Part shown: in pieces, positions 1-64,000 of the stretch
Position numbering within the stretch: the stretch's first letter is position 1
Layout of the letters: each line of letters opens with the position of its first letter
NCBI RefSeq assembly: GCF_032191835.1
Contig: NC_083237.1
Location: 18,662,001-18,726,000 of the forward strand
Direction: 5' to 3'
From: Heteronotia binoei
Lineage: Eukaryota
DNA length: 64,000 nucleotides
Notes under the pieces: model-generated
Databases searched by the model: none
What the model was told of the DNA's origin: nothing
Seen by the model: only the letters and a program-made list of their open reading frames with translations
Program-made: the position numbers and the translations under genes

Positions 1-129
1 CAAAAAGGTGTCCAGGGTAGGAGCTGCAAAGCATATTCCCTGGAAATTTTGTTGGACTTTAAGGTGATAGCGGACTTGTCTTTTTGTCTTCTACTGCAGA
101 GGAACATGGCACCCGCCTGAAACCATCCT

Positions 130-375
130 TTTTGCATGGTTACCTTTCTGTTCAAAACTATTGTCTTTCTTCTCCACAACTTGCCTAGTGCTTCCTTCAC
201 CTGAGATACCACCATTAAGTGAAATGATATGATGGAGGAGGATTTTAACTGATTACCTTTGCTGATTACCTTACCCGATGACCTTTTTCAATCAGGCTGA
301 TAATCACAGGGCCTAAGACAGCACAACAAACACGATATTACCAAGGATCACCGAAACATCCTTGAAAATTGAACT
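130..375 (-). pseudogene. Degenerate olfactory receptor 3' fragment (TM5 to C-terminus remnant)
   Basis: Mirror of 14100..14355, which resembles the OR segments VILGNI..VLSY..KGN..SFHL and QVKEAL..LWRRK with a large internal deletion. Confidence 0.6.
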
Positions 376-537
376 AATGAGACGAGCAGTTGTTCACCTG
401 TCCCTTAAGCTAAAAGGTTAAACTAAACCAACCCTCATCAGGTGTTAAGAAAGGGAAGAGATAACCAAATGCTCTCATGTTCTCAGTGACATTTTTGGGA
501 GAATGGTATAGTTCACATTTCAAACTCAGAAAAATAA

Positions 538-804
538 AAGAAGAAGACACTGGATTTATATCCCACCCTATACTCTGAATCTTAGAGCAGTCAGAATCTC
601 CTTTACCTTCACCCCCACACCAGACACCCTGTGAGGTGGGGCTGAGAGAGCTCTCGCAGCAGCTGCCCTTTTTCAAGGAGAGCTCTGCGAGAGCTTCGGT
701 TAACCCAAGGCCATTCCAGTAGCTGCAAGTGGAGGAGTGGGGAATGAAACCCAGTTCTCCCAGATAAGAGTCTGCCACTTAACCACTACACCAAACTGGC
801 TCTC
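538..804 (-). mobile_element. tRNA-derived SINE with (TCT)n tail
   Basis: Head gagagccagtttggtgtagtggtt on the minus strand, TCT tail; same family at 13671, about 37280, 38235 and 38699. Confidence 0.75.
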
Positions 805-1853
805 AAGTAGTTATTTGATTTTGGGGAGAATTTTTTGGGAGAATGGGAGAGTTCACATTTCAGATATTTGATTTTCAAAATATAACCATTCTGTATAGAG
901 TCAACGACACTAAAACCATCTATATAACATATCTAAAAATATAAATCAGGATTACCTACAGTTAGATCATATAGAGAAACAGTAGTGGTTTTTGCATACG
1001 ATTATTTTTTTTGCACTTGCTGGAATGCGTAAGAATTATACAGTTGGGAGAGCCTGACAAAATAATGGACAAATCATTTACTATATTTATTATAGAATAT
1101 GTGCTTCAAAAGCACCTACATAGTATTCTAGTGGAAATGTGTGTTGTTATCTTCCAGTGCACAAAGGGGTTGGAAACACTGAACAGAGAACAGTACCTTT
1201 TTTTTCTTTTCATAGCATATATATATATATTGCTCACAGACCATTTGGTCATAAGCAAATGGCTATGAAATAGAAAATTCATCAATAATATAGATTTTAC
1301 AGATTTTACAAAATAAATGTTTAGAATCAGCAAAGTGCACAACATAAAACATCATTTCCCATTTTCTTAAAATCCTCCTCTTGACTCTTAAATCTAAACA
1401 CTCTCAGAAGAAATCTTACAACTGAAACTGGGATGGTTAGATCAAAGCCACCAAGTAAAAGTGGGAGCTAATTTTCTACACCCAGATCAATATCGGAAAT
1501 CGGTGAGTCGATAAACTGTTTTCTTAAGTAGTTATACCTTTGGCAAACAAAAAGACACGTTTTACAGTTGCAAAAGAGCCAGATCCACAACCACACAATC
1601 TCTTGGAATAGGGCTTTCTCATGTAGCGCCCACTAAGAAAAGCAGTAGGGAGCACATTAAATCTGGCTAAAAAGAAGACTCTTCTGGGATGGTCAGAAAA
1701 ACTATAAAGGGACAATAGGACTTGGAGTATATAAAACCAAAGAAGGCAGGAGAGCGCACTTGATGAACTTGGATAATAGTGCCGTTTAAGTCCCTTTGTT
1801 GTCCACTATTGTACAGATCAGCTTTTCCTCATACACTAATCTTGAATGTTTTG

Positions 1854-2840
1854 TTATATTTTTCCTGTCCCTTTCCTCTTTTTTTCACTGTCAATTTTAC
1901 TTTTTAAAAAGACTGCCTTTCTCCTCCATAATCGGAACAGTGCCTCTTTCACCTGATCATTCCTCAGACAGTAAATCATGGGGTTGAGAAAGGGTGTTAA
2001 GGCAGCATAGAGGAGTGTTACAGTCTTAGTAATATTTGAATCAGTTTTTCCCTCTGGCTGTACATACATCCCTGCTAATGGGCCATAGAAAAGTGTGAAC
2101 ACCAACAAGTGGAATGATATGGTGGAAAAGGACTTTGCCCGATTGCCTTTGCTAGAGTTTTTAATCAAGGTGACAATCACAGAACCGTAGGACAGCACAG
2201 AAAACAAAATGTTGCCTATCACTACAACATTCATGACAACCTGACTAATGAGGGGAGCCTTTAAAAGTGGGGGGCAGGCTAAAGCCAAAATTGGGCCAGG
2301 ATCACACAAAAAATGGTCAATGACGTTAGGACCACAAAAAGACATCTGGGAGATCAGTGTGACTGGGACAAAACATGCCAGGAAGCCAAGGACCCAACAA
2401 ACAGTTACTAAGATGTAGCAAAAATTTGGGGACATGATCTGTGGATATCGCAGTGGGTGGCAGATGGCCAAGTACCGATCCAAGGCCATAGAAGAAAGGA
2501 AGAAGCATTCAGTACTGCCAAGAGAGCAGAAGATGTAGAACTGAAGGAAGCAGGAACTGAAGGAGACCATCTTGTTGGACAATGCCAGGTCTAAGAGCAT
2601 GCGAGGCACAGTGGTGCTCACATAGCAGATCTCCAGCAAGGAGAAGTTGCTCAGCAGGACATACATGGGAAGCCGGGACAAGTGGGTGTCAAGATGCACC
2701 AACATGATGATGGTGATGTTCTCAGCTACGGTGAGCATGTAAAGAAGAGTGAAAAAGGTGAGGAGCAGGAGTCGTTGAAACTGCCCAACTTCAAAGCCCA
2801 GCAAAATGAATTCCTGGACTGTCCCGTTGGTGAACTCCAT
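1854..2840 (-). CDS. Olfactory receptor, OR11-like (OR1 of this window), 328 aa, intact
   Basis: 7TM ORF with PMY, MALDRYLAICHPLRY, HFLCD, KSFSTISFH and PFLNPMIYCLRN motifs; NFSxLEIxYV..TVP and SLGSTECFFL resemble family 11. Confidence 0.95.
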   Translation of the reverse strand: MEFTNGTVQEFILLGFEVGQFQRLLLLTFFTLLYMLTVAENITIIMLVHLDTHLSRLPMYVLLSNFSLLEICYVSTTVPRMLLDLALSNKMVSFSSCFLQFYIFCSLGSTECFFLSSMALDRYLAICHPLRYPQIMSPNFCYILVTVCWVLGFLACFVPVTLISQMSFCGPNVIDHFLCDPGPILALACPPLLKAPLISQVVMNVVVIGNILFSVLSYGSVIVTLIKNSSKGNRAKSFSTISFHLLVFTLFYGPLAGMYVQPEGKTDSNITKTVTLLYAALTPFLNPMIYCLRNDQVKEALFRLWRRKAVFLKSKIDSEKKRKGTGKI

Positions 2841-4179
2841 CTGGAATTAGAGAATAAAATCAGTATTGCATACGATATCCTGTTGTTATCTGGTTATTTG
2901 TTTCTATAGATAGAGAAATGATAAAGAGACATGGTATCCAGTTAGGGAGAGAGGGGATGCACCTCCACCACCCTGATAATAGCAAAACATGAACTTTGAG
3001 TGATCTTCTGCATAAGGTATTAGTGATGTTTCCGCTAGGAGATGGGGACAAGATCTTAGCTCCAAACCTCAGAAGTCAGTCAATGGTTATTTACTTTTTG
3101 TGTAATCTGCCCAAGAATTGACAAAATAAATTCTGGCAAGCCTGAGAATCCTCCATTGGAGGTTGCATATTTTTGAAAGGATCAAATGGAGAGAAGCACT
3201 TTTATTTCTTTATTTCTTGTATTAAATTTATATCCTGCCCTCTCCTTAACAGGCTCAGGGTGGCTAAAAACCAGTAAAAGAACATTGAGATATAAGACTT
3301 AAAACAATACTATACAATGAAATAATCAGTCAAATTACAAAATCCATAGCCAACAGCAATCCAAGGTTTGTAATCCTTATGGTGCTCATGATGCCTTAAA
3401 ATTAAATTGGATGCAGCCGAGAACCCTGGAATACCTCATGATCCCTCAGTTTCATTAGTCAGAATCTCTCTTTTCTAGCCATAATTTTATCATAAATCTT
3501 TGTAATTTCCTTCAAGAAGCACAATCGCTTTTTACATCCATTTAAGGTCCCACTTCAGTTGCCTTTGTTATTGCCATTACTGTACCTCAGGAGCTTTGAA
3601 AGTACTGCTCCATCTAGGAGAAAAGTCATCAAAAAGCTTCTGCCACAACTGGTGTGTGTGACTATTGCAACATCCTGTTCTTTTTTACCAAGAAGCCCAG
3701 CTGTGATGTTGGTGCTCCATGCGACTGGCTTGCCAGAAAGAAAGAGGAGGCATGGATAAGCATTGACATCTGAACGCTTCTAATAAATCTTTGGGGGCCC
3801 TTGAGATTGTGTCCCTCTAGAACAATATCAGTATATTTTCAATTCAGAAATAGGCTGCTTATTTCTGCCATGAGGAAACATATCCTCACACAATCATTTC
3901 CCTGAGGTTTCTCTTTGGACTAATTTCAGTAACTAGATCAATCAATAGAGTTGATAAGGTTGTGAGGAAGGGCTACAGCAGTTGGAACTTTTGAGTCCAG
4001 GAAAAAAAGGTGTATATGAGGAGTTACCATTACACACAGCATGAATATCGTCTTCTCACGTTCCTCCTGCTATGTTAGGATTGACAGTCATCCAGTCAAA
4101 TTGGCAGACAATCCATGGAGGCTGGTCCAGTAGGGCAAATGGGACAGGGCTCTACCAACTCAGGCTGCTCCATCTGCCT

Positions 4180-5268
4180 TAGGGTTGCCAAGTTCATTTC
4201 AAGAAATATCTGGGGACTTTAGTGGTGGAGCCAGGAGACGTTGGGGGTGGAGCCAGGAGCAAGGTTGTGACAAGCATAATTGAACTCCAAAAGGGAGTTC
4301 TGGCCATCACATTTAAAGAGACCACAAATCTTTTAAATGCCTTCCTCTATCAGAAATAATGAAGGATACGAGCACCTTGTTTTGGGGCTCATGGAAGTGG
4401 AACCCGTGTCCAATTTTTTTTGAAACCTGGAAGTTATTTTGGGGAGAGGCACCAGATGTAGGCTTCCCAACCCTCCCGCCCTGGCGGGGGACCTCAGGAT
4501 TTCCAGCCTCTTCCCCCGCTCCTCAAAAAAACGGAAACGGGGGGAAGGGGGGAAACGGCGCCAAGGAGCGTGGCGAGCCGCCCCATCTTGGAGTGGGCGA
4601 TGCCGCTGCGCAGCTGCCGCCTCTTCTCCGCTTCACCGTAGCTGCTCCTCCGAGATGGGCTCAGGCTGAGCCCATCTCGGAGGAGCAGCTAAGATGAAGC
4701 GGAGAAGAGGCGGCAGCAGCGCAGCGGCATCGCCCGCTCCGCCTGAGGTAAAAGCAGAGAAGGGGAGGGTGGAGGCAGGCCAGGAGCGTGGCGAGCCGCG
4801 AATCTGGGTCCTTCTAGGACCCGGACTCACGGCTTGCCACGCCCCTGGCCTGCCTCCACCCTCCCCTTCTCTGATTTCACCTCAGAGGCGGAGCGGGCGA
4901 CGCCGCGGCGCAGCTGCCGCCTCTTCTCCTCTTCATCTTAGCTGCTCCACCGAGATGGGCTCAGCCTGAGCCCATCTCGGAGGAGCAGCTACAGTGAAGC
5001 GGAGAAGAGGCGGCAGAAGCACAGCGGCGTTGCCCGCTCCGCCTCTGAGGTAAAATCAGAGAAGGGGAGGGTGGAGGGAAGGAAGGCATTTAAAAAGTTG
5101 TGAGGTCCCTTTAATTGTGATGGACAGAACTCCCTTTGGAGTTCAATTGTGCTTGTCACACCCTTGCTCCTAGCTCCACCCCAGTGTCTCCTGGCTCCAC
5201 CCCTAAAGCCTCCTGGCTCCACCCCCAAAGTCCCCAGATATTTTCTGGAATTGGACTTGGCAGCCCTA
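4180..5268. mobile_element. Fold-back (MITE-like, hAT-type ends) element with long terminal inverted repeats and an internal alternating inverted array
   Basis: Starts tagggttgccaagt and ends acttggcagcccta; about 170 bp imperfect TIRs; no TSD found. Mirror copy at about 8596..10301, interrupted by an LTR. Confidence 0.6.
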
Positions 5269-5296
5269 ACCAGATGCTATGCTGCAATTTTTGTGC

Positions 5297-5810
5297 CTCT
5301 ACCTCAAGGTGTTGGTATTGACCTTTAAAGCCTTCTATGGTCAAGGGCCTGCCTATCTACAGGACTGTCTTTTTCCTCATGTTTCCCAGAGAGCACTGCA
5401 TTCAGGGAAAACAAAACCTACCATCTATCGCCCGACCAAGGTAGGCCAGACTGTGTTCCACACGTGTTAGGGCCTTTTCAGTGGCAGCACCAGAAATGTG
5501 GAATGTCCTCCTGTAGGCCATAAGGGCCCTGCGGGATCTCTCTCAATGCTGCAGGGCCTGCAAAACTGAACTATTCCAACAGGCCTTCAACATCTAAGCC
5601 AGGAGAGGACTGCTATCCTGCACTGCTGAGGAGCTACGATCATAGGATCACTGCCAGAAGATCCCACCTATACTGAACAATACCATAAAATGTTTTAATG
5701 GTATTCTATCATTTTTAAATTGCAATTGTAGATGTTTGAACTGACTGTCTGACAGAACTGAGTCTGCTTGTGGAGAGGGCGGGATAGAAATCTAAAGTAA
5801 TAAATAAACT
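5297..5810 (+). mobile_element. L2 LINE 3' fragment
   Basis: KVLVLTFKAFYGQGPAYLQDCL matches the C-terminus of the L2 ORF2 at 16691..17225; taataaataaa tail. Mirror at 8054..8567 (-). Confidence 0.8.
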
Positions 5811-8686
5811 TTGGTGAGCATCGTAATGCCTATGGGCACCATATTGGGGACCCCTCCCTCCTCTGTGGCATCCAGAGGTGGAATTCTAGCAGGAGCTCCT
5901 TTGCATATTAGGCCACACACCTCTGATGTAGCCAATCCTCCTGCAGCTTACAGTAGGCCCTGTACTGAGAGCCCTGTAAGCTCTCCCCCATATGCCTTGG
6001 AGGTCCCTTTTCTGCACTTCAATAGTATTCAATGTGATGCTTTATCCAGAAGATGGTACACCATAAGCACTGTGTCAAGATATGGGTCCAATTCTATGAG
6101 CCAGGGGGTCCAATTCTATGAGCCCCAAAAGAAGGTCCCCCTATCCTTCATTATTTTCTATGGAAGAAGGCATTCTAAAAGGTGTGCTGTCCCTTTAAAT
6201 GCGATGGCCAGAACTCCCTTGGAGTTCAATTATGCTTGTCACACCCTTGTTCATGGCTCGGCCCCCAAAGTCTCCTGGCTCCACCCTCAAAGTACCCAGA
6301 TATTTCTTGAATTGGACTTGGCAACCTACCACCAATGGTCCCCTCCAACCTGCCAAGGCAAACTACACCCTTAAAAAACTGGGGGGGGGGGGGGGAGGCA
6401 GACCATAGCCTCCCTAGCAACAGTACTATCTTCTCCCTAGCAACAGTACTAAAACGGCCACCAAAGGTCCCCTCCAAGGCAAACTACTCCCTTAAAAAAT
6501 GGGGGGGGGGAGGCAGACCATAGTCTCAAAATGACCACTTCAGGATCGCAGGCTAAGGTCTTTCATGCCTAACTGCCTGCACCCCTTATAGTTGGAGATG
6601 CTAGAGATGACCACCAAGCCCCTGTCCCTCCTGGCCGTCAGGGTAGCAGGCTGAGGTTTTTCACACCTATCTGCCTGCACCCTTTATAGCTGGAGATGCT
6701 GGAGATTGACCACAGAGCCCACATCCCTCCAGGCTGTCCTCTTCCCGAAAAATAAAAGGGGGGGGGGGAGGCAGACCACCCCACCTCTCAAGAAAACCCC
6801 CGTCCAGAGACCCTTGTAGCCAGACAGCTCGCTCAAACACCAATGACCCCCCTCACAGAAAGGCTGACCACCCCCAGCCCAATGCAGCTCAAACTCCCGG
6901 AGACTCAGCCAGAGGCCGCTGCCAAAACGCCGCCTAAGATGATCCTCAGGCGAAGGAACGGCCCGCCGATGCAGCGACAGGCTCCTGACCTTCCAATCGG
7001 AAGAGCCTGCAACGAAGCCTCCCCGAAGCTGCTGCGCCGATCAACGACGGAGAGAACTGAGGGGAACGTGGAGCTAGCTGTTAAAGCTGCTAGCCCCGCC
7101 CCTCACATTGCGCCCCAAACGGGCGACTTCTGACTCCTCCCTCCCAGGGAGGCAAACAGCGCAGAAGCAGCCTAGCAGCTACGCTGCAAGCTGCAAGCTT
7201 CCGAATGTGCCAATGACTTATTGTGTGGAGCTCTTGCAGAGTTCTGTGCCACACCAAATCAGGGCCTTGTGGATTTTGATACTGTTTGGAGGATTTTGCA
7301 TGGCTCACTATGGCTTCTACTGCTCAAAACATACATGGAATTTACAATCACATGCTAGTTATCTGCATGCATGGATTTTTACGATTCTGCAGCATTGCCC
7401 CTTTCCACAGAAAGACCATCAGTGGAACAGAGTGACGGGTGACCATGTTTTTGGAGAAGAATCTTCCTTCACTTTTGCTATTATCACAGAATCCAGCTGC
7501 ATGGCCATAATGTATTGCATTTGATTTCAGATAATGGTCCACACACATTGAAAATAATGGAATAATAAATGAATATATAGCTCAGGAAAACAGCAGTTAC
7601 CTGTGGAAATCACCTGGGAGCAGCCCATCTCCAGAGAGAGGGCTTGTTTTGCTGAGTAATTATATTGTCCTTGAGGGACAGGGCCACCAGATACATATAC
7701 ACTCTTCCTTCCTATCAAGCCTACCCAATACCCTACTACTGTACACCCCAAGGCAACGCAAGAAATAGCACACGTGACCCATATCTTGACACAGTGCTTA
7801 TGGTGTACCATCTTCTGGATAAAGCATCACATTGAATACTATTGAAGTGCAGAAAAGGGACCTCCAAGGCATATGGGGGAGAGCTTACAGGGCTCTCAGT
7901 ACAGGGCCTACTGTAAGCTCCAGGAGAATTGGCTACATCAGAGGTGTGTGGCCTAATATGCAAAGGAGCTCCTGCTAGAATTCCACCTCTGGATGCCACA
8001 GAGGAGGGAGGGGTCCCCAATATGGTGCCCATAGGCATTACGATGCTCACCAAAGTTTATTTATTACTTTAGATTTCTATCCCGCCCTCTCCACAAGCAG
8101 ACTCAGTTCTGTCAGACAGTCAGTTCAAACATCTACAATTGCAATTTAAAAATGATAGAATACCATTAAAACATTTTATGGTATTGTTCAGTATAGGTGG
8201 GATCTTCTGGCAGTGATCCTATGATCGTAGCTCCTCAGCAGTGCAGGATAGCAGTCCTCTCCTGGCTTAGATGTTGAAGGCCTGTTGAAATAGTTCAGCT
8301 TTGCAGGCCCTGCAGCATTGAGAGAGATCCCGCAGGGCCCTTATGGCCTACAGGAGGACATTCCACATTTCTGGTGCTGCCACTGAAAAGGCCCTAACAT
8401 GTGTGGAACACAGTCTGGCCTACCTTGGTCGGGCGATAGATGGTAGGTTTTGTTTTCCCTGAATGCAGTGCTCTCTGGGAAACATGAGGAAAAAGACAGT
8501 CCTGTAGATAGGCAGGCCCTTGACCATAGAAGGCTTTAAAGGTCAATACCAACACCTTGAGGTAGAGGCACAAAAATTGCAGCATAGCATCTGGTTAGGG
8601 CTGCCAAGTCCAATTCCAGAAAATATCTGGGGACTTTGGGGGTGGAGCCAGGAGGCTTTGGGGGTGGAGCCAGGAGACACTGGGGT

Positions 8687-9299
8687 TGTCGTGCCTGCCC
8701 CAGACCCCGCCCTTGCTAACTCAGAGCAGGAGCCACCTGAAACTGATCAGGCCACACCAGGCCCTAGTGCATCCCCTCCTGAATCACCACCTCCTGTAAG
8801 CCGGCTACGTGAGAGGAGGCGACAGGAGTTCAGAAACAGACGGAGAGATGCACGCATTCGTGGGAGGAGAGATCTCAGCCCGGAGTACTAACAAGTTAAC
8901 AAGCCAGCACAGTATATCTGTAACCCTGACCTCAAGGCAAACTGTGCTGGCAACGAATGACCCTCCTGGGACATGACTACGCTCTGCACCCTCTTGCTTG
9001 CTGCGAGAACCCGTGTAACTCCTGACCCGGCCTGAACCTTGGACTTGAACTTCTGGACTCTGACTTTGCTTTGTGGACTGACCTAGGTAATTGGCGTTGT
9101 TTTCTCTGGCTTCCGACCCCCTGCATTCCTGTGACCAACCTTTCTGTCTCCTCCTTCAGCCAGACTGATTTACGGTGTTGAAAAAATTGGACTGTTTTAA
9201 CGACCACCCCTGCGCTCCTCCCCAGCCGGCTGACAGCGTTCTGGCCAGCTGCCGGACGTTGGCAGCCGTCGTTCCTTATCTGCAACCCGGGATTTGACA
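8687..9299. mobile_element. Solo LTR (613 bp, TGTC...GACA ends, 5 bp TSD GGGGT)
   Basis: TSD at 8682..8686 and 9300..9304; absent from the mirror position in the left arm; 613+5 equals the 618 bp offset between the arm symmetry axes. Confidence 0.9.
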
Positions 9300-11637
9300 G
9301 GGGTGGAGCTAGGAGCAAGGGTGTGACAAGCACAATTGAACTCCAAAGGGAGTTCTGTCCATCACAATTAAAGGGACCTCACAACTTTTTAAATGCCTTC
9401 CTTCCCTCCACCCTCCCCTTCTCTGATTTTACCTCAGAGGCGGAGCGGGCAACGCCGCTGTGCTTCTGCCGCCTCTTCTCCGCTTCACTGTAGCTGCTCC
9501 TCCGAGATGGGCTCAGGCTGAGCCCATCTCGGTGGAGCAGCTAAGATGAAGAGGAGAAGAGGCGGCAGCTGCGCCGCGGCGTCGCCCGCTCCGCCTCTGA
9601 GGTGAAATCAGAGAAGGGGAGGGTGGAGGCAGGCCAGGGGCGTGGCAAGCCGTGAGTCCGGGTCCTAGAAGGACCCAGATTCGCGGCTCGCCACGCTCCT
9701 GGCCTGCCTCCACCCTCCCCTTCTCTGCTTTTACCTCAGGCGGAGCGGGCGATGCCGCTGCGCTGCTGCCGCCTCTTCTCCGCTTCATCTTAGCTGCTCC
9801 TCCGAGATGGGCTCAGCCTGAGCCCATCTCGGAGGAGCAGCTACGGTGAAGCGGAGAAGAGGCGGCAGCTGCGCAGCGGCATCGCCCACTCCAAGATGGG
9901 GCGGCTTGCCACGCTCCTTGGCGCCGTTTCCCCCCTTCCCCCCGTTTCCGTTTTTTTGAGGAGCGGGGGAAGAGGCTGGAAATCCTGAGGTCCCCCGCCA
10001 GGGCGGGAGGGTTGGGAAGCCTACATCTGGTGCCTCTCCCCAAAATAACTTCCAGGTTTCAAAAAAATTGGACATGGGTTCCACTTCCATGAGCCCCAAA
10101 ACAAGGTGCTCGTATCCTTCATTATTTCTGATAGAAGAAGGCATTTAAAAGATTTGTGGTCTCTTTAAATGTGATGGCCAGAACTCCCTTTTGGAGTTCA
10201 ATTATGCTTGTCACAACCTTGCTCCTGGCTCCACCCCCAACGTCTCCTGGCTCCACCACTAAAGTCCCCAGATATTTCTTGAAATGGACTTGGCAACCCT
10301 AAGGCAGATGGAGCAGCCTGAGTTGGTAGAGCCCTGTCCCATTTGCCCTACTGGACCAGCCTCCATGGATTGTCTGCCAATTTGACTGGATGACTGTCAA
10401 TCCTAACATAGCAGGAGGAACGTGAGAAGACGATATTCATGCTGTGTGTAATGGTAACTCCTCATATACACCTTTTTTTCCTGGACTCAAAAGTTCCAAC
10501 TGCTGTAGCCCTTCCTCACAACCTTATCAACTCTATTGATTGATCTAGTTACTGAAATTAGTCCAAAGAGAAACCTCAGGGAAATGATTGTGTGAGGATA
10601 TGTTTCCTCATGGCAGAAATAAGCAGCCTATTTCTGAATTGAAAATATACTGATATTGTTCTAGAGGGACACAATCTCAAGGGCCCCCAAAGATTTATTA
10701 GAAGCGTTCAGATGTCAATGCTTATCCATGCCTCCTCTTTCTTTCTGGCAAGCCAGTCGCATGGAGCACCAACATCACAGCTGGGCTTCTTGGTAAAAAA
10801 GAACAGGATGTTGCAATAGTCACACACACCAGTTGTGGCAGAAGCTTTTTGATGACTTTTCTCCTAGATGGAGCAGTACTTTCAAAGCTCCTGAGGTACA
10901 GTAATGGCAATAACAAAGGCAACTGAAGTGGGACCTTAAATGGATGTAAAAAGCGATTGTGCTTCTTGAAGGAAATTACAAAGATTTATGATAAAATTAT
11001 GGCTAGAAAAGAGAGATTCTGACTAATGAAACTGAGGGATCATGAGGTATTCCAGGGTTCTCGGCTGCATCCAATTTAATTTTAAGGCATCATGAGCACC
11101 ATAAGGATTACAAACCTTGGATTGCTGTTGGCTATGGATTTTGTAATTTGACTGATTATTTCATTGTATAGTATTGTTTTAAGTCTTATATCTCAATGTT
11201 CTTTTACTGGTTTTTAGCCACCCTGAGCCTGTTAAGGAGAGGGCAGGATATAAATTTAATACAAGAAATAAAGAAATAAAAGTGCTTCTCTCCATTTGAT
11301 CCTTTCAAAAATATGCAACCTCCAATGGAGGATTCTCAGGCTTGCCAGAATTTATTTTGTCAATTCTTGGGCAGATTACACAAAAAGTAAATAACCATTG
11401 ACTGACTTCTGAGGTTTGGAGCTAAGATCTTGTCCCCATCTCCTAGCGGAAACATCACTAATACCTTATGCAGAAGATCACTCAAAGTTCATGTTTTGCT
11501 ATTACCAGGGTGGTGGAGGTGCATCCCCTCTCTCCCTAACTGGATACCATATCTCTTTAGCATTTCTCTTTCTATGGAGACAAATAGCCAGATAAGAGTA
11601 TATCATATGCAATGATGACTCTGTTCTCTAATTCCAG

Positions 11638-12627
11638 ATGGAGTTCACCAACGGGACAGTTCAGGAATTCATTTTGCTGGGCTTTGAAGTTGGGCAGTTT
11701 CAACGACTTCTGCTCCTCACCTTTTTCACTCTTCTTTACATGCTCACCATAGCTGAGAACATCACCATCATCATGTTGGTGCATCTTGACACCCACTTGT
11801 CCCGGCTTCCCATGTACGTCCTGCTGAGCAACTTCTCCTGGCTGGAGATCTGCTATGTGAGCACCACTGTGCCCCGCATGCTCTTAGACCTGGCATTGTC
11901 CAACAAGATGGTCTCCTTCAGTTCCTGCTTCCTCCAGTTCTACATCTTCTGCTCTCTTGGCAGTACCGAATGCTTCTTCCTTTCTTCTATGGCCTTGGAT
12001 CGGTACTTGGCCATCTGCCACCCACTGCGATATCCACAGATCATGTCCCCAAATTTTTGCTACATCTTAGTAACTGTTTGTTGGGTCCTTGGCTTCCTGG
12101 CATACATTGTCCCAGTCACACTGATCTCCCAGATGTCTTACTGTGGTCCTAACATAATTGACCATTTTTTGTGTGATCCTGGCCCAATTCTGGCTTTGGC
12201 TTGCCCCCCACTTCCAAAGGCTCCCCTCATTAGTCAGATTGTCATGGATATTTTGGTGATCTTAGGCAACATTTTGTTTTCTGTGCTGTCCTACGGTTCT
12301 GTGATTGTCACCTTGATTAAAAACTCTAGCAAAGGCAATCGGGCAAAGTCCTTCTCCACCATATCATTCCACTTGTTGGTGGTCACACTCTTCTATGGCC
12401 CATTAGCAGGGATGTATGTACAGCCAGAGGGAAAAACTGATTCAAATATCACTAAGACTGTAACACTCTTTTATACTGCCTTAACACCCTTCCTCAACCC
12501 CCTGATTTACTGTCTGAGGAATGATCAGGTGAAAGAGGCACTGTTCCGATTATGGAGGAGAAAGGCGGTCTTTTTGAAAAGTAAAATTGACAGTGTAAAA
12601 AAGAGGAAAGGGACAGGAAATATATAA
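11638..12627 (+). CDS. Olfactory receptor, OR11-like (OR2), 329 aa, intact
   Basis: Same OR motifs as OR1; inverted paralog of 1854..2840. Confidence 0.95.
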   Translation: MEFTNGTVQEFILLGFEVGQFQRLLLLTFFTLLYMLTIAENITIIMLVHLDTHLSRLPMYVLLSNFSWLEICYVSTTVPRMLLDLALSNKMVSFSSCFLQFYIFCSLGSTECFFLSSMALDRYLAICHPLRYPQIMSPNFCYILVTVCWVLGFLAYIVPVTLISQMSYCGPNIIDHFLCDPGPILALACPPLPKAPLISQIVMDILVILGNILFSVLSYGSVIVTLIKNSSKGNRAKSFSTISFHLLVVTLFYGPLAGMYVQPEGKTDSNITKTVTLFYTALTPFLNPLIYCLRNDQVKEALFRLWRRKAVFLKSKIDSVKKRKGTGNI

Positions 12628-13670
12628 CAAAACATTCAAGATTAGTGTATGAGGAAAAGCTGATCTGTACAATGGTGGACAACAGAAAGGCTTAAACGGC
12701 ACTATTATCCGAGTTCATCACGTGCGCTCTCCTGCCTTCTTTGGTTTTATATACTCCAAGTCCTATTGTCCCTTTATAGATTTTCTGGCCATCCCAGAAG
12801 AGTCTTTTTAGCCAGATTTAATGTGCTCCCTACTGCTTTTCTTAGTGGGTGCTACATGAGAAAGCCCTATTCCAAGAGATTGTGTGGTTGTGGATCTGGC
12901 TCTTTTGCAACTGTAAAACGTGTCTTTTTGTTTGCCAAAGGTATAACTACTTAAGAAAACAGTTTATCGACTCACAGATTTCTGATATTGATCTGCATGT
13001 GGAAAATAAGCTCCAACTTTTGCTTGCTTTGATCTAACCATCCAAGTTTCAGTTGTAAAATTTCTTCTGAGAGTGTTTAGATTTAAGACACAAGATGAGG
13101 ATTTTAAGAAAATGGAAAACGATGTTTTATGTTGTGCACTTTGCTTATTCTAAACATTTATTTTGTAAAATCTGTAAAATCTATATTATTGATGAATTTT
13201 CTATTTCATTGCCTTTGGCTTATGACCAAATGGTCTGTGAGCAATAAATATATATATGATACGAAAAGAAAAAAGAGGTACTGTTCTCTGTTCAGTGTTT
13301 CCAACCCCTTTGTGCACTGGAAGACAACAACACACATTTCCACTAGAATACTATGTAGGTGCTTTTGAAGCATTTATTCTGTAATAAATACAGTAAAATG
13401 AATTCTCCATTATTTTGTCAGTCTCTCCCAACTGTATAATTCTTACGCATTCCAGCAAGTGCAAAAAAAATAATCGTATGCAAAAACCACTACTGTTTCT
13501 CTATATGATCTAACTGTAGGTAATGCTGATATATATTTGTAGATATGTTATAAAGATGGTTTTAGTGTCGTTGGCTCAATATAGAATGATTATATTTTGA
13601 AAATCAAATATTTGAAATGTGAACTCTCCCATTCTCCCAAAAAATTCTCCCCAAAATCAAATAACTACTT

Positions 13671-13952
13671 GAGAGCCAGTTTGGTGTAGTGGTTAAGTGG
13701 CAGACTCTTATCTGGGAGAACTGGGTTTGATTCCCCACTCCTTCACTTGCAGCTACTGCAATGGCCTTGGGTCAACCAAAGCTCTTGCAGAGCTGTCCTT
13801 GAAAAAGGGCAGCTGCTGCGAGAGCTCTCTCAGCCTCACCTACCTGACAGGGTGTCTGGTGTGGGGGCGAAGGTAAAGTAGATTGTGACTGCTCTGAGAT
13901 TCAGAGTATAGGGTGGGCTATAAATCCAATATCATCATCTTCTTCTTCTTCT
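13671..13952 (+). mobile_element. tRNA-derived SINE with (TCT)n tail
   Basis: Mirror of 538..804. Confidence 0.75.
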
Positions 13953-14099
13953 TTTATTTTTCTGAGTTTGAAATGTGAACTATCCCATTCTCCCAAAAAT
14001 GTCACTGAGAACATGAGAGCATTTGGTTATCTCTTCCCTTTCTTAACACCTGGTGAGGGTTGGTTTAGTTTAACCTTTTAGCTTAAGGGACAGGTGAAC

Positions 14100-14355
14100 A
14101 ACTGCTCGTCTCATTAGTTCAATTTTCAAGGATGTTTCGGTGATCCTTGGTAATATCGTGTTTGTTGTGCTGTCTTAGGCCCAGTGATTGTCACCCTGAT
14201 TTTAAAAGGTCATCAGGTAAGGTAATTAGCAAAGGTAATCAGTTAAAATCCTCCTCCATCATATCATTTCACTTAATTATAGTGTCTCAGGTGAAGGAAG
14301 CACTATGCAAGTTGTGGAGAAGAAAGACAATAGTTTTGAACAGAAAGGTGACCAT
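14100..14355 (+). pseudogene. Degenerate olfactory receptor 3' fragment
   Basis: ggtgatccttggtaatatcgtgtttgttgtgctgtc resembles OR TM5; translates SKGNQLKSSSIISFHL then QVKEALCKLWRRK, with TM6-TM7 deleted. Confidence 0.65.
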
Positions 14356-14929
14356 GTCAGGTGGATGCCATGTTCTTTAAAGTACAATAAAATTTCCAGG
14401 GTATATGCTTAGTAGCTCCTACCCTGGACACCTTTTTGGTCTTTAAGGTTGCTACTGGCCTCAAGTGTAAAAAGGAGGAAAGCGAGAGGAAATATACGAC
14501 AAAACATCTGAGATTTCCATCAAAGATAGATGACTACTGTTTTTACCCATACAAGAAGCGACCCTTTCCCTGTTCAGTGTTTATTGGATTGCTCAGGTAG
14601 GCAGCCCCCAAATTAGTCTAAGGTTGTGGAGGGTCACGGTGGAGCTTGTCATTTTCCTAGTAGAGACTGCATCAAGGGACTTTTGATGGTTGTGAAAAGG
14701 AACTCTTTGTGAAATGGAACACATGTCAAAGGTCTTGCCATGCTTGACAACACAACACCACCAAATTTCAAATGCAATGTTATGTAGATCCCCTTGTACG
14801 AATGAATAATTTGTTGTTGTTGTTGTTAATGACAGTCCCAACTGTATGATTTTCATGTGCTCCATGAAGTAACCACCACAAATTTGCCCTCACCATTTTA
14901 TAGTTAATTTAAAATGCCACAAGGCCCTA

Positions 14930-15895
14930 ATGTGCTTATTGTATGGAGCTCTTGTAGAGTTCTGTGCCACACCAGATCAGGGCCTTGTGAATTCTGGTAC
15001 TGTTTGGAGGATTTTGCATGGCTCAGTATGGCTTCTACCCCTCAAAACATACATGGAATTTACAATCACATGCTAATTTTCTGCATGCATGGATTTTTAT
15101 GATTTTGTAGCATTGCCCCATTCCAGAAAAAGACCGTGGAACAGAGTGACGAGTGATCATTTTGGAGAAGAATCTTCCTTCACTTTTGCTATTATCACTA
15201 ATCTAGCTGCTTGGCCATAATATATTACATTTGATTTAAGATAATGATCCACACACATTGAAAATAATGGAATAATAAATAAATATATAGCTCAGGAAAA
15301 CAACAGTTTCTTGTGAAAATCACCTGGGAGCAGAATATCTCCAGAGAGAAAGCTTGTTTTGGTGGGTAATTATATCGTCCTTGAGGGACAAAGGCACCAG
15401 ATACATATACACTCTTCCTTCCTATCAAGCCTATCCAATACCTCACAACTGTACACCCCAAGGAGACACAAGAAATAACACACGTGACCCATATCTTGAC
15501 ACAGTGCTTATGGTGTACCATCTTCTGGATAAAGCATCGCATTGAATACTATTGAAGTGTAGAAAAGGGATCTCCAAGGCATATGGGGGAGAGCTTACAA
15601 GGCTCTCAGTACAGAGCCTACTGTAAGCTCCAGGAGAATTGGCTACATCAGAGGTGTGTGGCCTAATATGTTAAGGAGCTCCTGCTAGAATTCCACCCCT
15701 GGATGCCACAGAGGAGGGAGGGGTCCCCAATATGGTGCCCATAGGCATTATGATGTCCACCAAAGTTTATTTATTTATTACTTTAGATTTCTATCCCGCC
15801 CTCTCCTCAAGCAGACTCAGTTCTGTCAGACAGTCAGTTCAAACATCTACCATTGCAATTTAAAAAATGATAGAATACCATTAAAACATTTTATG
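14930..15895 (+). repeat. Direct paralogous copy of about 7215..8200 (start of OR duplication unit A)
   Basis: Colinear similarity, e.g. gagctcttgtagagttctgtgccacacc and gacacagtgcttatggtgtaccatcttctgg; a third partial copy lies at about 50944..51515. Confidence 0.9.
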
Positions 15896-15901
15896 GTGCT
15901 G

Positions 15902-16345
15902 TGTCGTGGGGCCAGCCCACGCACCAGTGAGAAAAGTAAGATTTACACGACAATGAAAACACACACGCACAGAGACACACACAGGGAGGCGCCTGGATTA
16001 GTTTCTAAAGGTCATCAGAGTTGCTAGCAGCTTCTCATAATTCATGAAACTCTTTGTTCGCTGCTGCGCAATACCAGGATGGCCGTTTTTATTTATTTCA
16101 TGACCTCATAACATTCCACTTGCTCCAGCCAATTATCCACCGTATCAGCTCAACGTGACCACAAATTACACCTGCGCAAATCTCTCAAACCTAGCATGTT
16201 TCTCTAGTACCATAAATCAAGTTTGTCTGCAAAACATTCCATCCATGCACTTTTCTCTCTCCCTCTCAAACCTTCATTACTACTTCTTGTCTGCACTTAA
16301 ATCTACATCACTGCACCTTCTTTGCACTTAAACTAAATCCCCACA
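15902..16345 (-). mobile_element. Solo LTR (444 bp, 6 bp TSD GTGCTG), possibly class II ERV
   Basis: TSD at 15896..15901 and 16346..16351; minus-strand ends TGTGGGGA...CCCCACGACA; AATAAA on the minus strand near 16090; empty site ggtgctgttcaac in the paralog at about 51508. Confidence 0.85.
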
Positions 16346-16363
16346 GTGCTGTTCAACATCAGT

Positions 16364-16636
16364 AGAGAGCTCGTGGCACAGAATAGTAAAGCAGCAGTAC
16401 TGCAATCTGAACTCTCTGCTCATGACCTGAGTTCGATCCCAGTGGAAGCTGGTTCAGGAAGCTGGCTCCAGGTTGACTCAGCCTTCTATCCTTCCGAGGT
16501 TGGTAAAATGAGTCCCCAGCTTGCTGGGGGGAAAGTGTAGATGACTGGGGAATGCAATGGCAAACTACCCCATGAAAATGTTGTGAAAGCAGAGTCGGAA
16601 ACGACTGGTGCTTGCACAGGGGACTACCTTTACCTT
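16364..16636 (+). mobile_element. Sauria-type SINE with 12 bp TSD
   Basis: ggttgactcagccttctatccttccgaggttggtaaaatgag core and accttt tail; TSD ttcaac(a/t)tcagt at 16352..16363 and 16637..16648. Confidence 0.8.
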
Positions 16637-18348
16637 TTCAACTTCAGTATAGTCAGGATCTTCTGACAGTCATCCTATGATCGTAGTTCCTCAGCAGTGT
16701 AGGATGGCAGTCCTCTCCTGGTTTAGATGTTGAAGGCCTGTTGAAATAGTTCCATTTTGCAGGCCCTGCGGAATTGAGAGAGATCCCACAGGACCCTTCT
16801 CACCTCCGGGAGGACATTCACATTTCTGGTGCTGCCACCAAGAAGGCCCTAGCCCGTGTGGCACACAGTCTGGCCTCCTTTGGTCAGGGGATAGATAGTA
16901 GATTTTGTGTTCCTGAATGCAGTGCTCTCTGGGGAATTGCGGAGAAAGGCAGTCCTGTAGATAGGCAGGTCCCCAACCATAAAGGGCTTTAAAGGTCAAT
17001 ACCAACACCTTGAAAATGACTTGGAACACAATAGGTAGCCAGTGCAGCTCTTTCAGCACTGGTTGAATGTTTTCCCATCGAGGGAGCCCCATTAGCAGCC
17101 GTGCTGCAATGTTCTGCACCAGCTGTAGTTTCCGAGTCAGGGTCAAGGGTAGTTCCATGTAGAGAGCATTAAAGTGATCTATTCTCGAGGTGACCATAGC
17201 ATGGATCACCATTGCTAAGTTGTCAGACTTCCTGTTTGGTTTGGAAGACAGGCTGCAACTCCCTAGCAAGGGGGATTTTTTTTTCACTGTTCAGGGTATT
17301 AAAGACCTCTGGGGGGGGGGTCTATGCCCATTAACCTTAGTCAAAGGTTAATCCAAGATGACGTTAAATTCCTTTAGCTGTTGATTTTGATTTAGGGAGA
17401 GGCAGGGAGCTGCCTTCTTCAGATCTTGAGATCCAGCAATAGAGGGTACGTCAGTCATGCATCTACAGTGGAATTAAAGTCATTAATTTGACTTAAGCCT
17501 GTCAGAATCCAAACACTTAAAGACGGACTGACTTTAATTGCAAGGTAACAAAGCGAAGTGTCGCAAGAAATAACATCTGGTTAAGGTACTTTAATCTATT
17601 CTTATCTCTACTCCAAGAGACCTTGAATTAAACGTTGTGTGGAATAAAAACAGATGAAGTTGAAGCGTAACTGAATAAAGATAATTACCTTATTAAGTTT
17701 GAACTCTGAAACTTTGAAAGTAAAAAGGCTGTAGCAGAACCTGAAAATAAAAGAGGGAGTTGTTGTGACGGACTGTGGTCTGCGGTTGGTGACGTGTAAA
17801 GAAGATCGCTTCTTGTTGTGTATTCACTCCTACAAACTGTTGGAATCTAAACAGACTGAACTGAACTAAGGCATAATTGAAAGAAAATTCAGCCTGTGAA
17901 AACTGGATGTTGTCAACTTAATAGCCTCGAAAGATATTTGAGAAAAGGACAAGTTGTTTTGAATACTTGTGGCTGTGGCTTCTTCACGAATCTCAAAGGC
18001 TGTGATACTAGACACGAGATCAGAGCAATCTGCACCAGGAAGTAAAAGGGACTGGCCAATAATACAAAGTCTGTAAGGATTACAAAAGCTGTGACATTTG
18101 ACATTTGAACCAGGAAGGAATTTAAAGATCAAGAAAGACCTTTCTAGGAATTGAACTTTACCATAGAGAAACAACAATTGCCATCTTAAAAGGGAGAAAA
18201 ACTGTCAAATTTGTTAAAAATCAATATCTCTGCTTAGGAAGATAGGAGGAAAACGAAATTAGTCTCATTTGAAAAAGCATGTTCTAAGCTATTGGACTGG
18301 GTGTTGAATTTTAATTGGTGAACTTTTTAAGGTTTGGTGACTTTTTAT

Positions 18349-19104
18349 ATGTCAGAAGGGAGAGTAACTCGTGCAAGGGCTCACTCATTTGACAAGATGC
18401 AATCCCAATTTGACTCTCTGGAATCGAAAATGTTAAAAGCTATGGACAAAATGCAAATGGCAATGAAAAAAGAATTCAAAAAGGAAATTGGAGATCTCAG
18501 AAAAGATATAGAGGGTTTCAAAGATGAGATAAAAAATAGAGTTAAAGAGGTAGAGGGAAAAGTGGATACACATGCCTCTATCTTGTTAAAACTCCAAGAG
18601 AAGGTTACAATACATGATTGCAAGTTGATGGAAACTCAAGTTCGTCTGAGAGGGGTACCTGAAAAGGAAGAGGCAGATTTAATGGAATATATGGTGAACA
18701 TTATCACTGAATATTTAGAGGAAGACCCTGACAAATTTAGGAGTATGCTGGATGGTGCCTACAGAGTCAACTCAGCATATGTGAAGGATAAAGACCTGCC
18801 AAGAGACATTGTTATAAGACTAAGATCAAAAGATTTGGCAGGAAAAATTTTGAGCAAAGGTTTCCAAAAAGCTTGGGCCATAGAAGGGAGCAAAATTAAA
18901 ATAATGAAAGAGCTACCAAGACAAGTGATCAGTGATAGGAAGAAATACAAGAAGTTAACCGACCAGCTGCGTGCAGAGGGCACAAGATATAGATGGATAA
19001 TACCTGAAGGTCTTGGATTTGAACAACATGGGAAAAGGATTACAATAAGGAGTGAACATGAGATGCATAGCTTTTTTGAAGAGAACAAAGAATCAACATC
19101 ATAA
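18349..19104 (+). CDS. L1 ORF1 protein (coiled coil plus RRM/CTD), open frame, 251 aa from the first ATG
   Basis: Heptad-rich N-terminal half, then RLRGVPE..AYRV..PRDIV..KIKIMKELPR..RYRW typical of L1 ORF1p. Confidence 0.85.
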   Translation: MSEGRVTRARAHSFDKMQSQFDSLESKMLKAMDKMQMAMKKEFKKEIGDLRKDIEGFKDEIKNRVKEVEGKVDTHASILLKLQEKVTIHDCKLMETQVRLRGVPEKEEADLMEYMVNIITEYLEEDPDKFRSMLDGAYRVNSAYVKDKDLPRDIVIRLRSKDLAGKILSKGFQKAWAIEGSKIKIMKELPRQVISDRKKYKKLTDQLRAEGTRYRWIIPEGLGFEQHGKRITIRSEHEMHSFFEENKESTS

Positions 19105-20627
19105 TGGAGTATAAACTATTATCTTGGAATATAAATGGACTAAATTCACCACAGAAAAGAAGAAGAACATTTTATTGGATTAAAAAACAAAAATGCAACA
19201 TAATTTGTTTACAGGAAGTTCATATACAACGCAAAGACAGAAAATTTTTGTGGAATAGAAATTTGGGGCTGGAATTTTTCTAATTAGCAGAACAAAAGAA
19301 AAGAGGGGTAGTCTTTTATATCAAAGAACAACTTGAGCCAAAACTAATATTTAAAGATAAAGAAGGAAGATATATCGCTGTAGAAGTGACAATTGAGGCG
19401 AAAAAAACATGATTATTAGGATTATATGCTCCCAACGGAGCGAAAGATACATTTTTTAAAGACATAAATCGGCATCTGGATGAAAAGACATATGATCAGG
19501 TTTTGATGATGGCAATTTTAATGGGACAATACAAAATAATATTGACAGATCAAGCCAAAAGAAGAATGACAAAGAAGGAAAGCTACCAAATTCTTTCTTT
19601 GAGTTGATTAAACAGGAGAACTTAGAAGACATTTGGAGAAAATTTAACCCTGAAGTAAGAGACTATACATTCTTCTCAGCGAGACATAACTCTTTCTCTA
19701 GAATAGACATGCTATGGGGTTCCCAAAGCTTGAGCCTCATAACAAAAAAAATTGAGATTCTACCAAAGGTTTGGGTGGACCATAATCCAATATGTTGGTC
19801 TACAAAATTGCAAAAGAAAACAAGAAGATGGAGAATCAATGAGGGCTTACTACAAGACAAAGACATTGTGGCATCCTTAGAAAAGGAGACTGCAGCATTT
19901 TTCCAAATAAATGAAACTGATGATATGGAATTTCAAACAGTATGGGAGACCTATAAAGCAGTAATGAGAGGACTATTAATCACATTGAACAATATAAAAG
20001 AGCCAAAAAAGAAAGGTTGTCAGCATTGCAAAATGAAATAAATAAAAAAGAAAGGGATTTGAAAAAAGGCTAGGAAAAAAGAAATTAATAAAAGAAATTA
20101 CGATATTACAAACCCAAGTTAAGCACTTGCTGAACAAAGAATTAGAATGGAATTTAAAAAGTTTGAAGCAGAAATCGTTTGAAAGTGCGAATAAACCCGG
20201 AAAATATTTGGCCTGGCAATTGAAGAAAAAGAAAGAAAATAAAATCATAAATAAAATTATGGTAAATGGAAAAGCAATAGTAAATCAAGAAGGAATCAAA
20301 AGAGAATTTTTTAAATATTATGCAAATTTATTTAAAGGTGTGAACATTAGGAAAGAAAAAGTGGAAGAGTATCTACGGAATATCCAAGTGGCACCTCTGA
20401 CTGAGTACACGAAGAAGATTTTAAATGACCCAATAGAGAAAATCGAAATAGAAGCAGCAATAAAAGCAATGAAAGATGGCAAAGCCCCAGGGCCAGATGG
20501 ATTTACATCAAAATTTTACAAAACTCTTAAGGATGAGATAACACCCAAACTGATGAAATTGTTAAATACGATAAGAGAAGAAGGGAAAATTCCAAATACT
20601 TGGAAGGAAGCTGTAATTTCTTTGATT

Positions 20628-21148
20628 AAGAACATAAGAACATAAGAGAAGCCATGTTGGATCAGGCCAACGGCCCATCAAGTCCAACACTCTGTGTCAC
20701 ACAGTGGCCAAAAAATTTATATACACACATACACTGTGGCTAATAGCCACTGATGGACCTGTGCTCCATATTTTTATCTAAACCCTTCTTGAAGGTGGCT
20801 ATACTTGTGGCCACCACCACCTCCTGTGGCAGTGAATTCCACATGTTAATCACCCTTTGGGTGAAGAAGTACTTCCTTTTATCCATTTTAACCTGTCTGC
20901 TCAGCAATTTCATCAAATGCCCACGAGTTCTTGTATTGTGAGAAAGGGAGAAAAGTACTTCTTTCTCTACTTTCTCCATCCCATGCATTATCTTGTAAAC
21001 CTCTATCATGTCACCCCGCAGTCGACATTTCTCCAAGCTAAAGAGTCCCAAGCGTTTCAACCTTTCTTCATAGGGAAAGTGCTCCACCCCTTTAATCATT
21101 CTAGTTGCCCTTCTCTGGACTTTCTCCAATGCTATAATATCCTTTTTT
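20628..21148 (-). mobile_element. CR1 LINE 3' fragment inserted in L1 ORF2
   Basis: LEKVQRRATRMIKG..YEERLKRLGLFSLE..RLRGDMI..WNSLP; (cttatgtt)n tail; removing it restores L1 codons ttg att cct aaa (LIPK). Confidence 0.92.
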
Positions 21149-24100
21149 CCTAAAGAAGACAAAGATATCACAAATGTAAAGAATTATAGACCAATTTCAT
21201 TGCTGAATAATGACTATAAGATTTATACAAGAATTTTAGCAGAACGATTGAAGCAATATTTGACCAACTTTATAAACAAAGACCAAGCCGGATTTCTTCC
21301 TAAAAGACAAATAAGAGACAATGTAAGAGCTGTTATTAATGTTGTGGAATACTATGAGAAGCATCCAGAAAAGGAAGCGGCCTTATTCTTTGTGGATGCA
21401 AAAAAAGCCTTTGACAATTTGAACTGGGACTTTATGTTTGTGGTAATGGAAAAAATAAACTTAGGGGAACAATTTATAAAAATGACAAGAGCAATATATA
21501 CGGATCAACAAGCAAAATTGTGCATAAATGCAGATCTTACCAAAGAATTGAAAGTAAGTAAAGGAACAAGGCAAGGATGTCCGTTATCACCATTGTTGTT
21601 TATAATGACTCTTGAAATTTTGTTACAACAAATACAAAAGGATAAAGAAATAGAAGGAGTAAAAATTAGAAGATTCTCTTATAAATATAAAGCTTTTGCA
21701 GATGACATAGTGTTCATATTAGAGAATCCGATTCAAGTGTCACCATTGCTGTTAGCCAAGATAAAAGAATATGGAGAGTTAGCAGGACTATATATAAATA
21801 AAGAGAAATCGAAATTCTTATGTAAAAATATGTAACCAAATAAAATAAAAGAATTGCAAAAGGTGACGGGCTGTGAGGTCACTACTAAAGTCAAATATCT
21901 TGGAATAGAGATAACAATGAAGAATATTGATCTATTCAAAAATAACTATGAAAAACTGTGGTGTAAGATGGACAAGGATTTGATGAAATGGAATAGACTT
22001 AACTTGTCCTTATTGGGCAGGATAGCTGCATTTAAGATGAATATTTTGCCAAGAATAACGTATTTGTTTCAAACCATCCCGGTTGTAAAAGGTGCCAAAC
22101 AATTTAACAAATGGCAAAGGAAGATTTCTGACTTTATTTGGGCCAGAAAGAAACCAAGGATTAAGATGAAGATTTTAATAGATGCCAAAGAGAGAGGTGG
22201 TTTTCAACTCCCGGATTTAAGATTGTATCATGATGCGGTTTGTTTGACATGGATCAAAGATTGGATAATGCTGTTAGATAAAAAACCTTTGTGGTTAGAG
22301 GCTCATGGGAATAAATTCGGCTGGCATGCGTATAAGTGTTATGCGAAGAAAAAAATGGATGGTTTTTTCTCTCACCATTATATTCAAAACAGTTTACTAA
22401 ATACTTGAATAAAATATAAGAAATATGGAGACGAGAGAAAACCACTGTGGATAGTGCTAGCAGAAGTAATAAAAATAACAGCTGAATCCAATGAAGAAAG
22501 AGAGATGTCATATAATCAACTGCTTAAGATTCAAGGAGACAAAATTGAATTAAAATCCTCAGAAGAGCTAAATAATAAGTACGATTGGTTTCAAATGCAG
22601 CAAATTAAAAGCTTGATGGAAAACGATATTAAATTGGAGGGAATTAGACGAGAACAAACAGAACTGGAAAGGGTCCTGCTTGGAGATAATGAAAAATTGA
22701 TATCGAAAGTATACAAATTATTATTGAAATGGTCTACAGAAGATGAAGTAGTAAAGTTTCAAATGGTTAAATGGGCAATAAATATGAACAGAGCAATACA
22801 AATGGATACGTGGGAGCACCTTTGGAAGAACTCGATGAAGATCTCAACTTGTCAGAGTATCAAAGAGAACTGTTTTAAGATGATGTATAGGTGGTATATG
22901 ACTCCGAAAAAACTGGCTAGGATGAGTAAGAAAATGTCGGATAGATGTTGGAAATGTAAAAAACATGAAGGTTCTTTCTTTCATATGTGGTGGACTTGTG
23001 AAAAAGTGAAAGAGTACTGGAAGATGATACATCAAGAAATCTCCAAAATTTTGGGTTACGACCTTAAGAGAACTGCAGAGACTTTTTTGCTTGGATTACA
23101 ACTAGAAAAATGTCCAAAGGAAGACAGGACTTTAATTTGGTACCTGCTCTCAGCTGCTAGGACATTGTATGCGCAGCTGTGGAAAAAAGAAAAAATACCA
23201 GAGAAATGGGACTGGATTAAGAAAGTTTTATCATGGAGTGAGATGGACAAACTAACTAGAACCCTAAGAGACTATGATTTAGATATATTCAAAAAGGAGT
23301 GGAAGAAATTTAAAGAATATATGGAGAAAGAGTGGAATGTAAAAAGACATTGGACAATTTTTTAGTATTAATGAGAAAAAAATATATATTGAACTTTGAT
23401 TGGTTAGTAGTACCTTTAGTATTGAATTTAAATCTATAACTTCAGGGAAGTCAACAATGGAGGGAGGGGGGATTGAAATACCATATGGGCTAATACAGAA
23501 AATGTATAATTAAGTTTTGTAACCATATGTTATCAATAAATTGTTAAAACACACCATTGCTAAGTTGTCATGCTCCAAAAAAGGGGCCAGCTGCCGCACC
23601 TGCTGAAAGTGCTAAAAGGCGGATTTCGTAGTAGCTGCTATCTGGGCCTCCAATGTCAGAGAGGATTCCAGTAGCACTCCCAGGGTCTTGACCTTAGGGG
23701 CTGGAATTAGTGGCACCCTGTCAAAAGCTGGGAAAGGGATCAACCTTCCTGGGCCACCCCAGCTCAGATAGAGAACCTCCGTCTTCATCGGATTCAGCTT
23801 CAACTGACTCAGCCTGAACCAAGATGCTACGGCTTGAAGGACCAAGTCTAGATTATCCGGGGTACAGTCGGACTGGCCACCCATCAATAGATAGAGCTGG
23901 GTGTCATCTACATACTGATGACATCCCAGCCCATACCTCCTGACAATCTGGGCAAGGGGATGCATATAGATGTTAAATAACATTGGGGACAGAACCGCTC
24001 CTTGTGGCACACCACATACAAGTGGGTTCCTTCAGGATGAGTCTTCCCCTATCACCAGCCTTTGTCCCCAACCTTGGAGAAAAGAGGCCAACCATTGCAA

Positions 24101-26289
24101 GATCGACCCCTGAATCCCCACGTCAGCGAGGCAGCTAGACAGTAGCTGATGGTCAACCGTGTCAAATGCGGCTGTCAGATCTAATAATAACAGCATTGTT
24201 GAGCCGCCCCAATCCAGGTGGCACATAAGATAATGTATGAGGGCGAGCAGAAGCCGGACTGGAATGGATCCAATGCAGAAGTGTCAAGGCTCAAAAAGCT
24301 ATGATCCCCGCCATAGCTTTGGTCCTCCAAAGCTGCCATTTTCCCAGGGAAACTGTACTTTCTAATTGGAGGATCAACAGTAACCTGGGGAAAGCTCCAG
24401 GCCCCACCTGGAGGTTGGTAATCTTAGGGAGGGGCTTGCTTGCTGTTTTGAGTTATACAGTGACAAGAGTGACTGAGCTGCCAGCCCACCAACCCACAAA
24501 CTATCTGCTAAGGACAATCAGGAGGTAGGCAGGAGGCCTACCTAGAGTTGCCAATCCCCAGGTGGTGGCAGGGGATCCCCCAGTTTGGAGGCCCTCCACC
24601 CACTTCAGTGTTGGCATAGGAAATAATGCCAGTAAGGCATGAGGCACTGCTGCTGATCTGACAGCTACTGTCAGGTCCATCAGTGGCTATTAGCTACAGT
24701 GTGTGTGTGTATATATATATATGGGCCATTGGCCTGATCCAACATGGCTTCTCTTATGTTCTTAAGATATTCATGCTGTATGTTATGGTATCTCCTCACC
24801 TTAGCTGTGTCTTTTTTTCTAAACTAAAAGGTTCCAGCTACTTTAGCCCTTCCTTAACAACCTAATCAACTCTACTGGTAGATCTGGTTGCTTAAAATAG
24901 TCCAAAGAGAAATGTCAGGGAAATGTATCTGAAGTGAAGACTTCAGAAGTTTCTGTTTCTGAAGTGAAGACTTATTGATGTTCTTGGGGGACACAGTCTC
25001 AAGGGCACCCAAAGATTTATTAGAAGCATTAAGTCTTCGATGCTCTTTCGTATCACCTTTTTCTTTCCAGAAAACCTTTTGCATGGAGCACCAGCATCAC
25101 AGCTGTGCTGCTCAGTAAAAGTACAGTAAAGTACAATAGATTTCTCCCCCAACCCAATGCTGACAGAAGATTTTTGATGATTTTTCTACTGGATGGAACA
25201 GTGCTTTCAAAGCTCTTGAGGTACAGTAATGGGAACAATTACAGGCAGCAAAGGCGACGGAAGTGGGACCTTGAACGGCTGACAGAGTCCAGGGGAAAAA
25301 AGCATTTGTGCTTCTTAAAGGAAATTATGATCTTTGGTAACATTGTGGCTAGAAAAGAGAGAATCTGACCAATGAAACTGAGGGATTGTGAGGTATTCCA
25401 GGATTGTCAGCTGCATTCATAATTTGTACTTAATTGTAAAGACAAAGTGCTTTCCTCCAGTTAGACTCTTCAAATTCCAGTTTCATTCAAAGACAGCCTG
25501 CCATCTTTATGTATGGACACTGTCGTGTTATTTTTCTATGATACTGGGGGATGAAGTCTCTCTGAAAAATGTGTGGAGGTCCCTACCTGCCCGCAAGGAG
25601 GGTCTTTCATTCAGTGCACTGAACAACTGGAAGACCAGACATCTCCTCTCACAAAACCCCTCCTGATCATTCACAGGTCTGTGAAAAAAATTTAAATGTG
25701 TTTTGATTGATTTCCCTTCTCTCCCTCTCTTTCCCCACTCCAACACCAGTTTCAGAGCATCTATCTAAACTAGTCTCTGTATACTCTCATATGGAATGGA
25801 AACTTTTGAAACTCCTGCTGATGCTGACAATTTCTCTGTCTTCATCTCATGTTTCTTGGTTCTGGTGGAAGAGTTCCATTCTGTGTGTTCATTTTACACC
25901 TGGTGTTACGCTAGCCATAAGTTGCGTGAGACAAGCCAGCTATTTCATGGTGAATTCTGTCCAATTCATTTCTTCTGAGGTGTTATAGAAAATCATGAAA
26001 ATAGAAATCGTAAAGAGACAATCTGCTTTTCACATCCTCTAGTTTTGATGGCATGAGCTATGTACTTTGTAAACCTCTCACCTCATCCTAACTGGAAAGC
26101 ACAAGATATATAGCAGTACTAGCAATACAGAATGTCTATTTAAGAGATTGGTTTATTAAGTATGCAGACTGATCACATGGTAAACCAGTGTGGCATGGCC
26201 ATTCCTTTTGTAATTCACCTAGATTTAAAGAAGCACCAATTGGCAGAGGACTTTATTACCTTTTATGGCTATCCAGACCAAATGGCCAA

Positions 26290-26465
26290 GCCACACTGGT
26301 TTACCATGTGATCAGTCTGCATACTTAATCAACAGACTGCTTGTATTTCAGCCCACAATACCTGAGCCCCTCATCTGATGAAGTCTGCTTAAAGAGCACA
26401 CGAAAGCTTATGTTCTGAAAAAAACTTGGTTGGTCTTAAAGGTGCTTCTTGACTCCTGCTTTGTT
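26290..26465 (+). mobile_element. Penelope-like element terminal remnant containing a hammerhead ribozyme motif
   Basis: ctgatgaagtctgcttaaagagcacacgaaagcttatgttctg followed by ttggtcttaaaggtgc, shared with copies near 34300-34450 and 39790-40010. Confidence 0.65.
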
Positions 26466-26582
26466 CAACATATATGCATACAAATAGATAAAACTTGCCA
26501 ATGTGAGTCAAGACAAAAGAACCTTCTAAAAGGGTCTATAATCTGTACAAAAATAAGTCAATCTGTCTAATACAAATTTAAA

Positions 26583-28020
26583 TTACAACACATTACTGTG
26601 TATAAGAAAAGCAGCCTGCAAAAACATTGCCACAGCATCAGTTGTGTCTCCATCTTTGTTGTTTAATAGATACAGCAGTTTATATGAATCCGGAAGCGCT
26701 AAGATGCTATCAAGAATTAACGATAAAATGCTACGCTGAATATTAACATAATAAAAGCATTCTAACAACACATGAGGCACAGTTTCAAGGGACCCACTTG
26801 CACAAGGGCATGGTCTTTTAGCAAAAGGTGTTAATATCGCTGAAGGGTGGGGCATGGAACCAAGCAGGAGAAACCAGTGTATTCTAGTTAATATTTCTTC
26901 TGGAGCTGTATAATTTTTAAATTTTAAATTTTTAAATTTTAATTTTTTTTATTATAAGTACTATATTTATTAAGCTAGAGGATGTTTGACCACTACTGTA
27001 TTATTTGTCATATCTCATTATTCATATTAATGACCTATATGTTATTTTCACATTTACTTTTTAAATATCTTTCGTTTTACTTATTTAGGTCCATCTTGAT
27101 TTTTACAGTTTTTATGTGGTGGTTGTTGTTGGCCTGCATTGTGCTGTGTATTTGGTCATGGACCGTAATAAAGCAAACTGAACTGTATTGATTCTGCGTA
27201 ATGCTGGAGTCTGAAGTTGGTAAAAGTAGCTACCAGTGGATAAGATCCCATGACTAAGAGACAAGCATGTCATTAGCTGCATTGTACAGTTCAGATAGCG
27301 CTACCTCAAATAATCTGTCCCTAATTGCTCACACCACCCATTAAAAGTCTGCCGTGAAAACGTTGTGAAAGCAATGTCACCCCAGAGTCGGAAACGACTG
27401 GTGCTTGCACAGGGCACCTTTCCTTTCCTATTGTTCACATTGCCTCTAATTCTGAAAGGGAGAGAAGAGATTCAAAGGAAATATTCAGTGTTCTTAGTTT
27501 GTTTTCAATATTCACCAGCCATGGGGAAATATTAGATTCTGTCAAGAATTGGCCACAGCAGCTAGAGGGCTCAGATCTATAGCACAATCAAAGCCAAAAT
27601 TTAAAGATCATAGACCTCGCACTTGCGGTCATAAAATTTTGGCCACATTCCAGGCATAAGGCAGCATATGGTACCCAAGATGGAACACCCAAAATCTTCT
27701 GTAGAAAGCCTGACTGTACTTGTTCAACTGCTTTATTTATTGAATCAATCCAAATAGGGGTTCCATAGAGTAATTGAGGGACAGTTTTCAAATTAAAAAC
27801 TTTTAGCACAGCTGGAACATATTGATTCCCTTTTTCAGAAAAACAGAAGCACAGAAGTGAGTTAACATTTGCTTTAGCATTATTAATTGTTATTTTGCAT
27901 TGTTGGGTCCATGATGTAGTAGCCTGGAAATGTAAACCTAAGTACTTAAAGTGTTTTACTTGTTCGAGCTCATGGTCACCCACCCTTCAAGTATATTGCT
28001 TTCTAGATTTGGAGAAGACT
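26583..28020 (-). mobile_element. Fragments of an RTE-X-like LINE 3' region, interrupted by other repeats
   Basis: EQVKHFKYLG..PQLLYGTPIW..VPYAALCLE (27588..27983) and CPC..ETVPHVLLEC (26583..26855) parallel the element at 41768..46849; paralogous piece at about 61030..61370. Confidence 0.65.
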
Positions 28021-28521
28021 AACACTTTTGATTTCTCATAATTTAATTCTAATTGATTGATTTTACAGTACTCCTGGGCAGTGATTTAATAGCCAAAGTA
28101 AAAAATAAATAACCGTTGACATTTTGATTTCTGAGATTTGGAGAAAAGAACTTGTGACCATCTTTTTGCCGTAACTTCATTCCTACCTACCCTGTGCAGA
28201 AGATTACTCAAAGCGCATGTTTTGCTATTACTTCTTATTTATAATTCCTTATTTATAAGTACCCAGAGGAACAATACATTCTGCGAATTTAGAGGGAGGT
28301 ATTTGTGAGTTTCCTACATTGTGCAGGGGGTTGAACTAGATGACCCTGGAGGTCCCTTTCAGCACTATGATTCTATGACTAAATGGATGTGATCTGAAAC
28401 GTGGACATCCCCTTTCTCCCTAACTGGATGCCATGTCTTTTCAGCATTTCTCTTTCTATGGAGACAAATAGCCAGATAAGAGTATATCGTATGCAATGAT
28501 GACTCTGTTCTCTAATTCCAG

Positions 28522-29457
28522 ATGGAGTTCACCAACAGGACAGTTCAGGAATTCATTTTGGTGGGCTTTGAAGTCGGGCAGCTGCAACGACTCCTACTCC
28601 TCACCTTTTTCACTTTTCTTTACATGCTTGCCATGGCGGAGAACATCACCATCATCACGTTGGTGCATCTTGACACCCAGTTGTCCCGGCTCCCCATGTA
28701 CATCCTCCTGAGCAACTTCTCTTGGCTGGAGATCTGCTATGTGAGCACCACTGTGCCCCGCATGCTCTTAGACCTGGCATTGGCCAACAAGATCATCTCC
28801 TTCAGTTCCTGCTTCCTCCAGTTCTACATTTTCTTCTCTCTTGGCAGTACAGAATGCTTCTTCCTCTCTTCTATGGCCTTGGATCGGTACTTGGCCATCT
28901 GCCACCCACTGCGATATCCACAGATCATGTCCCCAAATTTTTGCTACATCCTAGTAACTGCTTCTTGGGTCCTTGGCTTCCTGGCATACATTGTCCCAGT
29001 CACACTGATCTCCAAGATGTCTTTCTGTGGTCCTAATATCATTGACCATTTTTTGTGTGACCCTGGGCCAATTCTGGCTTTGGCTTGTCCTCCCCTACCA
29101 AAGGCTCCCCTCGTTAGTCTGATTTTCATGGATGTTGTGGTGATTCTCGGCAACATCATGTTTGCTGTGCTGTCCTACAGTTCTGTGATTGTCACTTTGA
29201 TGAAAAACTCTAGCAAAGGCAATCGGTTAAAGTCTTTCTCCACCATATCATTCCACTTGTTGGTGGTCACGCTTTACTATGGCCCTCCAGCAGGGCTGTA
29301 TGTAAACCCAGGAGGAGAAACGGATTCAAATGTCATTAAGACAGTAACACTCTTCTATACTGCCTTAACACCCTTTCTCAACCCCCTGATTTACTGTCTG
29401 AGGAATGATCAGGTAAAGGAGGCACTGTTCCGATTATGGAGGAGAAAAGAAAAGTGA
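28522..29457 (+). CDS. Olfactory receptor, OR11-like (OR3), 311 aa, intact
   Basis: All OR motifs present, including PFLNPLIYCLRN; normal C-terminus. Confidence 0.95.
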   Translation: MEFTNRTVQEFILVGFEVGQLQRLLLLTFFTFLYMLAMAENITIITLVHLDTQLSRLPMYILLSNFSWLEICYVSTTVPRMLLDLALANKIISFSSCFLQFYIFFSLGSTECFFLSSMALDRYLAICHPLRYPQIMSPNFCYILVTASWVLGFLAYIVPVTLISKMSFCGPNIIDHFLCDPGPILALACPPLPKAPLVSLIFMDVVVILGNIMFAVLSYSSVIVTLMKNSSKGNRLKSFSTISFHLLVVTLYYGPPAGLYVNPGGETDSNVIKTVTLFYTALTPFLNPLIYCLRNDQVKEALFRLWRRKEK

Positions 29458-30535
29458 CCGTGTAAAAAAAGAGGAACATGCTACAGTATTCTCCAAGATA
29501 AAGCTGATGCAGTCAGTGCTAGACAACAAAGGCACAGATCCCTGTTCAGTGTTTCTGACTCCTTTTGTGCACTGGAAGGCAACAGTACACATTTCCACTA
29601 GAATACTGTTCAAGCACTTTTCAAGTGTATGTTCTGTAACAAATACAATAAAATGAATTCTCCATTATTTTATAGGGCACTCACAACTGTACAATTTTTA
29701 TGCATTCCAGCTAGTTCGATAAACATAATTGTATGTGGAAATCATTATTGTTTCTCTATATGATCTAACTGTAGGTAATGCTAATTTATATGTGTAGACA
29801 CATGATAAGGATGAATATGCAAGAATTCATTTGCATATTAGACCACACCCACTGATATCACAATTGTTTCACGTAAGGCTTTTTTGCAGAAAAAGCCCAG
29901 CAGGAACTCATTTGCATATTATGCCACACCCCCTGCAACCAAGCCCACCAGAACAGTGTTCCTGTGCGTTCCTCCTCAAAAAAAGCCCTGGAGAACATGA
30001 TGGTGTTTGCTTGCCCCTTTCCTAATACCTGATATGGGCAGTGGAGATGTCTTACTTCTGCAAGGCTTTCCTCCCTTCCTAACATAAGGGGTCTCAAGGC
30101 TTGCATTTTCCAGGCTTCCTTGCATCCATACTAAGGACTTCATGCCCTGGGCCAAACTACTTCCCTGAGGTCCATTGCCAGAGTCCCTGAAACCCAGAGC
30201 GTCACATCCTCCAATGCTTGTCCTTGGGGATGGAGATGCAGCGGATGAAATTATCATCCAATTTTGAGAAGACATCTTGATGCAAATTCATAATGCCACT
30301 GAGTAATATAACAAGATATATTTTATCACTGTAGCTGTGACCTGCATGGCCCAGGCTGGCTTGATCTTGCCTGATCTCCAAAGCTAAACGAAGACACCTC
30401 GGTTGATACTTGGATGCGAGAACTACAAGGAAGTCCAGAGTCACTACGCAGTGGCAGGCAATAACAAGCCACCTCTGATGCAGTAGTAGCGATAACATCT
30501 CTTTGCTGAAATCCCTGCTGCTTTATAGGTCTTTC

Positions 30536-30723
30536 CAGGGCTTTTTTTTTTTTTTGTAACAGGAACTCCTTTGCATATTAGGCCACATACCCCTGATGTA
30601 GCCAGTCCTCCTGGAATTTACAGCAGGCCCTGTACTAAGAGCCCTGTAAGCTCTTGGAGGATTGGCTACATCAGGGTGTGTGGCCTAATATGCAAAGGAG
30701 TTCCTGCTACAAAAAAAGCCCTG
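30536..30723. mobile_element. Palindromic hAT-type MITE
   Basis: cagggcttttt...aaaaaagccctg fold-back; flanks ggtctttc and ggtcttct form a degenerate 8 bp TSD. Confidence 0.7.
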
Positions 30724-33606
30724 GGTCTTCTAAAGAGCTCTGTACCACCATCTGACAGATTTAGTGTCAGTTCTCTGCCAAGGTCATTCTAGATGTCTCC
30801 TGGATCTCTTCCAGTCACCCAGCGGTAAACCAGTAGGGTGATTTCCACAAGAGGTCAATGAGAGGTAAAAATTCAATAACTTCAAGGAGGTTTACAGTCC
30901 ACAATCCCACTGCAGCCTCAAGAGAACATATGTTTGGGATCCTACAGTTCCCCCAAGCATTTTGGAATCCTGTAGGATCCATGACTCTTCACAAGCACAG
31001 CACTGTATTCTGGGTCACTTTCCACGAGGGTTTCCTACCCACTTTGTAGCAGAATGGTCCTGCTCTGTCCTAGGCCCTGTGCTACCCTGCCCTCCAAGGC
31101 TTTCCTAACCACCATCACCACCTGCCCTTTGTAGGAATTGCCCCTGTGATGGTCAGGACTCCCAACTTCCCTTCCAAGTTCTGAGGCCTTGCCCCTGCAT
31201 CTCCTCTGCACCTGGTTACCATGGGAACAGCTTACTGCCTTGAGCACCACTGGGGGAACAGCCACTTGCCAACTGACTGTCCTCCCCTTCCTCCTGGTAC
31301 TCCTTCTAAAATAGCATGTCCAAGATGGTGGGGGTCTGTGTAGCACAGAGGACCACTAAAAAGATCAAAAGATATAAAGCAGGGGCACCAAGCTCATTTG
31401 TTATGAGGGCCAGATCTGACATAAATTAGACCTTGTCGGGCCGGGCCATGCATGTCATAAAATGTAATGCCAGGTAGTGGAGATATAAACTTTATAAAGG
31501 ACACAGAAAAACACAAATTATTTTTTAAAAAAACTTAAAGTAAAACGCGTTTAAAAGATTAGCACTCTTGCAATATTTTGTCTATCTAACAGTTTCTGAT
31601 AACTGACACCTCTTGGTTTGAATTATTGCATCAAAATCGAGAGAAAATGTGCTGTAGTAATTTTGAGTACGCTGTTCAGGTGTTGTTCAGATGTGTGTCT
31701 GTAAGTCGCAAGCCTACCTTTGATTTATTGACATCCATTGCAGAAGTCTCATGGTCAATGCTTTGAGCCTAAGACCCAGGGGAAAACATGAAACGGCTGG
31801 GCATTGTGAGCTTATATACATAAATTGCTTCATGTGCTGGTCAGCCAATAGAGAAAACAGAGGCTTTGCTCTGTAGCTCCTGTGTGGTTCAACAAGCCTG
31901 AAAAAGCAAGCGGTGATGCAGAAAGAAGCAAGAGAGAGGAAGAAGGAAGCAGATGACAGTAGGGCCTGATAGGAGCCTTCTGGGGGCCTGATCTGTCTCT
32001 CGGGCTACATGTTTGACAGCCTGGGTATAAAGCCTTTATTAAAGCAAAAATGTTCACAGGCATACTTTTAGCACAGTTTAGGGTGAGCAAGGGATTAAAA
32101 AGAAATGGGTAAAACACAATTCCTCTGTCCCTCTCTCTCTATATGCCCCATCAGATGTTAAACATAAGGCAAGTTCCTTAGCTTAGAAAGTTACCAGATC
32201 TTATACATGGTGTGTGTTTGTGTGGTGGGATAGTGCACACTATACCAGGGGTGGCCAACGGTAGCTCTCCAGATGTTTTTGCATACAACTCCCATCAACC
32301 CCAGCTATCAGCCGTGCTGACTGGGGCTGATGGGAGTTCATGACTGTGCTCTACACAGAAGTCATGAACACAGGAGCACATGAAGCTCCCTTATACTGAG
32401 TCAGACCATCGGTCCATCAAGGTCAGTCGTCTACTCAGATTGGAAGCGGCTCTCCAGGGTAGCAGGCAGAGGTCTTTCACATCACCTCCTACCTAGGCAT
32501 TTTGACTGAAGATGCTGAGGATTGAACCTGGAACCTTCTGCATGCCAAGCAGAGGCTCTACCATTGAGTCACACCCCCTCCCTCATGACAGTAATAGTGA
32601 ATGGGCATCTTTTAAACTCTTGAGTGAGATCCAGTGTTCAAGGAGGTTGTATTAAGAATCGTTATACAAAGTTTGATTGGAGTCCTGTAGCTACAAGAAT
32701 TCTTGAGTCATAAGCTTTCAGGAGTCAAAAAAAAGTTCAGGAGGGGCACCCATTTGTTTCTCCATCATTCACCGCGACACCGCTTTTTCCAGAAAAAAGG
32801 CCCTGCATATGTCTTAGGTTGAGATACACTACTAGATTTTTAGGGTGTTCTGTTCAGAACTTGTAATGATTCTATGCTCTTTGTTGCTTTATCATGTTTT
32901 AGGTTGTAAACCAGCTTGCACAGGTTCCCTGCACAAGTGGTGCAGACATGTTCTGAAGTAATAAACAAATAGATTTATCCAAGGAGAAGTTGCTCACTGA
33001 TTTTGCATGGCTACTTCCTGTCTGAGAATCCCATCCCATTTTTTGTTGTTGTTGTTTGGATTGCAGCATGGATGGCCACGGCCTCTGGTGGTCTGACCAC
33101 ACCATTCCAGCTGCTAATCTTGCTAGATGAGATCAGACAAATACTTTTGCTTCACTATTTCTGCAGCCAATGACCTCAGGACATTACCAACAGTCTTCCA
33201 GAGGAGATTAGCTCCAGTATAATTACCAAAATGACTGTCATTTCTTCAATCAGTCGAATTTTCAGTAGTTTTCCAGCATGAAACAGAAAACAAATCTAAA
33301 ATGAAATCTCCATGTTCTGGTTATAAAAGCTTCCATGGAGCCATTCACTGCTAAAATGAGAGACCATATTGCTACTCGATATCTCATGAGTAGCACACAA
33401 AGCAAACAGCTGGGACATGGAAGATAAGATTCAGACGTGTACCCTTTAAAAGTGTTTTGGAAGAGACAGGAGCCATCTGAGTCATCTTCTTGAAACCAGG
33501 CTGAAGATAATGTTGACAATACTCTAGAGGAGACCCTGAAGAGGAGACTCTACAGAGAGTCCAAATGGAGAAAGGTGTTTTTTGATTGCATACGGCAGAA
33601 TCTGTA

Positions 33607-34019
33607 ATGTTGAACATATGAAGCTGCCTTATACTGAATCAGACCCTCAGTCCATCAAAGTCAGTATTGTCTGCTCAGACTAGCAGCGGCTCTCCAGGGT
33701 CTCAAGCGGAGGTTTTTCACATCTATTTGCCTGGACCCTTTTAGTTGGAGATGCCAGGGATTGAACCTGGGATCTTCTGCTTACCAAGCAGATGCTCTAC
33801 CACTGAGCCACTGTCCCTCCCCTGCTGATACCGATGCTACTTCCTTGTGTATAAATCCCATAGTATGAAGTGCACTGGAAACCATCCTCCTCAGATTCCA
33901 CAACAGTCATATCAGCCTGGTGAAATCCTGATTGGTGGAATTGTGTCTCATACTGGTTGTGTTTCGCAAAAGCTTGAATTTAGGCAGCATCCCTGCCAGG
34001 TTGATAAATGTTATCCGAT
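33607..34019 (+). pseudogene. V2R exon 1, disrupted by a SINE after the start codon and a frameshift in the signal peptide
   Basis: ATG TTG at 33607, SINE, then CTG CTG ATA CCG ATG CTA CTT CCT (LLIPMLLP) out of frame with VYKSHSMKC..YQPGEILIGGIVS; phase-2 donor AT|GTAAG at 34019. Confidence 0.7.
33612..33821 (-). mobile_element. tRNA-derived SINE inside V2R exon 1
   Basis: Minus-strand A box TGGCTCAGTGG and B box GGTTCAATCC; a related copy lies at about 32370..32582. Confidence 0.8.
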
Positions 34020-35479
34020 GTAAGAGAATCATTGTTCCTCTAACACAGAGGTGGTGGTGGTGGTGGTGGTGATGATATCTGATTTTATTTGAGCAAATCT
34101 GCATATTTGCAAAGCTCAGTAGGCATTTTTAATAATAATGGATAGCATTAAGCATTGTGGCTACCCAAATAAAGTACTCACGCTCCAAGGCCAAAGATTA
34201 TGCTTATACCATATTGCTTCATTAATAATTTATAAATAGATTGCACTTTTTTTGTTTTGTTTAGCATTTATACACTTTCCTAGATTAGTAAAGAGTTCAG
34301 TAGCATCTTAAAGACTGACAGATTTTATTGTGGCATAAGCTTTCAAAAAACAGAGCTCTCTCTGTCAGAACTGTGATGAAGAGAGCTGTTTCTCCAAAGC
34401 TTATGCTAAAATAAAATCTGTTAATCTTAAAGGTACTGCTGGACTCTTTACTATTTTGCAGCAACAGACTAACACAGCCAACTCCTCTGGATATATTTCC
34501 TTGATTAGAAGGTATATAGCAGGAGGTAGAGATTTTTTTTAAAGCTGCAGTAAATATAAAAAGTAAAAGGTAGTACCCTGTAAAAGCACCAGTCGTTTCC
34601 GACTCTGGAGTGACATTGCTTTCACAACATTGTCATAGCAGACTCATTTTGCCGAGCTCGGAATAATGGAAGGCTGAGTCAACCTAATGCTGGCTACCTG
34701 AAACCAGCTTCGACTTGGATCAAACTTAGGTTGTGAGCAGAGTTCAGACTGCAGTAAATACACAACCACCCAAATGCAGGCTATATTGAGAAAAGCCAGT
34801 TCTACACAGGGGATGCCAAAACTTGAAAATAAAGTAACGAGGAGGGAACTATTGTTTGAAAAATATAAAAACTTCTGAGAAAAATGTCAGTGTGACATAT
34901 ATGCAAAAATATTTGTATGACACAAGAGGCTTGTGATATTTATCACTACAGACTGAAGCAACTGCGGCATCAATCGGCAAACATTTTTGTCCCTCAGGTT
35001 AAATATCTCCTGTATATAAGGCAAAAAGCAGAGAGATATTTTGGGGGAAGGGAGGGTTTGGGGAAAGCAGAACAAGAGTGTCTTCCCCACTGTTCACAAC
35101 AGCAGAATTCAGAATCACTAAACTGTATTTATTTTAGCAGTATAGGTAGGACAGACATAAAATCTCTGCTGAAGGCTCATGGATTGTGCATCCTAAAGGG
35201 AATTAGACAAATCCATAGATATATCAAGGGCTATTTGTTTTGGTAACTAAAAGGAACCTCCAGTATCCTTTTGAACATCAGTCACTGGCAGATGGCTCCA
35301 TGTCCAGCTTGCAGGTTTCCCAAGAGCATTATACTATGGGAAATGAACAGAGAATCCAATGGGTCATTTCTCTCATTCAGCTGGGACCTAGTGATGTTCT
35401 CAGACACAATACTGTGACCAATCCAGATGCTGTGCATTGAAGCATTCTCTTCTTAAACAATAACTGGTTGTCTTTGCAG

Positions 35480-35771
35480 CCTGAAAACAAAGTTCTACCA
35501 GCATGTCCTGGCCTTGGTGTTTGCCATCTTTGAAATCAATGAGGACCCCACCATCTTGCCCAACATTACTCTTGGGTTCCACATCCATGACTCCACAGTA
35601 GATCCAAAATGGATTTACAGACCCACCCTGGACCTGCTCTTCACAGCAGCTGAACTTGTCCCAAACTACAAATGTGGCTACCAGAAAAAAATGGCTGGCA
35701 TAATTGGGGGCTATAGTTCTGAAACCACATCAGACATGGCGACTCTCTTAAGTCTTTACAAGATCCCACAG
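35480..35771 (+). CDS. Vomeronasal type-2 receptor (V2R) exon 2
   Basis: ttgcag acceptor; TKFYQHVLALVFAIFEINEDPTILPNITLGFHIHDS..YKIPQ; cag|gt donor; 292 bp and phase-consistent. Confidence 0.92.
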
Positions 35772-36190
35772 GTACGATCAGAGAACTGGGATTATTTGGA
35801 CTTTCACAAATCTCACACGTAGTTTAATCACCTTTGCTGATCTATTATCAAGTACTGCAAAGAATAAAAAAATAAGGGGCCAATTCTACACAGGGGATTT
35901 GGGAGTGATATGGATCTTGAAATGACAGTTGTCAGAAAGGACTCCAAAGGATGCGTGTTGAATATTCAAGTTGAAAAGATGGCTAATAAATGTTTCTAAA
36001 TAAAATAAAATAATTACAAACAATTATACTAGTAGAAGGCTGAAATATGCAGACAAAGAATATGTGGAACATATTGTTGTATTTTATACCATTTACATTG
36101 GGGATATTATAAGAACTGAAGTAACATTTAAATGACTTTTAAAGAAGAAGGTGATGAATAGAGTCAAGTAGTCTAATTATCCCTCTATAA

Positions 36191-36257
36191 CAGGGGTGAC
36201 CAGCGGTAGCTTTCCAGATGCAAAAAACATCTGGAGAGCTACCGTTGGCCACCCCTG
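36191..36257. mobile_element. 67 bp hAT (Charlie-like) MITE with 8 bp TSD CTCTATAA
   Basis: caggggtg...cacccctg near-perfect palindrome; TSD at 36183..36190 and 36258..36265. Confidence 0.85.
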
Positions 36258-36289
36258 CTCTATAACATGACTTTTTGTTTCCTTCCTAG

Positions 36290-37174
36290 CTGTCATTTGG
36301 CTCCTTTGAATCAGATGTGGATGTCCCAACCAGTCGGTCATCTTTTTACCGCATGTTCCCCAAGGAAGCCCTTCAGTATGAGGGGATTGTCCACTTACTT
36401 CTGCATTTCAGGTGGAGATGGGTTGGGCTCATCACTCTGGATGACGAAAGGGGAGATCGTTTCTTGCAGACTTTGGAGCCGATGCTTTCCAGGAATGGAA
36501 TCTGTACAGCCTTCACAGAAAAGGCAGCAAGACAGGTCCCCTGGGATGACATATCCTTTCTGAACAAATATCTATACAGTAGTAATGCAAAGTTCTTGGA
36601 CAGCGAAGCAAATGCAATTGTCGTCTATGGAGGAACTGGAGCATTTCTTTGGCTGACGACCGTTATCTTCATGCCCACGATGGTGATGAATCTCACAGGG
36701 GCTGACTACGGGGAGAGGACCTCTACAGGAAAAGTGTGGATTACAACCGCCCAGATGGATTTTGCACTCATCCCTTTTCATAAGGCGTTTGATATAGAGA
36801 TATTCCATGGTGCTCTTTCCTTCTCAATTCATTCCAAGCCCATCCGAGGCTTCCATAGATTTCTTCAACTTCTAAAACCTTCCCAGGCAAAGGGGGATGG
36901 CTTTATCAAGGACTTCTGGGAGCAAGTGTTCGACTGTGCATTCCCAGGTTCTGTTAACCCAGAGCACTCTGGTAAGACATGCACCGAAGAGGAGAAGCTG
37001 GAGACTGTCCCGGCACCTTTTTTTGAAATGAGGATGACCAGCCACAGCTACGGTATATATAATGCCGTCTATGCCCTCGCGCACGCCCTACACATCTTGG
37101 GCTCATCTAGAACCAACCACAGAGCAATGGAGACTGGAGGCAGCTTGGCTTCTTTGGATGTGCCACCTTGGAAG
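36290..37174 (+). CDS. V2R exon 3 (ligand-binding domain)
   Basis: cctag acceptor; FYRMFPKE..HFRWRWVGL..TGKVWITTAQMDF..HGALSF..FWEQVFDC..SYGIYNAVYALAHALH; aag|gtaatt donor; 885 bp open. Confidence 0.93.
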
Positions 37175-38698
37175 GTAATTCTTCTTCCCTGTGGAAAAAG
37201 AGAGTCCTCTGCCATGCTCCCTCTAAGCTGTGTTGTGAGCAAAAACTCTGCTTCCTGAGCTGCTGGCATTAAAGCTGTGAGCCAGTTTTCTGTAGTGGTT
37301 TAGTGTGTGGACTTTTATCTGGGAGAACCGGGTTTGATTCCCCACTCCTCCACTTGCAGCTGCTGGAATGGCCTTGGGTCAGCCATAGCTCTTGCAGGAG
37401 TTGTCCTTGAAAGGGCAGCTTCTGGGAGAGCTCTCTCAGCCCCACCCACCTCACAGGGTGTCTCTTATGGGGGAAGAAGATAAAGGAGATTGTAAGCTGC
37501 TCTGAGACTCTGATTGAGAGAAAAGGCCGGGATATAAATCTGCAGCCTTCTTCGTCTTCTACTGCACCAGTTAATTTGCTCTGGGGCCGTGTTGCCTGAG
37601 CTAAGACAAAAATGTGTGAGACGGAGGCTAAAAAACTGTGAGCTGGTTCACCCTAACTTAGTTTACTGGGAACACTAGCCCTCTGCCATGTTTGGGGTTC
37701 AATATGTTGGCAGGAGTGGGGAAATGGGATCTTTAATCTTTTTCCCCTGCCCATCTGAGCAGGGCTGGTGCGAGGGGTTTTGGTGCCCTAGGTGAGCTGC
37801 CCACTAGCCCTCCCCCCCAAAAAAAATTAAAAAACAGAGAATTGTAGGAAAAATGAAGAAACTTGAAACTATTTACATTTTTAATCCACAGTTCTTTTCT
37901 TTTAAATTTATTTTTTTAAAAAAACAATTGTGCAATTAAGCAAAAAAAATTGTGAGAATACTACTTGTTCTATTTAGCTGGATGTGCCACGGATAAGTCC
38001 TTGTGCATATGAGAAGGATGCTCTACCAGGCAAGTTGAGCCAAGAGCAGCTCAGTTGCTGGCTGTGCGTGCAGGCTGGGAGAGATGCAAGCGGGGGGGGG
38101 GGAACTGGCCCAGGGCCCCTGAAGGCATGGGGGTCCATAGGCCAGCCCTTACTTGGCCTATTTGTTAATCCGGCCCTGAATCAAGGTGTACTGAGACTAG
38201 CTGCAGCTCTCCAGAGCGTCCAGCAGAGGAAGAAGAAGAAGACTGCAGATTTATACCCCTCCCTTCTCTCTGAATCAGAGACTCAGAGCGGCTCAAAATC
38301 TCCTATATCTTCTCCCCCCACAACAGACACCCTATGAGATGGGTGGGGCTGAGAGGGCTCTCCCAGCAGCTGCCCTTTCAAGGACAACCTCTGCCAGAGC
38401 TATCACTAACTCAAGGCCATTCCAACAGCTGCAAGTGGAGGAGTGGGGAATCGAACCCGGTTCTCCCAGATAAGAGTCCAAATTGGGTCTCTTCACATCA
38501 CCTTTTACATCACTTACTGCCCTGCCTTTTAAAGGGAAGTGCTGGAGATTGTCTCTGGGACCTTCTGCATGCCCAGCAAATCCTCAGCACTGAGGTACGG
38601 ACACTTCCTGTTTGCCAGTTTAGATGCAGCAAAACCAAAATGGATGTTTTTGGAAGCTCTCTCAGCAGCATTCATTCAAGGAACACCTTGAAGCCTGC

Positions 38699-38985
38699 TG
38701 AGAGCCAGTTTGGTGTAGCAGCTAAGTGCACGGACTCTTATCTGGGAGAACCGGATTTGATTCCCCACTCCTCCACTTGCAGCTGCTGGAATGACCTTGG
38801 GTCAGCCATGGCTCTTGCAGAAGCTGTCCTTGAAAGGGCAGCTGCTGTGAGAGCCCTCTGAGCTCCACCCACCTCACAGGGTGTCTGTTGTGGGGGGAGA
38901 AGATAGAGGAGTTTGTAAGCCGCTCTGTGTCTCTGATTCAGAGAGAAGGACGGGGTATAAACCTGCAGTCCTCTTCTTCTTCTTT
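38699..38985 (+). mobile_element. tRNA-derived SINE with (TCT)n tail (further copies at about 37280..37560 + and 38235..38480 -)
   Basis: Same family as 538..804. Confidence 0.7.
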
Positions 38986-39177
38986 CCTTTGTCTTGTGTC
39001 TGGCAATGGAAGTTTATTTTCATGGTCAAAAGAACAAATTAGTTGCATTCATAAATAACTTCACTCCTAGAAGAAAGTAATCTAAAACTCTGTTTCACAC
39101 TGAGAAGTATTGGTGAGCACACTCCAACCCATCCAATTCATTCCATGCCCTTAAATGCTCCTTCTCTTTCCCCCAAG

Positions 39178-39405
39178 CTCCACACCCTTCTTCAGAGACT
39201 TGCTTTCAACAACAGCGCTGGAGATGAAGTGGCCTTCAATGAACATGGAGAATTGAAAGGTGGATTCGATATTACCAACATGATCGCTTTTCCAAATAAG
39301 TCCTATGTCAGAGTCAAGATCGGGAGGCTGGATCCTCAGGTTCCCCGTAGTCAACGAGTGATAATTGATCAGGATGAGATTAAGTGGAATAGGCACCTTC
39401 CACAG
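39178..39405 (+). CDS. V2R exon 4
   Basis: LHTLLQRLAFNNSAGDEVAFNEHGELKGGFDITN..FPNKS..KIGRLDP; 228 bp with AG/GT boundaries. Confidence 0.92.
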
Positions 39406-39789
39406 GTGAGAAACCATCTCAGTGTTTCTCAAACAAATACAAAACCCTTCATCGTTTAATGAAATGGGTAAGGAGAAGGGTTAAGGGGAACAAATGGATT
39501 CCATGATGTTTTTAATCCATGACATTTGCTAAATCAGCTCTCTCTAAATCAGCATCCTGTATGGGGAGGGCAGGATATAAATCAAATCAAATCAATAAGC
39601 GCAACAAAAATGCCACATGTAATCATATTTTGGATAATCTGCATTCCTCTCACACACTATGAGCCATCTTTGAGATCCCAGATATCACACTTCCATTTCA
39701 TTGACAACTTGTAGAGAAATTCTGAGACAAAGTACTCATGATAGCTTCTCAGTTTTAAGATCCAGGTGGGCAGCTGTGTTGGTCTGAAG

Positions 39790-40010
39790 CAGTAGAACAA
39801 AGTAGGAGTTCAGTAGCACCTTTAAGACCAACAAAGTTTTATCCAGAATGTAAGCTTCCGTATGCGTGTATACTTCTTCAGACGAGGGGATGGGGTACAG
39901 TGAGCTGAAATACATATAGCTGGTGAGTTAAGAGTATTATGCATACGAAACCTTACATTCTGAATAAAACTTTGTGGTCTTAAAGGTGCTACTAGACTCC
40001 TACTTTGTCC
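39790..40010. mobile_element. Penelope-like inverted terminal remnants
   Basis: agtagcacctttaagaccaacaaagtttt at about 39812 is the reverse complement of aaaactttgtggtcttaaaggtgctact at about 39966; carries a degenerate hammerhead core. Confidence 0.55.
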
Positions 40011-40043
40011 TCAGTTCTAAATTCTTGCTTTCTTCAAGGACAG

Positions 40044-40170
40044 GTGCCTCCTTCCTCCCTGTGTAATGAGAACTGCAAACTTGGTTACAGCAAGAGAAAG
40101 AAGGAAGGGGAGAAGTTCTGCTGCTACGATTGTGATCTGTGTCCAGAAGGGAAAATGTCAGACAAAGAAG
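40044..40170 (+). CDS. V2R exon 5 (cysteine-rich domain)
   Basis: VPPSSLCNENCKLGYSKRKKEGEKFCCYDCDLCPEGKMS; 127 bp, phase-1 donor G|GTAGG. Confidence 0.92.
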
Positions 40171-40829
40171 GTAGGAGATGCTCTGGGAAAGATTCCTCCT
40201 TTTAAAGATTCCCCAAATGTTTCATTACTTGAAGTGTGGGAATTTGAAACATTTACTCTTTGAGGAATTATTAAAAAAGACTTAAATTGGCCATTTTGTC
40301 ATTATACATTAAGAATGTTTAACAGAAGTAGTGCCCTACTGGATCAGACCAGCAGTCTGTCAACTCCAGCATCCTTCCTCAATATTAGCCAACCCGTTCA
40401 TCTGGATGGCCAACAACAGGGTATAGAGGCCAAAGCCTTCCCTTGACGTTGTCTCCTGGCTCTGAGATTCAGAGGTTTGCTGCCTCTGAATGTGGAGGTT
40501 CCCTTGAGTCAACATGGTCAGCAGCCACTGACAGGCCATCTTCCATGAATCTGATTCCCTATTAAAGCCGCCGAAGTCTGTGGCCATCTCTACATCAACA
40601 GGCAGCATATTCCATGACTGATTTCCCACCAGCCTTATGCCGCTCTCACACTTGTCTTCTCAGCGGGGGTTCTGTTGGATTTCACACTATCTGCCCCGCA
40701 GAGAAGAGGAGCGTGAGACCGGCGTAAGGCTCATGGGAAATCGGTCCCTGTTTTTAATTAGGTTGTGTGTAAAGAAGTGCTTCCTTTTGTCTGTCTGAAT
40801 CTGCTGCCCATCTGTTTCCTAAAAAACCC

Positions 40830-41330
40830 TTGAATTCTAGTATTTTGGGTGAGTCAGAGAAAGCTATTTTGTTCTGCCCCTACTGTCTATCCCATGTTTA
40901 TTTTCCAAACCTCTATCAGGTCTGTTCTTTTAGTCATCTCTTTTCTGAACTAATTCTTCAGCTTTTCCTCATCGGAGAAGTCCTCCAATCCTTTCATTAC
41001 TGTGGTTGCCCTCTGCTGTACTTTTCCCAGCTGTGTGGTGTCCTTTTTGAGATACGGTTATCAGAACTGCACATCGTATTTCAAATGAGGCTGCACCACA
41101 GATCTACATAGGGGCATTGTGATACTGCTTGATACTGATATTTTATTTTCAATCCCTTTTCTAATACTGCCCAGCATATTGTTAGCATTTTTCACTGCTG
41201 TGGCACACCGGGTTGTCACTTCCATTGAGTTAGACACTAAGACCTCAAGGTCTCTTTCCTTCTCAGTTTCCCGAAGTTCAAACTTCATTAGTATATATTT
41301 CAAGATAGGATTTTTTTTTGTCACCTTAGA
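40830..41330 (-). mobile_element. Decayed CR1 RT fragment
   Basis: EKERDLEVLV..AVKNANNMLGSIRKGI..VVQPHLKY..QFW, typical of CR1 ORF2. Confidence 0.7.
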
Positions 41331-41344
41331 CTTTTAAAAAATGT

Positions 41345-41628
41345 AAAGGAAATCCCCTGTGCAAGCACCAGTAATTTCTGACTCTGGTGTGACGTTGCTT
41401 TCACAACATCATCATGGCAGATTTTTTAATGGGGTGGTTTGTCGTTGCCTTCCCCAGTCATTTACACTTTACCCCTAAGCAAGCTGGGTACTCATTTTAC
41501 CAGCCTCGGAAGGATGGGAGGCTGAGTCGACCTTGAGCCGGCTACCTTAACCCAGCTTCCACCAGCATCAAACTCAGGTCATGAGCAGAGCTTGGACTGC
41601 AGTACTGCAGCTTACCACTCTTTACACT
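41345..41628 (-). mobile_element. Sauria-type SINE
   Basis: gggtactcattttaccagcctcggaaggatgggaggctgagtcgacc; reverse of the 16364 family. Confidence 0.75.
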
Positions 41629-41767
41629 TACTGGTGTTGAACATTCCTGTGTATTTCTCCATTTGTTTCCAGAGATTTTGTGAAGTTATGGGAATTTAGA
41701 TTTAAAAGTAACAGAATTCCTGAACAGTAGTATGGCTTAGTTCTGTTTGAAGGACAGAGGCTATCTG

Positions 41768-44700
41768 TAAATAGCAAATAGCAAGCCTTTATTGGCATAA
41801 AACAGATTTAGCAGTAAAATAGCAATATAAATAATATAAAATCCTAGATTATAAAGTACATAGGGAGCTAAAATACATAAAATAAGTAAAATATATATGA
41901 GTCGAGTTTAGCCAAATTAAATAATTAAAAGATAAAATGTGGTCATTCCAGAACCATTCTCTGTCGTATTTCCATGGCCTGTTGGAGAAATCTAGCCACC
42001 ATTAAAGTTACCCCAGTGCAAGTGTCATTTAAAAGTTTGTGGACTTTGCCTGAATCAGCACAGCCCAACATATCGGCTAAGGTATCTTTCAAGTATATAC
42101 AACAAATATCATCATAAAGAGGACAGTTCAGTAGTACAAGGGAAATAGTTTCAATACACTTGGAATTACAAAGACAGTGTCTATTAGAGTACTCAATCCT
42201 GTTAAATCTACCAAATAGGATAGCAGATGGTAATGCATTACATCTTGTTAACGAGAATGCATGCCATTGCTGTGGAGCTTGCAGAGAGGAGAAATACGAC
42301 GCTTATTTCCCTACTGAAAGAGGAAGTTCAAAATTCCGCGGGGAGCAGGACTTGTTGGCCAGGCTATATAACGTTTGCATTTCAATATCTAGAATTCTGA
42401 GCTTAAGTTTCAAAAAAGCTTCTTTTAAGGATAGCATAAGAAGTGAATCTAAATCAATGCCATAGATTTTATTTTCTTCTCAATAAATACTAGCCAATTT
42501 GACAAATTAGATACTGAGAGCAGTTGATATAAAAGGCTCTCTGAGTCAGAGTGGAAATGTAGTCAAAGCCAGTATTTAAGTGATATTAGCCATGCTTGTG
42601 TTTCCACAAGATTCGTCCCTGTTTCTAAACACAAAACTGCATATGGTACGCACTTTGGGAATTCCAGAATTTTCCATAGGAATTTTGATTGGACACCTTC
42701 AATGTTATTATCCAAGGCTGTGATCCACACTGGGACCCCATATAAAAACTGCGGTATCACTTTAGCCTTAAAGATTTTTAGCGCGGCTGGGATAAACTGA
42801 TTGCCTCTGCTGTAAAAGAGGCGCGGGATAGCTGCAACACTAACATTGACTGACTTAATTATACAGTTACGATGATTAGTCCAAAGTGTGTTATATTGAA
42901 AATGAATTCCTAGGTATTTGTAGTATTTTACTTGTTCTATCTCTTTGCCACCTATTGACCATTTAGTTGGTTTCCAAGATTTGGAAAAAACAACAATTTT
43001 AGATTTGTCATAGTTCAATAGAAGCTTATTGTTGTTAAGGAAGGTGATACAGCGAACAAGCAAACGCTTTAATCCAATTCTGGAACAAGATAATAAGACT
43101 GTATTGTCCACATATAACAGTAAGGGAACATGTCTGGCACCAAGTTTTGGACTATGATGGTCAGTATCTGACAAAAAGGGAGCAAGATCATTAAGAAAGA
43201 GGTTAAACAAAAAGGGGGCCAACACACAACCTTGTTTAACCCCCTTTCTTAACAGGATTTTTGACATAAGATTGCCTGATAAAGAGCATTTGACTTGACA
43301 AAAGTTGAAAGTATATATTTTTTATGAGCATAAGGAGTCTTTTATCAATACTTGTTTGTTCCAGTTTATCCCACAACAGGTCTCTGTCAATTGAATCAAA
43401 TGCTCCCTTTAAATCTAAAAAGGCTACATACAATTTCATCTTTTTCCCAATAGTGTATTTAAAAATTAGATGGGACAAAGTATTACAATGATCGAGAGTA
43501 GTTTTGCCTTTACAAAAACCCAGCTGTTCCGTACCAAGAATTTTTTCTCGTGTCATCCATTGCTCAAGTTTCCTCAGCAGATACTTAGAATATAATGTAC
43601 CAATGGTGGATAGGAGACTAATCGGCCTGTAATTATTTGGGATGGCGGGATCTCCTTTTTTATAAATTGGAACCACTATTGAATTAAGCCAGGCTTTAGG
43701 AATTATGCCAGTTCTGTCAATACTAGTAAAGAGAGATGCGAGCGGAGTAGCCCAACAATCTGGATCTAACTTTAGGATTTCAGAGGGAATAACATCTGGT
43801 CCTGCTGCTTTACCTGATTTCAGTTGCAAAATTACATCTTTAACTTCATCAGAAGTCACAGAGGGCCACTCCAGAAGATCTACCTGAGAAAGTTCAAAAG
43901 GTCTAGAAGTGTATAGTTTACTTTGGGAGAACATAGAGAATAAATATTGGTACCAGACATTGGGGGAAATGGCAGACATAGAAGGGGCATCAACTCTATG
44001 GGCACCTGATACAATAGACCAGAATTTTTTAGAGTTCTTTAAGATTATGGCCTGGTATAGCTCCTCCCATTGAAGTTTAGCATAATCATTCTTTTTGCTT
44101 ATAATAACCTGGGACAGCTGATTTTTAAGATCAAAGTACTCTGATGGTAAAAACAAAGCCCCAGAGTCGCGGTAACATTTGTAGGTGTTACGCAACAGAG
44201 TTTTAACGGCTCTACATTCTTCATCAAACCAGGGCTGCAGAGATTTTATATTTCTTCCCTTTTTTACATTTTTAGGTTTAACATTTAGTGAACTAAGAAT
44301 GTTAGATACTAGAGAATCATAGGCTATTATTAGCACTGCAGAATTTGTTGCAGTGGTTAAAACCCTTCTAAGATTCAAAAGGGAATGAGAATTTAAAAGT
44401 AACTGAGCTGCTTGTTTAGTCTGACTATTCCAGCAGATTTTTGGTAAGGACGTAGACTCCAACAAGTGTATAGAGGGATTAAGGGAAGAGTCTGGGGAAG
44501 AGTCTGTATGAAGGGTCAAGATAAGTGGAAGGTGATCACTAATAATGAGATCACCTATACAGAAATCTTTTATGTAAAATTCTAGTGAGAAAGGGACAGT
44601 AATATAATCAATTATACTGCAACCTGTATTAGAAATGAATGTAAAATCCCCTGAATGAGAAAATCTTTCCAAACCATTTAACCAGACCCTATTGTGTTGG

Positions 44701-46849
44701 ATACAAAATTTGGCAAAGCAAATGCCTGCCAAATTTGAATACCTATCCTTAGATTGCCTCCTATAGGAAAAAAAAAGGTGGTAAAGTATCATCTAGATTG
44801 AGGTTAAGGGCCTTAGAAAAGATTTTATCATCATTGCCCACACTTGCATTAAAATCTCCTGCTATTATTATTTCAAAAGAGGGAAATTTGGTTTCCAATT
44901 CACTCACAATTACATTCAAACGTTCCCAATGATATAAAAGGGCCAATTTATCTAGGGGATATATATGTTTACCAAAGTCAAGGAAAGTTTCCCATAAACA
45001 AGCTTGACAGCTTGTTCCATAACACTTCCAGCCTGTAGGGGGGATGTCTACAGAATTGTGAAGAAGAGACACAAATGTAGACAAACCCATTTGAAAACGG
45101 CCTCTTGAGTTGGTTATAAAGGCTGGGAGCGAATAGGACTTATAACCTTCAAGATGAATCGGACTTTGGGACCAAGTCTCTTGTAGGACGATGACATCAA
45201 AGTTCTTAAGGTAGCTAATAAATTCAGCATCTTTGGATTTATTCCACCAACCAGCAACATTCCACGAGATGATCTTAATGTCCTATAGTGGAGAAGTATT
45301 TGGAGTTGAAGACAATGAGGAGGATCTCAGTCAGTCATCTTGGGAAAATTGGTTTGGCAAGCAGGAAGAAACAAAAGTCATACCTTCATTTTCAAGGCCC
45401 CTAGAAATATTTTTGCTAAGTTCACAAAGGCTTGGCCAGATGAAATTATCCTTAGGATTGATGGAATTGTCCATAGACGTGGTGGGCGCTGGATGAATTT
45501 CAGCAACGACCAGCCTTTCCAAAGGCCGCCTGATTTCAGATTGGGGGTAAGTGGTTAGTGAAATCTCAGATGGGAAAGTAGATCTCATATTGTCCACATT
45601 CGAGTTTGTTAAAGGAGGGCAAATGGAAATTGAAGAGTGAGTGAGGAGGATCTTGATGATCTAGGTCAATCAAAGGCACATCTTGAAGCTCTCTCAACTC
45701 GATAGAAGAAGACCTAGGAGAGCTCTTTTGCTGCTCACTCTGCTTCAATAAGAGGCTTTCTTTCAACAAGTCTAGTCTTTTTAAAATGTCTTGTTGATCA
45801 TAAGACTGAAGGGATTGGAACTGATCTCTAATATTGTCTTCCAAGATGTTGGTTGCAGAAAGAACCTCCATAGATTCATTAAGAGGGTAAGACTGAGGTG
45901 ACAAATTTGCTGTGGTGGATGAAGTGTTTGCATTCAAGATGTCACCTGATCTATCTGCAACTATTGAAGAGTTATCCTGTAGATCTAGATATTTCTTTCG
46001 ATGAATCAGGGGTAGAATGATTTCATTCTTGAAGACGTGCGTAGGGAAGATTCCTTTGGATGAGAGATATTTTTTTGATCGCAACAGAAGCTGAGGAATC
46101 TGCACTGACCTGAAAGATAAAAGCACCCTCTGTGACTGGGAACAAGCATCAAAGAGATCTATCTCATGTAGATCAATCCAAGCCGTTTCCCCTGGGAATA
46201 AAGTTCTTAAATGTCTTTTGGACACTGTTCACTCACTGTTCACTCTATTTAGACAGCCACGGGGCTGTGTGTGACTAGAGAAGAGTCACAGTAAAAGACC
46301 TGAGAGGTCACAGACACAGATGCACTTCTCTTAATAGCTAAAGTGTGTTCGGGGTTCTGGGCAATGAATGAAGGCGGCTGCCGCCAAAGCTCCAAAACGC
46401 TCTTTTATTAACCTTTTATACAGTTTTATTAACCTTTTAAACCTTTTTTCTGTTCCTTTAGGCTGTTAATTGTTTGTACTCTGTACAAATTCCAACCTCC
46501 AATCGTCTTGAGATTCTGGCGGACTATAATGATGATTTAAATAAACCAACTTTAAATTAATCAGTCTTAATCAAACAAAAAGTTGGTGATTCACATCCAG
46601 TAATTAATAACAGCTGTAAGCCGGAGGGGGCAGTGCGGAGTCCTCTAAGCAGCACTGAGGGCAACAGTTCTAATGACCCATCTGATTTGATCAGCCTTGT
46701 TGCTATAACAGTTGAGCACAACTATAATAAACTAAAACTGCTGCATAGTAAAATTGATCATGCCAGTAAGCAGCTCTCTTACTTTGGAAAGAGACTCCAG
46801 AAACTGGGAGAGATGGATCTCCAAAAAGACCCTTTTTGGATAGTTATCC
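41768..46849 (-). mobile_element. APE-RT LINE (RTE-X-like, tentative), decayed, with 13 bp TSD and an inverted 5' segment; lies in V2R intron 5
   Basis: TSD cagaggctatctg at 41755..41767 and 46850..46862. APE motifs ISWNVAG..VLQETW, IIAGDFNA, SIIDY, SDHLP. RT motifs NYRPISLL, FLDLKGAFDS, GVKQGCVLAP. 3' gccaataaaggcttgctatttgct tail. Confidence 0.85.
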
Positions 46850-47447
46850 CAGAGGCTATCTGGTGAGGAAATTGAAAAGGATCAGCAGGAACAACAAAAG
46901 TTCTTCAACCACAATAGCTTGGGGGTATAGATAGTAGCTTTTGTGTCCCTGAATGCAGTGCTCTCTGGGGAACGTGTGGAGAAAGGCAGTCCTGTAGTAA
47001 GGCAGACTGTGTGCCGCACGGGCTAGGGCCTTCTTAGTGGCAGCACCAGAACTGTGAATGTCCTCCCGGAGGCGAGATGAGTCCTACGGGATCTCTCTCA
47101 ACTCCACAGGGCCTGCGAAAGGGAACTATTTCAACAGGCGTTCAACATCTAAACCAGGAGAGGACTGCCATCCTACACTGCTGAGGAACAACGATCATAG
47201 GATCACTGTCACAAGATCCCGCATATACTGAAGTTGAAAAAGGTAAAGGTAGTCCCCTGATTTCAAGGTATCTCGGTATACCCCGGATGGTGCAAATGGT
47301 GTTATTGCTTCTTACTTATTTAAAATGTTAGGACAGGTTTATAAAACTGTTTTCATCATGGACTGAGGAAAAAATATTAGCTACTATCTTACAAAAAACT
47401 CTTCTTGTAGAATCAAAGTGCCTCAGTAGGTTTTCTTCTCCTTTCAG

Positions 47448-48349
47448 ACATGGATTATTGCATCCCTTGCTCTGAAGGTCATTATCCCAACCAGGAACAA
47501 AACCACTGCCTTCCCAAGATCCCGAACTTTCTTTCATTTTGTGAGCCGATGAGCATTACTTTAGCCTTTTTTGCTCTTCTCCTGTCTCTGATAACAGCTC
47601 TGGTGATTCTGTCCTTTATAAAATACCGGGACACTCCCATCGTTAAAGCCAACAATCGGACCCTCACCTACATTCTGCTTGTCTCCATTTTCCTTTCTTT
47701 CCTCTGCTCCTTGCTCTTCATCGAGCAGCCTGACAAGGTGACCTGCCTCCTCCGACAAGTGACTTTTGCCATCATCTTCTCCGTTGCTGTTTCTTCTGTT
47801 CTGGCAAAAACCGTGACTGTCATTGTGGTGTTTATGGCATCCAAGCCAGGAAACCTTTTTCAGAAATGGGTGGGGAAAGAATTGGCACATTGTATTGTTA
47901 TTTCTTGCTCCTTTGTTCAAGTTTCCATTTGTGCTGTTTGGCTTGGTTCTTTTCCGCCCTTCCCAGATATCGACAAGCATTCACTGAGTAGAGAAGTCAT
48001 CATGCATTGCAATGAAGGGTCAGTCACCATGTTGTACTGTGCCTTGGGTTACATTGGATTCCTTGCCACCATCTGCTTCATTGTAGCGTTCATAGCCAGA
48101 AAGTTGCCTGACAGTTTCAACGAAGCCAAGTTCATCACCTTCAGCATGCTGGTCTTTTGCAGTGTTTGGCTGTCCTTTGTCCCCAGCTACCTGAGCACAA
48201 AAGGAAAAGATACGGTGGCCGTGGAGATCTTCTCCATCTTAGCTTCCAGTGCTGGCTTGCTAGGCTGTATCTTTTTGCCCAAATGCTATGTCATTCTTCT
48301 GAGACCTGAGTTGAACACAAGAGAGCTGCTGATACGGAAAAAACACTAA
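47448..48349 (+). CDS. V2R exon 6 (7TM domain)
   Basis: ctttcag acceptor; [68 protein letters not shown]; TAA stop. Confidence 0.95.
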
Positions 48350-48567
48350 ATTCTTTAGTCAGCCATCCACTTGTTCTCCAGTTATATTTTTATCAAATGC
48401 AAATAGAGAATTTTTGTTTTGTGGAGAGAATGAAAACAATGAACCATTCCCTGACATTCTTTCATTAGGCTAGGTTTACATTTCAAACAGATGAATTATA
48501 CATTTGAATCTCTCTCTCTCTCTTTCTGAGAGAAGTAATGGAAATTAAAAAATTATACTCTGATAGT

Positions 48568-48860
48568 AATAAGAACATAAGAGAAGCCATGTTGAATCAG
48601 GCCAATGGCCCATCCAGTCCAACACTCTGTGTCACATAAAAAAATAAGTGAAGCCATGTTGGATCAGGCCAATGGCCCATCCAGTCCAACACTCTGTGTC
48701 ACACCGTGGCAATATTTACATATACACACACACACACAAAGTGAAAGAGTGGCTAATAGCCACTGATGGACCTCTGCTCCATATTTTTATCTAACCCCCT
48801 CTTGAAGCTGGCTATGCTTGTAGACGCCACCACCTCCTGTGGCGGTGAATTCCACATGTT
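48568..48860 (-). mobile_element. CR1 3' end fragment
   Basis: taagaacataagagaagccatgttg.. same family as 20628..21148. Confidence 0.8.
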
Positions 48861-50943
48861 AAGTCAAATCCAAGATGATAAAGAGATAGAGGGGCTAAAA
48901 ATGAAAGGTTTTTCTTACAAATACAGAGCATGTGCAGATGACGTGATGTTTATAAATGAAAATCCCACCCATGTAACACCATTGCTGCTTCGTAAGATAC
49001 AAAAATATGGAGAATTGGCAAGTTTTTATATAAATAAAGGAAAATAAAAAAAATTGTGTAAAAATATGAAAAACAGCAAACAGGAAGAACTACAGCGATT
49101 AACACAGTGTGAAATTACTTCAAAAGTAAAATGTCTAGGTGTGGAAATAACAACGAAAAATATTGATCTATATTAAAATAATTATGAAAAACTTTGGTGC
49201 GAGATTGATGGAGATATGATTAAATGGAACAAATTGAACCTGTCTACGCTGGGTAGAATCTCTGCCATTAAGATGAATGTTTTACCGAGACTAATGTTCC
49301 TGTTTCAAACAATCCCAATAGTGAAAGAAAATAAACAATTTGTTAGATGGCAAAGGAAACTTTCAGAATTTGCATGGGCCAGGAAAAAAACAAGAATTAA
49401 GATGAAAATTCTGACTGATGCAAAAGAAAGAGGTGGATCCCAACTGCCTAATCTAAAGTTGTATCATGATGCAGTTTGCCTGGTGTGGATTAAGGAATGG
49501 ATGACATTATCAAATAGAAAGTTATTGACATTAGAAGGACATGGAAATGTCTTTGGATGGCTTGCTTATATGTACTATGGGAAAAATAAGATGGATGGTT
49601 TCTTCTCACATCACTATATCAGAAATAATCTGTTAAATACCTGGTTAAAATATAAAAGATATGGAGACGAGAAGAAACCGCTTTGGAACGTACCAACAGA
49701 AGTAATAAAATTGTATTCAGATATTAAAGAAGAGAAGTGGCTAACCTATAATCAACTTCTAAAAATCCAAGGAAAAAAGGTGGAATAAAAACAATGGAAG
49801 AAATACAACATAAATATAATTGGTTTCAATTGCAACAAATAAAGAGTTTGCTTGAACAGGACATTAAGAACTAGGGAATAAGACAAGAACAAAGAGGACT
49901 GGAGAGAATGCTATTTGGAGAAAGTGAAAAGCTGATTTCAAGGACATACAAATTATTATTGAAATGGTCTATGGAAGATGAAGTAGTTAAATCACAAATG
50001 TTAAAATGGGCGATAAAGATAAATAAGGAAATACAGATGGAGTTGTGGGAATACCTATAGAACAACTATATGAAAATTTCCACATGTTATAACATTAAGA
50101 AGAATTGCTTCAAAATGTTATATAGGTGGTATATGGCACCTAAGAAACTGGCAAAAATGAACAATCAGTTGTCGGACAGATGCTGGAAATGCAAATGCCA
50201 TGAAGGATCTTTTTACCATATGTGGTGGTCTTGTGAAAAGGCGAAGCAATGTTGGCAAATGATTCAGAAGGAGATTTGAAAAGTCTTGGGATATAATATT
50301 AAGAAAGCACCAGATACTTTCCTGTTGGGATTACAAATGGAAAAATTTCAAAAGCAATATAGAACAATAATTTGGTATATGCTTTCAGCTGCACGGACAT
50401 TATATGCACAAATGTGGAAACAAGACAAAATTCCAGAAGTATGGGAATGGACTTTGAAAGTTATGCATTGGAGTGAAATGGACAAACTTACGAGAATCTT
50501 AAAAGAACAAGATTTAGAGAAATTTAAAAATGACTGGGGAAAGCTTCAAAAATATATTGAAAAACAATGGAAGGTTAAAGGACACTTGGTGATCTTTGGA
50601 AATGGTTAATATTTAAAGAAACGATGTATGGATTACAGTTTAAAAGACATGATTATTGGACTACAACCTTTTTTCGTTTCCCCAATGACTAAGAAGAAAA
50701 ATTATTAAAATGGATTATAACCTTTGAGTGTGTATGAAAAAGATTTTATAATAGACAAAACTTTTTACTTTATAACAAACTAGATTAAATAACAATATGG
50801 GGACATTGGATAGGGGAGCATGTACTATTGGGGGTCACAAAAGGGTGGGGGGTGGGATGGAGAAAATGTGATATATGTGTATTAACATTTAATGACAAAT
50901 GAAGATATGCTACTACAATATATTACAATAAATTGTTTTAAAC
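48861..50943 (+). mobile_element. 5'-truncated L1 ORF2 fragment, same family as 17226..23551
   Basis: KYRACADD, KWNKLNLS.LGRISAIKMNVLPR, DRCWKC..HMWWSC; ends caataaattgttttaaaac like the full-length copy. Confidence 0.88.
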
Positions 50944-51379
50944 TAGGAAAACAGCAGTTACCTGTGGAAATCACCTGGGAGCAGCCTATCTCCAGAAAGA
51001 GAGCTTTTTTGGGTGAGTAATTATATTGTCTTTGAGGGACAAAGCCACCAGATACATATGCATTCTTCCTTCCTATCAAGCCTATCCAATGCCTCACAAC
51101 TGTACACCCCAAGGAGACACAGTGCTTATGGTGTACCGTCTTCTGGATAAAGCATCACATTGAATACTATTGAAGTGCAGAAAAGGGATCTCCAAGGCAT
51201 ATGGGGAAGAGCTTACAGGGCTCTCAGTACAGGGCCTACTGTAAGCTCCAGGAGAATTGGCTACATCAGAGGTGTGTGGCCTAATATGCAAAGGAGCTCC
51301 TGCTAGAATTCCGCCCCTGGATGCCGCAGAGGAGGGCGGGGTCCCCAATATGGTGCCCATAGGCATTATGATGCCCACC

Positions 51380-52905
51380 AAAGTATATTTATTACTTTAG
51401 ATTTCTACCCCGCCCTCTCCGCAAGCAGACTCAGGGCAGCTAACAATCAGTTCAAACATCTACAATTGCAATTTAAAAATGATAGAATACAATTAAAACA
51501 TTTTATGGTGCTGTTCAACTTCAGTAGAGAGCCCCTTGGTGCAGAGTGGTAAAGCTGCAGTACTGCAATCTGAACTCTCTGCTCTTGACCTGAGTTCGAT
51601 CCCAGTGGAAGCTGGTTCAAGTAGTCAGCTCCAGGTTGACTCAGCCTTCCATCCTTCCGAGGCTGGTAAAATAAGTCCCCAGATGACTGGGGAAGGGAAT
51701 GGCAAACCACCCCGTGAAAACATTGTGAAAGTAACGTCACCCCAGAGTCGGAAACGACTGGTGCTTGCACAGGGGACTACCTTTACCTTTTTCAACTTCA
51801 GTGTAGGCGGGATCTTCTGACAGTGATCCTATGATCGTAGTTCCTCAGCAGTGTAGGATGGCAGTCCTCTCCTGGTTTAGTTGTTGAAGGACTGTTGAAA
51901 TAGTTCCCTTTCGCAGGCCCTGCGGAATTGAGAGAGATCCCGCAGAACCCTTCTCGCCTCTGGGAGGACATTCACATTTCTGGTGCTGCCATCAAGAAGG
52001 CCCTAGCCCGTGCAGCACACAGTCTGGCCTCCCTTGGTCGGGGGATAAATAATAGCTTTTGTGTCCCTGAATGCAGTGCTCTCTGGGGAACATGCGGAGA
52101 AAGGCAGTCCTGTAGATAGGCAGGTCCCCAACCATAAATGCCTTTAAAGGTCAATACCAACACCTTGAAATGGACTTGGAACTCAATAGGTAGCCAGTGC
52201 AGCTCTTTCAGCACTGCTTGAATGTTTTCCCATCGAGGGAGCCCCAATAGCAGCCGTGCTGCAGTGTTCTGCACCAGCTGTAGTTTCTGAGTCAGGGTCA
52301 AGGGTAGTTCCATGTAGAGAGCATTACAGTGATCTATTCTGAAGGTGACCATAGCATGGATCACCATTGCTAAGTTGTCATGCTCCAAAAAAGGGGCCAG
52401 TTGCTGCACCTAGTGAAGGTGCAAAAAGGCGGATTTCGTAGTAGCTGCTATCTGGCCTCCATTGTCAGAGAGGATTCCAGGAGCACTCCCAGGGTCTTGA
52501 CCTTAGGGACTGGAATTACTGGCACCCTGTCAAGAGCTGGCAAAGGGATCAACCTTCCTGGGCCACCCCAGCTCAGATAGAGAACCTCCATCTTTGTCAG
52601 ATTCAGCTTCAACCGACTCAGCCTGAGCCAAGATGCTACGGCTTGAAGAGCCAGGTCTAGATTATCCGGGGTACAGTCGGACTGGCCACCCATCAATAGA
52701 TAGAGCTGGGTGTCATCTACATACTGATGACATCCCAGCCAGTACCTCCTGACAAGCTGGGCAAAGGGGCGCAAATAGATGTTAAATAACATCGGGACAG
52801 AACCGCTCCTTGTGGCACACCACATACAAGTGAGTACCTTCGGGATGAGTCTTCCCCTATCACCATCCTTTGTCCCCGACCTTGGAGAAAAGAGGCCAAC
52901 CATTG
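51380..52905 (-). mobile_element. L2 LINE fragment (uninterrupted paralog of 15762..24295) with a Sauria SINE at 51526..51790
   Basis: ORFs 52448..52903 and 51972..52409; SINE TSD ttcaacttcagt at 51514..51525 and 51791..51802. Confidence 0.85.
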
Positions 52906-53210
52906 CTCTTTTGAGTTATACAGGGACAAGAGTGACCGAGCTGCCAGCCCACCAACCCACAAACTATCTGCTAAGAACAATCAGGAGGTAGGCAGGAGGC
53001 CTACCTAGAGATGCCAATCCCTAGGTGGGTGACTAGCAAGGGAGCCCCTAAGGGTTCTGTGACTAAACCAGCCTCCAATATAATCAACAAATTCTCATAG
53101 AAATTTATAAAGGAAACATAAACAACCACTTAAAGCAGTGAATTGTACATAAGGTGAAGTCATACAGTATGCACAGTCCTTTATAAGGACAAAATTAGGT
53201 GAAGTTATAT

Positions 53211-53632
53211 TGCCCCGACAGTCGAAAGACGAGACAGACACAGGTGTTGGATTATAACCGGGCCGCTTTATTAAATCAATTAACCTGTAAACTCGGCAGG
53301 GATAAGACCTATCAGAACAAGCCCTGGGGTCACCCTTGACCCCGCCTTGTCCTAAGGGCGAGCACCCCTGCCCCCAGCACAAACCCGCCGTAATTCGGGT
53401 TGTAACTGAGCGGCCAGGCCCCCAGCCATTCTCCACCTGGGCTAGCATCGATCCCCATGGAAAGATCCGCCCAGGTGAGGCTACCCGTGGTCTGCATTCC
53501 CCGCACTGAGCTGTGTAGCCCATCTGCGGTTCATACAGACCACCCGCACCACTGGTGCTAGGCCATAGGGGCTCCCCTGCAAATCCTGTGGGGCTCCCCT
53601 GCAAATCCTGTGGCCAAAACATCCCCCAGCCA
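53211..53632 (-). repeat. Split direct repeat B2 (422 bp; B1 is 53985..54384, 400 bp)
   Basis: Direct repeat of 53985..54384; B2 carries a 22 bp tandem duplication ggggctcccctgcaaatcctgt. Confidence 0.9.
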
Positions 53633-53812
53633 GTGACCAACAACTGCAGAAAAAATTACAGGACCTAACACTACAAGGCAGTACAAGGTAGGCGAAAAAC
53701 AACTCCACATGGGCCAATTATGTGAAGAAGAAAAAATTCCTACCTGGCCCCGAAAAAGGCGACCGGTCGAAACCTGTACTGCCTAGGGCGGGTGGGCGGG
53801 CAGAGAGCCAGT

Positions 53813-53984
53813 GGAGACGACAGACAGTCTGGGCGGAGCCAGGGCTTATAAAGCCCTGACCACGCCCCCCAACAGCTCGGGAGCATCCGACTGGCGGTCT
53901 GCTCCTCCCTTCATCCGTGGGGGCAAAGACGGCACCCAGCTTGATCGCGGGCGAAGCCGGCTTAGCTGGGAAGGTGCCGAGCCT
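53813..53984 (-). repeat. Split direct repeat A2 (172 bp; A1 is 60233..60404)
   Basis: ggaga..gacagtctgggcggagccagggcttataaag..gaaggtgccgagcct present at both positions. Confidence 0.92.
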
Positions 53985-54412
53985 TGCCCCCACAGTCGAA
54001 AGAAGAGACAGACACAGGTGTTGGATTATGACTGGGCCGCTTTATTAAATCAATTAACCTGTAAACTCGGCAGGGATAAGACCTATCAGAACAAGCCCTG
54101 GGGTCACCCTTGACCCTGCCTTGTCCTAAGGGCGAGCACCCCTGCCCCCAGCACAAACCCGCCGTAATTCGGGTTGTAACTGAGCGGCCAGGCCCCCAGC
54201 CATTCTCCACCTGGGCTAGCATCGATCCCCATGGAAAGATCCGCCCAGGTGAGGCTACCCGTGGTCTGCATTCCCCGCACTGAGCCGTGTAGCCCATCTG
54301 CGGTTCATACAGACCACCCGCACCACTGGTGCTAGGCCATAGGGGCTCCCCTACAAATCCTGTGGCCAAAACATCCCCCAGCCACCGCCAATGCCAAGCC
54401 TCTGCTTAGGCA

Positions 54413-55003
54413 TTAGCGCCCCACCGGGCGGCCCAGAGCCGACCGCAAACCCTGCCGAATTTCTTCCAAAAAGGCCCGGTTGCCCAACTCCAACAGGTGG
54501 ACACCATCCGGCCGATACAGGTCAGCATCCTCGACCCGTATGGCCGGATGAGGCAGGAACAAACCCAAACCACCCTCCATGGCTATCTGAAGAGCCCTAT
54601 TAACCTTGCGCCTAGCGCGCTCAATCCCCCCAGGCGAAAGGGCATACCTCCACACCCTGCGTGGCAGAATAGCAGACCACACTAAAAGCACCCCCGGCCA
54701 TCTCCATCTGATTTCTTGGAGATCAGCCAGGGCCTGCTGCGAGAGAGCCTTCCCTCGCAGCATCCCAAGGTCGTTCCCGCCCAAATGAACGACAAGGATG
54801 TGTGGAGGCCTGCCAGCCCTTTCCCTGAACAATAGGGGCATAATTCCGGGCCAACGTAGGCCCCGCCGTCCCAGCCATTCCACGACAGCCCAAGCACTGA
54901 GCCCCAGCTGGGTACCAACTGAAGACCGCCGAGCTTGATGGGCAGCCCAGAATACCATGCTGTGCCCACAGATGAGAATACGCCGTCTCTCACCCCGAGC
55001 CAC
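54413..55003 (-). CDS. SGNH/GDSL-type hydrolase (esterase) of the Ngaro element, open frame
   Basis: Block I ILICGHS, block III VVHLGGNDL, block V DGVH; frame begins at GTG and the first ATG lies after the catalytic Ser. Confidence 0.85.
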   Translation of the reverse strand: MARGERRRILICGHSMVFWAAHQARRSSVGTQLGLSAWAVVEWLGRRGLRWPGIMPLLFRERAGRPPHILVVHLGGNDLGMLRGKALSQQALADLQEIRWRWPGVLLVWSAILPRRVWRYALSPGGIERARRKVNRALQIAMEGGLGLFLPHPAIRVEDADLYRPDGVHLLELGNRAFLEEIRQGLRSALGRPVGR

Positions 55004-55100
55004 AGCACCTGAAAAGACAGAATAGTGTTAAACCAGTGAATCAAAACCAGTAAAGCCCAAATTTGAATGACCTCTAACTAGGCCACCAATAGGCACCCTT

Positions 55101-56166
55101 CTAGGCCAACAACGGGCGCACATATGTCTTAAAGGCCGCTGACCGCCATCTCCCAATCCGTTGAATAGTGGATGGCGTGTAATCCATTGAAGCCGCTGTG
55201 GAGGCAGCTCCAATGCGAAACGAATGTGTACCAAATTTGACCCCCCTCAGGCCAATGGCAGCCAATGCTCGACTCGTCACAGCCCAAAACTGAAACTTGG
55301 TGAGCGGGGATCCATCCTCGTGCAGGAAAAAGGGGCCCTCCACACAGCCCCGGACCTGAATGTAATGTGTAACTGCCTGCACCGGACATAATTCCTGTAC
55401 CTCACACGGACCAATTGTTATGATGGACCCCCGCTGCCTCTGGTCAGTCTTGGACCGCCGTAGCGTCAAAATGATCTGCCCCTGGACCATTTTGACATCC
55501 CCGGCTTGCAGCGCCCGACGGGACACGTCGGTCTTGGATTGCAAAACTAATTCGCTGATGCGCAACGCGCCAAAAAAACGCCAACAATGATGCCGCGTGA
55601 AACAACGCGGCCTCAAAAGGAGAAGAACAAATAACAGGCCAGCATCCAAACAACCCCTTCAAAACAGCAGGGGAAATGGGCTGCCGATTGTCAGAACACG
55701 GGCCACGCTCCCTGGCCCAACCCTCCAACATCTTCCTAATACGGAAGTCGGACGTATTGTCCACAAACCCCTGGGCTTTACTCAAAAAGGCCAAAGCAGC
55801 CAGTTGGCCCCTAATAGTCCTAAGCCCCAAACCCCTTTCCTTCTGGGAAACGCTGAATTGCATAATGTGGGCCGTGGGAATCGGCCAGCAATCCGGCAAA
55901 TCAGCCGCCCTCCTGAACTCCCAGAATTGGCAGGCCGCTCTATTGTAGGCCCTTCTGGTGCTAGGCGCTAAAGCCAACTGAATGGCCCTACCGGCTTCGG
56001 CTTCCCAAGCTGCCATAGCTCCCATGGCATCAGCGCCGGCCGTGGGTCCGCTTCTGGGGCGAGCTGCCGAAAACGCTCCATCTGTTGACGAGATAGAGCG
56101 TCTGCCACCCCATTGCAGACACCGGGTACATGCCTCGCCGTGAACAAAATGTTCAACTGGAGGCAA
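55101..56166 (-). pseudogene. Tyrosine recombinase, one +1 frameshift in the A7 run at 55572..55578
   Basis: LAPSTRRAY N-terminal domain; (L)RISEL, KTDQ, HSFRIGAAS, GRWRSAAFKTY (R-H-R-W-Y catalytic set). Confidence 0.9.
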
Positions 56167-58332
56167 CGTAGCGTAAAGGCCCTAACCAGATTCATCACCA
56201 CCTTGGATTTTGAGGTCAAGGAGTTGATAACATGTACCACTGCCATGTTATCACACCAGAAGAGCACAGAATGGTTGGCAAGCTGCTCACCCCAGAGCCA
56301 AACTGCAACAAGGATAGGGAAAAACTCCAAAAATGTCAGATCCCTCTCTCTCGGCTTGACTTTGCGAACGAAGATTTAAGAAGGGTACAATAGTCCACGT
56401 CTGCTGCAGGCTCGCTGGTGGCTGACAAGACCAATGCGGGACAGGCAGGTCCGGCCACAGTGGCTGCAGGGAAAAGTCTGATTTAGGGTTGGTGCTGTAG
56501 CAGTGCGATTCTTCCTCAATCTCCTTTTGTCCTCAAGACCAGCTATGCGTGCGTTCTCAAAAGAAGAGACAGCCTGGTGGATGGTGTGCCTCCATGCTTT
56601 GCGATCTGAGGCTAGGTCAGACCACTGGTGATGGTTGATGCGACAGGTGCCAAGGGATTTCTTCAAGGAGTCCTTGTACCTCTTCTTTGGTGCCCCTCTA
56701 TTTCGATGGCCGGTGGAGAGTTCGCCATACAGGGCAATCTTGGGAAGGCGGTGGTTTTCCATCCTAGAAATATGCCCTGCCCAGCGCAGCTGCGTCTTCA
56801 ACAACAGTGCCTCGATGCTGGTAACCTCCACCCGCTTGAGAACTTCAGTGTTGGTCACAAAGTCACTCCAGTGAATGTTGAGGATGGTGCGAAGGCAGCG
56901 CTGATGAAAGCGCTCAAGGAGTCGCAGGTGATGACGGTATAAAACCCACGATTCGGAGACGTAGATGAGGGTTGTCATCACAACCGCTTTGTAAACATTG
57001 ATCTTTGTGCCTTTTTTCAGATGCTTGTTGCTCCACACTCTTTTGTGCAGATCCCTAATGAGCCCGCTATCCAGCCATTCTGCCGGCCACTGCTCTGCAC
57101 ACCAGTGCCCTCTGAAATAGACTCCAAACCCGGTCGACCCTGAGGCATCGGAGGAGATCTGAAGCTCAGCTTCAATCTTCAAATCCTCCCTCCAAAAGGA
57201 AACACCATTGAATTCCTCTAAAAACCTAACCCATACCTCCAGGTCCGCCCGCATGCCCGCAGATTTCTGGACCCTATGGTGCAGGAAGCGCAACTGGCAC
57301 ATAGCGTCGCAAAGACGCCTCAAAAAGGCCCTACCTGGTGCCACAACTTTGCAAGCAAAGTTGAGGTGACCAACCAACTGTTGCAGGTCCAACAAAGAGA
57401 CCTTGCGCCTTACCATCAGGGCGGCCAACCTAGCCTTAAGGTCGGTTACCTTCGCCTCTGGCAGTCGAGAAGACCGGCTGAGCGTATCCAGCTCAATACC
57501 CAGAAAGGTAAGCACCTTACAGGGCCCCTCTGTCTTCTCGTGTGCCAGGGGCACCCCCCAGCTCATCAGCCAGCCCCTGGAAGGTGCGTAGCAACCTGCC
57601 ACACTGCCCAGTACCCGGAGGACCCACGAAAAGGTAGTCATCAAGGTAATGCGCAGTGGCAGTACACCCAGTCTTGTCCCGTAATGCCCACTCCAAGAAA
57701 GAATTAAATTGCTCAGAAGCTGCGCAGGATATAGAGCAACCCATGGGGAGGGCACGATCCATATAAAATCTGCCCTCAAAACAAAAGCCCAGGAGCTCAA
57801 AATCCTCGGGGTGAACTGGCAAGAGGCGAAATGCCGACTTGATGTCGCATTTTGCCATCTCCGCCCCCACCCCACAACCACGCACTATCTTGACCGCCTG
57901 GTCAAAGGAAGTGTACCTAACCGAACATAGTTCCTCTGGAATGGCATCGTTAACCGACGCCCCTTTGGGGTAGGACAAATGGTGTATGAGGCGGTACTCC
58001 CCGGGTGCTTTCTTTGGCACCACTCCCAAAGGGGAAACCCTCAATGCTGGGACAGGCGGAGTGTCAAAAGGGCCCAGGACTCTGCCCTCTTCACACTCCT
58101 TGGCGATCTTAGCTCGAACAATGTGCTCAAGACCGGCCACAGACCTGAGGTTGGACGCAAAATAAGGGGCCCTAGGCCCCTGAAATGGGATCCTAAAACC
58201 AAATGAAAACCCGTCCCACAAATATTGCCCATCTGACTTACGTGGGTACCTCCTCAGTAGGTTACTGAGTACCCTCAGCCGAATGGGACTGGGACCCTTT
58301 ACCAGGGGGCTGCTGTCCTGCACTGTCACCAC
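55968..58332 (-). pseudogene. RT-RNase H ORF of the Ngaro element, frameshifted at C6 57554..57559 and interrupted by an RTE
   Basis: SPLGVVPKK..YRLIHHLS, KCDIKSAFR, LPMGCS, HYLDDYL, TFLGIELD, SDASG..GFG, LEFFPILVA..WCDN..ADALSR. Confidence 0.9.
56346..57047 (-). mobile_element. 5'-truncated RTE-clade LINE (702 bp) with 9 bp TSD CAGATCCCT
   Basis: KINVYKAVV..SESW..FHQRCLRTIL..QLRWAGH..RMENHRLPK..CSHCGR..H..AC; (GA)n tail; TSD at 56337..56345 and 57048..57056. Confidence 0.92.
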
Positions 58333-59797
58333 CAGGGCGCTTGCCCCCTCCCCTCAGCTTTGATCTACTACAAGCCGACATGGCGTGAGGCCCGCTACAG
58401 AGCGGGCACTCGTGTTTGAACTTACAGGGCTTCCTAGGGCACGCTCCTTTGGAAGCGAACTCCCAACAAAGCATCCGGGTTTGAACCGGCTGGCCCGCCG
58501 CTGGGCAGGCCCCTGTAAGCTGCAGCTGCTTGTGAACCAAATGTCCGCTGTCGGACCTGTCTCCCACATTCGGCTTGGCCGGAGACATCAGCTGCAACCA
58601 GAGCTGTTGGCTGACCTGGTCCCAAGGCAACCCTGGATTGACCGCCGCCCTCATTCGAAAAGCTTCATCATACTGCAGCCAAGCTGCACTGACAAAGTCC
58701 GAGTAAGCCCTATACACTATATCCATGTATTGGAACAAGGCGGCGGCACGTGCTGGCTGAGCCCGGGCAATGACTCCCGCGTAAATTAGAAACCCAGGCA
58801 ACCAGTTTGCCCAGGTCCTATCCACCTTCCTACGCTTCAGCTTTTCTTTCTCTTTCTCGTCAAGCTCGTCCTTGCTTTTCTTTTCGAGCTCACGATACAG
58901 GAGACTAAACATGTCAATGTACTCACCACGCAAAATTTTGTCACACGTGGCGCTCGTTAGGTGATCTCCCAAAGGCAACGAAGTGTCGCCAAATGGGAGC
59001 GCGTGGCATGGTATGTTAGAGTAAGGAACGGGGGGGGGTAAAACCACCCACCGCCAGGCCCCCGGGCCACAGCCCGTGCCACTGTGCATATTGCTGCCCA
59101 CCCCACGGCAAAACCCCTGGCATGGGTGCAACCGTCGCCGCCGCAGAGGTAGACGGGACAGCCTGCTGGACCGGTGTCTGTGGTCCAGGGCTACTCAAGC
59201 CAGCCACCCCTAAACCGGGCCCCTGCACTGCAGGACTCTGCAGGGCCCAGGCCCAAGGAGACCCCGAATCCCAGGGAACAGTGGATGCCCCAGGTTGCCC
59301 TCCGCCCCAAACCCCACTCCCCATCACTGGGGGGGAGGGGTGGCGTCTGCACCGGTCCCCATGGCCAATGTGGTGTCTGTTGCAAAAAACACTTACCCGC
59401 ATCCAAAGAAGGTCCTGCACCATCCGGAGTCTGAGGCACACCGTCCCCCGAGCCGCCGCCAGTCGACTGCTCCCCCGACGGGTCCTCACCAGGATCCTCC
59501 TCGTCATCCAACTGCTGCGGAGGATCAGGTACAGCTGCGCCGCCCTGCAATGCAGACAAACGGGCCAGCATCTCCGCTTCAAACATGGGTCACTTTGACC
59601 GCTCCGAAGCGCGGCGGAGACCCTGCCAAATAGGGGCCCCTGCAGCAACTCTCTGCTGCTCCAACGCCTCCAGCTGCTGGATAATGGCCAACCTAACCCG
59701 CTCTCCCGAAATCAGGCCCAAGTTGCCCGCCACGGCCCCTGGGCGGGCAAGCCGGCTGTTTGCCCTTAGCCTTCCCCAAACCCTTTCTAGGCGTCAT
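58262..59797 (-). pseudogene. Gag-like ORF1 of the Ngaro element (several frameshifts and a nonsense codon)
   Basis: MTPRKG basic N-terminus; MFEAEMLARL; KILRGEYIDMFSLL; WLQYDEAFR; C-terminal CWEF..C..C.FKHEC..C..H zinc finger. Confidence 0.8.
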
Positions 59798-60404
59798 GCT
59801 AACCAAATATTACGGCTAACACCCTGGCCTCACAAAGATGGGAACAAAACTCAAAAAGCAGACCCCCAAAATTGATCGCAGCACACGCATTTGATAATGC
59901 TGAACTTCCAGGCAATGCCTCTCAGCGCTGCCACAAAATGCCAGATGGGGACTCCCAGAAATGACTGCCACCCGCACCTGGCGTAACCAGCCCAACCACC
60001 GTCGCGCCAAAATGGCGGCCCAGCAATGAGCGTTCAGCCGATGTGCTTTAAAATGGCCGCCCAAAGAAGAACTCAGCCGAGCCCTAAAATGGCCGCCCAG
60101 TAACAGGCAATCCTCCCAGAGCACGCGGCTCAACCAAAATGGCCGCCACGCGCGCTTCATGCAGCACGAAGTTCAACCCAATGCCTAAAGCCCACCCGGA
60201 ATCAGCCGCCGCTCGCGCTGTAGGGCCCCGCCGGAGATGACAGACAGTCTGGGCGGAGCCAGGGCTTATAAAGCCCTGACCACACCCCCCAACAGCTCGG
60301 GAGCATCCGACTGGCGGTCTGCTCCTCCCTTCATCCGTGGGGGCAAAGATGGCACCCAGCTTGATCGCGGGCGAAGCCGGCTTAGCTGGGAAGGTGCCGA
60401 GCCT

Positions 60405-61030
60405 AATATGCACAGTCTTTCTTGGGACCAAAAGGCCTCCAAATGGTTTCAGCCAAGAACTGGCAAAGTAGAGTCTTCTTCACAAGTCAAACTGCTGTAG
60501 AAAAAAAGCAAACAGTAGCAGGCAGCTACGAAGGCGGCGCCTCTCTGCCTCCGTTTCTCTGAAGCTTCCACAGGCTGAGTGAAGAAGAGTACAAACTGAG
60601 TATACAAATAATCCATACAAAAATAGTTTCAGATAAACAAATGAACCATTTTACCTTAATGCAAAAGATTACAAAGTTGATAATGGAAATCAATCCTTCA
60701 AGTGCAATGAAAGTTATATTTATAATGTGGTGCTCCAGTGACCATTAAAACCCACTATACAGTCATGAAATAGAAACACATTTACAGGTGTTCAAAGTTA
60801 ACGTGATCATTTAAAGGAGCCACATCAAGTCTACAGATGCTGCAAACACTCATATAAAGCAGGACAAATCACATTCATAGTTTCAACCATTTGGTTGAAG
60901 AGAATTACATTTAAAAATCCAGAATGCCTCACGTTGTAATAACCATTTATTAACATCATTTCTGTTGTATACATTGAAATTGAATTTTTCAATAACAAAA
61001 AATCTTAAAGACTCAGGAGCATGTTTTTTT
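60405..61030 (-). mobile_element. Penelope-like element 3' remnant (continues at about 53050..53210; the Ngaro inserted into it)
   Basis: 60883..61023 translates HAPESLRFFVIEK..LLQREAFWIFKCNSLQPNG, like the C-terminus of Penelope GIY-YIG endonucleases. Confidence 0.7.
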
Positions 61031-61886
61031 GTTGTGAATATGGTACGCAAGATGGAAAACCCAAAATCTTCTGTAGAAAGCCTGAGTGTACTTGTTCAAC
61101 TGCTTTATTTATTGAATCAATCCAAATAGGGGTTCCATAGAGTAATTGAGGGTCAATTTTCAAATTAAAAACTTTGAGCACAGCTGGAACATATTGATTC
61201 CCTTTTTCAGAGAAACAGAAACGCAGAAGTGAGTTATCATTTGCTTTGGCATTATTAATCGTTACTTTGCATTGTTGGGTCCATGATGTAGTAGCCTGGA
61301 AATGTTACCCTAAGTACGTGAAGTGTTTTACTTGTTCGAACTCATAGTCACCCACCCTTCAAGATTGCTTCCTAGATTTCGAGAACACTAACACTTTTGA
61401 TTTCTCATAATTTAATTCTAATTGATTGATTTTACAGTACTTTTGGCAGCAATTTAATAGCCAAAGTAAAAAATAAATAACCATTGACATTTTTGATTTC
61501 TGAGTTTTGGAGCTTAGAACTTGTGACCATCTTTTTGCAGTAACTTCATTCCTACCTACCCTGTGCAGAAGGTTACTCAAAGCGCATGTTTTGCTATTAC
61601 TTTTTATAATTCGTTATTTATAAGTACCCAGAGGAACAATACATTCTATGAATTTAGGGGGAGGTATTTGTGAGTTTCCTACGTTGTGCAGGGGGTTGGA
61701 CTAGATGGCCCTGGAGATCCCTTTCAGCTCTATGATTTTATGACTAAATGGATGTGATATGAAAGGTGGACATCCCCTCTCTCCCTAACTGGATGCCATG
61801 TCTTTATAGCATTTCTCTTTCTATGGAGACAAATAGCCAGATAAGAGTATATCGTATGCAATGATTACTCTGTTCTCTAATTCCAG

Positions 61887-62759
61887 ATGGAGTTCACCAA
61901 CAGGACAGTCCAGGAATTCATTTTGGTGGGCTTTGAAGTTGGGCACCTGCAACGACTCCTGCTCCTCACCTTTTTCACTTTCCTTTACATGCTTGCCATG
62001 GCGGAGAACATCACCATCATCACGTTGGTGCATCTTGACACCCGCTTGTCCCGGCTTCCCATGTACATCCTCCTGAGCAACTTCTCGTGGCTGGAGATCT
62101 GCTATGTGAGCACCACTGTGCCCCGCATGCTCTTAGACCTGGCATTGGCCAAAAAGATCATCTCCTTCAGTTCCTGCTTCCTCCAGTTCTACATATTTTT
62201 CTTTCTTGGCAGTACAGAATGCTTCTTCCTCTCCTCTATGGCCTTGGATCGGTACTTGGCCATCTGCCACCCACTGCGATATCCACAGATCATGTCCCCA
62301 AATTTTTGCTACATCCTAGTAACTGCTTCTGGGCTCCTTAACTTCCTGGCATTCATAGTTCCATTGACACTTATCTCCAAGATGTCTTTCTGTGGTCCTA
62401 ATATCATTGACCATTTTTTGTGTGACCCTGGGCCAATTCTGGCTTTGGCTTGTCCTCCACTACCAAAGGCTCCCCTCGTTAGTCTGATTTTCATGGATGT
62501 TGTGCTGATCCTCGGCAACATCGTGTTTACTGTGCTGTCCTACAGTTCTGTGATTGTCACTTTGATGAAAAACTCTAGCAAAGGCAATCAGTTAAAGTCT
62601 TTCTCCACCATATCATTCCACTTGTTGGTGGTCACGCTTTATTATGGCCCTCCAGTAGGGCTGTATGTAAACCCAGGAGGAGAAACAGATTCAAATGTCA
62701 TTATGACAGTAGCACTCTTCCCTACTGCCTTAACACCCTTTCTCAACCCCCTGATTTAG
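61887..62759 (+). pseudogene. Olfactory receptor OR11-like (OR4), premature stop at the Y of NPLIY
   Basis: CTG ATT TAG at 62757..62759 where paralogs have CTG ATT TAC; downstream tgtctgaggaatgatcag is still OR-like. Confidence 0.88.
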
Positions 62760-63507
62760 TGTCTGAGGAATGATCAGGTAAAGGAGGCACTGTTCCGATT
62801 ATGGAGGAGAAAAGCGGTCTTTTTGAAAAGAAAAGTGACCGTGTAAAAAAAGAGGAACATGCCACAGTACTCTCCAAGATAAAGCTGATGCAGTCAGTGC
62901 TAGACAACAAAGGCACAGATCCCTGTTCAGTCTTTCTGGCTCCTTTTGTGCACTGGAAGGCAACAGTACACATTTCCACTAGAATACTGTGCAAGCACTT
63001 TTCAAGTATATATTTTGTAATACATACAATAAAATGAATTCTGCATTATTTTATAAGGCACTCACAACTGCACAATTCTTATACATTCCAGCTAGTTTGA
63101 TAAACATAATTGTATGTGGAAATCATTATTGTTTCTCTATATAATGCTAATTTATATGTGTAGACACATCATAGGGATGGTTTTACTGTCATCCGAATAC
63201 AGAATGGTTATTTCCTGAAGATTAGATAAATCCTTTTCTGACTTTGAAACATGAATGATCCCATTCTCCCCAAAATGCCATTGAGAACACCACGGCTTTT
63301 TTATAGAAAAAGCCCAGCTGGAATTCATTTGCATATTAGGCCTCATCCCCTGAAATCAACGCTATTCCATATAGTGAGATAGCAGGAACTTGTTTGCATA
63401 TTAGACCACACCCGCTGTTATCACAATTGTTTCACGTAAGGCTTTTTTTGTAGAAAAAGCCCAGCAGGAACTCATTTGCATATTATGCCACACCCCCTGC
63501 CACCAAG

Positions 63508-64000
63508 CCCATCTGCCACCCACTGCGATATCCACAGATCATGTCCCCAAATTTTTGCTACATCCTAGTAACTGCTTCTTGGGTCCTTAGCTTCCTGGCA
63601 TTCATTGTTCCAGTGACACTGATCTCCAAGATGTCTTTCTGTGGTCCTAATATCATTGACCATTTTTTGTGTGACCCTGGGCCAATTCTGGCTTTGGCTT
63701 GTCCTCCACTACCAAAGGCTCCCCTCGTTAGTCTGATTTTCATGGATGTTGTGCTGATCCTCGGCAACATCGTGTTTACTGTGCTGTCCTACAGTTCTGT
63801 GATTGTCACTTTGATGAAAAACTCTAGCAAAGGCAATCGGAATCGGTTAAAGTCTTTCTCCACCATATCATTCCACTTGTTGGTGGTCACGCTTTATTAT
63901 GGCCCTCCAGTAGGGCTGTATGTAAACCCAGGAGGAGAAACGGATTCAAATGTCATTAAGACAGTAGCGCTCTTCCCTACTGCCTTAACACCCTTTCTCA
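63508..64000 (+). pseudogene. 5'-truncated OR fragment (TM3 onward), runs off the window end
   Basis: Starts abruptly at ccatctgccacccactgcgatatcc after MITE sequence; carries a 6 bp duplication aatcgg near 63835..63846. Confidence 0.85.

Follow-up and report, generated by a model that had tools for sequence, protein, structure and literature searches.

Analysis of the window, a stretch of 64,000 nucleotides of Heteronotia binoei DNA, revealed on its minus strand a decayed Ngaro-type tyrosine-recombinase (YR) retrotransposon, which was classed by its repeats and ORF content. We regard this copy as a broken member of a family whose relatives likely splice a single donor in gag to an acceptor before an SGNH hydrolase ORF, with another acceptor, before YR, probably served by this donor too, a reading to which we assign a probability of roughly 0.8. 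The splice sites lie in matching phase and are under selection, the esterase lacks a start codon of its own, and both spliced forms are annotated in other lizards. The following parts were identified in the window copy:

60233..60417, minus strand: split direct repeat A1 (5' end), 95% identical to A2, with a TATA-like TATAA at 60270
59397..59797, minus strand: Gag N-terminal leader, the coding part of exon 1 (401 nt), frame-broken in the window copy
59391..59396, minus strand: splice donor GTAAGT, phase 1, in the gag Gly-Lys codons (GGT + AAG in 18/18 non-redundant gags; 87/94 copies)
58262..59396, minus strand: remaining gag, with a low-complexity part, a conserved core and a Cys/His-rich end; frame broken in the window copy
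55968..58587, minus strand: RT/RNaseH ORF, frame-broken near 57556 and split by a LINE fragment (Pfam RVT_1 E 9e-6, RVT_3 E 0.016)
56346..57047, minus strand: inserted 3' LINE fragment in RNaseH, with a short flanking duplication
56082..56098, minus strand: second splice acceptor, CTCTATCTCGTCAACAG|, located at the RNaseH motif ALSRQQ|M and leading from first exon base 56081 in phase 1 into YR
55101..56081, minus strand: tyrosine recombinase exon (Pfam Phage_integrase E 3e-5), frame-broken near 55575 in the window copy
55009..55031, minus strand: SGNH splice acceptor, with a branch-point-like TTAAC, a pyrimidine tract and CAG, conserved among copies
54413..55008, minus strand: SGNH hydrolase exon (GHS, GGND, DGVH), intact in the window copy, with no ATG 5' of the Ser
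53984..54384, minus strand: split direct repeat B1, containing AATAAA at 54046
53813..53997, minus strand: split direct repeat A2, 95% identical to A1
53210..53632, minus strand: split direct repeat B2, forming the 3' end and containing AATAAA at 53272

The split direct repeats are ordered A1 ... B1 A2 B2, a layout also found in many copies, and the ORFs run from gag through RT/RNaseH and a YR overlapping RNaseH to an SGNH hydrolase with a Lipase_GDSL_2 match 3' of YR, as in Ngaro-like elements. No methyltransferase domain was found among the Pfam matches of eight ORFs at E<=0.1. In the window copy, the matches to RVT_1, RVT_3, Phage_integrase and Lipase_GDSL_2 all fall short of the cut-off, the last of them only just (SGNH ORF, E 3e-7). 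The RT, RNaseH and YR frames are broken in addition to that of gag, and the LINE fragment, which we take from its sequence features to be RTE/BovB-like, is common only to the near-identical copy L031 among the 38 copies compared. The overall arrangement is similar to that of the Xenopus Ngaro-like elements DIRS-53_XT and DIRS-54_XT, which are described in the main text of PMC9210276 with A1-B1-A2-B2 repeats and four overlapping ORFs, namely gag, RT/RH, YR and, after YR, an SGNH hydrolase 'with no proven function'. Neither 'splice' nor 'intron' appears in that main text. In contrast to the Xenopus elements as described there, the lizard YR and SGNH frames are parted by a spacer that would be the end of an intron, and the gag donor is under selection.

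The earlier note had predicted from the window copy that splicing fuses about 130 residues of the Gag N-terminus to the esterase. Its donor, GCGG|GTAAGT (last exon base 59397), and its acceptor AG at 55009..55010 were confirmed, and both are in phase 1, the donor with respect to the local 'SLDA' frame. The leader itself is not open in the window: the frame from the ATG at 59797 hits a stop after 34 codons, so this copy is unable to make the fusion from that ATG, and exon 1, with 401 coding nt, is out of phase, with a stop in the SLDA frame at 59592-59590. In relatives, exon 1 measures 412 nt (137 codons plus 1 nt) and ends in phase 1 in 24 of the 28 copies in which both ATG and donor were located. 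For the family, selection on the sites, gene models from many squamates and one contiguous assembled contig give the predicted product good support; for the frameshifted window copy it fails.

Selection on the donor is evident from its codons, GGT-AAG, which are invariant in all 18 diverged gags (66-96% identical) although they lie within a poorly conserved segment. In these gags the third base is fixed in only one of 18 invariant-Gly columns, which is the donor's, and in two of 54 four-fold columns. We examined 117 loci from several families, 94 of which had the gag WPW motif as an anchor; a phase-1 GTRRG was present 8-15 codons 5' of this motif in 87 of the 94 copies, compared with 3/94 in phase 0 and 0/94 in phase 2 as controls, counts that are not independent events because the copies are related. 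Alternative GT(A/G)AG donors in gag (e.g. 59490) are in phase 1 in some copies, yet they are not conserved and were rejected.

The SGNH acceptor of the window, ...CTATTCTGTCTTTTCAG|, has its AG at 55010-55009 and leads from the first exon base, 55008, in phase 1 into the SGNH frame. This frame opens at 55027 after an upstream stop, and no ATG is present between there and GHS, in agreement with the original observation; across the family, an ATG between the acceptor and the catalytic Ser was found in 0 of 78 copies. The acceptor YAG is retained in 77/78 copies, and a branch-like YTRAY lies 5' of it in 27 of 28 representatives; further families have the acceptor in 35 of 37 cases. The open frame 5' of the acceptor is variable (6-297 codons) and not conserved; conservation starts at the acceptor. 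The exon is under purifying selection (dN/dS 0.09, 55 pairs of copies), and all three catalytic motifs are present in 67 of 71 open SGNH exons. The motifs comprise the Ser, Gly, Asn and Asp-x-x-His of SGNH hydrolases, and the structure model of a relative, P0005, has a predicted SGNH fold that matches TesA, PAF-AH and the ZfL2-1 esterase. We consider it very likely that the splice from the gag donor to this acceptor is real in the family.

Reads joining 59397 to 55008, which the earlier note had named as a check, were not found: no donor-to-SGNH or donor-to-YR joint was among the joints listed for copy L046 in four of seven available RNA runs, of which those with raw reads had a depth of about 0-2 around the donor. 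The joints that were listed are not GT..AG at the donor and acceptor sites and were set aside; most reads were under 95% alike, and depth was similar on both strands. Exon 1 coverage is too shallow for these runs to decide on the splice. In run X5, 31 reads with intron-side sequence up to the acceptor represent unspliced molecules of a related family. This lack of junction reads is in line with an esterase made without a Gag leader, either from the ATG just 3' of the catalytic Ser or by re-initiation past the YR stop, with splice-like signals that arose by chance or support no more than occasional cryptic splicing, which gene predictors would then have modelled. We consider this highly improbable. 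GHSM sets an ATG beside the Ser in the family of the window copy, as it does in 7 of the 14 models, but that Met is replaced in 7/14 models, and a start there would drop the nucleophile and the first strand. An ATG does occur 5' of GHS in some relatives (P0014, P0021, P0042 and P0107). Among copies with a full YR frame, the YR stop lies between about 59 and 92 nt from the acceptor, in differing frames; the onset of conservation at the acceptor and the fixed silent site of the donor also speak against this reading.

A second phase-1 acceptor, which the earlier note overlooked, opens the YR frame at 56081. Its AG is kept in 73 of 74 aligned copies, and its position is the join in models P0121 and P0253; it is without a clear branch motif, and its CAG doubles as a Gln codon. 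The splice from the gag donor to this acceptor is probably real in the family, at a lower confidence than the splice to the esterase. The esterase might alternatively be made by splicing while YR is reached through -1 frameshifting of the ribosome where RNaseH and YR overlap or through its own internal ATG, the second acceptor being incidental. Frameshifting was proposed for YR in the review of Poulter and Butler, as quoted in PMC13003380, and YR indeed overlaps RT/RH in the -1 frame; however, a canonical slippery heptamer was found in 0 of 34 representatives. Silent-site constraint in the RT/RNaseH frame starts about 12 codons 5' of the acceptor, which is also compatible with frameshifting or upstream YR coding. 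As for an internal start, 68 of the 73 copies contain a Met of some kind N-terminal to the first YR helix, but its position is not fixed, varying among families, and it is missing in 5/73. Gag-N-YR isoforms at two Hemicordylus loci join exactly at the YR acceptor, and the distant element L111 has the same phase-1 AG. We find a frameshift or internal start rather unlikely and prefer splicing for YR as well.

Both spliced forms were identified among annotated proteins, which are computed gene models. The Gag-N-SGNH form is represented in the databases by 56 proteins, spread over at least seven genera of squamates: a profile built from unspliced gag N-termini only matched, among 268 proteins searched, 56 with an SGNH motif and without the gag core, and two further matches carry YR. 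In Eublepharis, the point at which the gag and SGNH models part is precisely G|K in the former and G|AV in the latter (P0057/P0013, P0056/P0095), and the Hemicordylus locus LOC128350441 is annotated with Gag-N-YR (X2) and Gag-N-SGNH (X3) isoforms that diverge at one residue. Annotated models include XP_053164754.1 for Gag-N-YR and XP_053164755.1 and XP_054828286.1 for Gag-N-SGNH. P0028 maps to the present genome in two blocks (residues 1-126 and 127-277) that are 3.5 kb apart; the gap is bordered by G|GTAGGT on one side and TTTTTAG| on the other and contains gag, pol and YR. Additionally, P0137 (Gag-N + SGNH, 394 aa) runs uninterrupted on a Logan contig of 1677 nt, which leaves no room for the intron. 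This contig could be DNA, and internally deleted copies do exist (L037, L041, L088, L090 and L093), as would be expected if the database fusions were non-autonomous deletion copies formed without splicing. The observed deletions, however, do not end at splice sites, the entire intron is present at the P0028 locus, and two exact junction motifs, probing two families, gave 0 matches to intron-less copies in this genome, making it less likely that deletions in DNA produced the fusions there. Of the alternatives, we consider this the most improbable.

Retroviral and gypsy env proteins are translated from spliced subgenomic RNA; avian retrovirus env retains a few gag codons, and foamy virus pol is spliced. 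The env-like expression suggested by the earlier note holds for the strategy only, in that a promoterless 3' ORF would be reached by a splice from a 5' donor. Unlike env, the fusion has no signal peptide and transmembrane anchor by hydropathy: in 0 of 14 fusion models do the N-terminal 40 residues include a signal-like hydrophobic stretch, and 13 of the 14 are without any 19-residue window >1.5 (Kyte-Doolittle). The lizard leader also differs from env in being a 137-residue Gag domain, with a donor that probably serves the integration enzyme too.

The predicted leader comprises a basic head, two short helices with RhxxhE-like motifs, modelled at low confidence (pLDDT about 50-59), and an acidic linker; the relaxed RhxxhE motif is present twice in 18 of 20 fusion models. 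According to the passages of PMC5940361 on LINE-1 ORF1p, that protein has a positive N-terminus followed by two RhxxhE trimerisation motifs. The leader is similar to it in charge and motifs, a resemblance only, as L1 has a long coiled coil with RRM and CTD, whereas the leader has two short helices about 35-55 residues apart. The predicted Gag-N-SGNH product also shares the layout described for ZfL2-1 ORF1p, with a basic peptide, coiled-coil-like part, loose linker and SGNH esterase (PMC3905857; PDB 4c1b). In that account, however, the non-LTR element encodes ORF1p in a single unspliced ORF, and the coiled coil of ORF1p is an antiparallel dimer, whereas the lizard layout would arise by splicing from a gag with its own core, in an element with YR and split repeats whose esterase is the last ORF rather than the single first one. 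Compared with the relative's model, 4c1b ranked sixth (E 4e-6, 24% identity), and many unrelated SGNH enzymes score equally; a special kinship with ZfL2-1 is thus not supported.

In intact relatives, the unspliced RNA would give Gag and RT. One spliced RNA, in which the donor in gag is joined to the SGNH acceptor, would encode a Gag-leader-esterase of ~335 predicted residues, and another, to the YR acceptor, a Gag-N-YR of ~463 aa. The leader, with its basic head and two RhxxhE-like helices, may serve as an assembly tag through which both enzymes co-oligomerise with Gag on element RNA, a role in co-assembly that we put forward tentatively. There, the esterase could act on lipids or acyl esters, by analogy with what was proposed for ZfL2-1 ORF1p, and we infer that the fusion may be targeted to particles or membranes.

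Beyond squamates, no relatives were found in the viral contigs searched. Metagenome contigs gave three loci, of which only L111 is fairly complete; it carries both phase-1 acceptors, and its gag 5' part yields no donor that could be judged. Protein atlas matches were only to unnamed or SGNH clusters, from chordates and molluscs. Amphibian models have a different N-terminal helix in common 5' of SGNH, and none matched the squamate Gag-N profile.

We found no description of a gag-to-SGNH splice in the literature, where Repbase entries, supplements and two earlier reviews could mention one; the second phase-1 acceptor into YR and a lizard locus annotated with both isoforms are new. On a wider scale, at slightly less than even odds, animal Ngaro elements may use hidden alternative splicing in which one Gag-N exon is the leader of Gag, YR and esterase and, as an oligomerisation tag, brings both enzymes into the particle. 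Such a scheme would replace the frameshift model for YR, would have reached the LINE ORF1p esterase layout by convergence, would extend to at least invertebrate elements and would provide a portable phase-1 esterase exon captured by host genes such as TSG101. The hydrolase of YR retrotransposons is listed without known function, and YR expression is guessed, as quoted in PMC13003380, to involve a frameshift. A shared spliced Gag leader would be one concrete account of how both esterase and YR are expressed, and it defines actual proteins to study. Under this account, several dozen lizard gene models now labelled 'uncharacterized' would be transposon products, and it suggests a reason for the ease with which host genes may capture the esterase exon.

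Between 60417 and 53210, the minus strand of the window contains a tyrosine-recombinase (YR) retrotransposon. Its direct repeats are split (A1, B1, A2 and B2), and its ORFs encode gag, RT/RNaseH, YR and an SGNH hydrolase. Excerpts of PMC9210276 give the same layout for Ngaro-like elements of Xenopus, and the nearest annotated relatives of this element were found in geckos and other squamates. The positions used below are as follows:

60417 to 53210, minus strand: the retrotransposon
59797 to 59397, minus strand: exon 1, from the gag ATG to the donor GCGG|GTAAGT
59592 to 59590, minus strand: additional stop in gag
56346 to 57047, minus strand: LINE 3' fragment
56081, minus strand: AG acceptor into YR
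55008, minus strand: first base of the SGNH (esterase) exon

The donor and esterase acceptor proposed in the earlier note were found at these positions, both in phase 1. The window copy, in contrast, could not yield the spliced Gag-esterase fusion ascribed to it, as the frame from ATG 59797 stops after 34 codons of a 401-nt exon 1. Additionally, gag carries the second stop listed, pol and YR contain frame breaks, RNaseH is split by a LINE fragment of ~700 nt, and the esterase exon is the sole intact part. Because the window copy is decayed, the splice claim is to be judged on the family. The LINE fragment has the orientation of the element, continues the reading frame of the pol stretch before it and is flanked by a short duplication. 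This insertion and the broken gag start recur in L031 (G000:C15:18400633-18408533), a copy ~314 kb away that is ~99.5-100% identical end to end, and the pair probably reflects segmental duplication, not transposition.

The genome contains many copies; the best 40 of 2711 candidates from a DNA search and the best 150 of 11591 from a protein search were scored. The 117 copies analyzed (78 plus 39 from more distant families) were taken as present in the assembly, and one further locus was left out, its acceptor region being absent. Exon 1 measured 412 nt in 24 of the 28 family copies with both ends located, and 400 or 415 nt, also in phase 1, in related families. Frames that read through from YR to the esterase by internal deletions (copies L088 and L090) or from gag into pol for ~1030 codons (L097, L101 and L154) are probably single-copy accidents.

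The donor was compared among 18 gags less than 97% identical, picked from 30 intact ones (pairwise identity 66-96%). The donor codons GGT and AAG were each present in 18/18, with adjacent residues free to vary. Among 18 invariant glycine columns outside the pol overlap, the donor glycine alone had a fixed third base, as did just 2 of 54 four-fold columns. A phase-1 GTRRG lay 8-15 codons before WPW in 87 of the 94 copies with this anchor, compared with 3 and 0 in the other phases, although copies related by common descent are not independent trials; in five of the seven misses a second WPW had served as anchor and the donor was nevertheless present. At the SGNH acceptor, YAG was found in 77 of 78 copies. 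A branch-point-like YTRAY was present in 27 of 28 representatives, and C and T were interchanged in a tract that retained its pyrimidines.

The esterase was indeed start-less: none of the 78 copies had an ATG between the acceptor and the GHS motif. A stop lay six codons 5' of the acceptor in 48 of them, and an in-frame ATG occurred in the upstream open stretch in eight, at scattered positions and in two through internal deletions. In more distant families, a phase-1 acceptor was present in 35 of the 37 copies with a located motif (2 of 39 had none), and no copy with a located motif had an ATG before the serine. The SGNH exon was open in 71/78 copies, all three catalytic motifs being present in 67 of these 71, and showed a dN/dS of 0.09 (55 pairs, 11 copies). 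Since the exon is under purifying selection and has no start codon, the esterase needs a leader.

A Gag-N profile built only from the N-termini of unspliced gag ORFs matched 56 of 268 fetched proteins with an SGNH motif and without a gag core. These fusion proteins are computed models, for the most part from NCBI, and came from Eublepharis, Gekko, Anolis, Pogona, Elgaria, Rhineura, Hemicordylus and one more gecko; full-length models were mostly 320-420 aa, compared with 335 predicted for the window family. Listed isoforms are usually backed by aligned transcripts. Two Eublepharis pairs shared 44-49 identical residues and then diverged at G|K (gag) and G|AV (esterase), as predicted. On the H. 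binoei genome, the model P0028 mapped to two exact blocks 3.5 kb apart with the edges G|GTAGGT and TTTTTAG|, and gag core, pol and YR lay between them. The 394-aa P0137 was encoded on a 1677-nt Logan contig; therefore, the fused form exists contiguously in some run, of RNA or of DNA.

SGNH exons were also observed in other genes. Annotated TSG101 isoforms of echidna and Podarcis (P0111, P0113, P0263 and P0185) end in an SGNH exon ~40% identical to Ngaro esterases, with Leu in place of the catalytic His. The sequence suggests an esterase exon that was domesticated long ago by an ESCRT-I gene and is probably inactive; a literature search for it returned nothing relevant. Its single best sequence match in the H. 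binoei genome, L155 (G000:C21:152569810-152570406; 81-82% identical), is preceded by tandem AG acceptors that fit the two Podarcis isoforms, which differ by one residue. The module also occurs in a gecko DUSP12 isoform, a caecilian SPRYD4 isoform and unnamed proteins 850-3100 aa long, some containing multiple SGNH repeats (P0102, P0132, P0123-P0128, P0158, P0169, P0172, P0176, P0177 and P0276); these may stem from recurrent exon capture or from errors of gene prediction. In P0114, P0116, P0117, P0196, P0200, P0213, P0226, P0237 and P0238, a long low-complexity linker and SGNH follow a shared N-terminal helix, which is short and has a conserved Trp-Leu. Those looked up were from frogs (Eleutherodactylus, Hyla, Rhinoderma, Engystomops and Xenopus), and the helix is likely an amphibian version of the leader exon.

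A second acceptor lies at ALSRQQ|M, an RNaseH motif, and leads in phase 1 into the YR frame. Its AG was present in 73 of 74 aligned copies, and the YR frame was open for just 9-55 codons 5' of it. A 2015 review, as quoted in excerpts of PMC13003380, held that YR is probably produced by ribosomal frameshifting. Frameshifting fits the fixation of silent sites that sets in ~12 codons ahead of the AG (where the share of the major base rises from 0.60-0.71 to 0.93), as splice signals also do, and the acceptor has no clear branch motif; however, a canonical slippery heptamer was found in 0 of 34 representatives. A Met in the YR frame varied in position and was absent in 5 of 73 copies. With regard to splicing, Gag-N is fused to YR at this site in two models from Hemicordylus (P0121 and P0253), LOC128350441 of the same genus has Gag-N-YR and Gag-N-SGNH isoforms that diverge at one same residue, and both acceptor positions are occupied by a phase-1 AG in L111, a distant element in a metagenome record.

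In four RNA runs on the copy L046, no joints, each defined by at least three reads, were listed at the donor or acceptors; raw-read depth near the donor was ~0-2, most reads matched at less than 95% identity, and coverage was similar on the two strands. In one run (X5), 31 reads from a related family crossed the esterase acceptor unspliced. A search of the genome with two junction motifs found no intron-less DNA copies.

Spliced subgenomic RNAs are known from retroviruses and LTR elements. For Ngaro elements, our literature search found no paper that deals with splicing, although an earlier mention is possible; the excerpts of PMC9210276, PMC7192593, PMC6681497, PMC3783388, PMC4495291 and PMC13003380 contain no description of it.

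In the leader, a basic head with 8 K/R among its first 25 residues is followed by two predicted helices and an acidic linker. Of 20 fusion models, 18 had two occurrences of a relaxed form of the RhxxhE motif, which is known from trimers of L1 ORF1p (PMC5940361), with looser fits in the window family. Nearly all fusion models examined lacked a signal-like or membrane-spanning stretch; therefore, the product is not an env. The layout of the predicted Gag-N-SGNH product instead matches that of ZfL2-1 ORF1p, whose esterase is also a fold match to the model of a relative; according to excerpts of PMC3905857, the ZfL2-1 esterase is active and binds liposomes. In this family, the leader would carry the esterase and the recombinase into Gag assemblies.
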